Assembly: GCA_037447605.1 (NCBI GenBank)
Contig: CM074810.1
Location: 1,088,880 to 1,152,879 of the forward strand
From: Zygnema circumcarinatum SAG 698-1b
Lineage: Eukaryota; Plantae; Zygnematophyceae
Direction of reading: 5' to 3'
DNA length: 64,000 bases
Part shown: positions 1 through 64,000 of the stretch, piece after piece
Numbering within the stretch: position 1 is the stretch's first letter
How the letters are laid out: every line of letters starts with the position of its first letter
Position numbers and translations under genes: made by a program
Notes under the pieces: generated by a model
The model's input: only the letters and a program-made list of their open reading frames with translations
What the model was told of the DNA's origin: nothing
Databases searched by the model: none

Positions 1-211
1 GGCTACATGAATAGGAATTCTAGAGTTGCAGGTACACAAGCACCCAAACATATTCACATAGCATCGGGTGCTGCCGCACGGCAACAATACAATACAATAC
101 TGTTATACAATGCTGTTATTGTTGATCAACAATAACAGTATTTTTAGACAGCCTTTGGCATCGCTTTCTAGGAAGGGTTTCACGGGCAGGGGATATGACA
201 AAAAGCTCTTA

Positions 212-3010
212 CGGTCCAATATGCTTGAAAGTGGTCATGGTGGTTCAGCATATCCGCAAACGGTACGAACACAAGGTTCCATTCGTCTATGTACCCTTCT
301 CCACTTGTCTCGTTTTCTACGGCTAATGACGAGAAAGTACGTGACCATATGATGGACATGGCCCATGCAAAGTCCTCATAACTTGCATTAGCGATCTTTT
401 CAGGAATGCATCGTTTGTACTCCAGTTCCCAGTCTGCTACAGTCATATGAACCTGCCAAGAAAGGCCGGGCAACCATCAAAACAGTCCATATTGAACGTC
501 AAGTGGCAAGAGGAGTAACTCTTGCTGTTACCGTGCCAAAAATATATATGAAAAAATTGATCATTCCAACTGCTGCTCACATAAAGATTAAATTGGTTAC
601 CAGGAACAAGTGCACGATAAGGGTTCTTGTCAGCTATGGGGTGAAAGGAGGGCAGGGAGAGGAAGGTCAATTGACTAAAAGAGGCGGGAAAACCGAACTG
701 AAGTCGCACCCAGCCTTCAGCAAACTAAAGAGGGTCTATTCAACAATCTTTCCTTCGACGAGGGCCAAAGGCAGAGAGACAAGCAACACTTCGTAATAAG
801 AAAGTGTCAGAGAATGCTCACATCAGTGATTAACTTCTCGTATTCAAACTCCTTAACAAGGTCCGGTTCAAACAACATAGGTAGTGGCACGTAGCTGGGA
901 ATGCTCGAAATATACGGAGCGAAGAAGGATTCCTTGCCCTTAGCCTTTTCTATAAGGAGCCATGCAGCCATAGCTGTATAGTGACGATACCAAATCTGAC
1001 TTTCTGGATGATCGTGTGGAGCAAAGCCTTTGGCTATTAACTTACTACTAGATATGATGAGCTTGCTTGGCACAGACAAAAGGATTGTCCCAGCTTCTAT
1101 ATTCTTGTTTGCAACCAGACTAATATCCGCTCTGCAGCCAAAGCATGCCTCACAAATCAAACCGTTAGTGTGCCTGCAACATTCCTTTGCCTTCACAAGA
1201 AAGGCAAACTTCTGCCATTTGATTGTACGTTCGTCACAAGTGAACACTACTCAATAAACGAAAAAGACAACCAGCTTTATGGACTGACTTCCACTACATA
1301 AATGAATATGGGCTTGACAGTTTTGGTACGTGGCTGCATCCAGTTCACCAAACTCGAAGACCATCCAGGAATTTACAATAATCTTGGCATGCATTTTAGT
1401 TCTGCAGCCATGTTTCATTGATAAGCAGTCACGTAACTGGCAGATAATATACTTGTGGTCTAATATCAACAGATGGAGTGCATCCTGAAAAATAAGAGCC
1501 TACGTTTCCTTGTTACTCCTTATCACATGATGGGATTTACATAGACGTAGTAGAAAACGAAAAAAAAAGTCAAAGAAAAGAAGAAAACAAAGAAGTCTTC
1601 CTCATATCAAGACATATTTCAACCCAAACTTCGGACAAGTGAACACTGAGACCTTGGTAACTTTACTGTGAGGATTTCCTGAATTGAGAACTTTAAATTA
1701 AGGTTCAAATTGGGCAGATCCCAACTTGACATGCAAAGTGCCTCACTTAGACTCTCCTAACGTCTCATTGACCTTCGGTTCAGAAATATAGAGCCCCTGC
1801 CTTGAGTTTGTTCACGTTTGTTAGCGAATCTCCTTTATGAGACTTCAACGCCCATAAAAAAAAAATTGCACTCTGCGGCAAGAAGCTGCAATGAGACACC
1901 CGGTAAACGATAAATATTGTAGACTTAATGCTTATTTCAAGCGTGCTAATTATTAACGAGCCTCGACAAGTAGTGAACAGTGTCGAATCAAACATTTTTC
2001 ACGACCGGTTTTCAGCTTACCTTTCAACTCTCGCATTCATTCTTGCTGGTGGTGCCTTGGCGGTTTGTTCCACAACGGCCTGCACAACGGGGAGAATTCA
2101 GTCGAGAAATTATTCTAGCCACCGTCACAAAGCAAGTTTTAACAAGCTTTATGAATAACGATGATAATGAGAACCATACGAAGCCAGTCGACGCATGCAG
2201 CAGGACAAATCAACAGAATTAGGTAGGTCAAAAAGCTGCGGAAGCAGCATATCACATGTTTTGAGTCAATTAGCTTCCAGCACAATCCCAGATAGGCTGC
2301 TCGCGTTCCCACTTCTACTAAATTCATAATTATCACTTTCGCTGCCAGAGCTAATGCTCAACCTTACAGCCGGCTTCTTAAGGTAGGCATTAGATGTAGA
2401 GTAAGACTTCTCACTCGCAAATAACTTGACTGAGATCCAACGTCGGAAACTCCATTTTCGTTTAGCCACTTTATGAGATCATTCAGAATTGTTTCCTCCA
2501 CACCAGCTCCATTCCCTGAACATCGGCCCAAGTAGCTCAATCAGGCATTTGTTAATCGCTGCCAGAGGTCTCGTCATTCTCCTCCACGAAGTCCACGCCT
2601 ACCCGCCCTTGCAGCTGCAAGGGGAGAGACGTTTGAAGACCTCCCATAGAGCTCTGATCGCGGCAGCGAGCAATGCAGCTACACTCCATCCACATAAACA
2701 AACTAGCACATCATAAGCAGGCTCAGAGCACGGCCTACACGATGCGGAAACGCCAAAAAGCCTGCATCTTCATTTATATTTTGCAAGGATCCATCGCTTC
2801 CTTCATACCTTGCTGCTTCTCGCTGTCCAGACTCCCTTCTGCCAGCTGGCTCCCTGCAAGAGCATGCAGCAAGAGAAATCCTCCCAGCGTCAGCCAGATA
2901 ATCCGATCGCCTTTTCCCGCGAGACGCCCGCCGCCATGAGCAGCAGCGCCAGCAGCAGCCATGGCTGCCAAGGGAGAGAGGGACGAGAGAGGCGAGGGTT
3001 CCCTCGCCAT
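212..3010 (-). CDS. SET-domain protein (Rubisco-LSMT/SETD3-like) paralogue A with N-terminal hydrophobic signal/anchor; 3' part runs off the window start
   Basis: ATG 3010. Exon 1 3010-2809 (RIIWLTLGGFLLLHALAG..SEKQQ|GT). Exon 2 2515-2415 (NGAGVEETILNDLIKWLNENGV). Exon 1131-822 (LVANKNIEAGTILLSVP..AAWLLIEKAKGKESFFAPYISSIP). Exon 452-212 (FAWAMSIIWSRTF..VPFADMLNH). GT-AG borders; internal small exons uncertain. Confidence 0.85.
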
Positions 3011-3305
3011 GGCTGCCTGCCTGCCTGCAACTCTCTGCCAAATGGTTTTTCATTCCAAGGGGAGGCACAGAGGCACTTTTCCCTCGATAAAGTAAAATTC
3101 AACGCTTCGTCAAAGTCAGGTGCAACGTACCGTACCATACGGTCAAGGAGGCAGTCCGTACTCCGTAGGCTTTTAAAGGTTTGTGACTTTGTGAGTGGAC
3201 CTTGAAGTCACAGTCAACGTCAACGTCAGGGTCAAAGTCAAAGTCAATGAAAACGTTACAGTATTACTGGGATGGATTAGTTACGACTATATAATATATA
3301 TTATA

Positions 3306-4252
3306 GGGTAGTGATATTTCCACCCCTTTTTTGGATCCAAACACCCCTTCCCGGCCGGGCAGATTTCAAAAGGGATTAAAAAAGGAAAATGCTTTTTTCA
3401 CACCTTTTTGGAATCGATACCCACCTTCTTCCGTCGGCTGATTTTATTTTTGCTAACCAAGGAAAATGATACCCCATCACTGCATTTTGAATACTGTATC
3501 CCGCCTCCCTGAATTTTTTTTTTGAGGGAAAAAAATATCTGCCAGCCCGAATCCGCTCGAAGTGGAAAATCCGTCCGCCACGAGATCGTTCGCGGGAGTC
3601 CGTCCTTCACACGTGTGTGTCAATCGCAGCTGTCGATTCCCACGCAGATCGCACCACTGCAGGTCACCGTTCGATCTGCAGCAGGGCTCGATCTTAGCGA
3701 ATGGAAAGCGCCCACGAGTCCCGTCAAAGCCGGATCGCACGTGCGAGTGCGCGCGTCTTTCGGCCCGAGATCTCGTCATTGTTAGCTCCCAGCCAATCAA
3801 CAGCTGCCACGTGTTGCAGTTTTGACGTGGAAAATTTTGATTGGTCCAAGCTCTCAATGTACGAAATTTTGGGTTCCTCAAAGTTGCGACCGTACGATAT
3901 ATGTACGAACATTTTTTGAGGCGACTTTGGCGGGATACGTGGGCACGTGCCATTCGCTGTGAACGAGCCCGGTGCAGATCAAATAGTGATCTGCCGTGTT
4001 GCGATCTGCGAGGGAATTGACGGCTGCGATTGACCGCACGCGTGAAAAGAAATTCAAGTAGGCGGGATATTCAAAATGGGGTGACGGGTTATCATTTTTC
4101 TTGTTTCGCAAAAATAAAATCTGCCGATGGAAGGTGGGTATCGATTCCAAAAAGGTGTGAAAAAAGCATTTTCCGTTTTTAATCCCTTTTGAAATCTGCC
4201 CGGCCGGGAAGGGGTGATTGGATCCAAAAAAGGGGTGGAAATATCACTACCC
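3306..4252. mobile_element. Non-autonomous DNA transposon with ~190-200 bp TIRs (Mutator-like MITE)
   Basis: Starts GGGTAGTGATATTTCCACCCC and ends GGGGTGGAAATATCACTACCC. Inverted homology covers about 3306-3500 vs 4065-4252. 8-bp direct repeat ATATTATA at 3298-3305 and 4253-4260. No transposase ORF. Superfamily assignment is inferred from the long G-starting TIRs. Confidence 0.85.
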
Positions 4253-4294
4253 ATATTATATTATACAACTGTGACGACTATAACGGCTGATATA

Positions 4295-5178
4295 CAGGCC
4301 TCTTCAAATAGGGGATTTCGGCTTAAGATAGGGGACTGTCCCCTAACTTGGTTTTGTAAAAACACGTAAATATGGACTGTACGGACGAAACCGTGCACGT
4401 ACGGACGAGAATTTTGTGGAGACCTTGCTTCATCATTTCCCAACACTGCTACCGTCGAGTCTGATTTTTCAGTAATTGGATGGGAGAAAGACGAGTTTCG
4501 AAAGAGGTTGACAGACTTTTCATTGGAAGGAATTCTTCACTGCAAACAGTTTGATAGTTTGACCGCTCTTCGAGGGTCTCTTTGAGTAGTTTGCATCACT
4601 TCTATAGCTGTCTTGATCAGCTAAAACTCCTAAGGGAGTGAGACCATTTTTCATTTCATTTCTAATTTTAGTTCCTATTTCAGTTTTTCTTTTGTGACTA
4701 CACCTAGAATTTCAGAGGTTATGATTTGGAATAGAGTTTTTGTGAGTAAATTTCAAGACTATGATAGATTCTAAAGTGATACTTGGAGTAATTAATGATG
4801 GATGGAAAAGGAAATAGAGAGCTTAGGATTGGATCTACAAAGTTTCAGTGCAATTGGGTTTTTGAATAAGCAACTATATGTTGTGATTGCCAAATGCACA
4901 GTTGTTCTAATTGATTGATAAAATTTATCAATCTATAAGAGTCGAAGAGGTTGCACCAGTTTTTAAAGCCGTGTTGTTATACCAACAAGTAAAGTTCATA
5001 TACATCATTGCTATCGTGGTTGCAAATGCAATTCATTTCCATTTTGTTTTTAACCAAAAAAATGCTTTTTTGGGGCTTGTGTGGTATTTAAGTTGAAATC
5101 ACGTAAACTAATCTCAAAATCTTACATAAATAAGCTATTTACGATATTTAGGGGATCTCCCCTATTTGAAGGGGCCTG
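4295..5178. mobile_element. hAT-type non-autonomous DNA transposon (MITE)
   Basis: TIR CAGGCCTCTTCAAATAGGGGA / TCCCCTATTTGAAGGGGCCTG (1 mismatch). Perfect 8-bp TSD CTGATATA at 4287-4294 and 5179-5186. Confidence 0.9.
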
Positions 5179-5192
5179 CTGATATATATTAA

Positions 5193-5447
5193 TTTACAAC
5201 GCCTTTACAACATGTACGGTCGTACGGTCGTACCACTGTACGGTATTATGCGGCCCGAGCACGAGCAGACAGAGTGAACCAGACGGACGCATTTCGCAAC
5301 GCCAACGCCAAAACGACCTAATTTTGGTATGGTACGACCGTACGACCGTACGAGTACGGTCGTTAATTGTTCAAAACGAGTGGGTATAATATATGTAATA
5401 AAGTGTTTTACTTTGTAATATATTACTAATTTTAAACCCGTTGTAAA
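5193..5447. repeat. Small foldback / MITE-like element
   Basis: Perfect 22-bp inverted repeat at 5214-5235 and 5330-5351 (GTACGGTCGTACGGTCGTACCA). Outer TTTACAACG/CGTTGTAAA pair in AT-rich flanks. Confidence 0.55.
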
Positions 5448-5785
5448 GTATATAATATATTCGGAATTTATAACGCGGGCCATCCCTAGTAGGGAATACT
5501 GTTAAACGTTAATCCAAACCAAGGTCAATGAGAAATTTGTGGAAATTTAAATTAAATTTAATCAAACAAAATTAAGTCAACGACCGAGCCAAGGTCAACA
5601 TCTACTTGTCTGGTTCTTGGGCCTTGGCATTCTCTTTTCCCTTGAAAAGAGAATGTGTGTCCTTCCCTTGATAAAGTCAAATTACACGGCATCACAAACG
5701 CTGTTCGTTTATGGGATTCCGTTCTCAGTTCCGTCCGGCATGTGGCGTAGTCACAAACGTGAGGGACAAGCCGGAGGTTGCAACA

Positions 5786-5820
5786 ATGTTGATGTTGATG
5801 TTGATGTTGATGTTGATGTT
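5786..5820. repeat. (GATGTT)n microsatellite
   Basis: About 6 tandem hexamers. Confidence 0.9.
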
Positions 5821-6225
5821 GCACACGGCGTGGCGTGAGCGATGTTGAACATGACACCAGCAAGCAAGGCGGCAGCCTGCTCAATCCAACTTTGTTTTCC
5901 AGGGCTGGCTTTAGCATACATGGGTAGTAGATTCGAGTCTTCGAGGAGTAGCTTCGAGGGAGAAAAAAAGGGAAGCGAGTGAGAAGGAGAGGAGAAGAAG
6001 AAGAGAACAAGAAGAAGCAACACCAAACTCGATTTGAGGAAGAAGAACCACGAGCGTCAATGGAAGAATTTCCAAGTGGTGGGGATGACCCCCAATGCTA
6101 ATTGTGGCGAGGGGTCATCGACTCATCTATTAAATGTATGAATATGTATATAATATAATATATGTATATAATATGTATGTATGTGGCAATATAGTGGCAA
6201 AATTTTCAAAAGTGAAAAACGCAAA

Positions 6226-6227
<2 letters not shown>

Positions 6228-6257
<30 letters not shown>
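6228..6257. repeat. (GA)n microsatellite
   Basis: Visible GA run. Confidence 0.95.
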
Positions 6258-6260
<3 letters not shown>

Positions 6261-6366
6261 GGGATCAATGCCACTTTCTTCATTTTCAAAAGGAAGTTTA
6301 ATGATTTAAGTCAAAATCCAAGAAACTAATTCTGGCCACACGAGTTCCAAAACGAGAAGATAATGT

Positions 6367-6483
6367 GGGTGCGACACCGGGACTTCCCGGGAGGGAACCC
6401 ATCCCAGTATTATTTCAGCCCACAGGCGCTTAGCTGCGGGATTCTGAAGGGATTTGGCGTAGTAGCCTAGGTATGATCGCACC
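6367..6483 (-). rRNA. Solitary 5S rRNA gene or 5S pseudogene
   Basis: Minus strand reads GGTGCGATCATACCTAGGCTACTACGCCAAATCCCTTCAGAATCCCGCAGCTAAGCGCCTGTGGGCTGAAATAATACTGGGATGGGTTCCCTCCCGGGAAGTCCCGGTGTCGCACCC. It has 5S length and motifs, and helices I, II and IV can pair. Some normally invariant positions differ. Confidence 0.8.
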
Positions 6484-6972
6484 ACAATATAATCAATAAC
6501 GTTACTACTAAATAATTATAGTAATTTTTATACAATCCAATTTCCAAGGCCGCCAAAGTTCTGATCCGTACGGCGGCTGGGCGAATGATGGGAGGCCGTC
6601 GCCGTGCTGGCATCCACGTCCAATGGCAGAGCGCCACGTGTACAAATGACGACACGTGACGTTTTTTAATGCAAATGGCGCTTGTCTCATTCGTCAATTC
6701 TTGACTGCAGAGCACAGAGGCGAAAGGCCCTCGCAGAAACGGACAAAAATTTGCTTGCAGTCCGCCACTCCCCAGACCTTCTGGCCAATCAAAAGGCGCC
6801 ATACAGTTGACGAGCCTCTCAGATTTGGCCACGTGGACTGGTGCTTAAATCGCCGCAGAAGAATTATGGCGGATTTGCATGGACTTTTTTGCTATTTTCT
6901 TGGAAGGCCCTGCAAGAAGGGATAGCTGCAGGAGGAAGCGAGGGCTGCTGCTGGGAAGGTAGGGGGCTGGCC

Positions 6973-9900
6973 ATGGGCATGGCCATGGCGGACGAGCATG
7001 CGCGGAGCAGGCGAACCGCCAGGCGCTTCGTTATGGCGCTGGGAGGGGCTCTGCTTCTCCACACTTTTGTAGCGGACGCGTTGGAGGAGGTGGATGGGGC
7101 TCGTGTTGAGAAGCCGCGTGGTGTGTGGAGGAGCTGGAAACTGAGAGGGAGGATTCAGATTGGATAATTATGGCATTTTTTTTTCAGTACTTGCATTTTT
7201 TTTGGTTTTCATTCGAGCGGCTCACTGTGATTTGGTTTGAGCTTTTCGATGACCTATGTGCTGGCCGTTTTCGTCTGTACTGTTCTTTCAGTGACGTGAA
7301 AAGAGTTCCGACACTGCCAGATTTTCTAACAGGAACATGGTGCTGTTGATTAGCAATGGACAATAGCCTATTTCATTATGAAAGGGGTGATATGCAGGGA
7401 CAGGAGCTGGTTCGGAGGAGAAACTTCTGGCTGATTTCGTAATGTGGCTGAACAGCAATGGAGTAGACAGCATCGGAACTTCTTCAAGTCTGTTAAGGGT
7501 GTGAAAATCCTCGATTCATGAAGCACTAGCTTTCGCATCAGATAGAGTTGTCCGAGCTGACTCGAGGTCTCCAATAGCTGCGACATGTTTTCTCTAGTGC
7601 CTCCAAGCGATCATGAGAGGTTTTCTGCACATTCGTTGGATATTTTGTTTGGTCCGAGTGTCTGCAGCTTAATGCCTGAACTGTTTTCTACTTGCTTTAT
7701 AATGGTGTTCTTTTGCACTGTATTCTGTTGCACGCAGGCGGTGGTGGACAACAGGACTTTTGAACCATTGCAAGCTACCAATGCAAGGTTGTAAAGGCAA
7801 GCCTTGTCATTCACAGATAAGGTGGAAAAAGCAAAAGTTATTCAAATACGTCTGGAGTAGAGAACGCCGAAAGCATACCGCATCAGGACAAAAGAAAAAA
7901 ACAAACCAGTTATATTGATCGTGAAATCGTGACCCTCGACCTGTTCTCAACACTATATGGTATCTATGGACTTGGGATAGTCTAGAGGCATCCAAGGTTA
8001 GTTCATACCTGGTTCTGTTGGCAATGAAGCTGATCCATGCCCATAAGCTATCTAAGTTTTGGGTCCTGAAAAATTGAATGGTCCAATGTGGGAGGGAAGA
8101 GAAGCTGCAAACCAAGTGTCTCAGACATTCATGAAAACCAGAAATAAACTTGAGTCAAACTAGAAGTGGAAATCTATTCAAGAGCCAGAAAACCTAGGAT
8201 CAGAATTGCTGAAGAGAGCAAAAAGGAACAAGACATTTGGACAGCCGAGGATGTCACTTGAGTTTAGGAACAGTTCATTTGTCAACGCAAATAACTTGTC
8301 AAGAAAAATAGTAATCGTCGGCAGATAAGCGTAACAATCGACGACATACAATATCTCAATTCAATTAAGAACTCTGGGACACCTTGCACACTTTTACGAA
8401 TCTGGCAGTCGTTTTTCTTGACAAGGAGTGCATTACCCCCGCAATACACCATTTGATCTTTGAAAAATCAGTGATGTTGCAGGTAATCTCACAGTTTACG
8501 TAGTTGATGCCATCAAGTCAGGCTGACCTGCCTAAACGTTTGATTTCGAGGTTTGAGATTGGTGGGAGTGATTGTTGGTGTAAACGAATCATCTGTCGGA
8601 GCCTCTAAGATGCAGACGACAGCCACGCACCACATGTGTCCTTGATTCGTTGTGTTTTGGCAAGGCCAGGCTAGCAGGCTGAGCAGAATTAGAAAATCCG
8701 ATACGTCACATCCGAGCATCATTTGCGATTATCTGCCAGACAATCAAATCTTAACCACTCCACTTCTTGCTATGAAACGAGGATTGTTGCTGCTTGCATG
8801 CATTTGCAGCTGAGGTCAGTTCTGATAGATAGGTGCTCAGGTTGGGTAGGTCTATTGCTGCTGTACATGAAGAGGACACACACACTTAGACACATATAAC
8901 GTGATGCCTGAAATCCTTTTTTTCTTGCAGGGCGGATATTAGCATTGTTGCAACGAAAGAGATAAAAGCTGGGGATCAACTTCTTTCTATTCCAAGCAAG
9001 CTCCTTGTATCCAGCAAAAAACTAGTAGCTGAAGGCTTTACACCTTATGAGCAGGCTGACAGTACTTCCTGGCAGCATTACACAACTATGGCTGCGTGGC
9101 TCCTTTTAGAAAAGGCAAAGGGTCAAGATTCCTTTTTTGCTCCCTATATTTCGATCCTACCTGCCTACGTACCCTTACCTACGTTTTATGAATCGGACCT
9201 TCTCAAGGAGTTTGAATACGATAAACTTATTTCTGAGGTGAGGTTCCCTCAGATGGCATCATCTGGTATCGTTTTGGCGCTCTGCCTGCTGTACCATGTG
9301 CGCGTCCTGAACGGCTGGTCTATCCTCGCGCTCATTCTGCAGGCTCAATCGACTGCAGCGTATTTTGAAGCAGAATATGAACGCTCCGCGAAGGAAAAAA
9401 TTGCCAACGCGAGTTTGGAGGAGTTCAAGTGGGCCATGTCCATATTGTGGTCACGCTGCTTTTCAGCGAATGGTCTAAACGATGTGGGCGAGATGGAGAG
9501 CTCAGAGGCGGGCTTAACTGATTGGCACGTCGTTCTCATACCACTTGGTGACATGCTGAACCACCATGACTACTACCAAGCAAACTGGAGCGTAAGGACT
9601 CCTGGCAACCTTGATTTCTCTGCACGCTATAAATTGAGAACAAAAAGAGCTGTCCAAGGTGATTGTTACTGGGCGTGATGCTGGGTGAAAGTTTGATTGC
9701 TCCTACTAGCACTTTTTTTATTGTGTGTAATCTGATGGCCTGGTCTAGCCTCTCCAAAAAAGGGCAGACTAACGTAGAAGTTCCTGCGCATTGAAATTCC
9801 TTCTGAGGCCTACTCTAGCCAATGACTGATGTCAAGGCCTCTATATCATCTTCCCTCTAAATTCTCTGCCCCCCCTCCCCGCCCGTCCCCGTTCGGCCGC

Positions 9901-11036
9901 TACTTCTTTTGCTAAGCTAAGGAAAGGGGATGTCTGGCTGCTGACAGTGTGCTACAGATGGGAGCACCTGCTCATTTACTTCCCTTTTTGATGTTGCGGA
10001 GGGTATGCCCGTGTACACCAGCTATGGTCAGAAGACCAGTGATGAGCTCGCACTATCGTATGGCTTTGTGTCTCCGGAGGTCGTGCATGATCGCGCTGTA
10101 TTGTTTCAGAGCACTGATGATCTGGTGGCATACTATATATCGAAAAGACCTCAAATGCAGTATGAAGATACCCATAGGCAGTGGGCAGAATATATAGCAG
10201 AGAGAACAAAGCAGGAGGTCGACGAGCTGTTGAAAGCGGGCAAGGGAAACAGCGCAAACACTTTCGCAGCTGACCACCAAGGTGTATCTGGGTTCACTAT
10301 CCAAAATGGGGCTAAGGTGGACCCACGGCTCGTTGCTGCCATTGCTTCTATTTTTGCGTTTGAAGCCAAGAATGCAGGTAAATTTCACTTTTGGCTCTAT
10401 GCAGATCTGATAGACGAATCCATGCTGTGGAATAGAGATAGGTTGTTATATTGGCGAGGTTGAGGTTTACCGGTTTACCGGCTCTGTGCAATGCATGCAC
10501 TTTTAGATAGTTCTGATTGCCGGCAGGTTGAGGATGTATGTTTTCCAGAGCCCCCATATGAGACGTTGGCCGCGCTTAGTATTACTTTCTCGGAGGACTT
10601 CTCACGCCAAGATTGCGAGGGAGTGCTCAAGGAGCCCCAAGACGACCTTCATGGCATGCAGATGGTTGTGCATATACTTCATCAGAGGGTCGTTGAGATG
10701 ATTCACAACTTCAGTACGACCTACGAGGATGACAAGATGGAGCTAGAGCGGCTTCGGGACTGCAAGCATGATTTCATGAAAGGAGGCTGCAAGGAGGTGT
10801 GGAAAACTCATGATCGAGAATGGGAAATCATTCTACGACTGAGGATGGCAAAGAAATATCTTCTCTATAATGCGGAAGCACAGCTGGCCAGAAGTTGCTG
10901 GGCAACTATATCTGATTTGATTGGGCATGAAGGGCAATCGGACGAGGGCTTGGGCCATGCAGACTTAGAGACCTCGCAGGATAATTCGGGTGATGCTGCA
11001 CGCAATCCTGAAGATGAAGCCTGGACGGAACTTTAA
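6973..11036 (+). CDS. SET-domain protein (Rubisco-LSMT/SETD3-like) paralogue B with N-terminal signal peptide/anchor and Rubisco-substrate-binding-like C-terminal domain
   Basis: ATG 6973. Exon 1 6973-7120 (RRFVMALGGALLLHTFVADA). Exon 2 7398-7498. Exons ~8930-9237 and ~9343-9591 (FKWAMSILWSRCF..PLGDMLNH). Exon ~9950-10377 (VYTSYGQKTSDELALSYGF). Last exon ~10527-11036 (HNFSTTYEDDKMELERL..LRLRMAKKYLL). Confidence 0.88.
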
Positions 11037-12005
11037 GGCGCCATTCTGAACCGAACTGTGAGGTTGAAGTGCTCGTGAGCTGTGTGAAAGCTGGCGAGAT
11101 TTCTCTTGAAGCACTGCAAGCAAGTGCTCCTCCTGCGCTCCATTGCTCTCTAGAAGGCAATGACGGTAGAGGAGACATTGTGACTGCTCGGGCTCCTGAG
11201 GATGAGCTCATTCACAAATAGGATTACAGGCCTTTGCCTTTATAATTATTGCGCTGTGTCTGCGGCATAAGCTGTGATGCAGAACTTATAATATAATGCT
11301 GTTACCTTAGTGTGGTTCTCTTTCATCTACTTTTGATAGCTTAAATGTCTGGCAAGGAAAACCAAAAGATTTGATGCGCACCTGACAATGACTGATGAAG
11401 TCCTCGGGAAGGGTCGGGATCCACTGAGGATACCTCGAAACGAATGAGCCAACCAAGTTGCCACCTGTGCATCTTTTCCGACTTGGCGAGATTGGACACG
11501 CATTTGAGTGCATCCTCAATTGATATCGTCCTGAGGAACACTCTCAGCAAGTTTTTTCTAAGGTGTGCTCATAAGCTCCTTTCTGGTACAGGAAGACTAC
11601 TCAAGACAAAAGGCAAAAGTTGGAACTCTGTGCAGGGAAAACACTGCAAGAGAGCCGATATGAACGTTGACAACCTGCTTTCTGCTTCTAGCTGGAGGAG
11701 GACCACCTCAGACTAGAACGTTTCTGTACCTCTGATGCATATGAACGTCCAGCCACGGTGAGTATAGTTACTCAAAGGTCTGCACGAGAAGAAGAAGAAG
11801 CCCATGGCTGTTCTAAGCGCCCTCTTCCTGAAGGGCCAGACACGCTCCAGTCCAATGGCGCCACCCATGGCACCAATGCCAATACATCCATCTCTTTTGC
11901 CCTTGCCCTCTGTTTACCCCCTCCTCCTCCTCCCTCTCGTTCTCGCTCTCCCTCTCCCTCTTCTCCTACCCCTGAGGCACTAGAGAAAAGATAAAGCCAA
12001 TGTCA

Positions 12006-12262
12006 AGCATGTCCGTAGACGCAGGTGGGTATGCTATATTAACCTTTACTAGCTATAACTCGATAGGTAGATTATATGCAGGGAAGGGGAGAGGAAGAGG
12101 ACCGTGCCTCCCGCCCTTCACAAGACCTCTTGCGAGGAAAGAAGTCGGGAGCCCCACCTGACTCCCTCCCACTCCTTGCGTATAATCTACCCACCTACGT
12201 ATAGCTAGCACAGATGAATACAGCTTACCTACCTACGCATCCACTAACCTACAGACCTGCAA
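12006..12262. repeat. Imperfect ~250-nt foldback (old MITE or hairpin-RNA locus)
   Basis: The left arm (..GCAGGTGGGTATGCTATATT..CTAGCTATA..GGTAGATTATATGCAGGGA) matches the reverse complement of the right arm (..TCCTTGCGTATAATCTACC..TATAGCTAG..AATACAGCTTACCTACCTACGC). Confidence 0.65.
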
Positions 12263-12621
12263 GCCATGGCCATAACCATTTTCTCCTGTCCTCCGAGCAT
12301 TCGTAAGTCCTTTTAGCGACGAAGGGAGGCCTCTCCCTCCCATTTTTCGCTCCCTCGCTTCCTGCGCCCCCTAGCAGTTAGTATCGCTGCTTTCCCTCCA
12401 CAAACCCCTCCCTGAAATCTCCATCTCTGATGAATCTGCACGAGCCCGGAAGAGCGCTCTGCCCCCCGCCAGCTTCAAGCGCAGCAGGCGGCCACAGCCG
12501 CCATGGACACCCTCTCAGGGCCTCGGAGGGGCTCTTCCTCCTGCTCCCCTGCTCACTGAACGCATGAAGCCGCGCACCCAAATAGGACACCCCTGTCGAG
12601 CATCGTCCAATGGCGATTCGC

Positions 12622-12678
12622 CACGTGCCACTTTTGCCTACGTGGCGCGTCGTCGTTGAAGATTGTTGCCCACGTGGC
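12622..12678 (+). promoter_or_regulatory. G-box/ABRE-like cluster upstream of the sphingomyelinase gene
   Basis: CACGTG 12622, TACGTGGC 12639 and CACGTGGC 12671, lying ~110-170 bp upstream of ATG 12789. Confidence 0.4.
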
Positions 12679-12788
12679 ACGTCCTCATTGGATGATAGTG
12701 TGCAGTGAGAGGCCCGGGAGCAGCCCTTTTTGGTTCTCCTCTCCGACCATGTAGCGTGGGCACTTGCCGCGCTTGCGTCTTGGCGGCC

Positions 12789-15700
12789 ATGGCTGCCGCG
12801 GCGCCTGCGCTTCTGCTCACCATCATGTGCGCGACAGCGGTGGCTTTTGGGAGCACTGAGGAGGTGCTCGCTGCTTCTCCTCAGAAGAGGGCGGAGACTT
12901 CAGCTTCAGGCTTGCAATTGCTGCAGCTTTCGGTAAGTGGCACTGTTCCATTCATGCTGGATAAGCGGAATCTCAGTGCGGGAATTGCAGGATGAGTAGA
13001 TATTGGAGAGGAGAGCAACATGTTTTCTTAGATGTGTGAAGGCCGTGTTTTGTTTATGCACTATGGAAGTGCAAATCAGAGGGAAAGAGAAAGAGGGACA
13101 GAAAGTGAGACAATGTAAACTGCACAGCAGCTCTGATCTAGCTGAGCATGCTCACGTTTAATGTGAGCATCACATTATAAGAACGTGTTCTTTAATGTGG
13201 AGCAAAGTGGAGGTGAAGAAGGAAACTTTGTAACTTCATTATGCGTCGTTTTAGCTGCTCAGCATTATATTAACTGAAGCGAAGGGAGTTTTTTAAATTT
13301 TCTACATACGAGCTACCGTAAATGAATGTGCACACCTCCCGTCCTTTAGTAACTTCCAACCTCTGGAAAAAGAGCACAGTTTAGCTCAAAGTCAAGCTTA
13401 CGTACATATATGCAAATATAAAAATCAAGGAAAATTTAGTTGTCAAGGATTTACCAGTTTCCTGAAAATAGCGGTACCCGGCAATGAGTTCTAGGCAGCA
13501 CCTAGAACCTGGAATGCTAAGGAGGTTTCTGCGAGTACTTCATGCTGGGCTCATGGATTAGTCTCCGTCCTTTCCTATCTTGGAGCCATTTAGTAGTTGA
13601 TGGCTTGTAAAGGATAACTGGAGAAAGTTAAGGTCATGAAACTGAAACTGGTATCTTCGCGTTTCTCTGATGTATTTGAAATGGGAGCAGGGGAAACATG
13701 ACAGCTCCTGCCAGCTGTGCATGCGCATTGCTGGTTCAATCCAGAACCTCGCTTTGGTTACGGAGGATTGGGCCCTCCAGTTTGCTAAAGTGGTTTGCAA
13801 GACGTTACAGCTTCAACGTGCAGAAGTGGTCAGTACTTTTCATCAAGTTTTTAGAGTGTCTCCGCAGCCAGGCGCTATTGCTTTTCTGCACATCCGTCAA
13901 CTTCACATACTGCCACCAGCCCCATGCCCTACATACGTAATGTAATTCAGCTCCAAAGAGTGGCTTCATTCTATCTGTGTCCTCGTCAGTCCGACAGTTA
14001 TTGTTTATTGCTGCTCTATTGCTGCAGTGTTCCGGAGCCATAAACCGTTATGGGCCCGTCATCCTGACCGCACTTTCCAATCGGTATCTTGATGCTGCCG
14101 CTGTTTGTGAGGCATCACATATCTGCAGCGAGGGGCAGGGAAAGAATGGCGCTCAGAGTAGAGAAAGTGGCGAATATGGACTTCGAAGGCAGATATTTGA
14201 ACAGTTTGAAGAATGGCAAGCGCTTCATAAGCTTGTGCATAGTCAGAGCACTGGCAGCAATGGAGAGGGTAAAGCAGGAGCTCATATAGAATCTCCCCTG
14301 AAGTGGAAGTTGGCAGACGCAGGCCGTGGGACAATAGTCGATGCAGAAGATGCAGAAAGAGGGGCTACTGGAGACGGCGACGTGGCAATCGCTCACTGGT
14401 CAGCTGAGGGGGCAACGTGGAAAGAAAATCACTCGCAGTCGTTTTCTTCAATTGATAGTAAACTCCCCAGGAATACGGCTGGGGGCAAGTGGGCATCAGG
14501 GAGGAGGCAGAAAACAGACGGTGGAGTGGATCAAGGGCAGCAGAATGGAGTATTTCTGCAACTCACTGACTTCCACTTTGATCCGACATATCGGTAAGCT
14601 ATAGGTTGATGCAGAGTGCATGTGAACTGGTGATTGCAAATGGCATCCTTAGCTTTGGTATTTTCGTTTCTCTTTCAGTCGTGGTCTGTTCTCCATCATT
14701 TCTAACTGAAGAATATGAACATCAGGAACATCGTGAACAGTTTTTAACATGAAGATCATGCTTGACATTGTCAGAGAAGGTGCAAAGGTTCATTGTGGAT
14801 TACCATTATGCTGCCAAGCTGGCAACGGTCGTGGACACTCACACAGGTAAGGAGTTGGCTGGTCCATAGCCGCAGTTAAAAGCCAAGAGTTGACACCATA
14901 GGTAATGCAGCATACTGTGTCCTTTCTGCTTGTCATACTGTTGGCCCTCAACAGCTCTTTTTGCACCACAACTTTTCGATTTGTCATTTAAAATGCGAGA
15001 GTTTGACGAAGGAAACAGCCGTTGTTAAGCTGCACTTGTCACTTACTCACTTTCCTTGCGAGATTGAGGAAAAGACATTGATGATCTTTCCTGAAAAGTG
15101 GACTAATGTGGAGATAATGATTAAATTAATTAGATGATTGATTAATTGATTAGATTAACGTGGGGATTAATGTCACCCTGTTTTTGGTGATAGTATGTCC
15201 TCACTAGCTTCTGCGTGAGGCGGAGCTGGGCAGGTTAGACTGGGGGAGTATACATGCGACTTGTCTGAGCCCCTTCTAGATTCCCTCTTGGAGTTTACAT
15301 CTGCTCCTGGAAATCTGCCAACTCTCGACTTTGTGGTGTACACTGGAGATGTGCCTGCACACACAATCTGGAAAGGTGCACAAGGAAATTGAGGAGAGCC
15401 AATGAAATCTCTTCCTCTACAGAGAAAGAAGAAGAAAGGAAGATTTTGGGTTGCTGAATCTGCACTTCTCCTTGTGGTGCAGACACCATGCAGTCCACTC
15501 TGAAGGTCCACGAGATTCTGCATCAGAAGTTGAAGGCTGCTTTTGCGGGAACACAAGTATACCCTGTGCTTGGCAACCATGACATCGTTCCAGCAGATGA
15601 GGTAAGCTTTCAAGTGCATGCAACGCATGTTGGAACACCACTCTAATTGTTATGCTTAACTGTTGTAGTTTTCGTGCAAATTAGGAACAATGAGAGGTTT

Positions 15701-17449
15701 CACTGCTGCCTTCCTTGTCACTAAATATGAGTCATACGTACTGAATTCTTGCAGTTACCACTTCCTCCAGTTAGTAACGTGGTGTTTCAAGAGCTATGGC
15801 GACTATGGGCGACTTGGCTTCCCCCTGAATGTTCAGAAACAGTACTTTATGGGGGCTTCTATACAGCTGTGCATGAGCCAGGACTGCGGATCGTTGCTCT
15901 CAATACACAGTAAGGGGAGACATAACTCACAATAGACTCTTCGTCTTAGAACTGCTTCAATCATAAAGCTTAATTCGACGCAAGCTGTGCTCGTAGATGG
16001 TGGGATACCATGAACTTTTGGCTGCTCAACTCGACAAATCCGAATGCAGACCCTGCAGGACAGTTGGCATGGTTGGAGAGCACACTCAAAGGAGCAGAAG
16101 CAGCAAAAGAGAGTGTGCTTCTTCTGGTGGGTGAACGAGTGAAACCAATGAAACCATATGGTCCCTTATTAACTTGAAAGACCTCTACTTGCATGCCTTC
16201 AGGACCACTTAATTCAGCCATTTTTAATGTTATACGCAGTTGGCGTTTTCGCCCGCACAGTGAAACTTTACCTTACCCATCTATTTCTATTACGTCTTCC
16301 AAAATATTATTCTCTGCTGGTGATGAAGTTCAGTTGTGTTGAGACGAATGTCAGTCACCTTGTTCTATGACTGTGGTGATTGCAGGGTCACATACCACCA
16401 GGAGATGGATCCTTCTACGACCGCTACTCCAAGAGATATGTCCAACTCCTTGAGCGCTTTCAGCAGACGATTGCTGGACAGCTGTTTGGGCACACCCACT
16501 CTGACGAGTTTAAAGTGTATACAGGAAAGAGCGGAGGTACGTAACCGGCCTGAAGTATTAGAGCAGTCAAATGCGGAGGTCGCATGAAGTCTAGATGATG
16601 CATAGTTCTCTCTCGATTTGCAATAATTAAAGACCTTGTGTCAGTGTTGCTTCCTCTCTTAAGAGAATGTAGAAGTTGGGGCCGTATTCCTCCCCCTGGC
16701 AGAGATAAGGTAACCTCAGCATTTCTGCTATCGTCGATACATTTCGTTTGGCTTGTCTTTGAAATTCAAACACTGACAAGGCAACTCCTTGCTATTTGCA
16801 AAGTGAAGAACCTGTTGGAGTGGCTCTGATCGCTCCATCGGTGACTCCGTATGGCCATCGTAATCCATCCTTCCGCCTCTTCACATATGAAAGGGCACAG
16901 TCTGCTCTGCCGGCTCGAAAAGCAACTCTTCTCGATTACTGCCACTTCTTGTAAGGCTCTCATCTACTCTCAAAATGCCCTGTTGAGGCCCTCTCAGCCA
17001 CTCGCATCAAACCTAAACACAGACTCGAAGTAAGCTGTGTTAGCACGGTATGCCTGATAGCTGCATTGCTGTGTGGCTTTCCACAATCCTTTAGAACTGA
17101 CCCCCCATGGTTTTTGCACAGACTGAACCTCACGCTCGCCATGGAGACCAACAAGGCCTCTGATTGGCCCCTTGAATACTGTGCGAGAGAGCTGTATGGC
17201 TTGGCTTCTTTGGAGCCTCAGGAATGGAAGGAGTTGGCAGAGAAGCTGTCCTCAGACGACAGGCTTTGGAGGCTCTTTGCGGGCAACTTTCGGGGGCAGA
17301 CAGAGTGGGAATGTACTCCAGCGTGCAGGCGGAGGCAGGTATGCTACCTCCTCTCCGGCACATTTTCGGAGCTTCAGAGGTGCAGAGGAGGCAGAATAAG
17401 TGATTTTTCGACTCTACTGGAAGTGGTGCTGAATAAGATGAATGGGTAG
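12789..17449 (+). CDS. SMPD1: Acid sphingomyelinase-like metallophosphoesterase: signal peptide + saposin-B domain + catalytic domain + C-terminal domain
   Basis: Exon 12789-12932 encodes the signal peptide. Exons 13691-13825 and 14028-14593 encode a six-Cys saposin (SCQLC..VVCKTL..ECSGAINRYGP..VCEASHIC) and LTDFHFD. Later exons carry GEYTCD, VYTGDVPAH, PVLGNHD, GHIPPG, LFGHTHSDEF, APSVTPY..NPSFRLF and W-EY motifs. Stop at 17449. Confidence 0.92.
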
Positions 17450-17865
17450 TGTCATAGACTGATGGAATTCGGAAGCAGTGAATGTGAAAAAAGGAAATAG
17501 CATTTCTGGACACGTTTTTGGGCAATGGGAAGGTCCATTCCGCCTTTGGTTAGAGATGTTGGCTAAGATTCACTCTGCGAATGGAGAAGATTTTGGATCA
17601 GACGAGCTTTGACTATGTGCAAAGTACAACTGTACACTTCGGAACTGAATCTAGTTTACCACAATCAATTTTCTTTCGAGCTGTTTGGCTTTGGTTTCTG
17701 CTCAAATTTCTTCCCCATTTTTTCAATTCATTTTTTTGTTCTACGTTTTTTATTTTTGTTCAACCAGACCAGCATTCTGTAGAGAAATGTTCCATATTGA
17801 CACGGCACGTTCTGAAGTGGCAACGTAACAGCCTGTAGGACAACGTGGACGTCATAATTAGCTTC

Positions 17866-17935
17866 GGGAGGGAATGGGGAGGGGGGGAGGGGCGGGAGTG
17901 GGGAGTTGGGGGGGGGAGACGAAAAGGGAAGGGGA
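17866..17935 (+). other. G-tract cluster (potential G-quadruplex)
   Basis: Seven or more runs of 3 or more G within 70 bp. Confidence 0.5.
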
Positions 17936-19105
17936 GAGATTAGGCGTAGGCAAAGTCAGCATTTGCCCAGACTTTATGCAGCTTTGTATACCACATTATA
18001 CAAAGCTGAACCCTGAATCCTAATCTCTGAACCTTAAAACGAACCTCGTCAAAATTGAAATGGAGAAAACCTCGAGACTGCTTACTCACAGCAAATGCAA
18101 TAAACAGCCTCCAAAATATTGGAGCACCAGCCGCTTCCCACTCATCGTTCGACTCCTCTCTTCTTTAACATTCGTTATTTATTGTAAGGACCCAGGGCCA
18201 TCTATGCAGCGGCTTCTGAAGATTCATGATCCTGCAACCTCTTTTTATAAAGAGACATAGAAAAAGTGCCCAAAAATATCCCCTTAAATGTCTCACTCGG
18301 TGTCCGGTGGTTTTGTTCTCACTGAATGGCAGTCCTTCGTGGCCTTTCCTCCCTGTCAATGAGCCTGTTCCACGCCAACCACACATCCCTCTCTAACTCG
18401 ATAAATATCTTCAATACTAATCAATCCAGCAATTGACTACCAATAAAATGTCAGTCAATCATGAATGATCAATACAATCTCTCGCCATCATGTGTGCTTC
18501 ATACAAGCAACTTTCAAGCAGATGCATCACTTTACAACTCCCCCACTCTCCCTCTACTCAACATGATGCCGACATGATAGCGGAGTTAGGGTTCCCTAGG
18601 TTTCTAGTTGAGGACAGCAAACGGAAAACTGAAGCTAAGTCCGGCATGTAGATAGATCGGAATCACGAAAGTGGTTTTGCAGTGATTGACGGAGACCTCA
18701 TGAACCAAACCAAAGTACGGGTCTACACGGTCCAAAAATGTTACTAACAAACATCTACACTACCTTTCGAAAAACTCGCAATTAGCAATATAAACGATCC
18801 GTGAGGAGTTAGAGAACACTCGGAATGTAAACAAGCTGCTTTAAGGGATGTTTCACGTAAACAATTAGGAGAATGTATAAGGGGTTGTAAGTGGCCGCTG
18901 ATCAGCCTCCAAAGTACTTTTCTTAAACATTTGTAGACACTTGTCTGGTCCGGTTACTTTGAAGGTTGTTAAACAGGCGCCTGATCAGTGATGTTTATGT
19001 TCACGGTACTGTACTTTGCAAGGGGTGCTCTACAGGATTCCTGAAAATTATGTGTATTGTATTGTGTATTAAATGTGGTGGCATTAGCTGCAACTCAATA
19101 AGGGA

Positions 19106-22100
19106 TTAGAGGTTGTCGACGCACCTCCACGGAATTTCAGACGTGTTGAACCAAGAACGGACTTCATCAACGTTGGCAAGAGCTTCTCGACATTCCTCTC
19201 TGTCATCAAAGTAGTTCTTCTCCTCTCCCACAATCTGATATGTTTCATGACCCTTGCCTGCAATCACCTGCATCCTTCCCCATATAGCAATGTATGTGAA
19301 GCCCATCACTCCATATTGAATGCCTTCCAGGAGACCCTCTACCACCCCTCGATCGATGCACGAATCCAACAACAGCTCAAGTATAAGCATTCAGTTCAAG
19401 CGTAAGGTTGCCTACCACTGCATCTCCCTCCTCTCCCATTGCCACTGCAGCTCTCACAGCAACCCCCCGCGCATCATGGACATAGAGCCGGTGACGATTG
19501 GGAAGCGGCGGAACATAGCCTTTCTGCATTGAAGCGAGGTAATCCTCCATATTCCAACCCACTCCTGCGAGCATATCGTCGATGACGTCCACTGTACCAT
19601 CAAAAAGAAAAAACCGGCTGTGAAAACTTGATGAGAGTCAGGGAGTAGGTAAAGTGACGAACACGCCATCGTTTGTTGGGATGGGAATGAGCAATCTGTT
19701 AGGAGATGAAGAGTGAAGGGAACGAAAAGCTGCAGGCACTACATGCGTGACTCATAACATTAAGGCTTTTGACGTGCCGATGAATTAAGGCTATCAGTAT
19801 TCAGATAAGTCAACAATTTTTAAATCACTTGTGCGTTGACTTGGGGACCTGTCTCCACAACAAGACGTTGGGGACCTTTCCCCATCCAATCAAAAAACCA
19901 CGAGTCTCCATTTAAAATGCTTTGTAACGTACATACACAACCATGTCAGATTAATTGCTGAAATGAAGAGACCGGTACAGAGGATGGCTTTCCATGCATC
20001 ACGTGGATTGAGAATGATCTTTTTCTGATTTCTAAATTTTTCTATTCACAAAGAATACCGGTTTGCCACTTACATTGGTCTTCACTTCGAGGATTATCCG
20101 ATGTGAGGATTGTGATATCGCTCTTCTCCGTCGCAATTTTAGCCATCATCGGTCGCTTGCCCTTGTCACGATCTCCACCACATCCCACCACTGCGCAACA
20201 TAGGGAGGCAAAGTTTTCCACTATTCAGCTTGCAGTTTAACTGATTGTGCAATGAGCGATTACCATAGATCCAAGTTGGGTTGAATGTTCATATAGCTTC
20301 AATAGAGGACAACCCTAATTCCAGAATACTGCCAGATCTGACCACTCTCAGTGTGACTATCACCCTCGGGGCCCTACATGAGAAGAAGAAGAAGGGAATG
20401 ATTGCTAAGATTTTCATCCTATAATGACTGAGTTGATGTGTACCTACCTGTGATTATCCGGTTAGGCCCACATTCCCGAATTGTATCAAGCAGTCTCGCA
20501 AGAGCATCCGGAGTATGTGCATAGTCCACAACCACAGCAAAGGCCTGCTCTTCATCTATGAGTTCACATCTTCCCGGAACTGCATCCACCTCCTCTATGC
20601 CTTTCACTATGTCCTCTAAGGAGGCCCCAACAGCAATGCCGACAGCAATGGCTGCAAGAATGTTGGAGACGTTATGGCGCCCCAAAAGGCCGGAAGAGAG
20701 TTCGACATTACCCTGCTCACAAATAGAACATCATCATCATCATTGTGAGGCAATGAAAAGTCTGGAAAATGGGTTCCAACATGCCTGAATGAGTGAATGA
20801 AAGAGAAGTTTAAACCTCCCTTTTTCCATGAAAACAGTGACAGTAGAACCATCATCTACAGCTTTCAACGAAGAACACATAAAGCAGTCAGTTTCAGAAG
20901 ACTCAGCAGCGAATTCATGCCTTGAAAGCAATCGTTTCATGCATGTTTCATGTTTCATGAACAAAACGTCCGACCAAAACTGTTATTTAAAAGCCCACAT
21001 CCCAGGACAGTACCTTGGGAGTCTGCACAAGCAGCTCCGTCTCAAAGAGGCTCAGTGAGACCTCCAACGGGCAAACATCTGCTTGCTCATTTTCCAGTCC
21101 GTATGTGACAATGGGCACTTCGGGATTTCCTCGATCAATGAAGTATTGTGCATTCGGATCATCAATATTGATCACCTGTTGCATATGAAGCCGATTTGTG
21201 AATTCTTCCAATCGTGCATAGACGTTTCTCAAATTCCAAGATCAAGGAAAGGAAAGCCGGGGAAAGCAAGCAAGGGAGGAAGCGAGGGAGAGGAAGAGAG
21301 ACAGTGTGACAGAGAAAGAAAGAGAGAGAGGGAGAGAGAGAGAGAGAGAGAGAGAGGAGGCTCACCTTGCGATGGCGGTCAGGCTCTTGCATACGCTCAA
21401 ACAATCGCCCTTTTGCCTCTCGGTAGTCCTCCACTGATGTGTGAAAGTCCATGTGATCGCGTGTGAGGTTGGTGAATAGGGCCACATCAAAGTCCACGTG
21501 GGTGGTGCGCCCAAGGGCCAATGCATGGCTGGATACTTCCATCACACATGCTTCGCAATCCTGCTCCATAGGAGAGAAGTTTATTTGTGCTCAGTCTGCT
21601 AACTAGCATCCAAAATAATGAAACTTCAGAAGTTTTGACAGGCTCCTACGGGAGGGTTTGATCTGATCAATATGCTTACACATGTACTAACGAACATTAT
21701 GGATGTCATATGCACATGGACGAGGGCAAGAGCAGACATTAGGAGGAGCATAAAGGAGTGAAAGAAATAAATGAGAGTTTCATGAGTAGGGAAGTGGAAG
21801 AGACAGAGGCAGAGCGGGGAATTGGACAGGAAAAACTGGGGGTGGCCACCAGCAAAACAAATCTTTGAAATAAGAAAAAAAAAAGTCAGTTGGGCCGACA
21901 AAGTACAAAAAAAATATCACCATGTGTTTTGTTCCTAAAAGTATGTGCATAGGGCTTACCTGCTGGACCATGCTAGCCATGAGCTTTTGCACTTGGACAG
22001 CATCGGGAGTCGTATTGGATGCCTCCATTTCTTTGCCACCAATGCTGCTCACCAAGCAAGGAAGTTCTCAGACGAATAGGCTTCATATATAGCCAATGGA

Positions 22101-24595
22101 TTGTGTTTTTTATCGAAGACAAGTCCACCACAAATCATATAGCCGAAAAAAAGTCTCAGCATGCAAGTGAATCACACAACACGTGTTCCAAATGATGGAG
22201 GGATTGCAGGAGCAATCAGCGATGGATCAACAAACTGAGAAAAGAGAAACTAACTCACCTGTACATGATAGTTCCAAGAAGACCAGTCTTCAAGCCCATA
22301 GCTTCATAGACACTTCGGACCAAATACGATGTGGTGGTTTTCCCGTTTGTCCCTGTGATTCCAACTACCAGCATGTTCCGAGAAGGCCGGCGATAAAAAG
22401 CATCTGCAAGCGGAGCAAGGACCGCATTTCCGTCCTCTACCAGCACAAGGGCCTTCACTGACTCGTCGAGATCAACCTCTCTGCTCGCTACCACCACCGA
22501 AGCTCCTTTCTCCACAGCTTCGGCAGCATGCAAATGACCATCGGTTTTGAAGCCCGTGCAGCACACAAAGAGGTCGCCCTGAGATACCTGCCTGCATTGC
22601 TCCTTTCCAACAGGTTATCCATGAACACAACAGAGAGCGTTGATGGAGATTTTACAGAAGGCAATTTTTATCTAATGTGGTTGTACATCTCATGTTCTGC
22701 GTGTGGAACAAGGCTACGATCTTGCGACTTATAAACTCTAAACAGGTTTTATCACATCAACTTTGACAAGGACTCCACGCAAAAACGGCAGGAAAAATTG
22801 TTAAATGCCATTTGCTTGCGCCTCGTCCAGAATTTCCAATTGTCTCGGTCACGCATTGCAGGCATCGGACATGCCGAACAACGCATTGGCAGAGCCAATC
22901 ATCAGAGCTTGACTTTCGACACTTTCAGAATGCCTGATCCCGATCAACAAGACTCAGACTCATACTCAGAGGTGTGCTGATTCAACATTATATCGTGTCT
23001 AAAAAGCAAAACAGGCGGCTCAGGAGACCTCAAGTTCGTTGTGGGAGGAAACTACTATGCAAATCTCCAAGATAAGGAAGACCTGCGTGACCTTCAATTG
23101 CTAACCGACCATCATTTGTGAACACCAGAATGTTTTGACCAAAGCCAAACGTTGATGTAGCTCAAACTAAAACAATCATTGGCTTAGAGTTGCAGAAGAT
23201 CCTATGTCTGGAAGTCCAACAAGCAATGGCGGATATTCCATTATAACGTTCCAGGCAATGTCCTTACATCTAATAAAAGTAGAGATAAATGGTCAAACAC
23301 AGAGTAACATGCCAACACGGTTCATTCATAGGAAGTCGTGATGACAGAACAACAAGTCTGGACCCTGTTTGACTCTTCTGAGAAGATGCACTATTCTGAT
23401 GTTTCCATCCCTAAAAGCATTAAGATTTTGTTAAGAAAATGGAATCATAATTAAGGGTTTTATTAGTTTCAAGTTTTCACTTTGGAGTAGTACGTAGTGC
23501 ATATGGAAGGCACATGGGACAGGTCTGAGAATTGAAACTATTCCCCAAGAAAATGCATTTTCCAGCTTCATGAGGACTTAAAGCTTACCTCGAATCCTGC
23601 TGGATACCTGTAACGACTGCGTCCAGGTCCCCCTCTATCGCCAACGGATAAATTCCAGCCTGCTCAAGCAAGTCTTTCAGGGATATGTCGTACACTGCTT
23701 CCCCCTCACCATCACCACCTCGTGCTCCGACTCCCAAACCATTCAAACTTTTAGCAACGACTTGCTTGTCTGTGCTTTCTTTCCCAAGCGCATCAAATTC
23801 TGCATCCTCTTCAATAGCATCGTCAGCCCCCCACGCCTCCTCGTTAAAGTCCTCAGGAATATCCAAGCGAGTTCCAGTGTTCCGGGTTCGACCACCATTT
23901 CCTAATCCTTGGGTGAAATCAGAAGCGCTACTGCTGACACTAGCTCTGCGGGCAGATGTTTCTACGCGAGATTTTGAATACTTTCCAACATCCTCATTGA
24001 GTTCCTCCTCCTCATCATCAAAATCTCCTTCCCAATCCTCCTCGTCATCGTCTTCCTCGTCAATTTGCTCTGAAGCTCCTCGAACTCTCGGAGCTGCAAT
24101 TGTTGATCCTGAATTCGGAGAGCTCCACGGTAATGAGGGTACCCTCTTTAACAACTCTTCCTCCTCCTCCTCGTCGTCCTCCTCCTCCGCCTCTTCGTCC
24201 TCCTCGTCATCATCTTCCTCTTCAACTCTTCCTCTCCTTTGAAACTGCATCCTTTGCTGCTGTTGCTTCTTACTTCCTTCCAATTCCTCCTCTTCCCACA
24301 GCACTTCAGGTGGAGGAACCTTTGCCGGGTCAATAAAGTCGTCAAATTTTGCACTATCACGCCTTGGTGGCACAGCTGCAGTTCTAAACCTGTTTCCGGA
24401 ATCCTCTTGCAATAACCTGCAACGTCTATTAACCCTAAAAACCTCCAAACCGCTCCGCAAACTCCAAGTCGTCTTGGAATGTGACTCCGAACTCAATGAC
24501 ACAATAGAGGTTGGCGGTTTTCCCCTGCATGGCCAAGGGTGGCTGCAGATATACACTCCACTTACAGCTGTCTGGGCGGCCATGGCGGACGCCAT
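19106..24595 (-). CDS. MurE: Plastid UDP-MurNAc-tripeptide ligase (MurE) with transit peptide and long acidic N-terminal extension
   Basis: ATG 24595; exon 1 ends at 23589. Later exons carry [20 protein letters not shown] (P-loop), [44 protein letters not shown] and [21 protein letters not shown]. Stop at 19106. Confidence 0.96.
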
Positions 24596-25111
24596 GGCTG
24601 CTAGAGACGCTCCCCAATATAAATAAGCAGGCCTGCGGCTTCCTCCACTCCCCTGCCCTATCCCTCTCCCTCTCCCTCTCCCTCCCTCAGCGCATTTGGA
24701 AGCGCGGTTTGCTGCAACGGCTACAAAAGCAGCGCATCGCGTGCGGAGGGTTTCCACTTCCACTTTTTACTTTTTAGGGGGTTTCAGGATTGGCAGCGCG
24801 TCTGCCAAAAAGCTTCGGGCCTTTACTTCATTGTGCTTTTACCTCTTCATTTTGTGCAACGACTCATCCCACAACACGGGCTATGTCTGCGCTGGTTCGA
24901 GCCTTTGGAGCTATTCACAATTGGAATCCAAGAATGTGTACTTCCCTTCATCAGAAACATTCAGTGAATATTTCGGTTGGAACAAACGTGGAGGTTTGAA
25001 GTCGCAGCGTTTTCAAGGAGGGATGAATTCAAGAATAAGGAGGTGTTCTGCCTAGTCGCAACTTGTAAATGAACTCTGAGACTGACCAATTGGCTTTACT
25101 AAATATAGATG

Positions 25112-25112
<1 letters not shown>

Positions 25113-25170
<58 letters not shown>
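25113..25170. repeat. (TA)n microsatellite
   Basis: About 28 TA units. Confidence 0.95.
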
Positions 25171-25172
<2 letters not shown>

Positions 25173-25633
25173 TATATTATAGATTAGAGACGATTATAGA
25201 TATATGTAGATCAAGCCATTCATTCATTCATTCTATAAATGCATATATTCATATTCAAACAACAAAAAACAAAAAAAAAAAACCAGCGTGGCATGGTCCC
25301 TGTGTGGTGTGGAAAACCCATTATTTCTGCATTCTATATGAAAAAAACGAGAAGCACGTGAGCAGAAACCAACAATCGGCAAAAGCTATTTGATTACATG
25401 TTCTACTTCCCTTTCTCCCTGCTCGTTCCAACTTCAGTTTCCTAAAATTATCATGTACAAGTGCCAACCTCTCACTCCCGAATCCAGCCCAGTTCAGTAT
25501 CACTGAACCTGAATCCTAAGAAAGCTCTTCTTCAAAATCTCAATACATTCTCCATGTCAACCCTACGCCATTCTCCCTCTCCCTCTCCCTCTCCCCCAAC
25601 CCCTCCCCTCTCTCTATTGCCCTCCCACTCCCA

Positions 25634-28600
25634 CTACTCAGCCATCGACCACCAAAAGCTCACAGAAAAGCTACGAGAGAGAGACCGCACGTAGTGCCAC
25701 CACTTCGGAGGGATATACAGCATCTCCCCCTCCTCCAAGACGCAGTCCCAATAACTAAGTTTGCAGAATCTTGGAAACCGCACATGGTCCGGTGCGTCCA
25801 AGTCGACCTGAACCCCAACACGCCCCAAAGTGCCTCCAAATACTCAAACAAAATGGGGCCCCAGAACTATAACCACAGTGCATTCTCCTCAACACTGCAC
25901 TATTAACAAGTTCCGCTTCTTCTTTCCAGCTCCATAGAATGCCCTGAGCTGCATTTTTATGCAGAACCATAGTCCAGAGGGTGCACTGTACCTGGCTCGA
26001 ATTATGAAGCATCATCTCAGTGTAAGGGTACATGTCTTCTCCTGCCTTGCTGCTGTAAAGCCGCACGTACTTCCGCCCCACCACCTGCGCAGAGCCTTCC
26101 ACTCCCACCGGTCACAACAGCCGTACTGCATTCGAAACCCTAACTCCTAACCCTTCCTCTCCTGCCACAACTGATTCAGCCTTTCCTCCTTACTTACAAC
26201 TGATTCAGCCTTTCCTACTTCCTTACAACTGATTCAGCCTTTCCTACTTCCTTACAACTGATTCAGCCTTTCCTCCTTTCTCACACCTGATTCAGCCTTT
26301 CCTCCTTTCTCACACCTGATTCAGCCTTTCCTTCTTCCTCACAACTGATTCAGCCATTCCTTCTTTCATTTTGCCATCTCTCATTCCACTAGAAGCTTAT
26401 AAGGGGTAGGGCAAGCCCTTGCCTGCGCGAGAAGGTTGTGGGGGGGGTCGCAGTGGAGGGGTGAGACAGTGCCGGCGGGGCCTATCCATGCATTCACAGC
26501 CTCTATGGACCCCAACGAGCAATACTCGGGGGGGCAGATGTCCTGCTTCAGTTGTGGAATCTGACCATGTTCAAGCAGACAGACACAATGCATGGCTTCA
26601 CATAAGGGAAGGCATCAGAGACCTGTTCGTCATCACTTTTGGAAAGGGTGGAATCGGTTGTAGGGTATGTTGAATAGCCGCAAGTAGAATGAAACATCGA
26701 CATTGACATTCTCTGATCGACCTTCTCGAACCTTCACTATGGTTTCAACATCTCGACAAGTAATCACATGCTCCGTTGAGGCTGGGGAGGTGCTTTGGGA
26801 ATACTCGGACTCACCTGCTCAAAGAGGGGATGCTGCGCTAAGTATCGAATAGATTCCTTTTTGCTGCTCATCTCTTCCCCATGCTCGTCCATGGGGGTGT
26901 CCAAATTACGATCACAAAGATGCCGGTCTATGAAATCCCCCACAGTTGTAAGCTCTTGCCTCCATCCCTCTGCCAAGTAGTGCTCCCCAACCTGCCACCA
27001 GTCTCCATCTCATGTCAATGCATAGTCTATTCGTCCAATCTTGAACGCTAACGAATGTGAAGCAGTCAGAAGTCATGCAACTGCAGTTACAGCTTTTCGA
27101 TTTTTCCAACTAGATTCTTATATGGAGCATGGGATTCACCTCTAGTGGAACTGTTCTTGCTCCTGCAACTTTTCGCAAGTAGGAGAGGTCCTGCCACCTC
27201 GCCATGGCTGGCCAGTGAGTGAGAGCACCTGTGATTATGGTCGGCACGGCGGGCAGCAAAATGTGCAGTAGAAATTCCTCAACTGAGGGTAAATTCTGCC
27301 TTGGAACAGAGCTTGACTGAAAAGAACCCGGAGGCAGATTGAGAGTGGGCTGATGGTTACGGGATTTTTTGGCATCTGGAAGTATCTGCTCTGCCAACAT
27401 CCCACAAGGAATTGAAACTGAGTTTAGATGACCTATCAACTGTTAGAACAAAGGATCCAAAACTGTTTCTGGATTTAAAAGCGGTCAAAGGACACCCTCT
27501 CTCTATTAAGTTTCAGTCTGAAGGTCCTTACATCACGCGCCAAGCTCGGCCCCTTCTGCTGCAGATGTTTATCTGCTGATTCTTCCAGATTGTCTCCTCT
27601 CTCCTCCTCTTTATCTATATTATGTTCGGCATAAATTATGGCATCAGCTTCATTGTGGCTGCTACGTTTTCGCTTCCGTCCCCCAGCCAATTCGCCTTCC
27701 AAATCATCATTGTCCTGCTTCATTACGTCACATTCTGCATCACGTTCTGAATGCAGTTGTGCAGGAATTTCATGTGCTGCATCTTTAGCAAACTCAGGGT
27801 TCATCGCCGGAAGGAAGTCTTGTGACACGCTTGGACCATCCTCTCCACTTTTCCGTCCAACCTCTGTGAAATCTTGTGTGCCACTCATCCCTTGTTCTAC
27901 AGAACGAATCAGCGCATCCACTTCTGGGCGAAACATTGGACCCCCCATGAGCACTGCCATATCGAGTGCTCGCATCGCCTCCAAACTCCGACTGCCAGCA
28001 TACTGCAATTGCACTCAATTTCCACTGGAAGTTACAATTGTACATTTGCTTTATAATTCAACAAAGTCATATCGCACATTGCAAAGGACAGTGGACAGGA
28101 TCCCTCTAATAAAGAACAACCATGAACGCTCAGTTTCAACGCAATGCTAGGAGGTATGCTCCCATACATCAGACATCGTCGACACGATATGCCAATGGAC
28201 GTGTTTGCCTTTCGATATATTTAACTAGTAGGATACATTCATTTATACATAAATCGAAGGCCTAAAGGAATCTGCTAACGTTTCCTGAATAAATCGTAGC
28301 ATTGGCTCTTCTCCCCATACAAAAGAACATAAATCTGTTCTATAAAGGTCAACCCACAAATTCTTTCCATTTGACTGTTCCACTAATGATAGCTTATCTT
28401 CAACACTCAACACAAGAAAAGGTCGTCTCTAACATACAAAGAGCCCACTCCCATTACTACCAGCAGTTAAGACAACAATACTTACAGCCTCCAGGGCTTG
28501 CAGAAGCCCAGCAAGAGCAAATGCGTCCCTCCATACGACCTTAACGTCTTTCCAAGGTCCAGAATGTAATGCTTCCCACGCCATTTCGTATGCAATTTGT

Positions 28601-28932
28601 AAACTATCTGATGCTATTTGAGAGCCTTTATCTCCTTGCATCTCCTCTGCATTTCGTAAAGGAGGATTATCTCCCTGAGCTGCGTCGCTCATCTGCATAA
28701 ATCTAGGGACAGAATCCGACCCCATCCCCACCTCCTTCTTCCCCAATCCCTCCTCTTTCCTCTCCCTCCAACCTGCAGGCTTAAGAATTTCCGATGCTCC
28801 TTTTGCTAGGTGGCGTCCACAGAGAGCTCCTCCTACTCGTCGGAGACAACAGCAGAGCTCTTCAAATCGCCCATCCGTCAGTACCCGTAAAGAGGGTAAC
28901 AGTAGTTCACTGCCCACTCCTTCACCCGCCAT
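25634..28932 (-). CDS. JMJD5: JmjC-only dioxygenase of the JMJD5/KDM8 (plant JMJ30/JMJ31) family
   Basis: Motifs [94 protein letters not shown] and [17 protein letters not shown]. The Fe(II)-binding H-x-D...H triad is intact. Confidence 0.93.
26167..26365. repeat. Intronic minisatellite, ~29-bp unit x7
   Basis: Tandem ACAACTGATTCAGCCTTTCCTACTTCCTT-like units inside a JmjC intron. Confidence 0.9.
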
Positions 28933-30089
28933 GAGGGAGAGGGAGGACGGGAAGGAATAGAGGGGGAAGCTGTCACTGCTACTCGATTTTAATTAGTAAT
29001 TCCTGGCTGCTTACAGGCGGAGGCCTCTACATAAGCCTTATCTGCTCCATTATTTAGTGCAAAAATGATGGCCGAACAAAGCGGCTTTGTTTGGGCCGTG
29101 TATGACGCTACAGGCAGACAGGCGGACGGCATATGTACTGCAAGGGAGAGCGTGTTGCAATCATCGATTGTGCAGGATTCATCTGCAGAGGGGAGCGGAC
29201 GGCAGAGGAAGACAAAGCTTTCTCAGGTACTTGCCATGTGCTTGAATTCCTCCGCTATGTGCTTGTAATGATGCTGACGTTTCCCTTGTTAATAAACGTT
29301 TGAGCTCGTTTGAGCTGCGGTCAACTCTTAATATTGTTTTCAAGATCGAAGCAATTTTGGATGCGAACCATCAGCCATTTCAGTGCTGTTTGCATCGTAT
29401 GAGTTTCTTAAACCACTAAAGAGCATTAACTCCTGCTTTTTAAGTCATTAATTAGGTGAACGCCATCAAAGTCAGCATGATTTTTTTTCAGCAGCAGTCT
29501 ACCCGCTTCTCTCTTGAGCTGCATTTTTCTTGACGTCGATACCCTTTACATGGCATATTTTCGAACTATTTTTTATCTTTTTTATGACGACGAGGAAAGA
29601 AGCTTTCCTCCTTAATGTGGAAAGAAGCTCTGCATTGTGCCCTCAACTTTGTCCAATCCATTACATGCAGGATTGAGAAAATCGAAGCAATTGAACTGAA
29701 CATCCGGCACCATGGTTTTCATTTCGTTCCAAAAACCAGGTCATAAAGCTATCAGCAACTGCCTAAACCAATCACAGTGAGTACTTGTCCAATTCCAACC
29801 TGACTTGGTCTCTTCTTTTTCGTTGGTTGCTACTTTCAAGTTGGAAAAAGTGAGTACTCTGCATGTGTGGGAGCTTCATATTGCCCATTCTTTGAGATTT
29901 TCCTGCATTGTCGATGCACAGAAATACCCAATCCATTGACAACGCTTCTCAAATATGCTTGCCTGCTTATTGTAATGGCTCTCACTGTTCGCACTGTACG
30001 GTCATTTGCTTTATGAGGTTGAGCTGAGCTTTTGAATGCCATTGAAGTGCTCAATTCTTAGTCGCCATGCATGGGTAGACCTCGGCCAG

Positions 30090-30755
30090 GTCTGGACAGT
30101 TCAACTATGATAAGAAGTATGTTGGAGCCACAAAGGATGGCGCGGAAGCGTTGGACGGAGTGGCCCTAACCGGCGACGGATATGTGCGCGACCACACCCG
30201 CGTGTGTGTGGGATCGGGGAGGGCCGCCTTCCATAAGTGCCGGGACATTGTCAGCAAGTGGGGGTAAGTGCCTTTCTTTCCACCATCTAAAGGGGAAAGA
30301 AGGAAGGGAAGGGAGGGGATGGGAGGGAAGAGAGGAGAGAACAGAAATTGGACTTTGTTCACGAAGGTTTGGGGCATCTGTTCACGCTGAATGTCATAGT
30401 TGCTTTCTTGTTGTTTGGGCTATGGTCGGTTTTCTTCTTTCAGGAATGGTTAGAGATCAGGACCATCCGATGACTAAGAAATGGTCTATAAGGCACAGCA
30501 ACTTGTCCATTGCTCGGGAGGTTTTTCACTCCAGACCTATTTCTGCACATGTAATAACTCGATGAATGCCGTGAATGTTCCTCTGTGAGCAGCCACTTCC
30601 AACTCGGATGGGCCCAAGTTGACCCTGCAACCCCACTCAAAGCTGGAGGTAAAGTTTGTGTATGCGGAAAATCTCTCTTTGTTTGGACCTTGAATCCATT
30701 GGAGATACTCTATGTGCATTCGAAAGCAGCAAAGGACGAAACACTTGAAGATGTA
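30090..30755 (+). CDS. DUF1990 / UPF0548 protein, partial (two internal exons; 3' part lost at the gap; first exon uncertain, possibly ~29065-29226)
   Basis: Exon 30090-30263 reads SGQFNYDKKYVG..RVCVGSGRAAFHKC..W. Exon from 30593 reads HFQLGWAQVDPATPLKAGGKVCVC..NPLEILYV. Both match the UPF0548 pattern as recalled. Confidence 0.8.
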
Positions 30756-30855
30756 NNNNNNNNNNNNNNNNNNNNNNNNNNNNNNNNNNNNNNNNNNNNN
30801 NNNNNNNNNNNNNNNNNNNNNNNNNNNNNNNNNNNNNNNNNNNNNNNNNNNNNNN
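30756..30855. other. Scaffold gap (100 N)
   Basis: N run. Further 10-N gaps at 37428-37437, 38998-39007, 41099-41108 and 41898-41907. Confidence 1.
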
Positions 30856-30960
30856 GGCATTGATCTCACTCTCGATGGCGATGCCATCAAATGTACGTGG
30901 ACAAAATCAGCAGCATGCGGAACCACGAGGAACTTGACGAGGGCATAAGACTACATAAAC
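30856..30960 (-). mobile_element. 3' end of a second copy of the CRE-like non-LTR element
   Basis: Its reverse complement (..CGTGGTTCCGCAT..CCACGTACATTTGATGGCATCGCCATCG) matches 48540-48600 (..CGTGGTTCCACAT..CCATGTAAATTTGATGGCCTCGCCATCG). Confidence 0.65.
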
Positions 30961-31174
30961 TACACACCTAAAATAAAATAAAAATAAAATTGAAGGAAAA
31001 GCTGAATATTCAAAATCTGAGGGGGACCTAAGTTCCCCTGGCACCCGTCCGACAGCCTCCCTCCCTCCCTCCCTCCCTCCCTCCCTCCCTCCCCCTCCCA
31101 ACAAAGCTTCCATGCTCTGCTCGTCCAACACTCAGAAGAAAATGTCAGGGAAAAAGGAACACGGAAAGGCCATT

Positions 31175-31285
31175 TTCCCGGGAAACGACTATTTACAGTG
31201 TCCTTGTTTTGAATGTAGTGTACTTTTTTGTCAGGCAACTCGTACAAAGGATTTTTGTTGCAAAAAATACTGTTTCCAATTTTTG
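31175..31285 (+). repeat. Dispersed repeat, with an inverted homologue at ~49000-49270 that is interrupted by a MITE
   Basis: GGAAACGACTATTTACAG..TGAATGTAGTGTACTTTTT..TACAAAGGATTTTT matches the reverse complement of 49015-49087 joined to 49249-49266. Confidence 0.7.
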
Positions 31286-32211
31286 TTATTCACAATTATT
31301 CATTAACAAGATGTTTCATTGTGTTTGCTGTTCTTTAAAATCACTAAATCGTCTTCTCTTTCACTTGTTTCGTGTACAGCAAAACTCCACCTTTTTTTTG
31401 TTCCCCATTCGACATCTACCATTTACCGCCGTAGCTGCAAGCAGACAATCACCAACTTTGCCTTATGCAGTGGAGAAGGAAAATAGTTTGCCATCACTGT
31501 CACGTGCAATCGTACTTACTATGACGAAACATGCTTCTTCTCTAACCAAAGTATGCCTTTATTACCACCTATTAACTCAAACCTTTCAAAGCATGCCCAA
31601 AGAGTTGTGAGGTTTGCCATTCACCTTCGTTTTTTGTCCTCCAAACACTTTCTCGTAATTTTTTTTTGTTTCTAACTACGATACAAGGGCACCTATGTTT
31701 TGTGCCGTCAACTTATAATTCACATCTGTATCGTCCTTGTTGCTGTAGATGGCTGCAATGTCGTTGGAGGTTGTCTGTTTGCGCTTCTTTGCTTTTATGC
31801 CCTGCTGAATCTCAATAACCAGAAACGCAAAGACACGATTACATTAGTCTTTTCCATAGTAATCAATATAAGAACATGACTCTTTGGGCATGCTTTGAAA
31901 GGTTTGAGTTAATAGGTCGTAATAAAGGCATACCTTGGTTGGAGAAGGAGCATGTTTCGTTGTATTAAGTACGATTGCACGCGACAGTGATGGCAAACTA
32001 TTTTTCTTCTCCACTGCATAAGGCAAAGTTGGTGATTGTTTGCTTGCAGCTACGGCGGTAAATGGTAAATGTCGAATGGGGAACAAAGGAAAGGTGGAGT
32101 TTTGCTGTATACGAAACAAGTGGAAGAGAAGACGATTTAGTGATTTTAAAGAACAGCAAACACAATGAAACATCTTGTTAACGAATAATTGTGAATAACA
32201 AAAATTGGAAA
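31273..32211. repeat. Long inverted repeat: 333-bp arms, 273-bp spacer
   Basis: Arms 31273-31605 and 31879-32211 are highly similar. The ORF track gives near-identical peptides on opposite strands (MFHCVCCSLKSLNRLLFHLF..). Confidence 0.92.
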
Positions 32212-32684
32212 AAGCCCTTAACCTCTTTACTGAACCAAGTTGTTGAAGGGCTCACCCGTTCCATACCACACCGTCCGCTAGGTTTGTCTGAAGGCAGATG
32301 ATCCCTAAAAGGGAAATTGCCCATTGCCCCTTGTAACAGCGGTATGCTTTGCAAGTTCAGACAAGCCGAAGACAAGGGAATAAGAGCAGTCGCGTTCTCC
32401 ATGCTTCCTTTAAGTGCAGTCCCGCCCTTTCTATTGGACCTCTCCCATGACAAATTCGCCCTTTAACACAAAATATCTTATAGAAATGAGGACCACGTCC
32501 AACAATTTTGGAAGTAGTAACAACTCATGTATGGGAAAGAGAGATCTTGTTTTCCCATTCAAGCCCAAAACATGTATGCTCTGTCCGCTTCCTCTTATGT
32601 TGCCTTCATCCATCCCCAAAAGGCTTGGAGGGTATGCACGAAGGAGAGACGCAGGCAGGAGGGAGTGGCATAGGAAGACAGGGT

Positions 32685-33050
32685 AAGGGAAGGGCAGGGG
32701 GGAGGGCAAAGGCAAGGCAAAGGAGAGGAAAGGAAAGGAGAGGAAAGGAAAAGAGAGGAAAGGAAAGGAAAGGAAAGGAAAGGAAAGGAAAGGAAAGGAA
32801 AGGAAGGGAAGGAAGGAAGGAAGAAGGAAAGGAAGGAGGAAGGGAAGGAAGGGCAAGAAAAGGCAGAGGAAGGGCAAGGAAGGGCAAGGAAAGGAAGGGA
32901 AAGGCAAAGAAAGGCAAGGAAGGGAAGGAAGGAGGGAAAGGCAAGGAAGGGCAAGGAAGGAAGAAGGGCAAGGAAAGGCAAGGAAAGGCAAGGAAGGGCA
33001 AGAAGGGCAAGGAAGGGCAAGGAAGGGAAAGGAAAGGCAAGGAACGAGGG
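32685..33050. repeat. Purine-only low-complexity tract (GGAAA/AAGGC/GGAA)n
   Basis: A nearly pure A/G plus strand that gives spurious ORFs in all frames. Confidence 0.9.
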
Positions 33051-34159
33051 AGCACCCTCAGGAAGTTAGCGTGTGGAAGTGCAGTCACATGTTGGTTTGA
33101 GTTCTTTCTGAAGGAGGGAAGGGCGCAGGCAGGTGGCGTCAGGCACAGAACCTCGGGCCATGGCGGGCGGCCGGATAAGGAGGGGGAGGGGGAGGTGGTG
33201 GGGGGTGGCTCGACGACAAGAGAGGGTCCCGGCGCGCGGGCGGGCGGGAAAACAACCATGACGTCACGTTGACGCGATTTTCGCCATTCTTTTCTTCGCA
33301 CGTCCATTTCGGCACCTCTTTTGGGTGCGAACAAAATCGTGCGAAGAAGTGCCCTTTTAAATAATCTCACGGGTTAATCCTCGGATGCGCCACCTGTTGA
33401 CCACATAGTTGACTTCCGTTCGGTTCGATTTGTTTGGGGTGTATGATTTTTAGTACTACATCTTTAATCGTAATATTAAAAACTCGATATTCGTAACATT
33501 TGGTAAAGTCTGATAACTTAATAGATACAGTACATATTTGTCGATGTACGGAAGGTGATTTGAATGTACTGTATGAAGTTGCGCGCTTATAAGGTATAAG
33601 GGCGCATTACGTGGGTCACATGATTGGTCGATAAACATATGATTGTGATAGACATAAGACCCTTGCCATATTTTCCACCTGTATATTTGGTAATTGACGC
33701 ACTCGATTTGCAGATAAGGTCTAATTACCATAGGTGATGGAAATCACATGAGTGGTAGTTCATTTTGTGTTGGATTGGATCGGATTGCATCATAGCGGCA
33801 TCGTTCTGCCATTTATCGCATTGATGGGATTGCATCGTGCAAACAGGAGACAGGAGATGAAGGGATGCTGTGAGTTACTGAGCAACCAAAAAACTTTGAG
33901 CGTAACGGCATTAACAGCGTACGCAGACCAGGTTGCATCGTGGCGACGCACCGCATCGAGACAGAGTGAGCAGAGCGAGCGTGCTGCACGGCGGCGTGCC
34001 ACAGTGGAGTCTGTGTCAGCCTGTGATGCAGACACTGAGCACGGTGCAGGATGGCTGTATGGGCTACACAAATAGTACGGCAGGCAGGACGGCTAACAGA
34101 AGCTACGCACAAAAAGGTGGTCCCGGCAAATCGGGGCGGACTCTTGGGACTTGGAGTGA

Positions 34160-37100
34160 CACCGAGCCGCTGCTCGATGGATCCCGCGCCAGCTCATTGA
34201 CTCTGACAGATGCCTTCGTGTCACGGATCAACGCAATCCATGGCTGCTGAACGCACATCGAGAGCAGCGGCGCCATGTGTGGTGGTCCACGGATCGGCAG
34301 CACTATCCAGCAAGGCGCACTCGGGAATACCGCTAAGGCCGCCGACTATGATTGCTGACCTAATTGAAGGTTTTGACGGGAGTCATCATGCCTTTAGTGG
34401 GTAGTTGGCTAATCCAGGACTTGCCACTACCAAGGTTTAAATACCATTGTCAGTGTTAGATGGGATGTCATGATGCTTGTTTGTCTTTTAGTGCTGGGCT
34501 TATATTTGTATTTGCTGTGTGGTTTGTTGTCTTGTTCTTCTTTCTTCTTTTCCTTTCTTTTTCAGTGAGTATAACATATGTCAGAAGCAAGAGAGAGAGA
34601 GAGAGAGTTCCATGCCACACAGAGAGAGAGAGAGAGAAAGAGTCTTCTTGCCACAGCACTCAATGCCCCATTCAGCCCAGCCAGACAAAGATTTCAGTGA
34701 AGACAATTTCATTGTAAATTGACATTCCCAGCGATCGCCGGTGGGGTGAGTTTCCAAATACCACCTTTATCTAAGTTGTGTCCCGTTTTCCCTCCGCCGT
34801 CACTATGCCAAGCCCCATCTTGTCTATCGCGCCGTATTGCTTTTAATGACCATGATTTATGAAGAAGCTGAGCCTAAGACACTAGCCAGGAGGACAGGAG
34901 AGGGTCCCCAAGAAAGGCTCTTTGGCGATCAAGTCGAGTCTGCCGCCTAACGTCTTCAGAAATCCCTATGCCTTCCGCCGCCACCTCTGAAATCTCTGGA
35001 TCTGGGCCTCATGCTTGGCAGGAGACCACAGCACCACCTGAAGCCCCACGCCAGCTTCAGGATTATGGTGTGAGTGCTGCAGCAGCAGCCTGGAGCCAGC
35101 TGGGCCACAGCCTTTGTTCCACCCACCATCTGTATCACAGCTTGCAGGTTTCTGAGATTGACTGCACCTTGACACGTGAGAGCCCTTTGAAATCTGACCC
35201 GTGTCAGAGTGGGGTCATGCATGTGGAGAGCTGCACAAGAGAGGAGCAGCAAGGCTTCACTGCTCTCAGGCTGCAGACTTGGGACCTCACAGATACTGCC
35301 ACCCAATATCAGACGGATCTTCAGTACTGTATAGAGAAACAATTACAGAAGATTGTAAGATGGGTATCACCGAATAGAACCCTTATCCCATCCGGCTACC
35401 TTGAGGAGACCGAGTCCACCGAAGAGTGAAGCGGCTTCAATCCAGGCATGATGGCCATAAACTTCGCTGGTACACTGACACGCCATGATCAAGCCTTGCA
35501 ATCGCTTCAGGCGCTGCGACGCCGCAGATGCCGTGATAGGAGAGGAGTGCTGTCCAACCTCAGACTCCCCACCGCGGCTGACGAGAGAGGAACATGTCAC
35601 GGGAGCTCAGCCAGGTCACTGGATGCGGGAAGCGGTTCAGCACAGGAGGAAGCAACGGGAGTCCTAGGAGAGCAAGGGGTCCCTGAGAAGACACCCTCAC
35701 CTCCGGCGCTCACAGTTACTGGATCTGCAGCCCCAGCGAGCGGCTTCAAGGGTAAGCAGGGGCGAGGCAGGGCCCTCGAGGCCTTCGGGTGAAAACTGGA
35801 GAGAAGCACACGAGCTAGATCTGAGTTTCCTAGGATGGTAAGAGGATGACGCAAATTGCATAGAATGGACCCAAGAGTGAGTGAGGGGATACCACGGGCA
35901 TCATTACAAGAGGCTTCACAGCGGCAAAGTAGGAAAGCACGGTAGAAGCGTGGCTTGAGACACCCCAGGAGAAGGTAGGCCAACAGAGACTTGGAAGGAA
36001 GACCAGCGGATCAAGCTGGCCCTTGGAGCGCTGGAAGGCGAGGCCGTCAACTGGAAGCTGTCCCGAAACTGGCACAAGGCGGATGTCGTCGGCAACCTGA
36101 CAAGGGACACATTCAAGCAAGCTTTCAGACAACGCTGGATTTCAGATCCGATCACGGTGCTAGACCGACTTCGCTACATAGAATGCTACAGTGATGAGCG
36201 GTTGTTTGAATTCACTGAGCGCTTTGTGCGCATGGCAAATACGATCGAGAACTTGCTTGACTTCTTTGAGTGCTCCAATGGTTCTGAAGATGTATCTATG
36301 AGAATGTCTCCACCCTGCATCGCAGTGTCAACCCACCCACATATGCCCAGGCTGTTACAAAAGGCCCAAATCAGAAGGATCAAGAGAGGGGCAATCGAGG
36401 CATTATACGACCACATTACATGAAACGCTACCGATCCAAGACAAGATCGACTTTACGTGAGCCCCGGAGAATATAATTAACAGCTGTTTTATTTACCACC
36501 CTATCAACAAGCCCTTCGTTTTTCTGCCTTTGCTGCTGCCATGCCCGGCAGCTCACTGTGCACCGCTTGGCTACACCAGCGTGAGCAAGCCCCTTCCCCT
36601 TTCCCCGTACCCTCATGATCCGGCGCATCCCATTGAGCCAGCGGTGAATCCTCACATACCAGATGTTTCTCGTCCAGGATATCGGGCTCCTTATTCCGAT
36701 CGCACACCCGAAGAGAGAGAAGCTGCCAGGGCCGATCTGCGCCGTCGGATGACAGAGGCAGGGGTTCCAGAGGGCGTCTGTCTTGCCTGCGGCCTGAATC
36801 ATAATCCGCGGCTGCGTTGCGGACCATGGACCTGCACCTTCTGCCAGATCACGGGACATGATGCCCGTGTGTGCATGCGGAGACTCTCAAGTGAGAAGGC
36901 CCGAAAAGGGAAAGAGGCAGCTGCAGGGAGCTCTCACCTGCAGAGATCACCTTCATGGATATGCTCCCGGCTGCTCCCACACCACCGAGAACACCGGCTC
37001 CCTTTCGCCCGCCTCCACCTCCTTCACCCGCTTACACCATCCTGCAACGACCACCTATCCATCTGCACCCCATGGACTCCCCTTCCCTGTCAAACGTATT

Positions 37101-40100
37101 GGGTGCTGAGCCCGATCCTGCTGCCCGATCACGCACTGCCCAGGTTGCCGCGGCATTTCAACCGGCTTTGTCAGAATCCCCCATCACTTCTGAAGCTGAT
37201 GCTCAAGCCCGGATCGCCGAGATTGCAACTGCCCTTCGCAGGCTCCCTGTCAACCGAAGCGATCCTCATTCTCATCCCCTGCCATTCCTCCCTGCCAATG
37301 TCAACGGCGCCAGTTCCTCGGGCACGGCTCCACCGGTCGCCACCCCTGTCCGAAGAACTTCAGTCATCCCTCCCTTCACGGGTCATCCCTTGGGATCCCT
37401 GCCTGAGGAGGAAATTGAAGATCTCAANNNNNNNNNNGATGCCTTGCCTTGCCAAATCAGACTCGCGTGCTATACGCACACCCCTTAAAGACTTGTACGG
37501 TCGCCTAGACGCCCCTCCGTACAATGTGGACACTTTTGAGCACACCCCTCCTTAGAACTTAGTACCAACAACTTAGTGTACAACAAGTCCTTAACTACTT
37601 TACACTAACAATCACGGCCGCTGAACACTATTCTATCCTGCTGGGCTCAGATTGGCTCATCGCGATGGGAGCACAAATCGACTTTGCTACATGTCAACTG
37701 CACTTATCTGCTGGCGGGACAGACTGCTCCTTCCCCATCATCCTCGAGTCCCTTACCACCTCCGCCTTCCCCAAGCGCCACGCCACGGCGCAGGTCTCCT
37801 ACCCGGAGATCACCATGTACCATTCGGTCGGCAGCCCCCATTCTTCTCATGGATCGGCCAATTCTGATACCGATGACGAGACTCCCCCTCCTTCTTCTCC
37901 GAGTCCAGCTCTCGGTGCGTCGACGGGAGAACTGTTGCCGCCAGTGCTACCTGCACCCAGCTTTCCCCCCCATGAGACCATCAGTGATGAGGAGTGGCTG
38001 GAAATAGAGGGGCAGATGCGATTGGGGCCTGCAGTCCTCTCAGACCCGATCAAGCATTCTCAACTACGCCAAGTGCTGCGCCGAAATCACCTAGTTTTCG
38101 CACGACATTCACTCGACATCGGCAAGACTCACCTGATTGAGCACCACATTGATACGGGGGATGCGTCTCCCGTGATGACCCTGACTCCCTACCGCTTTTC
38201 CGCCGCGCAGCAGGCCGATGTCGAACGACAGATCGACGAGAACGTGGCTGCCGGATTGATGGAACCTGGAGAAGGGCCGTGGGCCAGCCCGGCCGTTCTG
38301 CCCCCAAAGCCGGATTGCCCCCAAAGCCGGATGGCACACTCCGCTTCTGTGGGGACTACCGGAAACTGAATGCAATAACGAAGTGGGATCCCTACACGTT
38401 ACCGGATGTGGACCTGATTCTCCACGGCGTCTCCCCTGATGACCGATGGTTCTCGGCACTTGACATGCAGAAATCCTTCTGGCAGATCCCCCTGCGGCAG
38501 GCCGATCGCTGCAAGACAGGGCTGCGCACAGCCACACGCTTCGTGCAGTGGACAGTGCTTCCCTTTGGGCTCAAGAATTCCAGCCAGACTCACCAGCGCC
38601 TGGCCAACCAAGTATTCGGCCCCTGTCGCGCCTTCTGCGAGCCTTACGTGGATGATGCCTCCCTCCACAGCAAGGACTGGTCCTCTCACCTGCAACACAT
38701 TGACCAAGTCCTGCAACAGCTCATTAGTGCGCGTTTGAAGATTGCACCCAAGAAGTGCAAATGGGGCCATCAGGAGATCACTCATCTCGGGCACCGCCTC
38801 GGCATCAATGGCCTGAAACCATCACTCGACAAGATTGAAGCGATTGCCCTTATGCCGATTCCACAGACCCTCACTCAGCTCAAGTCCTTCTTGGGGCTCA
38901 CCTCCTTCTATCGCCGGTTCATCAAGGGCTATGCCCTTATCGCACGTCCCCTACATGCCTTGGAGAAGCACGGAGTCCAATACGAATGGAGCCGAGCNNN
39001 NNNNNNNCACCTGCAACACATTGACCAAGTCCTGCAACAGCTCATTAGTGCGCGTTTGAAGATTGCACCCAAGAAGTGCAAATGGGGCCATCAGGAGATC
39101 ACTCATCTCGGGCACCGCCTCGGCATCAATGGCCTGAAACCATCACTCGACAAGATTGAAGCGATTGCCCTTATGCCGATTCCACAGACCCTCACTCAGC
39201 TCAAGTCCTTCTTGGGGCTCACCTCCTTCTATCGCCGGTTCATCAAGGGCTATGCCCTTATCGCACGTCCCCTACATGCCTTGGAGAAGCACGGAGTCCA
39301 ATACGAATGGATCCGAGCGCAGGATTTGGCCTTTCACGCGCTCAAGAGAGCCCTCCTTCAGGCTCCTTGTCTGCATCAATTTGACCCCACCTCGCTAACC
39401 GCTACTGACTTTTAGGACCGAGTCGACGTGATTTGGGGGCAAAGGGCTAGTCAAGTATCTCTCGGATGGGGAAATAATCTACCAATTATGCTAGCGTGGT
39501 TTGTTCGTGAACTGAGACCACAAGTACGCCCCCATCAGGAGAGAGGTCATGCTATCCTTCCTCGTGGCACTCGAAGTTCAAGCTCTTCACGCCTACCAGC
39601 CCGGCATATCATCCGACTGACCACATGCCCCTCACCTGGCTGCACATTATGGCTACCCTACGCCCTAAGTTTGCACGATGGGTGATGAAGTTGGAGGAGT
39701 ACAATGTACTCAAAGTCACTCACCGTCCCGGCCGTAGTCACGGCAATGCTGATGGCCTCAGTCGCAATCCCTCGGCTCCCCTCCTCTGCCACGATCCGGC
39801 CGTTCCTGAACCCATCCCTCCACCCACCCTCTGACCTTGCAGCATCTTCCCATTGAGACTTTATTGCCGCTCAAGCCTGCATGATGTCCTGATTCGGAGA
39901 TGGGCTGTATCGATATCCGACTCACCACCACCCTCCATCGCTGAGGACCCGACTTCATCACGTGGTCCCATGCGGATTCGCGTAACTCCTCATGGATGAC
40001 GATGGCGACGCTCCTTACCTCCCTCTCATCTCCCCAGCCAACTGACGCCCATTCAGACTTCCCTCTGCGTGATTGCGATGACCGCACGTCACCCCTTTAT

Positions 40101-41098
40101 CACGCACACCCAGAGGCTCCGCTGCCGCGCTCCAGGCTTCTCTTGCCCACCACCATGAGGTCTCTACCTCCCCTCCGGCCTTCCTGTTCATTCCTACGAA
40201 ACCAACTAAAATTTCCGACGTCGTCACGATTCCCAACCGCTGGTGCTTCCACCCTCAGAGAAGAAGATGGTGGCCCGCGCATAGTGCTACTATTGCCCGG
40301 CCTCCATGGCGCGGTGAGCCGCCACAGCCGCAAGCCCTGACGCTGCCAACGCGGCAAGCGCGCCCTCCCTCGACCGCCAACCCTTCGATATGGGCGACAT
40401 CCCACACGCGCGTCGCGAAGACGCACATTCACACCTCTCCATCCCCCCAACTCGGCACCCCCTCTAGCTACATTCGGGTCTTCCTAGCCGTGGACAGATA
40501 CACCAAGTGGGTAGAGGTTCACGCTACAGAATCTAAGCATTCCGTCCACTCTGCCCGCCTCCTGACGGCCATCATTCACCGCCACTCTCTACCCTACTCT
40601 GTCCACTCTGACAATGGCACCGAATACAAGGGGGCATTTGCCAAGCTCATGCAGGACTTCCGCATCATTCACCACACCTCTAGCCCCTACTCCCCCTGGC
40701 AGAATGGGCTTGCAGAACGTACCATACAGACGGTCAAGGATGCGTGCGTTCGCGGCTGCGCGGAGCTGGAGGCGGACTGGCGCGAGGTCATCCCCTCCCT
40801 GGTCTTCACGTACAACACCTCCGTTCACTCCTCCACTGGCTTCTCTCCCTACGAGCTCCTCTATGGCCGTAAGCCCCCGCATTCCCCTTGACCTCCTCTC
40901 TGCTGAGCCCCTCTTCTACGATGACGCGCCTCCCCCGGATCGGGTCGCCCAGCTTCAGCTCCTGGCCCTCCGCTTCCAAACCCTAGATTCCATGGCCTCC
41001 CACCACCTCGAACGAGCGCACAGACGACAACTCACCGACTTTGGGAGGCGCCGACGCGCTGCTCTCCCGCCCAATCAGGTAGCGCCACATCAGCTCAT
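34160..41098 (+). mobile_element. Degenerate Ty3/Gypsy LTR retrotransposon (5' LTR ending TGACA at 34724, gag, protease, RT, RNase H, integrase; 3' end lost at a gap)
   Basis: Zinc knuckle CTFCQITGHDARVC (~36830-36875). Protease YSILLGSDWL (~37630). RT KPDGTLRFCGDYRKLN..LPFGLKN..YVDD (38330-38660). RNase H TDHMPLTWL..HGNADGLSR. Integrase DRYTKW..HSDNGTEY..PWQNGLAER (40490-40890). Order is PR-RT-RH-IN, with frameshifts. Confidence 0.92.
37438..37610 (-). mobile_element. Terminal fragment of an LTR inserted into the Gypsy protease region, same family as the solo LTR at 42969
   Basis: Its reverse complement TGTTAGTGTAAAGTAGTTAAGGACTTG..ACACTAAGTT..GGTACTAAGTTC..GGGGTGTGCTCA matches 42969-43110. 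Confidence 0.8.
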
Positions 41099-41108
41099 NN
41101 NNNNNNNN

Positions 41109-44100
41109 CTTCGTCTCTAACTTAACCTTTGGAACCGCTATCCAGCACTTCGAGCCCCATACTCTTAAGTGCTGAACTGTTGGCTTATTGCCACTCCGCA
41201 TCTCTTCGGGTACCTTCTTCTCATCTTTCAGGGTACTAGAGGGACATCTGTTCCGAATGTAAGCTGCCGTGAGAATTGCTTCTCCCCAAAAATCTAGGGT
41301 GAAGGGAGACTCACTCAGCATGGACCGAGCCATGTCTCCAAGGGTTCGGTTCACCCTCTCAGCCGCGCCGTTGCTTTGCGGGCTGTAGGGAGCGGTGAAC
41401 TCGTGTCGAATCCCAAGCGACTGAAGGTAACCAATTGGAGGGACTTGTACTCTCCTCCGTTATCCGTTCGGATCCTGTGCACCTTCTCTCCGGTCTGCCT
41501 TTCTACCTCTATCTGCCAGGTCTGAAAGGTCTCAAACGCCTCACTCTTGTATTTCAGCAATACAACCCATATCTTCCTTGAGAAATCATCAAGGAACGCG
41601 ATGAAGTACCTGGCACCGCCCTTTGACTCGGGAGTGATCGGTCCGCACAGATCGCTGTGGACCAACTCCAGCTGCTTGGACGCGCGCTGCTTCTCCGCTC
41701 CATAGCTCTTGAAAGGGTGCCGGTGTATCTTGCTTGCCGCGTAGTCGGGGCAGACAGCTTCTCGTGTCGAGATCTTCGCCGCGGGAAGTCCCCTGACCAG
41801 GCTCTCTGTCGTAAGGGCCTCCAGGCCACTATACGACAAATGACCAAGTCGGCGGTGCCACCATTGCGCCGAATCTGAAGCCTCTTGTACGGATTCCNNN
41901 NNNNNNNCTCCCGGAAGACCCCCTCGTATCCGCCCTTGCAAATCTGACTAACCGAGAAGAAGTTATTCTTCAGGGTTGGGGTATGAAGCACACTACCAAT
42001 TCTGAGTTTGGAAGCTGTCACTTCTCCTGTGGGGGACAGCTGGACGAACCCACCATGGGTGACGGAGACCTCGTCTCCGGTTGCCGAAGTCACGGCTCGT
42101 GACTGGTCAAGCAACATCATCTCGTAAAGAGACTTATCACCACATATGTTTAGAGGCACCAGAGTCACCATGAGCCGGTGAAAGTTATCTTTATTCATAA
42201 AGGAATTTGATTTACAAATTCCGCTGGCTTGGCATCACTTGCCATGTTACTCGCCTCTATCTGAGCCGACCCTGACCCTGGACAGTTCCGGGCCAGATGA
42301 CCCGGCTTCTGGCTCTGAAAACATAACATCTCCTTGCCTTTCTTCTTGTCTGCATTAGCGAGGGACACCGCTGGGTCGATCCTCCCGCCTGGGCTGCCTT
42401 CTTGGCGTGCGACAATGCGGCCGAGATGTGTCCCTTCGCTTCCGTGGTTGCAGGAATGTTCCGGTCGCGCTTGCATGCACCTCTCTTCCGCGAGTTTGGT
42501 TGTGCGCGTCACCATGGCGTCTTGGGAGGCGACTTCTTTGCTCCTTTATGCGCTCTCTTCCTGCTCTGCTTATCTGCACTTCCTCAAGGGTGAGCGAGTT
42601 CTTGGCTTGACAGCGTTTTCCAGCGAGTTTATGGTTGGTGCAAAGCGGGCTGGCAGGCCTCTCAAGAAACTGATGATCTGTTGGTCATTGTCAATTGCTT
42701 TAGAAATAATGACAAACTTATCCATTAGTTCGCTGAACCTGATGACGTAGGAAGTCAGTTCCTCCGTCTGTCCCATCTTCATCACCAATTGATGCGTAGG
42801 CTGAACTTCACGTTAGGTATTAGATAATGAATTAATGGCGAATGGCCCGTGAAATATACCCACATCTCGCGTGCGGATTTTGAGCTCTCAGGCATCTTCA
42901 TAAGGTTCCCCTTTACGCTTGAGGCGATGTACATCCTCACTTGGACGTCCTTCTTCCACCACTCCGTCTGTTAGTGTTAGGCTAGTTAGGAACTTGTAAT
43001 ACACTAAGTTATTTGGTACTAAGTTCTTAGGGGTGTGCTCATAGTGTCCGAATTGCATGAAGGACCGCCTTAGCGACCGTACAGGCCTTTTTGGGGTGTG
43101 CGCGTAGCACGCGCACAAAGATCTGGCCGGAAATACAGGTGTACGGAGCGGCGCGCGGGTGTACGGCCATCGGAGTGCTGATTGGTCGAAGCGCGAGTGC
43201 GGAGTACGGAGCGCAAGACGGCGGAGTGCGCCGTGAGTGCGCGGACCGATGAACGGCGCTGATTGGTCGTAGCGCTGACGCACGGACGCAGAGTACGGAC
43301 GCGCGACTTCTGATTGGTCGCGGCGCGATCGCGAGGACGCGGAGCGCAAGTCGGTGGCGCGAAGCGGCGAAGGAAAGTTGGCGATGAATCGAGCAGCGCC
43401 ACGTGGGCCACTCAGTTAGTGGGCCCGTTGGTTCGAGCGTACGGCAAAAGAGTCGGCGGCCGGAAAATGTTAAGGGTACCCGACGAACGGCGGACTGTAC
43501 GGATAGGACGGAAATAGGTCGGTGTCGTCGTAGGTTTACGAGACCACCTTCGTAGGTCCTAGTTTGGTCTTGCCGCTTTGCCGAATGCAAGGGCTAGCAA
43601 TGGCGGGCGTGACGTGACATCTAGTGTCACGTCACACGGCCATGGTAGTATATTATGGAGGTCTGTTTTGTAGGTGTTAACCTTCTCGTGACTCACATTG
43701 GGGACGTGAGGCTATCTTGCTTTGGGCCTGGAAGATAGTGGGAAGAGTTCAGCTTGTAGTGGGGTGGTGTATTCACATAGCTTGAGTTTAGGTGCTTGAA
43801 GCTTGGCTCTAGAGTTGTCAAGTTGTATTCATCTTTAACTTAAGGAGTTTTAGGCTGGAGGCTTTCTCCTTACATCTTCTTCATTCCGCTGATCTGTTCT
43901 ATTGCATTCAGTATTGTTGTGTGTCCACATCCTTGAAGAGTGTGATTGAACAAGTCATTGAAGATGTCGAGTTCTACCGAGGGTAGAGGAGAAGTGGCAG
44001 CACCTCGCACGGAGGCCGCTGCATCAACACCGTCTTCTCCTGCTCGTCAGGAAGTAGGAGGGTGAAGTCGGCCGGTGGTGAGATCAACCCGTTGACGTAC

Positions 44101-45138
44101 TTCAAGAGGCCCTTGCTCTGAAGAAGAGTTGTCATCTGCCACCGCCAATCCTTATAGTCAGTTCCCCGAAAGATAGGGATGGTGTGCCGCACATCACCTT
44201 CAGCTCTGATACCACTTGTTGAGATTGAGGGGTCAAAAACTGAGCCCCCTCTGGTCGTGTCTTCTCCCGTGTTGTTCTCGGCCATGATGACTACCGTGAG
44301 CCAAGCAAGAACTGAGAGACAGTGTGTAAGAGAAAAGCCCACCGGCCGAAAACCTCTTCTTTATACAATGAAAGATACAACAGGCGCAGGCAGCAAACTA
44401 CTCCCGGCTCTGGCTCTATCCTACGCTCTCTACTAAGCGTTGCTTGCGGCTGCCCCTGACTACCACACCCTTCCTCAGACAGCTACCTACACTCGGGAAG
44501 CACTGCTCCCAGTGCAGTAGCAGTAGGCATGAGCCTCCCCATAAAGGCTCGGGTGATTCTGGATACTAAGCTTCTCCCCGCGGAGCGGCTTATGTAGCTC
44601 GCCGGGCAGTGACCCGGTCACGGCCGCCTGCATGCACAGGCTGTACAGACCCCTACGTGGGCTCGTGTCCGCCATGGCATTCTCAGTGCGCCTTAGTGCG
44701 CCTCTGTGCAGAGGTCTCTGCACAGGGTGGCATGGCTCAGTGGGAGGGGAGCACACTCAGAGTGAGTGCGCTCTGACGCCGCCGCCTTCGCGCGAGTTTT
44801 CGAAACGCGGCTTTCTCGGTGTGCGCGAAACTTTCCGCGCGCCTAACTGAAACTCGTCCTAAGTTTCAGTTCCGAGTCGCGCGCGAATATTTGTCACGTC
44901 GCGCCTCCGTTCACATTCCGATCTCCGCGCTCCTTAGTCGCGTCGCGCTCCGCCGTCGTCCGTACGCCCGAACATTTCGTTTCGGTTCGTCACGTCACGG
45001 TACCATGATTTAACCTCGGACTTTTCGCGTCCGCGCCCGCGCGACCATCCTTGTCGCTTGGCGTCCGCGCCTAAGTCCCAGTCCATTAGTCCATTTGTCT
45101 CTAGTCCTTCATGTCCTAGAGAGTCTATGTCCCAAACA
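41109..45138 (-). mobile_element. Degenerate Ty1/Copia retrotransposon: 5' LTR (~45138-44217), tRNA-Met PBS, gag, protease, integrase; RT lost at a gap
   Basis: PBS TGGTATCAGAGC at 44214-44203, 2 nt after the LTR end TCAACA. gag FRGTDYKDWRWQMTTLL and FLRGLPARF. Degenerate knuckle CFQSQKPGHLARNC. Protease DSGASKHM. WHRRLGH, VHSDLCGP, IRTDNGGEY and NRTL..ARSML. The LTR 5' end (TGTTTGG at 45138) is inferred. Confidence 0.9.
42969..44029 (+). mobile_element. Solo LTR (1061 bp) inserted in the Copia gag
   Basis: TGTTAG...TCAACA termini. 5-bp TSD CCGTC at 42964-42968 and 44030-44034. Removing it restores Copia gag EQEKT-EWWKKDVQVRMYIASSV..SAREMW. Confidence 0.9.
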
Positions 45139-45559
45139 GTTGTACGGCCTCTAGCGCTGTACAACAGGATCGACATTCGTGCCGCCACGTCAGCGGTTCC
45201 TCCCCCCCGCGATGGCTGACCGTTCGCGACCGACAGCGCGGCCTCCTCCGTACCCCCCCTGCCATGACGACTCCTCATTGGTCCATTTCTAATTCCCGCC
45301 GCCAATTCTGCACTTCCCGCCACTTTTTGCCCCTTCGCCCACATTTCGCCAGCCGGCCGTCTCTTCCGATACGGTCCTCCCGATACTCCCCATTTCCGAA
45401 TGTACGCGGAAGCTTCTCCGGACGGCCTCCGACTCGCCTCGCGCGGCCCCCCGTCCACGTCATCATTGGCTCCTTCCATGCCCTTTGTCTCTTCTTCATT
45501 GCGCCCGCAGGGGCGTGCGCTTGTTTCCCCCCCCCGGCATGTGCTACAGATGTAGCGTA

Positions 45560-46350
45560 ACGGAGCTGCGTTCGACGGATTTGCGTCAGTTCAATTGTAC
45601 TTGACATATGCCTCTTCCGTGTCACGGATCAGCGGATCCAGCTGCCAGCGGAGGTGAAGAAGGGCGGCGCCATGCGTGGCGGTGCACGGAACGGCACACT
45701 ATCCGGCAAGCACACTCGGGAACACCGCCTAAGGCCGCCGATGTGGTTCGGTGGCTGTTCCGAAGGCTCACAGTAGTCAGTCAGGCCTCTCAGTGGGCAG
45801 TTGGCCAATCAGGGACTGTCACTACTAAGGCTCAAGATCTATTGTCAGTGTTAAGTAGATGGGATGTCAGTGATGCTTGTTTGTCTTTTAGTGCTGGGCT
45901 TAGTATTTGTATTTGCTGTGTGGTTTGTTGTCTTGTTCTTCTTTCTTCTTTTCCTTCCTCTTCAAGTTCCAAGCAAGCAGATGCTAAGTAAGAGAGAGAG
46001 AGAGAGAGAGAGTTCCATGCCAGAGATAGAGAGAGAGAGAGAAAGAGTCTTCTTGCTGATAGCATTTAGCAATGATTCTCATTATAGACAAAGATTTCAG
46101 TGAGAAGACAATTTCATTGTAATGACATTCCCCAGCCAACCGCTGGCTGGGGTGAGTTTCCAAAATACCACCTTTATCTAAGTTGTGTCCTGTTTTCCCT
46201 CTGCTGTCACTATGCCAAGCCCCTATCTTGCTCTATCCTGCCTTGCATTGCTCTCAATGACCAATGATCACTAGAAGCCTAGCTAAGAGACTAGCCGAGG
46301 AGAGGACAGGGGAGGAGGGTCCCCAAGGAAGGGCTCTTTGCGATCAAGTC
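45560..46350 (+). mobile_element. Second copy of the Gypsy 5' LTR, leader and gag start (truncated)
   Basis: Co-linear with 34160-34935 (roughly 80% identity by eye), including the LTR end TGACA (46127) and the downstream TGGGGTGAGTTTCCAAA(A)TACCACC leader. Confidence 0.85.
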
Positions 46351-46559
46351 CGCTCACGCGGGAACGAACGCTCTTCAATTCCATTGCCTCACAAGGTATC
46401 CCTCCTCAATCCCCCTGGATCTCAAGGTTCTAAGGCCGCAGTGACTCCACAAGACCACCCCAACCCTATCGCTGGCCAAGACGGACGCTGCTGAGCTGCT
46501 GTGATAAAGACTTCGCAGCCTAGCTTCCAAGCGTAGCCTTGTTTAACCCTTACACTTAT

Positions 46560-48610
46560 CTTGGCGCTACGTGACGATCTGCTGACGCGACCTGCTGCCA
46601 TTTTATTCTCATTCGAGCCCGCCTTTTTTCGGGCGATGCATCTGGTGGAGTGGCGACCTTGGAGTCTGCGACGGGACCCTTAAGGCGACCCTTTAGGAGG
46701 TCCTTTGTTTGCCTTTGGCGCACATTTGCGCGCTTCCGGGCTTCGGCACAGCCTTTCGAGGCGCCCTCTCCATCAGTGCGACCAGACTCACATTCATTGC
46801 CCGCCAACGGTGCTCGTGCCGCGTTTACTGATTTTACTACTCGATTGGCCGCTATGCGTTTGACGGTAAATTTGTCGAGGTGTTTTGCTTGGTCTCCTGT
46901 TGGTATCCCTTCTACCCTTTCGCTCCCTTGTGGTATCCAGACTTGTGCTGATGGAATTGGTATTCGTGTTTTAGGCTGCCCTTTTGGCGTTGCATCTTAT
47001 GTTGATCGTTTTGTTGATGATGCTTTGGTTGAGGATACGTCTCAGGTCGATGAGCTTCCACATCTTTCAGATCCTCAGGTGGCTTTTTCTTTGCTTACTC
47101 GTTGTTTTGCTTCTTGGCGTCCGCTATACCTTTTGCAGGCGTAACTCTCCTCCTAACCCTCGCTTCCTGGAGAGTCATCGGGTAATCTTCTCATGAGCCG
47201 CTTGTTTCTCAGATGTCACGCTTTTGGGTCCCGGTATTTTCGGACGACTGAGGGTCCGCTGTATGCACGCAAGCCTCGCCCCTATTTCTGGCGCGTGGCG
47301 TTTGTGACTCATCCCGGCTACCGCGCGGGCGCTTCTTCTCGCGTTTTTGGCAATGGGGCTCGCTGCTTCCTATTTTGGCTTCGCTAGCTTTTGGTTGCGG
47401 TCATCGTCCGCTGTTTCCAAATTGGTTGCCGCTTTCATGTTGATGATGGTGATCTTCCGTTTCAGGTTGCATTGCGTGACGCCCATGGTTTGCTTCCTGC
47501 TAGTGCTCAGGCTCGTGCGCCCCCGTTTGTTTCGCTTGCCGTCGAGTCTGTTCCACGTGTCCAGCTCACTTTGACTGATGAGGTTGTTGCTGCTGAGTTC
47601 TCTACCCTTATTGCGGCTCTTCCTTCTGATGTTGCGCCTGGTCCGCTTCCGTCTTGTGGGGGTCCTGGGGCTGGGGCTTGGTTGCATTTTATTGCTCGAT
47701 ATTTTCCACCCCTTCGTTTGACCCAGGCGATTTACGACGCGGTAGCGACCGTCTCGGGCTCCCCATCCGCCATTGCGAGGTTCTCACCGTTGTGTTTGTG
47801 GTGATTCGATTGATGCGAGTGCGTCACCCACTTCGATGGCTACACGGGGGCGAACGCATTTTGGCTCATAATGTTGTGCGCGATGCGATTGCTTCGGTGG
47901 CTCAAGAAGCTAACTACCTTGTTCGAAGGTAGCCGAGCCACATGGTGTCCCCACGGCCGACTATTCGTGGCGAGCGTGGAGTTCGCCCTGATTTGGCTCT
48001 TATGGATGGTGCCCGGCGCATTCCGGGGATATTGTGCGCTGATCGCAACCCGTCGCATCATTGTCACGTGCAGCACATCATGAAGGCGGTGGTGCGCGCC
48101 ATGCGTCCTTCGGAAGGGAGTGCGTGCAGATGCTCACCGTGATGCAGCCGACGAATTTGTTCCTATGGCTATTGAGATTTTTGGCTGCCTTGAGACCTTG
48201 CCGATACCTTCCTTCTGCGACTGCCTGACTCGCTTTTCGAGATGCACGTCTCTGCAAGCCTCCTCCGGCGATCTTGGCTACCTTTTATCGACAACGTGAT
48301 ACTCCGCCGCCTCTTCGCCGCTGCTCCTCGGCCTTCTACGCCACTTCGGGCGTGGCCGCAGCTTGTTGGCGACCGCAAGCTGGTGGACTTCCGTCACGCC
48401 TCCCTCCCCCTCGCTGACTGCGTCTCTTCACATCTGCGTGACCTCATGGGTCGCTTCTGTGGTCAAGGTTGTTGTGCCTAGGCGTAGTTTTCCGCTCCTA
48501 GCTTCGTTTTATTGTGTTTCGGTCCTTTGTGACCAGTCCTTCGTGGTTCCACATTTTGCCTTTATCCATGTAAATTTGATGGCCTCGCCATCGCGAGTTC
48601 AATGAAAGTT
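46560..48610 (+). mobile_element. 5'-truncated, degenerate CRE-clade non-LTR retrotransposon (RT + restriction-like endonuclease)
   Basis: (Q/*)GDPLGGPLFA at ~46680. GIRVLGCPFG and LSDPQVAFSLLTRC. C-terminal HGGERILAHNVVRDAI..RPDL..FVPMAIEIFG, typical of the RLE domain of CRE/R2-type elements. Confidence 0.75.
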
Positions 48611-48640
48611 TGCGTCAATTTGAACTTTTGAAGGTGGAAA

Positions 48641-48896
48641 ATATGACGGGGTCCTACTGTATGTTTGGGACCGTGACGTGACGAAACGAGACGCGAAAAA
48701 AGTGGAGTCCGCGGACGGCAGTCGGAAATGGCGGGAATTAAAACTGACAGATTTTTCCTGAAACACGCTACGTTATGCTCCCTATCTTTTTCTGTCAGTT
48801 TTAATTCCCGCCATTTCCGACTGCCGTTCGCGGACTCCACTTTTTTCGCGTCTCGTTTCGTCACGTCACGGTCCCAAACATACTTGTCACGTCATA
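48641..48896. repeat. Near-perfect foldback (93-bp arms, 39-bp loop), MITE-like
   Basis: Arms 48659-48751 and 48791-48883 have one mismatch. Outer ATATGACG/CGTCATAT pair. Confidence 0.9.
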
Positions 48897-49087
48897 TGTT
48901 GCCGCGACCAATCATCGTGTTGCGCCCTTATACCTTGTAGACGCGCGCGCGCTTCGTACATTTCAAATCACCATCCGTACATCCGACGAAAAATGGTCTG
49001 TATCTGAAAATTATGAAACAGCAGTTTTCGCGAAAAAAATCCTTTGTAGAAGCTGCCCGGCGAAAAAGTACACTACATTCAGAACAC

Positions 49088-49776
49088 TAGGGGGTGTCAG
49101 ACTTAAAAAATTTCAGTACGCGTGTTCGTAAGTTTGACATCAGAACGAGTACTCCAGTATAATAGCGATCCTCGTGCGGCGGAGTACTTTCGTAACCTTT
49201 TTTTTCGTAACGCTTTTCGTAAGATTTTGTTAAGTCTGACACCCCCTACTGTAAATAGTCGTTTCCTTTTCCCGGAATTCCGCACGAGGCTATCCAACGG
49301 TCTCCTCGCTTGCGGCTATTGGAGTCAATGGTTGCCAAGCATTGCCAATAATAGGGGGTGTCAGACTTAAAAAATTTCAGTACGCGTGTTCGTAAGTTTG
49401 ACATCAGAACGAGTACTCCAGTATAATAGCGATCCTCGTGCGGCGGAGTACTTTCGTAACCTTTTTTTTCGTAACGCTTTTCGTAAGATTTTGTTAAGTC
49501 TGACACCCCCTACTGTAAATAGTCGTTTCCTTTTCCCGGAATTCCGCACGAGGCTATCCAACGGTCTCCTCGCTTGCGGCTATTGGAGTCAATGGTTGCC
49601 AAGCATTGCCAATAATAGGGGGTGTCAGACTTAAAAAATTTCAGTACGCGTGTTCGTAAGTTTGACATCAGAACGAGTACTCCAGTATAATCGCGATCCT
49701 CGTGCGGCGGAGTACTTTCGTAACCTTTTTTTTCGTAACGCTTTTCGTAAGATTTTGTTAAGTCTGACACCCCCTA
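49088..49776. mobile_element. Three tandem copies of a 157-bp TA-TSD MITE (Tc1/mariner/Stowaway-like) separated by identical 107-bp spacers (264-bp period)
   Basis: Copies at 49090-49246, 49354-49510 and 49618-49774. TIR GGGGGTGTCAGACTTA/TAAGTCTGACACCCCC, each copy flanked by TA. Confidence 0.9.
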
Positions 49777-50099
49777 ATGGTTGTGAACCATCATCGAGCC
49801 ATTGGCAACCAATGGTTGGCCAAATGGTTCGACCCGTGCAATATATCGCCTCTTTCAGGCCTTGCACTCGATTGACCGACCGACGGCCGTCTCCCTTTCT
49901 TCTCCTTGGCTTTGCGAGCTGTGGATGGGGACTGGAGTGGCGAGGCGAGACGAGCATCTTGCAATGGCGATGCCGATTTGCCACGTTCAAGATTTGCATA
50001 CGTCGTTTGAACTGATTTTAAGAAGGAATGATCTGTCAAGCGATCGCTAGCGCTGCATTTTAGGGTTTGAACTTTGTTGTCTTCAAGACTCAGTACAGA

Positions 50100-53000
50100 A
50101 TGGCTGCACGCGCTGTTCTGTGTCAGCCTGGCAAAACTCAGAGACTGAAATCGTCAATTTTTGCAGAGTTTGAAGGCTCAATCAACTTGAATGTGAATTT
50201 TGGACACCAGAAAAATGACAACAGCGCGCGAGGAGTGGTTTTTATACGGGAGTTTAAGTGTTCGAATCTATGTCCAACGGATAGTTACTTTTCTGAAGTT
50301 ATTTTGACGAACTCAAGAAAGTTTGACAGTGTGAGCTCCAAAAAGAGACGGTTCCTTGGAAGAGAATGCCTTGTTGGAGTAGCGACGCTTAGAAAAAATT
50401 GTACAAGGCGTGTCTCTGATTACAGGGAAGCTCACTTTCTTGCGGCGAAAGCAGGTCTGGTAGAAGATTCTGAATCCTCGCACCCTGAGGATGGAAAGGA
50501 CGAGAGGAGCTCAAGCAGCGTAGGCGTTTCAGAAAAAGCTAGATTCCAAGCTAAAAGGATGTCAAGAGGGCTTTCAAACAAGGTCAACGAGGGTGTTGAC
50601 AGTGAGGGCTTACACGAACAAACTGGTTTTGATAACTTGAATATGGTTTCCATGAGTGAGGAGAGAGCGAAGGAGATTCAGGAGTTTCTTAGCCAGAACG
50701 TAAAGATGCCTCTTGTGTCGAGTACCCGCGTGTTGCAGAAAGGAGCAGGGGTAGAGAGAGGATATAATGCTGAATGGAGTCTGCGAGCCTTCATGCTGGC
50801 TATTGGCAAGTGGATTAAACTAGCTTTGAAGGTAACGTTCGTCGTCACGACAAACTCTCTCACAACCAATAATAAAAAAAAAAAATTAAGATACACACTT
50901 GCTCGATCATTACGAGTTGATCAGAGTGCTGCAAGCTTCCTCATGCATTGTCAATCATGCGCGAGTTCCGTTGCGTCGAGTTAATGATGAAGCAATTTCC
51001 TTAAGCCAAAACAGTATTTTTAGTCTTTCAGTTTCTTTTAGTCATATAAGAGAGAGGGGGGGGGGAAGAAGCTGACACTTCTACGCTGCGTAATTAGTGT
51101 AGTATATCTGTCACCTCTAGAGCTCGAAGAAAATGCAGAATCCTTTCTGGAGTTTAAATGATCCCAACTGCAAAAGGAGCTGTGTGCCTTGAATCGCCAG
51201 CTTCGTTTGCCAAAGTGACAAATCCGCAATGTTTCCTCTGGCGTGTAAGATAAGTTTTTGTTTTGCGTCATGAATACAACAATAGTTGGCCGCTGGTCAT
51301 GCCGAGTGTATCTGTTGACTTGAGGGCATTGTCCTCAAAAGTATCTTAATCACTTCTAATAGGCCCTAATTGAATCCGTACATGTGATATACCAATCCTG
51401 GATCCTTTTCAGGCTCACTAGAATCGGAAGCTTTACTTACCAACACTCTTGTAGAGGCTGATGGTCAAGGATTGACTCACCGAAAGATGTTGGTATTTTC
51501 CATGCTCTCAAGGACGCACGTTTCATCGTCGACCTGGTTTGTTCGATGGTGCTGTTTTTCCTAGAATTTGCCTGCATTATTTATCTCAGTAACGAATGCC
51601 GCCTGTGCTTCGATTCATGAGGCTGTTCCGTGCCGTTTTTCAGGTGTCCATCGTCAGCACGCTGGCACTAGCTGTGGCAGTTCTCGCTTTCAGGCTTCCT
51701 GGTCGACTGAAGAGCACTCGAGACTTGTTTGAACCTAAAGTTGCATTTGCGGCACCTAGTGCTCGTCAGCATCGTGAGAACAACACTAAAGACAGGAAGA
51801 TGGAACTATATACTGAGGGGCAGCAAGCTGAAGTGCACCGCTTAATATCCCAAGGGAGGGAGAGGGGTGCTCTGCCCCAGGCCTGGCCTTCTTGGCAGCC
51901 TGTAGCTGTTTCAAGAAGACAGGCAATGAAGTTGGACATTACTCCGCCCAATCTGCTCGACTTCAACTGGTCATCAGCAAAGCTTACGTATACCCTTGAT
52001 GTGCTTTTGGAAAAGCATCCAGCTACGTAAGTAAGCTGCTGCCAATCTGATGTGCATTCGTTTGAAGTCTACTAGAGGACACAGGATGGAGAAATGACAA
52101 GCATTCTCCCCGTGGGTGCATGAAAGCCGAGTTTTTCCAAGGAGCTCGGCTCAGGAGTTACCATTGTATCATGTGGAACTATAGATCTGCTTTTATGTTT
52201 TATGTATGGTTTCCACACAGTATGAATGTCAATAATTGTTCATGAATAAAATCTGGACTGCCTCTATAGGAGGTTTGGAGGTTTGATATTCAAATGCAAG
52301 CCACCCATGGTCTGCTGAGGATTTTGTGCAGGTACATATTGCTCCTGATGGTGCTCTGCTTCACACTCGTGTCAATCGGAGGAGTCGTTCTCCGAAGTTA
52401 CCGGTACTGCTGCTTTACTATGTCATCTGATAGTTCGGTGCTGCATCCAGAAATTGCTGATACCAGGGTTTTTTTTTTTTGGTAAAAATAGTGCCTAAGA
52501 TCAAACATTCTGTCGTGAACTTGTCTTTTGTTGGTTGTCCACGTGATTGCAGAAGTTACTAACGTGCATTACAAGCTTGTAGCTTCTTATTACTGAAAAT
52601 AACTAGGGATATGAAGAGCCTGAGTTGTATTGCTTTCACTCGAGCATTCACTCGAGAAGAGGATTTACACGTAAAGAACATTATTCTAGAATACAGGATG
52701 CTGAGGTAGGCTATGAACCAGAGTCGTAAAGCATGCTTTTCAAGACAGGCCGTTTATTCTTTTGGAATTTTGTGTCTAGTTTTTAAAAATGACTCCATGG
52801 ACAGCTGCGACCATGTCTGACGGGATTCCGGTGTGCACTAAGAGATCGATCCCTCTTGAGTTGTTCTTTGATTTAGTGATACAATCATTAAATCCAGCTG
52901 GACTTAGTTACAGCATGCCGGACTCTTGGTATCCGGCAATCCACAGATTGTGGGTTAAATTCTTAGTAGGCGACGCGACTTATGTTTGCCCAATAAAGAT

Positions 53001-56000
53001 GTCGATGTCTCACAGTCTAAGGTACTAAAGAATACAGCCATTTTAGCATTTTAAATGAGAATATGATTAAAACCTATAGGAGAATCACATTACACATATG
53101 TTGATAGGAAGATCTTCAAAACCATTATCTCATCCTGTGTATGAGGCTAGAAAGCCACCCTGCGTTGCTATGCAGTACAATGCATAAGCTTGCTCTCTTG
53201 GACCTTCAACGTCCTGCTCCCACTCTATAACTGCAGAAAGGGCGAGTATGGCGAAGCCCTCTGGGAGGCTTGGGCTTGCGTGGCCTCCTCCTCGTTTCAC
53301 CTCCAGGTAATCCCCAGGGCATGTAGGCAGAGAGTATCCTGAACGGAGCCCCTTACCCATACCTAGAGGCTTATTCCAGAACGTGTGTTGTTTTTGGCAT
53401 GGGTTGGCTGTCTGGGAATGCGGTATGTGGCCTCCGGTTCATTTTCGAATATGGTAATGTTTGGACCTGGCGGAACGCTCGTTGTCTGCTGTACCTTTTC
53501 GAGCATTGTGGTTCGCCTAATGACGATGCAGGGAGCCCTGCGTGCCATTGGGAGAGGCTATGTGGGAATCGTGGGCAAATGTGTGCTCCTCTCGCATGCA
53601 CCTGAGGGTGAGTCAGCTCCTCTTCTGGCCAAAGCTGCTCAGAGAAGGAGGATTCGCTTGGCAAGACCAAGCGGGACATAGGAATTCCATGAAATTGAAG
53701 GTGGTTGGGGTGGCAAGAGATGAGATAAGGTTGAAATCCTGCTGCACACTTACAACAGTTCGGACAGTTGCAAGGCAGATATATGAAGCTCGTGGTTGAA
53801 TGTGAAAAGCAGCATACATAAAGAAAAGGGAAACGATCGTAACCTGTCAGAGTAGGAGAAGGAATTGTGTAGCGGTTGCTTGCCTTGTGTTGTACCTCAA
53901 GCGGACAGTTGTTTGAATTGCTTGGTATACGTTTTCCATTACCTTGCACCTTTGTGGAATGTTTCCTTGTCGTCTTCATTGGTCTGGCTAGCTTTCGTTC
54001 TTCCGTCTACTGAAGGGGCAGGTTCGCATGCAATCTGTGATTGCTTAACTGACAGTGCTCCGTCCAGGTGGTACATTTACGGCATTTTCTGGTTGTCGTT
54101 CGATGAAAATATGTCAAGTGGAACTTTTATCATAGAGAATGACTATGCTCAATCTCAGAATACTCTTGTGTGATGTACGATGCAGGAAAAGACAAAGCAA
54201 GGTCGTATAATTGGCATGATGTTGGCCCTTGGAGGACTCCTTTTCTACTCCCTGCTCACAAGCACCATGACCGCGAAGTTCAAGGTATGGACTTTTGAAA
54301 TTTTCAAACTGCTGCTCCTCTACAGCTTCCACGGTTTTATGCAACCCATCCTGTATTGAAGGTCGATCTTTTTTCACAGAATGAAACATGTGAAGCGCTC
54401 GAAAATTAGTGGATAAAGTATTTGGAAGTTAACTGCTACAAGAGCTCTATGGAGCCTTCAATCTTTCGGATGTATGTACATCCTTTGCTACACACGAGCA
54501 ATAATAAAAAAAAAAAATGGACGCTTTCTGCAGGAGCGCATGGAGAGAATTCGAGAAGGCGGTTATTCGCAGGTGATGGAGTCGCAGCACATTATTGTTG
54601 TTGGTAGCAACAACCACATTGGCACTGTCCTTCGTCAGCTGAACAAAAGCCACGAGTTTGCTGTTCGAGATGGCACAGCCGACAGGAGGTATTCAACAAA
54701 ATCCATTTTGCTTCTGGTGATCCTTCTTTCCCAGTAGATGGAGGGTAATGGAGGTGCCAAAGTGCACGCCAATATCAGCAGGAATGGATCCACTATTGGG
54801 GGCATATTGCAGGAAGCAAACAGTCTTGGTGCTGTCGGAGCAACAACGACGAGAGACAGAAAGGCATCTTTCATCCGTAAGCAAGGATTGCAAGGACATC
54901 AACATCCTGACACGCAGGTATAGCAAATGTCTGTTATGTTGAATCGACTGTCTGATAGCCTTCGTTTCCCTCCTTGACAAACTTGTTCGACAAGAGCCTT
55001 GGTAAGTTTTAGGGAATCACTAGAATTTCATGGCATATCTATCCAGCAAATAAATCATTCTCTCTTTTCCGTCCAAACACTTTTGTCCTCCGTATTCAGG
55101 TCCATTCTGTAAGTCCACAGTGCAAAACGCTAGTGCCACGTGTTGTCGAAGTTGTTTTTGTCACTTAGAGGGAACACTGGTGATGATTACTGTAAATCCG
55201 TTCAGATTGACCTGAGAGAGTGAACCCTTAGATTTTATGTTTGAATTGCTTCATCCACTAATCCTCTTTAACTCAGGAGAAGGTTTTGAGAACGTTTCCC
55301 CAAGCAGCAGCTCATGCATCTCTTGTTCAATTTGTGAACCGCCTAGTTTGGGTATAGACTTTGTACTTGTCTCGTTTGGCTACCAATTCGTATAATGCAT
55401 GCGAATGAAGTTCTTTTTTTTTTTTAATAATGAATAGAGTAGAATGATGCAATACTTTGGAACCCACAGTATTATCTGTTGTTTGTTTCATCAATAGTAA
55501 ACCAATGGCTTCAACAGTATGCTCCTCCAAGCTAATCGCCCATCCCCATATGAAAAAATCATGACGTCATCTGTGCCATACATTCTCCAAGGGACCATGC
55601 TGGTACGGACTGCATGATCAGACGTGCTCCCTTAAATAATGTATGTGACGCGGAGTGTGGGAAAATGGAGCTGCAGCGGAAGTCTGAGCAGCACATCGTC
55701 ATTTGAGAAAATCGCAGCAGATAAGGCCCGCTCCATCATCTTACTGGCCAGCAAGGATGACAAGTAAGTGCCTAACGCATCCAGCCAAAACTCTACTCTT
55801 TCATAAGTTTTCAATGTTCGAGCCGCCGCTGAGGGTTAAATGAAACATATTGAAAGGCATGTGGCATTTTCCCTTTTGGGAAAAAGGACTGATATCATCG
55901 TAGTCGTCTCTATCTTCTCTCACTCTCTCTCTCCCTCTCTCTATGTCCTCTTGCGCTCTCCAATGGGCAAACAGCTATGAATCAGATGCAGACTCCGTAC

Positions 56001-59000
56001 TGTCAGTGTTGGCTCTGCAGCCTCTGGTGGGAGACAGGCTTGCGAATGTGGTGGTGGAGGTGAGGACAATCTGCAAAAAAAAATTGTATGGACCCATTTT
56101 TTGTTCGGGCTGACATTCGCAGACTATTCACAAAACCCTAAAAACCCTAAATCCACTGCAATTATGGATGTTTGGAAAAAGAGCCAGAAAATTTCAAAGA
56201 TTTGCATGGTACACAGCAGCTCTCGTTCGGTTTCGGTATGCTATATCCCGAAACTTTGTCGAAAGTAAACACAGTGGACTCCTTTCTTCTGGACATGCGA
56301 ATGTAGAGTCCACGATGCCTGGTAAAATCACAGATTTCAAGGTGCCGTCTCATGCCACACGAGAGCATATGTCTATGAAATGATTTTTTTCAGGGTTTCG
56401 CAGATAGCCTTGCCCTTCTCCTCCACTTCTTGTACCTTACCCAAATGAAGTATTTGTTTTCATAGTCAAGGAAATGATTTAAAATCCACGTCCGGGCTGC
56501 TCAGTTACTTTGAGGCCGTCATTTTCTTTGCAGGGTGTCTCTCCTTCACTTTTTAACTAGGGAACGATGATGAATTAGCACAGCCGCTTGCTCAGTACTG
56601 GATAATCAAACGAACTTGCCAGAGAGCTGTGCAGGTTTTACACGCAGTTCGTCTAGGTCCATCACAAAGCATCTCCACTACCGCTTCAAGTTGGCCAATG
56701 CACCGTAGCTGGTCACGATGTCTTACTCAATGACAAAAACTCAAAAACTCGATGACCCTCTCGATGTCCTCTGTCTCTCGATGCCCCACTCAACTTACAT
56801 TTCTCGCTACTCTAACGTCCCCAATGCCTGCTGATCGTCTGTGAATGCGGCTTTGTAACTTGGTGTGTGAAGGTTTCTAAAACGAGCACTGCGGAGCTGC
56901 TGTACACTCTGACCGGCATTAAGATCAGCGCTGTAGAGGACCTCTCGGCGAAGCTCTTCGTGCAGTGCAGCAGACAGCCCGGCCTCATCGATGTCTATCG
57001 CCGCATGCTCGACCATGGGAGTGAGCCACCCGCCCATCACTGTCCACCTCCAACTCTCTGCTTTATGGGAGCCAACGCATACAGACAGCGCTTAGGAAGG
57101 GTGATTTTCTGAAGGGATGATGCACTACAACGCAGCGTTTCTGTTATAGTCTTCGTCGTCGTTGCTTTCACGCATGCTGGTCGGCCTATCTGTTGGTCAT
57201 CTTCCTAATTCCAACAGTTTTGGGATATCAGAAGAGGTGATCAACCTGCGACACTTCCCTGAACTCGCTGGGCTGCCTTACCGGGAAGTGAGGAGAGGTT
57301 TTCAAGAGGTGGGTGGTGTTTGTGGGACTGTGGCATGAGAGAGGGTTTCTTACACAGCAGAATGTGGGATTTATCGAATTGAAGAAACATGTCACTGCCA
57401 CTAATTTCAGAGCTTGATCAACTCAGAATCAGAGCGTTTATGAGGAAGGGTTTGCTATCTTCCGTGCAGGCTGTAGTTTGTGGTATTGTGCGAGAGGGAG
57501 AACCGAAGTTCCGACCTTGGGAGTTTGAGATTCTGCAAGAAACAGACAAGGTAATTGCACATTCTTGAAGATCTATCTGCACACAGTTGTGGAAGGCTTT
57601 TCACCTGCTGCGAAATGCTGGAAAGTTGTCTGAATGCTAAACTTCAGCTCCATTAGCTCCTTCACCCGATCAAGCCCAAGCCTGTGCATGAAAATGTTGA
57701 GTAACCTTCGGCTTATTGTTTACTTAACGCCATGTGTGTACAGCTTATGTTGATCGCCCCCAAGCACACTCACAGAGAGCCCCCGGCAGCTCTCACTACT
57801 TTGGCTGCCGCCTACAGAAAGGCTATTCCGGATCTCTCTGGCAGAGGAGGAGGAGGCGGAGGAGAGAACATCATACATGACACTGTTCTGTCAGCCAACC
57901 TGGGAGCCATTGTTCAACGACCGGCCAAAGCAAAGTTCAAGGTCAAAGAATTGGGCCCCTAAAGACTCGAGAAACCAAATTGGAATTTCGTTACTTAAAG
58001 ATACTGTGACGAGCAGAACTAGTTTTGACTTCATTCTGTGTCGGCTAGTGATTGGAGGCTTGTTGGTGTGATGCAGACAGCGGATTGGACGACGGCCAAG
58101 AAGGAGCGGATTGTCATGTTGGGATGGCGACTGGGGGTGACGGACATGATCCTCGAATACGACGACTATGTTGGGCCGGGCAGTGAACTGGTAAGTCTTG
58201 ACAAGGAGAGCGCTATTCGGGATTTCGGAAGTGATAAGACATTTTCCAACTATGTGTGACAACAGTTGAGTACTTCGTGGGAGTACTTAGTCGCCAGCTT
58301 GAGAGTGCAACTCATTGGGGACCATCTTTCAGAAGTTTTTGTTAATTTCAAGTCTGTTTGGAGCACTCAATTTCATTACAGTGGAAGCCATTTCCAATGG
58401 ATCGTCCACTCCATGGGGTCGGCAAGCTTTCTTGCTCTACCTGTGGTCTTGTATCCCCAATAAGGGTAGCAGATTGTGAACTAGTGCACTGTATGATCAC
58501 TCCAAGCAGTGGCTGCATACGTCACGGTTCAGACTTACAGAACTCCTTGTATTCGAAAGGCAGTGAAGAGGAGTGCTAATTCAGTTTGCTGAAAATGTAA
58601 CTGTTTGTTTTCCCCTAATTCTCTTTGTATTGTTATGTTTTCAGGTGATCCTTGCTCAGACTCCCATCAAAGAACGGCAGGGCCATTTAAGTCGGAGAAT
58701 CCGAGCTCCGCTTCGTAATCTACACGTCACTCACAAGGTAACAACGACCTACTTGGGAGTTCTGTGAATAGCGGAGAGGTTCAGTTGGCTTCAGAGCTAA
58801 ACACATAGTCGTGTTTACCGTAGCCCAAGGACTCTATTGGATAAGTTTACTTCTCATGTCTTCACGACTAGATCACCTGCAGGTACTGACTACGAGATGA
58901 ACCACATACTATTAATAAGCTAGACTTCTTTTGCCTGTTCTCTCTGTTGGGATGCATGCTGAATGTTCTGATAGAAAGTACGATTGGCTTCTTCCTACTT

Positions 59001-61619
59001 TTAAGTGTCCTACTCTCTCACCTTTAGTGACGTTGAACTGGCCTTTGATCTGGACCAGCAAACACGTCACTTATTCTTCCTTCCTCGATTTCAACTATTC
59101 TCGCTCTGCGTCCATCCTGCAGGTCGGCAGCATCATGAGTCGCACCGACATTAGAGACGCCATATTGAATATTGAGGTGCCCGTTCCGGGTCTGGAAGCA
59201 TCAGATAAGTATGTAGCGGCAAAGAAAGGAAAGAATTATGGCTTCAACAGCAGCAAAGACAAGAAGAAGCAGAAGCAGAAGGAGGTGGAGAAAAGGAAAG
59301 AGACGGAGAAAGATAAGGGGAAAGAAAAGGAGGCGCCTCTATCCATCGTCGTGATTTCAGATAGGAGTTTTAGTTCAGGATGTAAGTCATTTGAATCAAC
59401 ACGAAGCTTCCATGATTGCCTACTGTTCAGCGTGTTAGCAAAACTTCCAGTACTTTGTTGCGTGAGTGCGGGTAAAGCATCTTCAAGAGCATGAGCCCAT
59501 ATACCGGAGCCCTGACAATCACCAATTCGGTGTTCTATTGTTTCAGCTCCCGATGGAGGGAAACCTGATAAGCAGTCCGTGTTCTCCCTGTTGCTGGCGG
59601 AGGCAGTGTGCCGGCAGTACGAAATAAAGGTCCGTGATTCTCCATTCTGAAATCAAAAAGCACAGAAAGTACGTCCTGAACGAATACGTGAAATGTACAT
59701 GAAGAAGTACAAGAACGGTTGGGGGTAGAAATTGTGAGTTTTCTGTTTAGAGTCTCCCAAACTTACCGACTTTTCTGATTCAGTTTCTGACTGTGTGTGT
59801 GTGTTTGGGGTTAACTGCTGGTGGAGTTGGAGCAGCTTCAAGCACTTGTGGCGGAATTGGTGGACACGAAGCTCGGCAAACAGGTAGGCTCACGTTTTGC
59901 CGCAAAGAAAGAATAAATTCGGAAAATACCAAGTGAGGAAGGCGGGCGATGATTTTGAAGGTTTCCAGGCTATGATTTCTCTGAATGTCATCTGCACAAT
60001 TTGTTCAAAGAGGTTTAATGAGACATAAGGACCTTCAAGGTTGAGTCAAACTTGCAAAGGAATACAGGGATCCTTATAGTTTTTTCTCCTATTTCAAAAA
60101 TGTAAGGAAAGTGGTTATCATGCTGCCTCAGGATTCCAATGCTGAGGGGCTCCCAAGTTGCATGTTGGAATTTCTGCTTATGAACACAATTTCTATTCGC
60201 AAGAGTTCTACTCCTGCTTGGCTGTTCAGTTCAGTTATAGACAGAGAGGCGTTCTCAGGACATTTCATGGATCTTTAAGCCTCGTTGGTAGCCTCTCAGC
60301 GTTCAATGCCCTCACGTAGTGCGTCTTCCTTCCTCCCACGTACACACCCACTCTCGCTGTCACTGGTAGTGGCTTAAGATGGCCGCCATAGTGAACATGA
60401 GCTGAGTTTTCCCTTCATGGGTGCTCAGGTAGTTAACGCTCATCCCTCAATCAGCTACGTCAGCACCAGCGACCTCATGGGCCTCGTCATTTCACAGGGT
60501 GAGCCGGCTCTGCACTGCTCCCCCTTCAATTTTTGACTTCGACGCTGCAAAAGGTGCACGCGTGATAGCAGGCCGATGACCCGAGGGAGAGTGTAAAGAC
60601 GCTATAAGTACGAAGCGAGGAACAGAAAGGGATGGTTTAAGTACATGAATTGGTCGGACTTTTGCAGTTTAAGAGATAGCCTGCATGCTTGTTGGTTTGT
60701 ATTTTCCTACTCTGAGAGCTGCAGAAGGAACAAAAGCAATTGAACTGCAGGCATAGCAAATGTGCAGCATTCTAGCTATGGACTACGGGGAAGAAGGGAA
60801 GAGGGGAATAGGACTCCAATGCATACACGATGGGGAGTAACAATCTCACTCGCAAGGGTCCCCTCAATGAACAATCAGACTGCAGATTCCATAAGCAAAA
60901 AAGGGAGGATGGACTACATTTCACTCAGTTTGAAACGTTTGCTTTGTGGCAGTGGCGGAACACAACGATTTGCTGAAGATATGGGAAGAGCTGCTCAATT
61001 CCTGGGGGGATGAAATCTACGTCAAGGTGAGCAGCTACCAGCAAAGTTTTACCATGGGGAGGAGGAAGGAGGGAGTTGGGAGCGGGTTGGTTATTGCCTC
61101 GTGCATTCGCCTCATTTGTATGTGTTAGAGCACCCTTCAGATGTGACAGTTTAGCTTAGTCAGGTTCTGTTGTAACTGACTGTGCTGGTTGGCTCTGCAG
61201 AACATAGAGCTGTACAAGCGTCCTGGAGAGGAACCCACATTCGCTGAGCTGGCGGAGCGCGCGGTTTTGCGAGAGGAAGTGGCTATCGGTATTCGACAAG
61301 GGGGGCGAACAGTAAGTGCTTTTCCAGCTCGTGGCTCACAAAGGGTTCAGAGAAACCTCAAGCCCCAACGCATCTGAACGTGATGTGAAGAGTCAATCCT
61401 CTCCTTTCCTTCATATCAGGGTTTAGTCCGAGCATTCTTGGGGATTATGGCTAAGCAACCTCCATACAGATCGAAGACTTCATCTAATTTGTCCCTGCAA
61501 GTATGGTCAGATTTTCCTAAACTAGTGCGAAAATTCTGCAGATGATCAACCCGCCAAAGGATGTACCGCTCTCCTTCACGCCTGGCGATAGCCTTGTTCT
61601 CATTTCCGAGTTTGAGTAG
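50100..61619 (+). CDS. PEC1: Plastid envelope cation channel PEC1/PEC2-like (POLLUX-like, 2 TM + tandem RCK domains), about 22 exons
   Basis: ATG 50100 with transit-peptide-like exon 1. Later exons encode YILLLMVLCFTLVSIGG, GRIIGMMLALGGLLFYSLLTSTMT, REGGYSQVMESQHIIVVG, SCSGSLSSTSSFEKIAADKARSIILL, YESDADSVLSVLALQP, SAKLFVQCSRQPGLIDVYRRML, GFQEAVVCG, LNSWGDEIYVK, TFAELAERA..REEVAIG and INPPKD..GDSLVLISEFE*. The motifs fit the PEC clade better than CASTOR/POLLUX proper. Confidence 0.9.
53237..53306 (+). CDS. PEC pore exon, alternative A (RKGEYGEALWEAWACVASSSFHLQ)
   Basis: CTGCAG|..|GTAATC borders. 70 nt, phase 2 in and phase 0 out, joining exon 52332-52403 to the exon starting at 54186 in frame. 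Confidence 0.85.
53532..53607 (+). CDS. PEC pore exon, alternative B (REPCVPLGEAMWESWANVCSSRMHLR)
   Basis: ATGCAG|..|GTGAGT borders. 76 nt, phase 2 in and phase 0 out, homologous to alternative A. Confidence 0.8.
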
Positions 61620-62909
61620 CGTGGAAGCCATGCTTCTTATCGTCCGACCGCCGGGACGTGTCTCCCAGGGTGTCTATTCTGCTTTCGGGAACAAGCAGAG
61701 GAACCATGTGACCATGTGTGATTTCCTGAGTTATTGGATATTTTTTTGTCGAGCTGGCTAGAATAATTGAATTGGCTACAGTGTCTTTATCCTGTAAATA
61801 AGTGGTATATTTAGGATCAACGGGAATAGAAAGGGCTCTGTTTACGTTTCCAAATGGAAAACGCATTGCTTGTTTATTGGCTCGAATGTGTAATTATTCT
61901 GCAGTCTTCCTTTTTACCAATGGGTTTGAACTTTCATGGGTGAAGAATGATCTGCTGCCACCCTAACTTGCAATGTACGGCTGCCTAAACGGGAATTTTA
62001 CGTTCGGATTTTATCATAATTACTCTGAAGGAAAAAAGTTCTTCACCTGTCCGACAAGCTGCATTTTACGATTGTCTCTGACTTGTAGATGTGGTCAAAT
62101 GTTCACCAGTGCGCATGGAGTATCTATCTGTTCACGAAGAGCCTCACACCAAACCATGCAATGTTTGGCTGCAAAAGCAGCAGGAGCGATGACGCTTGCA
62201 TGCCAATTCAGCACCGACAGTCAGTCGGCAATAGGAAGAAGCTTTTTGGTTGAAGCTTTCGTTTGTAAGAGGCCTTGCGCCCTTGCAAACTTCTATTAGC
62301 CGAGCGTCTTCCAATGACGACTCGCCATTTGTGCGGACTTGGAGATGGGGCAAATCGCCATTGGACCAGATGCTGGACTAAATAAAGGTTTGCAATGGAG
62401 AGAGGTCTCTACAAGACTTGGAAGAACGAGAGGTTGGAAGTTTGTAACTGCATGAAATGTAGGCACGAAATGTCTTTCAGTTTAGGGTTGTGATGGTTTT
62501 AGATTTTGTCAGCTGGATATCAAGGTAAGTAATAGAAAAAAATCCTAAACTCCTAAACAGAAATGACGGGCATTCTCTAAATTCACAGCAGCAAACTCAT
62601 CGGTCATAACAACAAATACCTGAGCCTTCACTATTGGCTGGAAAAATAAACAAAGAAGTGAATGCTTTATTTTTGAGCAAATACCTCCTAGATGGAGACA
62701 GTCAAATCCTCTATCTGTACAGATAATAGCTCGGTAAAAGTCCCGCTTCACCAAACTGAAGTAAGCAAATCCATGGCGCCGACTCTCCCTCCTATTAGAG
62801 AGAAGGAAAGAGCAAACTCTAACTATGTATATATTGCTGGAAAAAAATTACAGTCAAGAATGTAACCAGTCTTAATCAGTGGACCTACCACACATTCCTC
62901 TACTTCAAA

Positions 62910-63576
62910 TCAAAACTTTTCCACTTCCACCCCATCTCTGGGTTTTTCATAACAGGAGGCGCTTTTGCTCTTGCGTGTGCTGCACTGGAAGTAAATCTTA
63001 TCCGACATGGGCTTAAGCATAATGTCCGACACGTCGGCCCAAAAGAAACCCTGAGACTTGATGCCATCAATGCTTTCTAGCTTACCTTCGCCGATGGTGC
63101 ATGCGACGGTTGTGTTGTAGCGCAATACATGGCCATCCACGAACTTTACCTCACATACAAAGGGCAACACAACTTCCAGGGTCCCCTCCTCCGATTTGTC
63201 ATCAGGCTCGAACGTGTATCTGAGGACGTTTTTTGGAAAGATCCCCTTCGGCAAGCCAAACTTCTCCAGAATATCGGTTAACGGAGTTTGAGACCTACCT
63301 GCGGTGTTTCATGGTTGAAAAATAAGTCAATGAGTGATTAGCACACATGGAAGAAGAAGCTGCTCGGCTTGACCGTGTCAAAACGAATAGCAAGCCTCTC
63401 AAGAAACTTGTATAAACTATTTGTACTCGCAACTCTTGTCCAGAAACAAAGTGGGAAAGAGAAACGACTGAACATAGAAGGTACAATGGCAAGAGCGAAT
63501 ATAGCACAAGCAGCTGGCAGCCCACCAACGAGACCACAACGACCTTCAGAGCGCACTTACCGACAATATTGCTCAT
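62910..63576 (-). CDS. DUF538 family protein with signal peptide (2 exons: 63576-63485 and 63294-62910; 158 aa)
   Basis: MSNIVGKCALKVVVVSLVGCQLLVLYSLLPL|SQTPLTDILEKFGLPKGIFPKNVLRYTF..GTLEV..C..LRYNTTV..IGEGKLESIDGIKSQGFFW..I. Confidence 0.9.
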
Positions 63577-64000
63577 GAACCTCGAGAAAGTCCTGCCGAC
63601 CTCAGAAGCCGCATTCTGACAGCAATTGCAAAAGTTGAAGTCAGCAGTGGGAGTACGAACCCTGCAACGACTTACAGCTGTGAAAGGATCACGCGTACAA
63701 GTACGGCAAGGCTGATCTCAGTCAACAAATTCTACAAAAGAACAGAACGAAATTAAATTACGTGCGAAATTATGCAGAGATACAAGAAGAAATGATGCTG
63801 CATATGTGGCCCTCCAAACATCAGCTTCACCACCATGAATGCAATAGGCCTAAGGCCAAACTTACATCCAAGTCCCTTCCCACACTTTCTATCTGGTCGT
63901 TTGCAGACCTCTGAAATAGCCAGCTTCCAGCAGAATTGAACAAGCTGCTCATAGCGAGTCTCCTTAAAGGCCGTTTGCAGCAGCAATATCTGCCTCTTCC

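What the first reader, a model, noticed from the sequence alone, without database searches (positions are those of the whole stretch)
212..11036. Head-to-head pair of SET-domain methyltransferases that both carry a signal peptide or signal anchor
Seen: both paralogues begin with basic residues and then a conserved hydrophobic stretch, RIIWLTLGGFLLLHALAG and RRFVMALGGALLLHTFVADA (shared LGGxLLLH; AxA-type cleavage sites). They share intron positions (exon 2 is 101 nt in both) and roughly 60% SET-core identity by eye. The DMLNH motif is intact in both, and YG..YGF is visible in B. Established: LSMT/SETD3-family SET enzymes are normally cytosolic, nuclear or plastid-stromal Lys/His methyltransferases, and plant Golgi methylation uses imported SAM. 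Inference: these may be secretory-pathway or membrane-anchored protein methyltransferases, a class I know of no description for. Retention of the segment after an old duplication argues that it is functional.
Basis: partly seen in the sequence, partly recalled or inferred. Interest (0 to 1): 0.75.

Follow-up and report, generated by a model that had tools for sequence, protein, structure and literature searches.

The report
Secretory-pathway SET-domain methyltransferase gene pair
Two neighbouring, diverged copies of a protein-methylating enzyme gene in a green alga both start with an entry ticket for the cell's secretory system, and relatives carry the same ticket plus an ER 'stay here' tag, pointing to protein methylation inside the ER or secretory pathway by an enzyme type never reported there.

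Summary
Two divergently transcribed paralogues encode SETD3/SETD6/Rubisco-LSMT-class SET-domain methyltransferases. Gene A (minus strand) starts at 3010 or 2962 and is cut by the window's left edge. Gene B (plus strand, 6973-11036) is complete at 590 codons.

Both first exons encode a basic stretch, a 16-17-residue hydrophobic core (shared LGGxLLLH) and an AxA site. RNA contigs from three studies confirm all six introns of B, that exon 1 with its ATG is in the mRNA, and the C-terminus WTEL.

- The nearest relatives (Closterium, Spirogloea, transcript contigs; at most 47% identical) have plain signal peptides.
- Several relatives end in HDEL, ADEL or DDEL.
- The subfamily has five conserved cysteines, a Cys-flanked loop that SETD3 lacks, and a conserved NA[S/T] sequon.
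- The substrate-pocket residues (Phe, and Gly in B or Ala in A) match lysine-specific LSMT, not histidine-specific SETD3.

No signal-peptide predictor was available, WTEL is not canonical, and SET motif I has lost its glycines.

This scan already noted the same kind of gene elsewhere in this genome (s1-332352 and s1-343942 with HDEL; s1-383569, 135 kb upstream). I found no published description.

The parts
2809..3010 (-). Gene A exon 1: in-frame ATGs at 3010 and 2962; encodes n-region, hydrophobic core IIWLTLGGFLLLHALA and ALA|GS site; donor CAAG|GTATGA, phase 1
   Evidence: no RNA evidence obtained for A
2855..2962 (-). Gene A: predicted 36-residue signal peptide or anchor, counted from the ATG at 2962
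   Evidence: inference from sequence features
2415..2515 (-). Gene A exon 2 (101 nt), N-terminal helix of the SET fold (LIKWLNENGV)
2021..2079 (-).
   Evidence: counterpart of the RNA-confirmed B micro-exon
822..1131 (-). Gene A exon 4: SET N-lobe and start of the inserted iSET region
213..452 (-). Gene A exon 5: IANAS sequon, SRTF, PFADMLNHH; the gene continues beyond the window's left edge
6973..7120 (+). Gene B exon 1 coding part (ATG 6973); mRNA contig reaches back to 6915
   Evidence: joint 7120/7398 in runs X2, X3, X4 and contig 6915-7119
6973..7080 (+). Gene B: predicted 36-residue signal peptide or anchor (five Arg, FVMALGGALLLHTFVA, ADA|LEE)
   Evidence: inference from sequence features
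7398..7498 (+). Gene B exon 2 (101 nt)
   Evidence: joints
7738..7787 (+).
   Evidence: joints 7498/7738 and 7787/8931 in all four runs
8931..9237 (+). Gene B exon 4: SET N-lobe and iSET
9343..9591 (+). Gene B exon 5: IANAS sequon, SRCF, PLGDMLNHH
9948..10377 (+). Gene B exon 6: catalytic Tyr (TSYG), LSYGF, start of the C-terminal domain
10549..11036 (+). Gene B exon 7: LSMT-type substrate-binding domain with four conserved Cys, acidic tail, C-terminus WTEL and stop TAA; contigs colinear to 11300

Best explanation
A and B are an old inverted duplicate pair of genes for two-domain SET methyltransferases of the SETD3/SETD6/Rubisco-LSMT class. Their first exon encodes an ER signal sequence. It is most likely a cleaved signal peptide of about 36 residues, less likely an uncleaved type II anchor. 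Either way the basic N-flank and acidic C-flank put the catalytic domain in the lumen of the ER or secretory pathway. There it would fold with disulfides, perhaps carry an N-glycan at the conserved NAS site, use imported S-adenosylmethionine and methylate lysines of lumenal or secreted proteins. Shown: the gene structure, the expression and splicing of B, membership of the fold class, intact NH/Tyr catalytic motifs, and signal peptides and HDEL-type ends in relatives. Inferred: ER entry of A and B themselves, cleavage, disulfides, glycosylation, enzyme activity, lysine specificity and the substrates.
For: Fold class: B's exons 4-5 match SETD3 (E 1e-5). The family profile matches SETD3 at 2e-36, LSMT at 1e-28, and also PTAC14 and SETD6. 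The model of the nearest relative, P0001 (pLDDT 77), aligns over its full length to SETD3, SETD6 and LSMT with TM 0.6-0.67. P0001 passes the Pfam SET threshold and P0008 passes the Rubis-subs-bind threshold. Targeting: n-region, h-region and AxA layout is present in both genes. Net charge is +3 (B) or +2 (A) before the core and -2 after it. Relatives have signal peptides. HDEL/ADEL/DDEL ends occur in about five independent lineages, against roughly 0.04 expected among 89 proteins (my estimate). B has an acidic tail ending in -TEL, confirmed in mRNA. Lumenal hallmarks: Cys columns are conserved 18/20, 9/14, 11/12, 15/15 and 14/15 in the core clade, with a variable loop between the third and fourth Cys that SETD3 lacks. 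The NA[S/T] sequon is present in 13/20 core members against 4/27 and 3/40 in the other clades. Constraint: dS is saturated and dN/dS is 0.25 in exon 4. Specificity: the best PDB match is the SETD3 N255F/W273A double mutant solved with a lysine peptide (6V62), because A and B have Phe plus Ala/Gly at these two sites, as LSMT does. SAM import into the plant Golgi is documented (10.1101/2021.07.06.451061).
Against: No SignalP, TargetP or DeepTMHMM run was possible, and there is no localisation data. The presequence is long (36 residues). Its core holds a conserved His and Gly-Gly, which is unusual for a signal peptide. B has RR just before the core, which resembles a Tat signal. B's WTEL is not a canonical retrieval signal, and A's C-terminus lies off the window. 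SET motif I (GxG) reads D-I-S in A and B, so SAM binding is not assured. B lacks the first conserved Cys. The [S/T] of the sequon is also a helix N-cap conserved in cytosolic relatives, so the sequon is weak evidence. A's start codon and expression were not checked. Some close relatives (P0011, P0012, P0014) are annotated without a signal peptide; these may be truncated models or real cytosolic forms.
Confidence: 0.65

Rival explanations
1. The N-terminus is an organellar presequence: either a bipartite plastid/thylakoid-lumen signal (transit peptide, then hydrophobic core, then AxA) or a mitochondrial one. This would fit the plastid habit of LSMT, PPKMT and PTAC14 relatives.
For: LSMT and PTAC14 are among the structural relatives. 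B has RR-F-V-M before the core, a twin-arginine-like motif, and A read from ATG 3010 has a 36-residue Ser/Pro/Ala-rich lead.
Against: B has only 18 residues before the core, too few for a stromal targeting domain, and there is no in-frame ATG further upstream. A has no RR. Relatives have short, classical ER signal peptides and HDEL ends. Streptophytes have primary plastids, so a signal peptide is not a plastid-import signal there.
Confidence: 0.12
2. The hydrophobic stretch is an uncleaved type II signal anchor, so the enzymes are Golgi or ER membrane proteins with a lumenal catalytic domain, like plant Golgi glycosyl- and methyltransferases.
For: The LGGxLLLH motif is conserved at protein level despite saturated dS, which suggests more than generic hydrophobicity. 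The 19-residue Kyte-Doolittle mean is 1.78 in B. The oomycete relative P0139 has a clear internal anchor at residues 50-68.
Against: The uncharged core is only 16-17 residues and is followed directly by AxA. Close relatives have short cleavable-type peptides, and some have HDEL, a signal of soluble lumenal proteins.
Confidence: 0.2
3. A and B are lumenal but catalytically inert: binding or chaperone-like proteins built on a SET scaffold.
For: Motif I glycines are replaced (RADIS(I/L)VA). One sister group (P0008/P0151) has lost the NH and YGF motifs, so loss of activity does occur in this family.
Against: A and B keep SR, D-x-x-NH, the catalytic Tyr (SYG) and YGF under purifying selection.
Confidence: 0.15
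4. The hydrophobic N-terminus tethers a cytosol-facing enzyme to a membrane.
For: None beyond the presence of a hydrophobic segment.
Against: The charge distribution (positive N-flank, acidic C-flank) predicts a lumenal C-terminal domain. The conserved Cys and the HDEL ends in relatives would then have no explanation.
Confidence: 0.04

Closest known systems
Rubisco large-subunit methyltransferase (LSMT; PDB 1MLV, 1OZV, 2H21)
   Same: Two-domain SET plus substrate-binding fold. Shares SR, D-x-x-NH, SYG and (D/S)YGF motifs, and has Phe and a small residue at the two substrate-pocket sites, as expected of a lysine methyltransferase.
   Different: LSMT has a chloroplast transit peptide and works in the stroma. 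A and B have an ER-type signal sequence, a Cys-flanked inserted loop, further conserved Cys, an acidic tail and no GxG in motif I. Sequence identity is under 20%.
SETD3 (actin His73 methyltransferase; PDB 3SMT, 6ICV, 6MBJ)
   Same: Best sequence and fold match in the PDB.
   Different: SETD3 is cytosolic and histidine-specific through N255 and W273. A and B carry Phe and Ala/Gly there, and so match the lysine-accepting double mutant 6V62 best. SETD3 was not secreted in the METTL9 study.
SETD6 and PTAC14/PAP7
   Same: Same structural class.
   Different: These are a cytosolic/nuclear lysine methyltransferase and a subunit of the plastid RNA polymerase complex. Neither is known to have a signal peptide.
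METTL9 (secreted/ER protein histidine methyltransferase)
   Same: A protein methyltransferase with a signal peptide, N-glycans and secretory-pathway residence (preprint 10.64898/2025.12.23.696137). It sets a precedent that protein methylation can occur in this compartment.
   Different: Seven-beta-strand fold, histidine pi-N specificity, mammalian. It is unrelated in sequence to SET enzymes.
Unnamed Zygnematophyceae proteins (Closterium GJP78844.1, CAI5484577.1, CAI5472921.1, CAI5474679.1, CLOM_g13753; Spirogloea SM000133S26835/6, SM000074S21642)
   Same: True family members at 32-44% identity. They have signal peptides, the same conserved Cys, and HDEL in GJP78844.1.
   Different: All are annotated 'hypothetical' or 'unnamed' and none has been studied. 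A and B are closer to each other (53-64%) than to any of them.

Membership tests
SETD3/SETD6/LSMT-class (class VII) SET-domain methyltransferases | SET domain (Pfam PF00856), split by an iSET insertion | tested here: met
   Single exons score weakly (A exon 4 E 0.25) because the domain is split over exons. B exons 4-5 match SETD3 at E 1e-5. The family profile including the A and B exons matches SETD3 at 2e-36. Relative P0001 scores 25.2 bits against a cut-off of 22.4.
SETD3/SETD6/LSMT-class (class VII) SET-domain methyltransferases | C-terminal helical Rubisco-LSMT substrate-binding domain (PF09273) | tested here: inconclusive
   B exon 7 scores 13.8 bits against a cut-off of 21.6. Relative P0008 passes at 24.3 bits. 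The P0001 model aligns over its full length to SETD3 and LSMT, and B exon 7 aligns to that domain in the family alignment.
SETD3/SETD6/LSMT-class (class VII) SET-domain methyltransferases | Cofactor and catalytic motifs: SR, D-x-x-N-H, catalytic Tyr (xYG), C-terminal YGF | tested here: met
   B has WSRCF, GDMLNHH, TSYG and LSYGF. A has WSRTF and ADMLNHH; the rest of A is off the window. The residue roles come from my own knowledge of the LSMT and SETD3 structures.
SETD3/SETD6/LSMT-class (class VII) SET-domain methyltransferases | Motif I, G-x-G before the first strand (EGLGLVA / EGFGLRA) | tested here: not met
   A and B read RADIS(L/I)VA. Relatives keep only the second Gly or none. The contacts here are main-chain, so the effect on SAM binding is unknown.
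Proteins with a cleavable ER signal peptide | Positive n-region, uncharged hydrophobic h-region, small residues at -3 and -1 | tested here: met
   B has five Arg, a 16-residue core and A-D-A|L. A has R/K/R, a 16-17-residue core and A-L-A|G. This was judged by rule of thumb only.
Proteins with a cleavable ER signal peptide | Call by a trained predictor (SignalP, TargetP, DeepTMHMM) on the full spliced protein | not testable with these tools
   No such predictor is offered, and the spliced protein was not assembled.
Soluble ER residents | C-terminal H/KDEL-type retrieval signal ([KRHQSA][DENQ]EL) | tested here: not met
   B ends in WTEL after an acidic tail. A's end is off the window. Relatives P0018, P0022, P0043 and P0115 end in HDEL, and P0024 in ADEL. 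B may therefore be weakly retained or travel onwards.
Thylakoid Tat/Sec lumen proteins | Stromal transit domain of about 30 or more residues, then an (RR) hydrophobic core, then AxA | tested here: not met
   B has RR but only 18 residues before the core and no upstream in-frame ATG. A lacks RR.

The most novel reading that the evidence does not exclude
Together with the paralogues noted elsewhere in this genome (one with HDEL), A and B are part of a multigene ER/secretory-lumen lysine-methylation system of zygnematophyte-type green algae, with counterparts in stramenopiles, Rhodelphis and haptophytes. This would be the first case of SET-domain enzymes acting inside the secretory pathway. It would imply SAM supply to the ER lumen and a set of methyl-lysine marks on lumenal, cell-wall or secreted proteins.
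Probability: 0.45. Interest if true: 0.8.

Novelty: new variant of a known kind. Interest (0 to 1): 0.62.

Why it matters
SET-domain protein methyltransferases are known from the nucleus, cytosol and plastid stroma. Protein methylation inside the secretory pathway has only just been proposed, for one unrelated enzyme (METTL9). A conserved, expressed, multi-copy family of signal-peptide and HDEL-bearing SET enzymes would open a new compartment for lysine methylation. It would raise the question of how SAM reaches the ER lumen. It would also give testable candidates in the closest algal relatives of land plants, which secrete abundant wall and mucilage proteins. The pair in this window shows that the targeting exon has been kept through an old duplication.

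Tried and rejected
- **Word search, 257-residue stop-free ORF 8905-9675:** no hit. The tool's length window shuts out proteins of about 590 residues, so this blank means nothing.
- **Word searches with P0001 and P0043:** these found only 3 proteins and 1 protein. No land-plant member was seen, but that is not evidence of absence.
- **Exon-by-exon Pfam scan:** sub-threshold hits only. Exon 5 alone against the PDB gave nothing.
- **First gene models:** joining exon 2 directly to the RADIS exon needed a non-canonical donor in A and gave a frame clash. I rejected them in favour of a micro-exon, which RNA then confirmed for B.
- **Disulfide test:** the tool returns no model coordinates, so Cys pairing was not tested.
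- **Loose-end sequences of the RNA contigs:** not found in the window.
- **N-glycan sequon count in B (4 sequons):** not above chance by my estimate. Only the conservation of one site is notable.
- **Thylakoid-lumen and mitochondrial targeting:** considered and judged unlikely.
- **Gene A transcription:** not checked, because the single read-laying run went to gene B.
- **Literature searches**: no description of a signal-peptide-bearing SET enzyme of this class.
Full report
**What is there.** Stop-free frames, splice sites and homology show two genes of one family transcribed away from each other. They are separated by a 3.96-kb spacer.

- Gene A lies on the minus strand. It has in-frame ATGs at 3010 and 2962 and exons 3010-2809, 2515-2415, 2079-2021, 1131-822 and 452-213. 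It then leaves the window, so only its 5' half is visible.
- Gene B lies on the plus strand and is complete. Its exons are 6973-7120, 7398-7498, 7738-7787, 8931-9237, 9343-9591, 9948-10377 and 10549-11036. This gives 1770 coding bases, or 590 codons.
- No third copy lies in the window.

**Check of the observation.**
- The quoted N-termini are present.
- Exon 2 is 101 nt in both genes.
- The five comparable introns share position and phase.
- Identity is 64% in exon 4 and 53% in exon 5.
- DMLNHH is in both genes, and TSYG...LSYGF is in B.

After the 101-nt exon 2 (phase 0) the next large exon needs two bases of a split codon. A systematic search of the intron found a matching micro-exon in each gene. 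Both begin AVV(D/E) and end AG|GT, which completes the Arg of a conserved RADIS motif.

**RNA evidence.** Six public runs of the same organism hold about 70% of the words of 6600-11100. I laid four of them, from three studies, on 6500-11300, and they proved to be spliced, that is RNA-derived, contigs.
- All six B introns appear as GT..AG joints at exactly the predicted places, including both sides of the micro-exon in all four runs.
- One contig covers 6915-7119 and then joins 7398, so exon 1 with the ATG at 6973 is part of the mRNA.
- There is no depth upstream of about 6822.
- Contigs run colinear from 10546 to 11300, which confirms the C-terminus WTEL and the stop.
- Minor forms: retention of intron 1, unspliced intron 3, and an alternative donor at 7996 in one run.
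- In three runs a contig reads a CT-rich leader that is not in the window up to three bases before the ATG. Another carries 255 foreign bases up to 7729. I take this as a second near-identical copy or allele. It remains unexplained but leaves the coding N-terminus unchanged.
- Gene A's transcription was not tested, because the single read-laying run was used on B.

**What the proteins are.**
- B's exons 4-5 match SETD3 (E 1e-5).
- A profile of the family, including the A and B exons as separate rows, matches SETD3 at 2e-36, Rubisco LSMT at 1e-28, and also PTAC14 and SETD6.
- The AlphaFold model of the nearest relative, P0001 (pLDDT 77, pTM 0.78), aligns over its full length to SETD3, SETD6 and LSMT with TM 0.6-0.67 by target.
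- Pfam SET and Rubis-subs-bind thresholds are passed by relatives. The single exons of A and B do not pass them.
- Motifs SR, D-x-x-NH, the catalytic Tyr and YGF are intact. Motif I has lost its glycines (RADIS(I/L)VA).
- At the two SETD3 sites that define histidine specificity (N255, W273), A and B have Phe and Ala/Gly, as LSMT does. Accordingly the best PDB hit is 6V62, the N255F/W273A mutant crystallised with a lysine peptide.
- That this mutant methylates lysine is my own recollection of the literature. I infer lysine specificity from it.

**Relatives and the targeting question.** A full HMMER search of 1.84 billion representatives gave only 28 hits at E 1e-10 or better, and none above 47% identity. 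A and B are each other's closest kin. Named relatives are from Closterium and Spirogloea, both Zygnematophyceae.

Their N-termini are plain signal peptides. Examples are P0018 (MLFVKLLLSLLLISPLQSNA) and P0001 (MGPGGRKALLIIACVLCVLPHARA), the latter with an in-frame stop upstream in its transcript. By a crude hydrophobicity rule, 43 of 89 full-length hits are signal-peptide-like. Several 'no SP' rows are near-identical to SP-bearing rows and look like truncated models.

Family members end in HDEL (P0018 and P0022 of Closterium, P0043, and Rhodelphis P0115), ADEL (P0024), DDEL (P0040) and HEEL (P0080). With ordinary residue frequencies I expect about 0.04 such ends among 89 proteins.

A second clade of 700-950-residue proteins is from stramenopiles and is SP-like in 23 of 29 rows. 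The Pythium member has an internal anchor.

In the core clade five Cys columns are conserved (18/20, 9/14, 11/12, 15/15, 14/15). The third and fourth flank a loop of variable length that SETD3 lacks. An NA[S/T] sequon is kept in 13/20 core members, against 4/27 and 3/40 elsewhere. B keeps four of the five Cys. A has the first one, and the other four columns fall in the part of A that is off the window.

**A and B themselves.** The net charge is positive before the core and negative after it, which predicts a lumenal C-terminal domain. The core is 16-17 residues and is followed by A-x-A. Counted from ATG 2962 in A and ATG 6973 in B, the predicted cut falls after residue 36 in both genes. dS between the copies is saturated and exon 4 has dN/dS 0.25. 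The LGG-LLLH codons differ synonymously at five of seven positions. The segment is therefore held by selection on the protein. B's tail is acidic and ends in WTEL. This resembles ER residents but is not canonical.

**Rivals.**
- A plastid or thylakoid-lumen signal is suggested by B's RR motif and by the family's plastid members. However, B has only 18 residues ahead of the core with no upstream ATG, A lacks RR, and relatives carry HDEL.
- An uncleaved type II anchor remains possible, and the conserved motif would fit it.
- Loss of activity is possible given motif I. The sister group P0008/P0151 has lost the NH and YGF motifs, which A and B keep.

**Literature.** Six full-text searches found no report of a signal-peptide-bearing SET enzyme of this class. 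A 2025 preprint presents METTL9, a different fold, as the first secreted protein methyltransferase, and found SETD3 not secreted. Golgi SAM import in plants is documented.

**Earlier notes of this scan.** The same kind of gene was recorded elsewhere in this genome: one with SP plus HDEL (s1-332352 and s1-343942, followed up with the same conclusion) and one 135 kb upstream of this window (s1-383569). I did not examine those loci.

**Limits.** Every search used single exons or the stop-free stretch 8932-9591 by reference, and relatives from the databases stood in for the full protein. No signal-peptide predictor and no model coordinates were available.

**Verdict.** This is a new variant of a known enzyme kind, and one of several such genes in this genome.

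Noticed in passing
window 6366-6484 (-): A full-length 5S rRNA match (63.4 bits, gathering score 38, model 1-120), standing alone between the two SET genes about 490 nt upstream of gene B's ATG.
   Followed up: no
window 3290-4260 and 4295-5178: A foldback/MITE-like element with nested inverted arms (123 nt at 98%, then 66 and 67 nt), followed by a second element with 35-nt inverted ends. Together they fill much of the spacer between A and B.
   Followed up: no
window 6970 and 7729: RNA contigs of three runs continue upstream of these points with sequence absent from the window: a CT-rich leader ending GGACGGCA just before GCCATG, and 255 nt before 7729. This suggests a second near-identical copy or allele of gene B.
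   Followed up: partly
window 7788-7996: An alternative donor at 7996 joined to 8931 in one run only, plus intron-retaining contigs (7092-7497, 7759-8958). These are probably unproductive isoforms or pre-mRNA.
   Followed up: no
Spirogloea muscicola scaffold s133 (P0014 at 341009-344733, P0012 at 355263-358278): The two Spirogloea relatives are neighbouring genes on one strand, so tandem duplication of this family also occurred there.
   Followed up: no
proteins P0139 (Pythium oligandrum TMW65373.1), P0107 (Tribonema minus), P0096 (Mallomonas), P0115 (Rhodelphis marinus): A separate clade of 700-950-residue SETD3-like proteins with signal peptides or an anchor in stramenopiles, and a Rhodelphis member ending in HDEL. 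All are annotated as hypothetical.
   Followed up: partly
window 5787-5822 and 6228-6259: A (GTTGAT)n run and a (GA)n microsatellite in the spacer (read).
   Followed up: no

What the first reader, a model, noticed from the sequence alone, without database searches (positions are those of the whole stretch)
53237..53607. Duplicated, mutually exclusive pore/selectivity-filter exons in a plastid PEC/POLLUX-like ion channel
Seen: between the TM1 exon (ends phase 2 at 52403) and the TM2 exon (starts phase 0 at 54186) lie two homologous exons, A (EALWEAWACVASSSFHLQ) and B (EAMWESWANVCSSRMHLR). Both have strong splice sites and are phase 2 to 0. Skipping both shifts the frame. Including both also shifts the frame and reaches TAG at 54605. 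Exactly one can therefore be used. Established: this segment aligns with the CASTOR/POLLUX/DMI1 pore helix and filter (EALWLSWTFVADSGNHAD), where a single filter residue changes channel behaviour. Inference: one gene makes two channel isoforms with different filters. B places Arg at the position of the filter Gly (Ser in A) and a second Arg after the His, which could change cation selectivity or conductance, or silence the channel. Mutually exclusive exons are rare in plants, and I know of no report for this family.
Basis: partly seen in the sequence, partly recalled or inferred. Interest (0 to 1): 0.92.

Follow-up and report, generated by a model that had tools for sequence, protein, structure and literature searches.

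The report
Alternative pore exons in algal PEC channel
A green alga closely related to land plants makes two versions of a PEC-family (plastid-envelope-type) ion channel by choosing one of two ancient duplicate exons for the pore's selectivity filter; the same exon pair is kept in Closterium, giving a natural experiment on what this poorly understood channel conducts.

Summary
Exon A (53237-53306, 70 nt) and exon B (53532-53607, 76 nt) are homologous. Both have AG/GT splice sites and the same phase, and they lie between the TM1 exon (52332-52403) and the TM2 exon (54186-54284) of a 23-exon gene of the PEC clade (50100-61619).

Using A alone gives 1073 aa and B alone 1075 aa. Using both gives a stop at TAG 54605. 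Using neither gives a stop inside the TM2 exon.

Spliced RNA contigs from three studies show TM1->A, A->TM2, TM1->B and B->TM2. A+B appears at lower depth in one run. Skipping both was never seen. The A:B balance differs strongly between runs.

The pair is ancient and selected:
- Synonymous sites between A and B are saturated.
- Closterium has the same TM1/A/B/TM2 layout, and GenBank lists both isoforms of one gene (GJP39026.1 and GJP39027.1).
- A third alga's RNA contig carries a B-type exon.
- B-type exons share N-V/L-C-S-S-R-x-H-L-R, against the family consensus C-L-C-S-S-S-T-H-L-K.
- Two moss genomic contigs hold one copy; annotated proteins of other land plants and Klebsormidium show one pore type.

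I found no paper describing this. The functional effect of the filter arginine is inferred, not tested. One run suggests that B can also be transcribed from a start inside the intron. The scan read this same stretch once more (s1-397107); its claim of extra decayed copies did not hold.

The parts
50100..61619 (+). Whole coding region of the PEC-clade channel gene: 22 constitutive exons plus A or B. Isoform A is 1073 aa and isoform B 1075 aa.
   Evidence: Exon borders come from RNA joints and from splice-aware fitting to P0089. All introns are GT..AG. The tree places the protein in the PEC clade.
52332..52403 (+). TM1 exon (outer pore helix); ends in phase 2
   Evidence: joints 52026->52332 and 52403->53237/53532.
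53237..53306 (+). Exon A: pore helix plus a near-canonical PEC filter (WACVASSSFHLQ), 70 nt
   Evidence: TM1->A joints in X1, X2 and X3; A->TM2 joints in X1, X2 and X3. Family consensus WACLCSSSTHLK.
53307..53531 (+). Intron between A and B (225 nt). It is removed in the A+B form and retained in some contigs.
   Evidence: Joint 53306->53532 in X1 (depth 14.3). Contiguous contigs 53278-53606 (X3) and 53278-54069 (X2).
53532..53607 (+). Exon B: pore helix plus a divergent filter with Asn and Arg (WANVCSSRMHLR), 76 nt
   Evidence: TM1->B joint in X1; B->TM2 joints in X1, X3 and X5. Orthologous B exons in Closterium (L003 5358-5433, 76 nt) and in L005.
54186..54284 (+). TM2 exon (inner pore helix); starts in phase 0
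54605..54607 (+). Premature TAG reached when both A and B are included. It lies in exon 6, with about 16 exon junctions downstream.
53417..53531 (+). Intron stretch that is contiguous with exon B in run X5: an apparent internal transcript start
   Evidence: X5 contig 24 (2385 nt, depth 150) begins at about 53417. Nothing from X5 is laid on 53247-53416, and X5 has no TM1->A or TM1->B joints.

Best explanation
This is a conserved pair of mutually exclusive, tandem-duplicated exons in a PEC-clade (plastid envelope ion channel, 'POLLUX-like') gene of a zygnematophyte-type alga.

Shown:
- The two exons encode the same structural unit: the linker, the pore helix and the filter of a KcsA-like 2TM pore.
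- Each exon is spliced to both common neighbours in RNA.
- Only single inclusion keeps the frame.
- Double inclusion occurs at lower depth and gives a premature stop.
- The same A/B architecture, with both isoforms annotated, exists in Closterium.
- B-type exons of three species share N-V/L-C-S-S-R-x-H-L-R and evolve under purifying selection.

Inferred:
- The cell assembles tetrameric channels from A subunits (near-canonical PEC filter S-S-S-F/T-H), from B subunits, or from mixtures. B subunits carry Arg where the family has Ser/Gly and CASTOR has Gly, and Asn where the family has a near-invariant Cys.
- A ring of up to four arginines at the base of the filter should strongly lower or change cation permeation. 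Choosing the exon would then tune or switch conductance without changing the RCK gating ring.
- Exclusivity is enforced by the reading frame plus nonsense-mediated decay, not by steric, U12 or RNA-pairing mechanisms.
- The A:B ratio differs strongly between data sets, which suggests regulated choice.
For: - Sequence and frame.
- RNA joints, with contig-mean depths:
  - TM1->A: X1 41.8, X2 27.6, X3 80.8.
  - A->TM2: X1 37.7, X2 99.1, X3 40.6.
  - TM1->B: X1 30.3.
  - B->TM2: X1 51.6, X3 16.1, X5 150.3.
  - A->B: X1 14.3 only.
  - No 52403->54186 joint in any run.
- Age and selection:
  - A vs B: 60% nucleotide identity, third positions 7/19 identical, pS 0.88, pN 0.27.
  - B-type exons between species: pN 0.12-0.16, pS 0.63-0.75.
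  - B vs Closterium B is the only significant nucleotide match between the two TM1-TM2 intervals (77.6% over 67 nt, E 2e-6).
- Conservation:
  - Closterium isoforms P0016 (GJP39026.1) and P0065 (GJP39027.1) are identical except for the A-like or B-like exon.
  - The Closterium genomic layout has the same phases: A 73 nt, B 76 nt, TM2 99 nt.
  - A B-type exon is spliced to TM2 in RNA contig L005 of a third alga.
- Phylogeny: (window gene, L005 species) is sister to Closterium, support 100/97, inside the PEC clade.
- One copy only in two moss genomic contigs. Annotated proteins of other land plants and Klebsormidium show a single pore type.
- Pore identity. CASTOR filter AD265S(A)GNHA, where D265N is dead and the S/A difference is functional (PMC6697748).
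Against: - RNA evidence is from assembled contigs only. Depths are contig means, no full-length isoform molecule was seen, and the conditions of the runs are unknown.
- The TM1->B joint was seen in only one of four runs. In X3, B reaches TM2 on RNAs that retain the A-B intron. In X5, B sits on an RNA that seems to start inside the intron and lacks TM1.
- The L005 contig has one extra A at the B/TM2 junction (7 A where 6 keep the frame), so it does not by itself prove an in-frame B isoform in that species.
- No protein or electrophysiological data exist for either filter.
- Plastid targeting was not testable.
Confidence: 0.8

Rival explanations
1. Exon B is used mainly as part of an alternative first exon driven by a promoter inside the TM1-A/B intron. 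That RNA would encode an N-terminally truncated protein (no transit peptide, no TM1; perhaps only TM2 plus the RCK ring) or act as a regulatory RNA. Under this reading the cassette-type TM1->B->TM2 isoform is a minor by-product.
For: run X5:
- The highest-depth contig (150) starts at about 53417 and runs unspliced into B, then on to TM2 and downstream exons.
- There are no TM1->A or TM1->B joints.
- The upstream exons (depth 44) read through the TM1 donor into the intron as far as 52935.
Against: - Amino-acid conservation of B across three species, in the frame set by TM1, would not be expected if B were 5'UTR or began at an internal Met.
- There is an in-frame TGA at 53521-53523 and there are several upstream ATGs.
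- The TM1->B joint exists in X1.
- Closterium annotates a full-length B isoform.
- The pattern rests on one run of one study.
Confidence: 0.12
2. Exon B is a dead or decaying duplicate. Its occasional inclusion is splicing noise, or serves only to make unproductive, NMD-targeted RNA.
For: In runs X2 and X3, A dominates, and B appears only in unspliced or intron-retaining contigs.
Against: - B alone is in frame.
- Synonymous sites are saturated, yet 12 of 19 core residues are kept between A and B.
- B is more conserved between species than A, in both amino acids and nucleotides.
- Splice sites, phase and the 76-nt length are identical in Closterium.
- B->TM2 is the dominant joint in X5 and the stronger one in X1.
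Confidence: 0.03
3. A and B belong to two paralogous genes that the assembly collapsed into one locus.
For: None found.
Against: - RNA contigs run contiguously from A through the intron into B (X2 53278-54069, X3 53278-53606).
- An A->B spliced joint exists.
- Independent Closterium assemblies of several strains have the same tandem layout.
Confidence: 0.01

Closest known systems
Arabidopsis PEC1/PEC2 (At5g02940, At5g43745), plastid envelope POLLUX-like channels (PMC8644588)
   Same: The window gene falls in the same clade in the tree, together with proteins that NCBI names 'POLLUX-like 2'. It has the same 2TM pore plus RCK/Castor_Poll_mid architecture. The filter motif of exon A is close to the family consensus WACLCSSSTHLK.
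   Different: Annotated land-plant proteins carry one pore type, and the two moss genomic contigs examined have a single pore exon. No alternative filter is described for them. The paper reports K+ complementation and a role in stromal Ca2+ release, but no electrophysiology and nothing on splicing.
Closterium sp. NIES-67/68 gene CLOM_g23421 / CLOP_g18404, isoforms GJP39026.1 and GJP39027.1
   Same: It is the orthologue, with the same TM1/A/B/TM2 layout, the same phases, a 76-nt B exon and the B signature N-L-C-S-S-R-Q-H-L-R.
   Different: The two isoforms exist only as unnamed database entries ('hypothetical protein'). My searches found no paper that describes them. The introns are shorter (A-B intron 136 nt against 225 nt).
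CASTOR/POLLUX/DMI1 nuclear channels and their filter AD265S(A)GNHA (PMC6697748)
   Same: They belong to the same superfamily with a homologous pore helix and filter. Single filter residues decide function: the Ser/Ala difference between CASTOR/POLLUX and DMI1 is functional, and D265N kills the current.
   Different: They form a different clade. Their filter variation is fixed between genes and species, not chosen by splicing. PEC filters have Ser where CASTOR has the critical Asp. Exon B has Arg where CASTOR has Gly.
Invertebrate NALCN alternative selectivity-filter exons (PMC3557258)
   Same: Alternative exons swap the pore-loop segment, so that a filter residue changes charge (Ca-like EEEE against Na-like EKEE/EEKE). 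One gene therefore gives two filters (details from the paper's title and abstract and from my own knowledge).
   Different: That is an animal four-domain channel in which only one of four repeats changes. Here a homotetrameric 2TM channel could change all four subunits. The two cases have independent origins.

Membership tests
Mutually exclusive tandem-duplicated exons (MXE) | Two adjacent exons that are homologous to each other | tested here: met
   A vs B tblastn E 5e-6, 12/19 core residues identical. Exactly two profile hits in the interval.
Mutually exclusive tandem-duplicated exons (MXE) | Same splice phase and similar length, so that either exon fits the frame, while both or neither breaks it | tested here: met
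   70 and 76 nt, both phase 2 to 0. A alone gives 1073 aa and B alone 1075 aa. A+B stops at aa 502 and skipping both stops at aa 404.
Mutually exclusive tandem-duplicated exons (MXE) | Each exon is joined in RNA to both common flanking exons | tested here: met
   All four joints are present in X1. The A joints are also in X2 and X3, and B->TM2 is also in X3 and X5. The evidence is at contig level, not from single molecules.
Mutually exclusive tandem-duplicated exons (MXE) | Forms with both or neither exon are absent or unproductive | tested here: met
   The A->B joint occurs only in X1, at the lowest depth (14.3), and gives a premature stop. No 52403->54186 joint was seen in four runs. NMD itself was not tested.
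Mutually exclusive tandem-duplicated exons (MXE) | A splicing-level exclusivity mechanism (steric hindrance, U2/U12 incompatibility, competing RNA pairing) | tested here: not met
   The A-B intron is 225 nt and is demonstrably spliced. All donors are U2-type: GTACTG, GTAATC, GTGAGT. The only inverted repeat is weak, 15 nt at 80%. Many accepted MXE pairs also rely on frame plus NMD alone.
PEC clade of the CASTOR/POLLUX/DMI1 channel family | Phylogenetic placement with PEC proteins | tested here: met
   In the tree of 24 full-length proteins, the window gene groups with the L005 species and Closterium. This group sits among sequences from mosses, a lycophyte, a fern and seed plants (the latter named 'POLLUX-like 2' by NCBI). 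The three-clade framework is from PMC8644588. No CASTOR/POLLUX sequences were in my tree.
PEC clade of the CASTOR/POLLUX/DMI1 channel family | Castor_Poll_mid domain (PF06241) and RCK domains | tested here: inconclusive
   A single window exon scores 21 bits, E 3.5e-4, below the 26.7 cut-off. The spliced protein could not be handed to the Pfam tool. The closest relative P0089 and Closterium P0016 carry PF06241 and PF22614. Another window exon (58029-58256) matches the soluble domains of DMI1 and CASTOR weakly.
PEC clade of the CASTOR/POLLUX/DMI1 channel family | KcsA-like 2TM pore with pore helix and a short non-TVGYG filter | tested here: met
   phmmer match to Lmo2059 (E 0.003) and to KcsA. 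AF2 model of the orthologue has pLDDT 81, and its best PDB matches are KcsA (TMq about 0.6, probability 1.0).
PEC clade of the CASTOR/POLLUX/DMI1 channel family | Family filter motif W-A-C-L-C-S-S-S-T-H-L-K/R | tested here: met
   Exon A (WACVASSSFHLQ) is close to it. Exon B (WANVCSSRMHLR) departs at Cys->Asn, Ser/Gly->Arg and Thr->Met.
PEC clade of the CASTOR/POLLUX/DMI1 channel family | Plastid inner-envelope location, K+ conductance and a role in stromal Ca2+ release | not testable with these tools
   No targeting predictor or assay was available. The properties are known only for Arabidopsis PEC1/2 (PMC8644588).

The most novel reading that the evidence does not exclude
Exon B yields a PEC subunit with a ring of filter arginines. 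Such a subunit would either convert the channel to a different permeation mode (strongly reduced cation flux, or even anion permeation) or act as a built-in negative subunit in A/B heterotetramers. Zygnematophytes would then switch the A:B ratio with conditions to gate plastid K+/Ca2+ signalling. [quoted passage not shown] It may be absent or lost in land plants, although only two moss loci were examined at DNA level.
Probability: 0.25. Interest if true: 0.85.

Novelty: new member of a known kind. Interest (0 to 1): 0.7.

Why it matters
What PEC channels conduct in vivo (K+ or Ca2+) is unresolved, and electrophysiology has failed so far (PMC8644588). What the non-TVGYG filter of the whole CASTOR/POLLUX family selects has also been disputed (PMC6697748).

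Here nature provides two filters on an otherwise identical channel. They have been kept since before the split of Closterium from the window's lineage, and they differ at exactly the positions known to matter in CASTOR/DMI1. Expressing the two isoforms, and swapping Arg with Ser/Gly, tests directly which residues set conduction.

It is also a clear, conserved, protein-level case of mutually exclusive exons in the green lineage, where such exons are rare. It further explains why ab initio gene models of this locus go wrong: the Closterium NIES-64/65 models fuse A and B.

Tried and rejected
tblastn, blastn and a profile scan of all six frames find only A and B; every other hit has a negative score or E > 0.4.
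- **Docking/selector RNA pairing.** The interval holds only a 15-nt, 80% complementary pair (53202-53216 / 53688-53702) and one palindrome. Apart from exon B, no intron sequence is conserved with Closterium.
- **U12 introns or steric exclusion.** The donors are U2-type and the A-B intron is spliced.
- **Dead duplicate and collapsed paralogues.** Both rejected; see the rival explanations.
- **B-type exons in environmental DNA.** A degenerate DNA pattern and a profile-guided scan of metagenome contigs found nothing.
- **This organism's own protein or RNA-contig proteins in the protein collections.** Not present, so isoform-level proteins of this species could not be fetched.
- **A solved full-length CASTOR/DMI1/PEC pore.** None was hit.
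- **Literature.** No paper links mutually exclusive exons to POLLUX, CASTOR or PEC.
Full report
**1. The observation**

Reading 52200-54700 and translating the pieces confirms every stated coordinate.
- The TM1 exon (52332-52403, ...YILLLMVLCFTLVSIGGVVLRSY + CG) ends in phase 2.
- Exon A (53237-53306, 70 nt) gives R-KGEYGEALWEAWACVASSSFHLQ.
- Exon B (53532-53607, 76 nt) gives R-EPCVPLGEAMWESWANVCSSRMHLR.
- The TM2 exon (54186-54284, 99 nt) gives EKTKQGRIIGMMLALGGLLFYSLLTSTMTAKFK.
- All borders are AG|...|GT.

A and B match only each other in the 64-kb window (tblastn E 5e-6). A profile built from pore exons finds exactly two copies between TM1 and TM2.

**2. The gene**

I built the whole model from RNA joints, collinear exons in relatives and splice-aware fitting to the closest relative P0089. 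The coding region runs from 50100 to 61619, with 22 constitutive exons plus A or B, and all introns are GT..AG.
- Isoform A is 1073 aa and isoform B is 1075 aa.
- Including both exons stops at aa 502 (TAG 54605-54607, in exon 6, far upstream of the last junction).
- Skipping both stops at aa 404, inside the TM2 exon.

The pore segment aligns with the TM1-pore helix-filter-TM2 unit of Lmo2059 (E 0.003) and KcsA. An AF2 model of the Closterium B-isoform pore (pLDDT 81) has TM1, a pore helix, a short filter segment and TM2. The alternative exon covers exactly the linker, pore helix and filter. The model's best PDB matches are KcsA (TMq about 0.6, probability 1.0, E about 0.014-0.03, none below 0.001).

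**3. Is it used?**

The ten runs found for this stretch are coded (organism A). Four of them, from three studies, were laid. All four hold GT..AG-spliced contigs, so they contain RNA. Joints and contig-mean depths:

| Joint | X1 | X2 | X3 | X5 |
|---|---|---|---|---|
| TM1->A | 41.8 | 27.6 | 80.8 | 0 |
| A->TM2 | 37.7 | 99.1 | 40.6 | 0 |
| TM1->B | 30.3 | 0 | 0 | 0 |
| B->TM2 | 51.6 | 0 | 16.1 | 150.3 |
| A->B | 14.3 | 0 | 0 | 0 |

No 52403->54186 joint was seen in any run. In X1 the figures balance roughly as A-only 38, B-only 30 and A+B 14.
- X2 is A-only, and B appears there only on an unspliced contig (53278-54069).
- In X3, B reaches TM2 on RNA that retains the A-B intron (53278-53606).
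- In X5, A is not expressed at all.

These are contig means, not read counts, so they show presence and gross differences only. The same contigs place A, the intron and B on one molecule, which rules out collapsed paralogues.

**4. Relatives**

- A first protein search found two genomic contigs (L001, L002). Their collinear exons match moss PEC proteins (Ceratodon, Physcomitrium). They have one pore exon (KQTMGDALWDAWACLCSSGTHLK) and no second copy in the roughly 260-nt intron before TM2.
- A profile of exon 6, searched against 1.8 billion representatives, brought in full-length family members.
- Across ferns, lycophytes, mosses, seed plants and Klebsormidium the pore motif is W-[DE]-[AS]-W-[AS]-C-[LVI]-C-S-S-[SG]-T-H-L-[KR].
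- Closterium is the exception. Gene CLOM_g23421 of strain NIES-68 (and CLOP_g18404 of NIES-67) has two GenBank isoforms that are identical except for the pore exon. P0016 (GJP39026.1, 1045 aa) carries RHKNLGEDLWDAWSALVSSSSHLK. P0065 (GJP39027.1, 1046 aa) carries RPQEPFGEALWDAWGNLCSSRQHLR.
- In the Closterium genome (L003) the layout is the same as in the window, all AG..GT. The TM1 exon ends at 4778 in phase 2, A is 5149-5221 (73 nt), B is 5358-5433 (76 nt) and TM2 is 5823-5921 (99 nt).
- Ab initio models of strains NIES-64/65 and Yama58-4 (P0014, P0015, P0078) wrongly string A and B together.
- An RNA contig of a third alga (L005, run SRR8128906, protein P0089) is the closest relative of the window gene, at 63-93% per exon. 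It begins at a B-type exon (PRGPFGEALWDAWSNVCSSRVHLR) spliced to TM2.
- In a maximum-likelihood tree, (window gene, L005 species) is sister to Closterium (100/97) inside the PEC clade. Spirogloea branches separately.

**5. Age and selection**

- A vs B: 34/57 nucleotides identical, third positions 7/19, pS 0.88 (saturated), pN 0.27.
- B-type exons between species: pN 0.12-0.16 and pS 0.63-0.75. This is lower than any A-B comparison (pN 0.24-0.33) and lower than A vs Closterium A (0.27).
- The only significant nucleotide match between the TM1-TM2 intervals of the two genera is B against B (77.6% over 67 nt).

The duplication therefore predates the split of these lineages. B is orthologous across them, and both copies have been kept as coding sequence. 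B is in fact the better conserved of the two.

**6. What differs**

The published CASTOR filter is A-D265-S(A)-G-N-H-A. There D265N abolishes current, and the Ser/Ala difference explains the DMI1 against CASTOR/POLLUX behaviour (PMC6697748). Against it:
- the PEC consensus is C-S-S-S-T-H-L;
- exon A is A-S-S-S-F-H-L;
- exon B is C-S-S-R-M-H-L.

Exon B also has Asn in place of the near-invariant Cys at the end of the pore helix. So B puts Arg at the CASTOR Gly position, next to the Ser/Ala site. By the HMM alignment to K+ channels this is about the position of the threonines at the inner end of the filter. That a ring of arginines there changes or blocks cation flow is inference.

**7. How exclusivity works**

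The A-B intron (225 nt) is long enough to splice, and it is spliced in X1. The donors are ordinary U2-type. No convincing competing RNA pairing exists, and no intron element is conserved with Closterium. The simplest reading is that the splice sites are chosen independently, and that the A+B and skipped forms are removed as premature-stop RNAs. NMD itself was not tested.

**8. Loose ends**

- **Run X5.** The upstream exons read through the TM1 donor into the intron as far as 52935, where the ORF ends at 52483 and an AATAAA lies at 52992. Nothing from X5 covers 53247-53416. A high-depth contig then starts at about 53417, runs into B and continues spliced to the 3' end. This looks like an internal start that gives RNAs without TM1. 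Its meaning is open, and I could not lay more reads.
- **L005.** The contig has 7 A where 6 would keep B in frame with TM2.
- **Spirogloea.** It has a separate small paralogue with a B-like pore helix (WANVC) but a different filter (P0036, P0069).

**9. Known or new**

- Alternative exons that swap pore or filter segments are known in animal channels. The closest analogue is invertebrate NALCN (PMC3557258).
- For PEC, CASTOR or POLLUX I found no report. The Closterium isoforms sit unnamed in GenBank.
- I therefore rate this a new member of a known kind. It is of real interest because it offers a natural filter swap in a channel family whose permeant ion is disputed.
- The same stretch was noted once more by the scan (s1-397107). 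Its claim of further decayed copies is not supported.

Noticed in passing
window 52404-52935 and 53417-53531 (run X5): In one run the gene appears as two RNAs. The upstream exons read through the TM1 donor into the intron, and a separate high-depth RNA starts about 115 nt upstream of exon B. Neither the A exon nor any TM1 splice joint is seen in that run.
   Followed up: partly
L005:71-83: The RNA contig of the closest relative joins a B-type exon to TM2 with GAAAAAAACT (7 A). Six A would keep the frame, so the called ORF starts only at the Met inside TM2. This may be an assembly or RT slip, or it may be a real variant.
   Followed up: partly
window 49088-49776: A 264-bp unit is repeated 2.6 times in tandem at 99% identity. 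The array ends about 320 bp upstream of the channel gene's start codon.
   Followed up: no
window 6366-6484 (-): A single full-length 5S rRNA gene (Rfam RF00001, 63 bits) lies among protein-coding genes.
   Followed up: no
P0036 / P0069 (Spirogloea muscicola small scaffolds): A separate PEC-like paralogue has a B-like pore helix (AMWDAWANVC) but an unusual longer filter, GPGSS[GD]ASSHAE. The three main Spirogloea copies have WASVCTSSYHLK.
   Followed up: no
P0014, P0015, P0078 (Closterium NIES-65, NIES-64, Yama58-4): Ab initio gene models string the A-like and B-like exons together in one protein. This annotation error is caused by the tandem alternative exons.
   Followed up: yes
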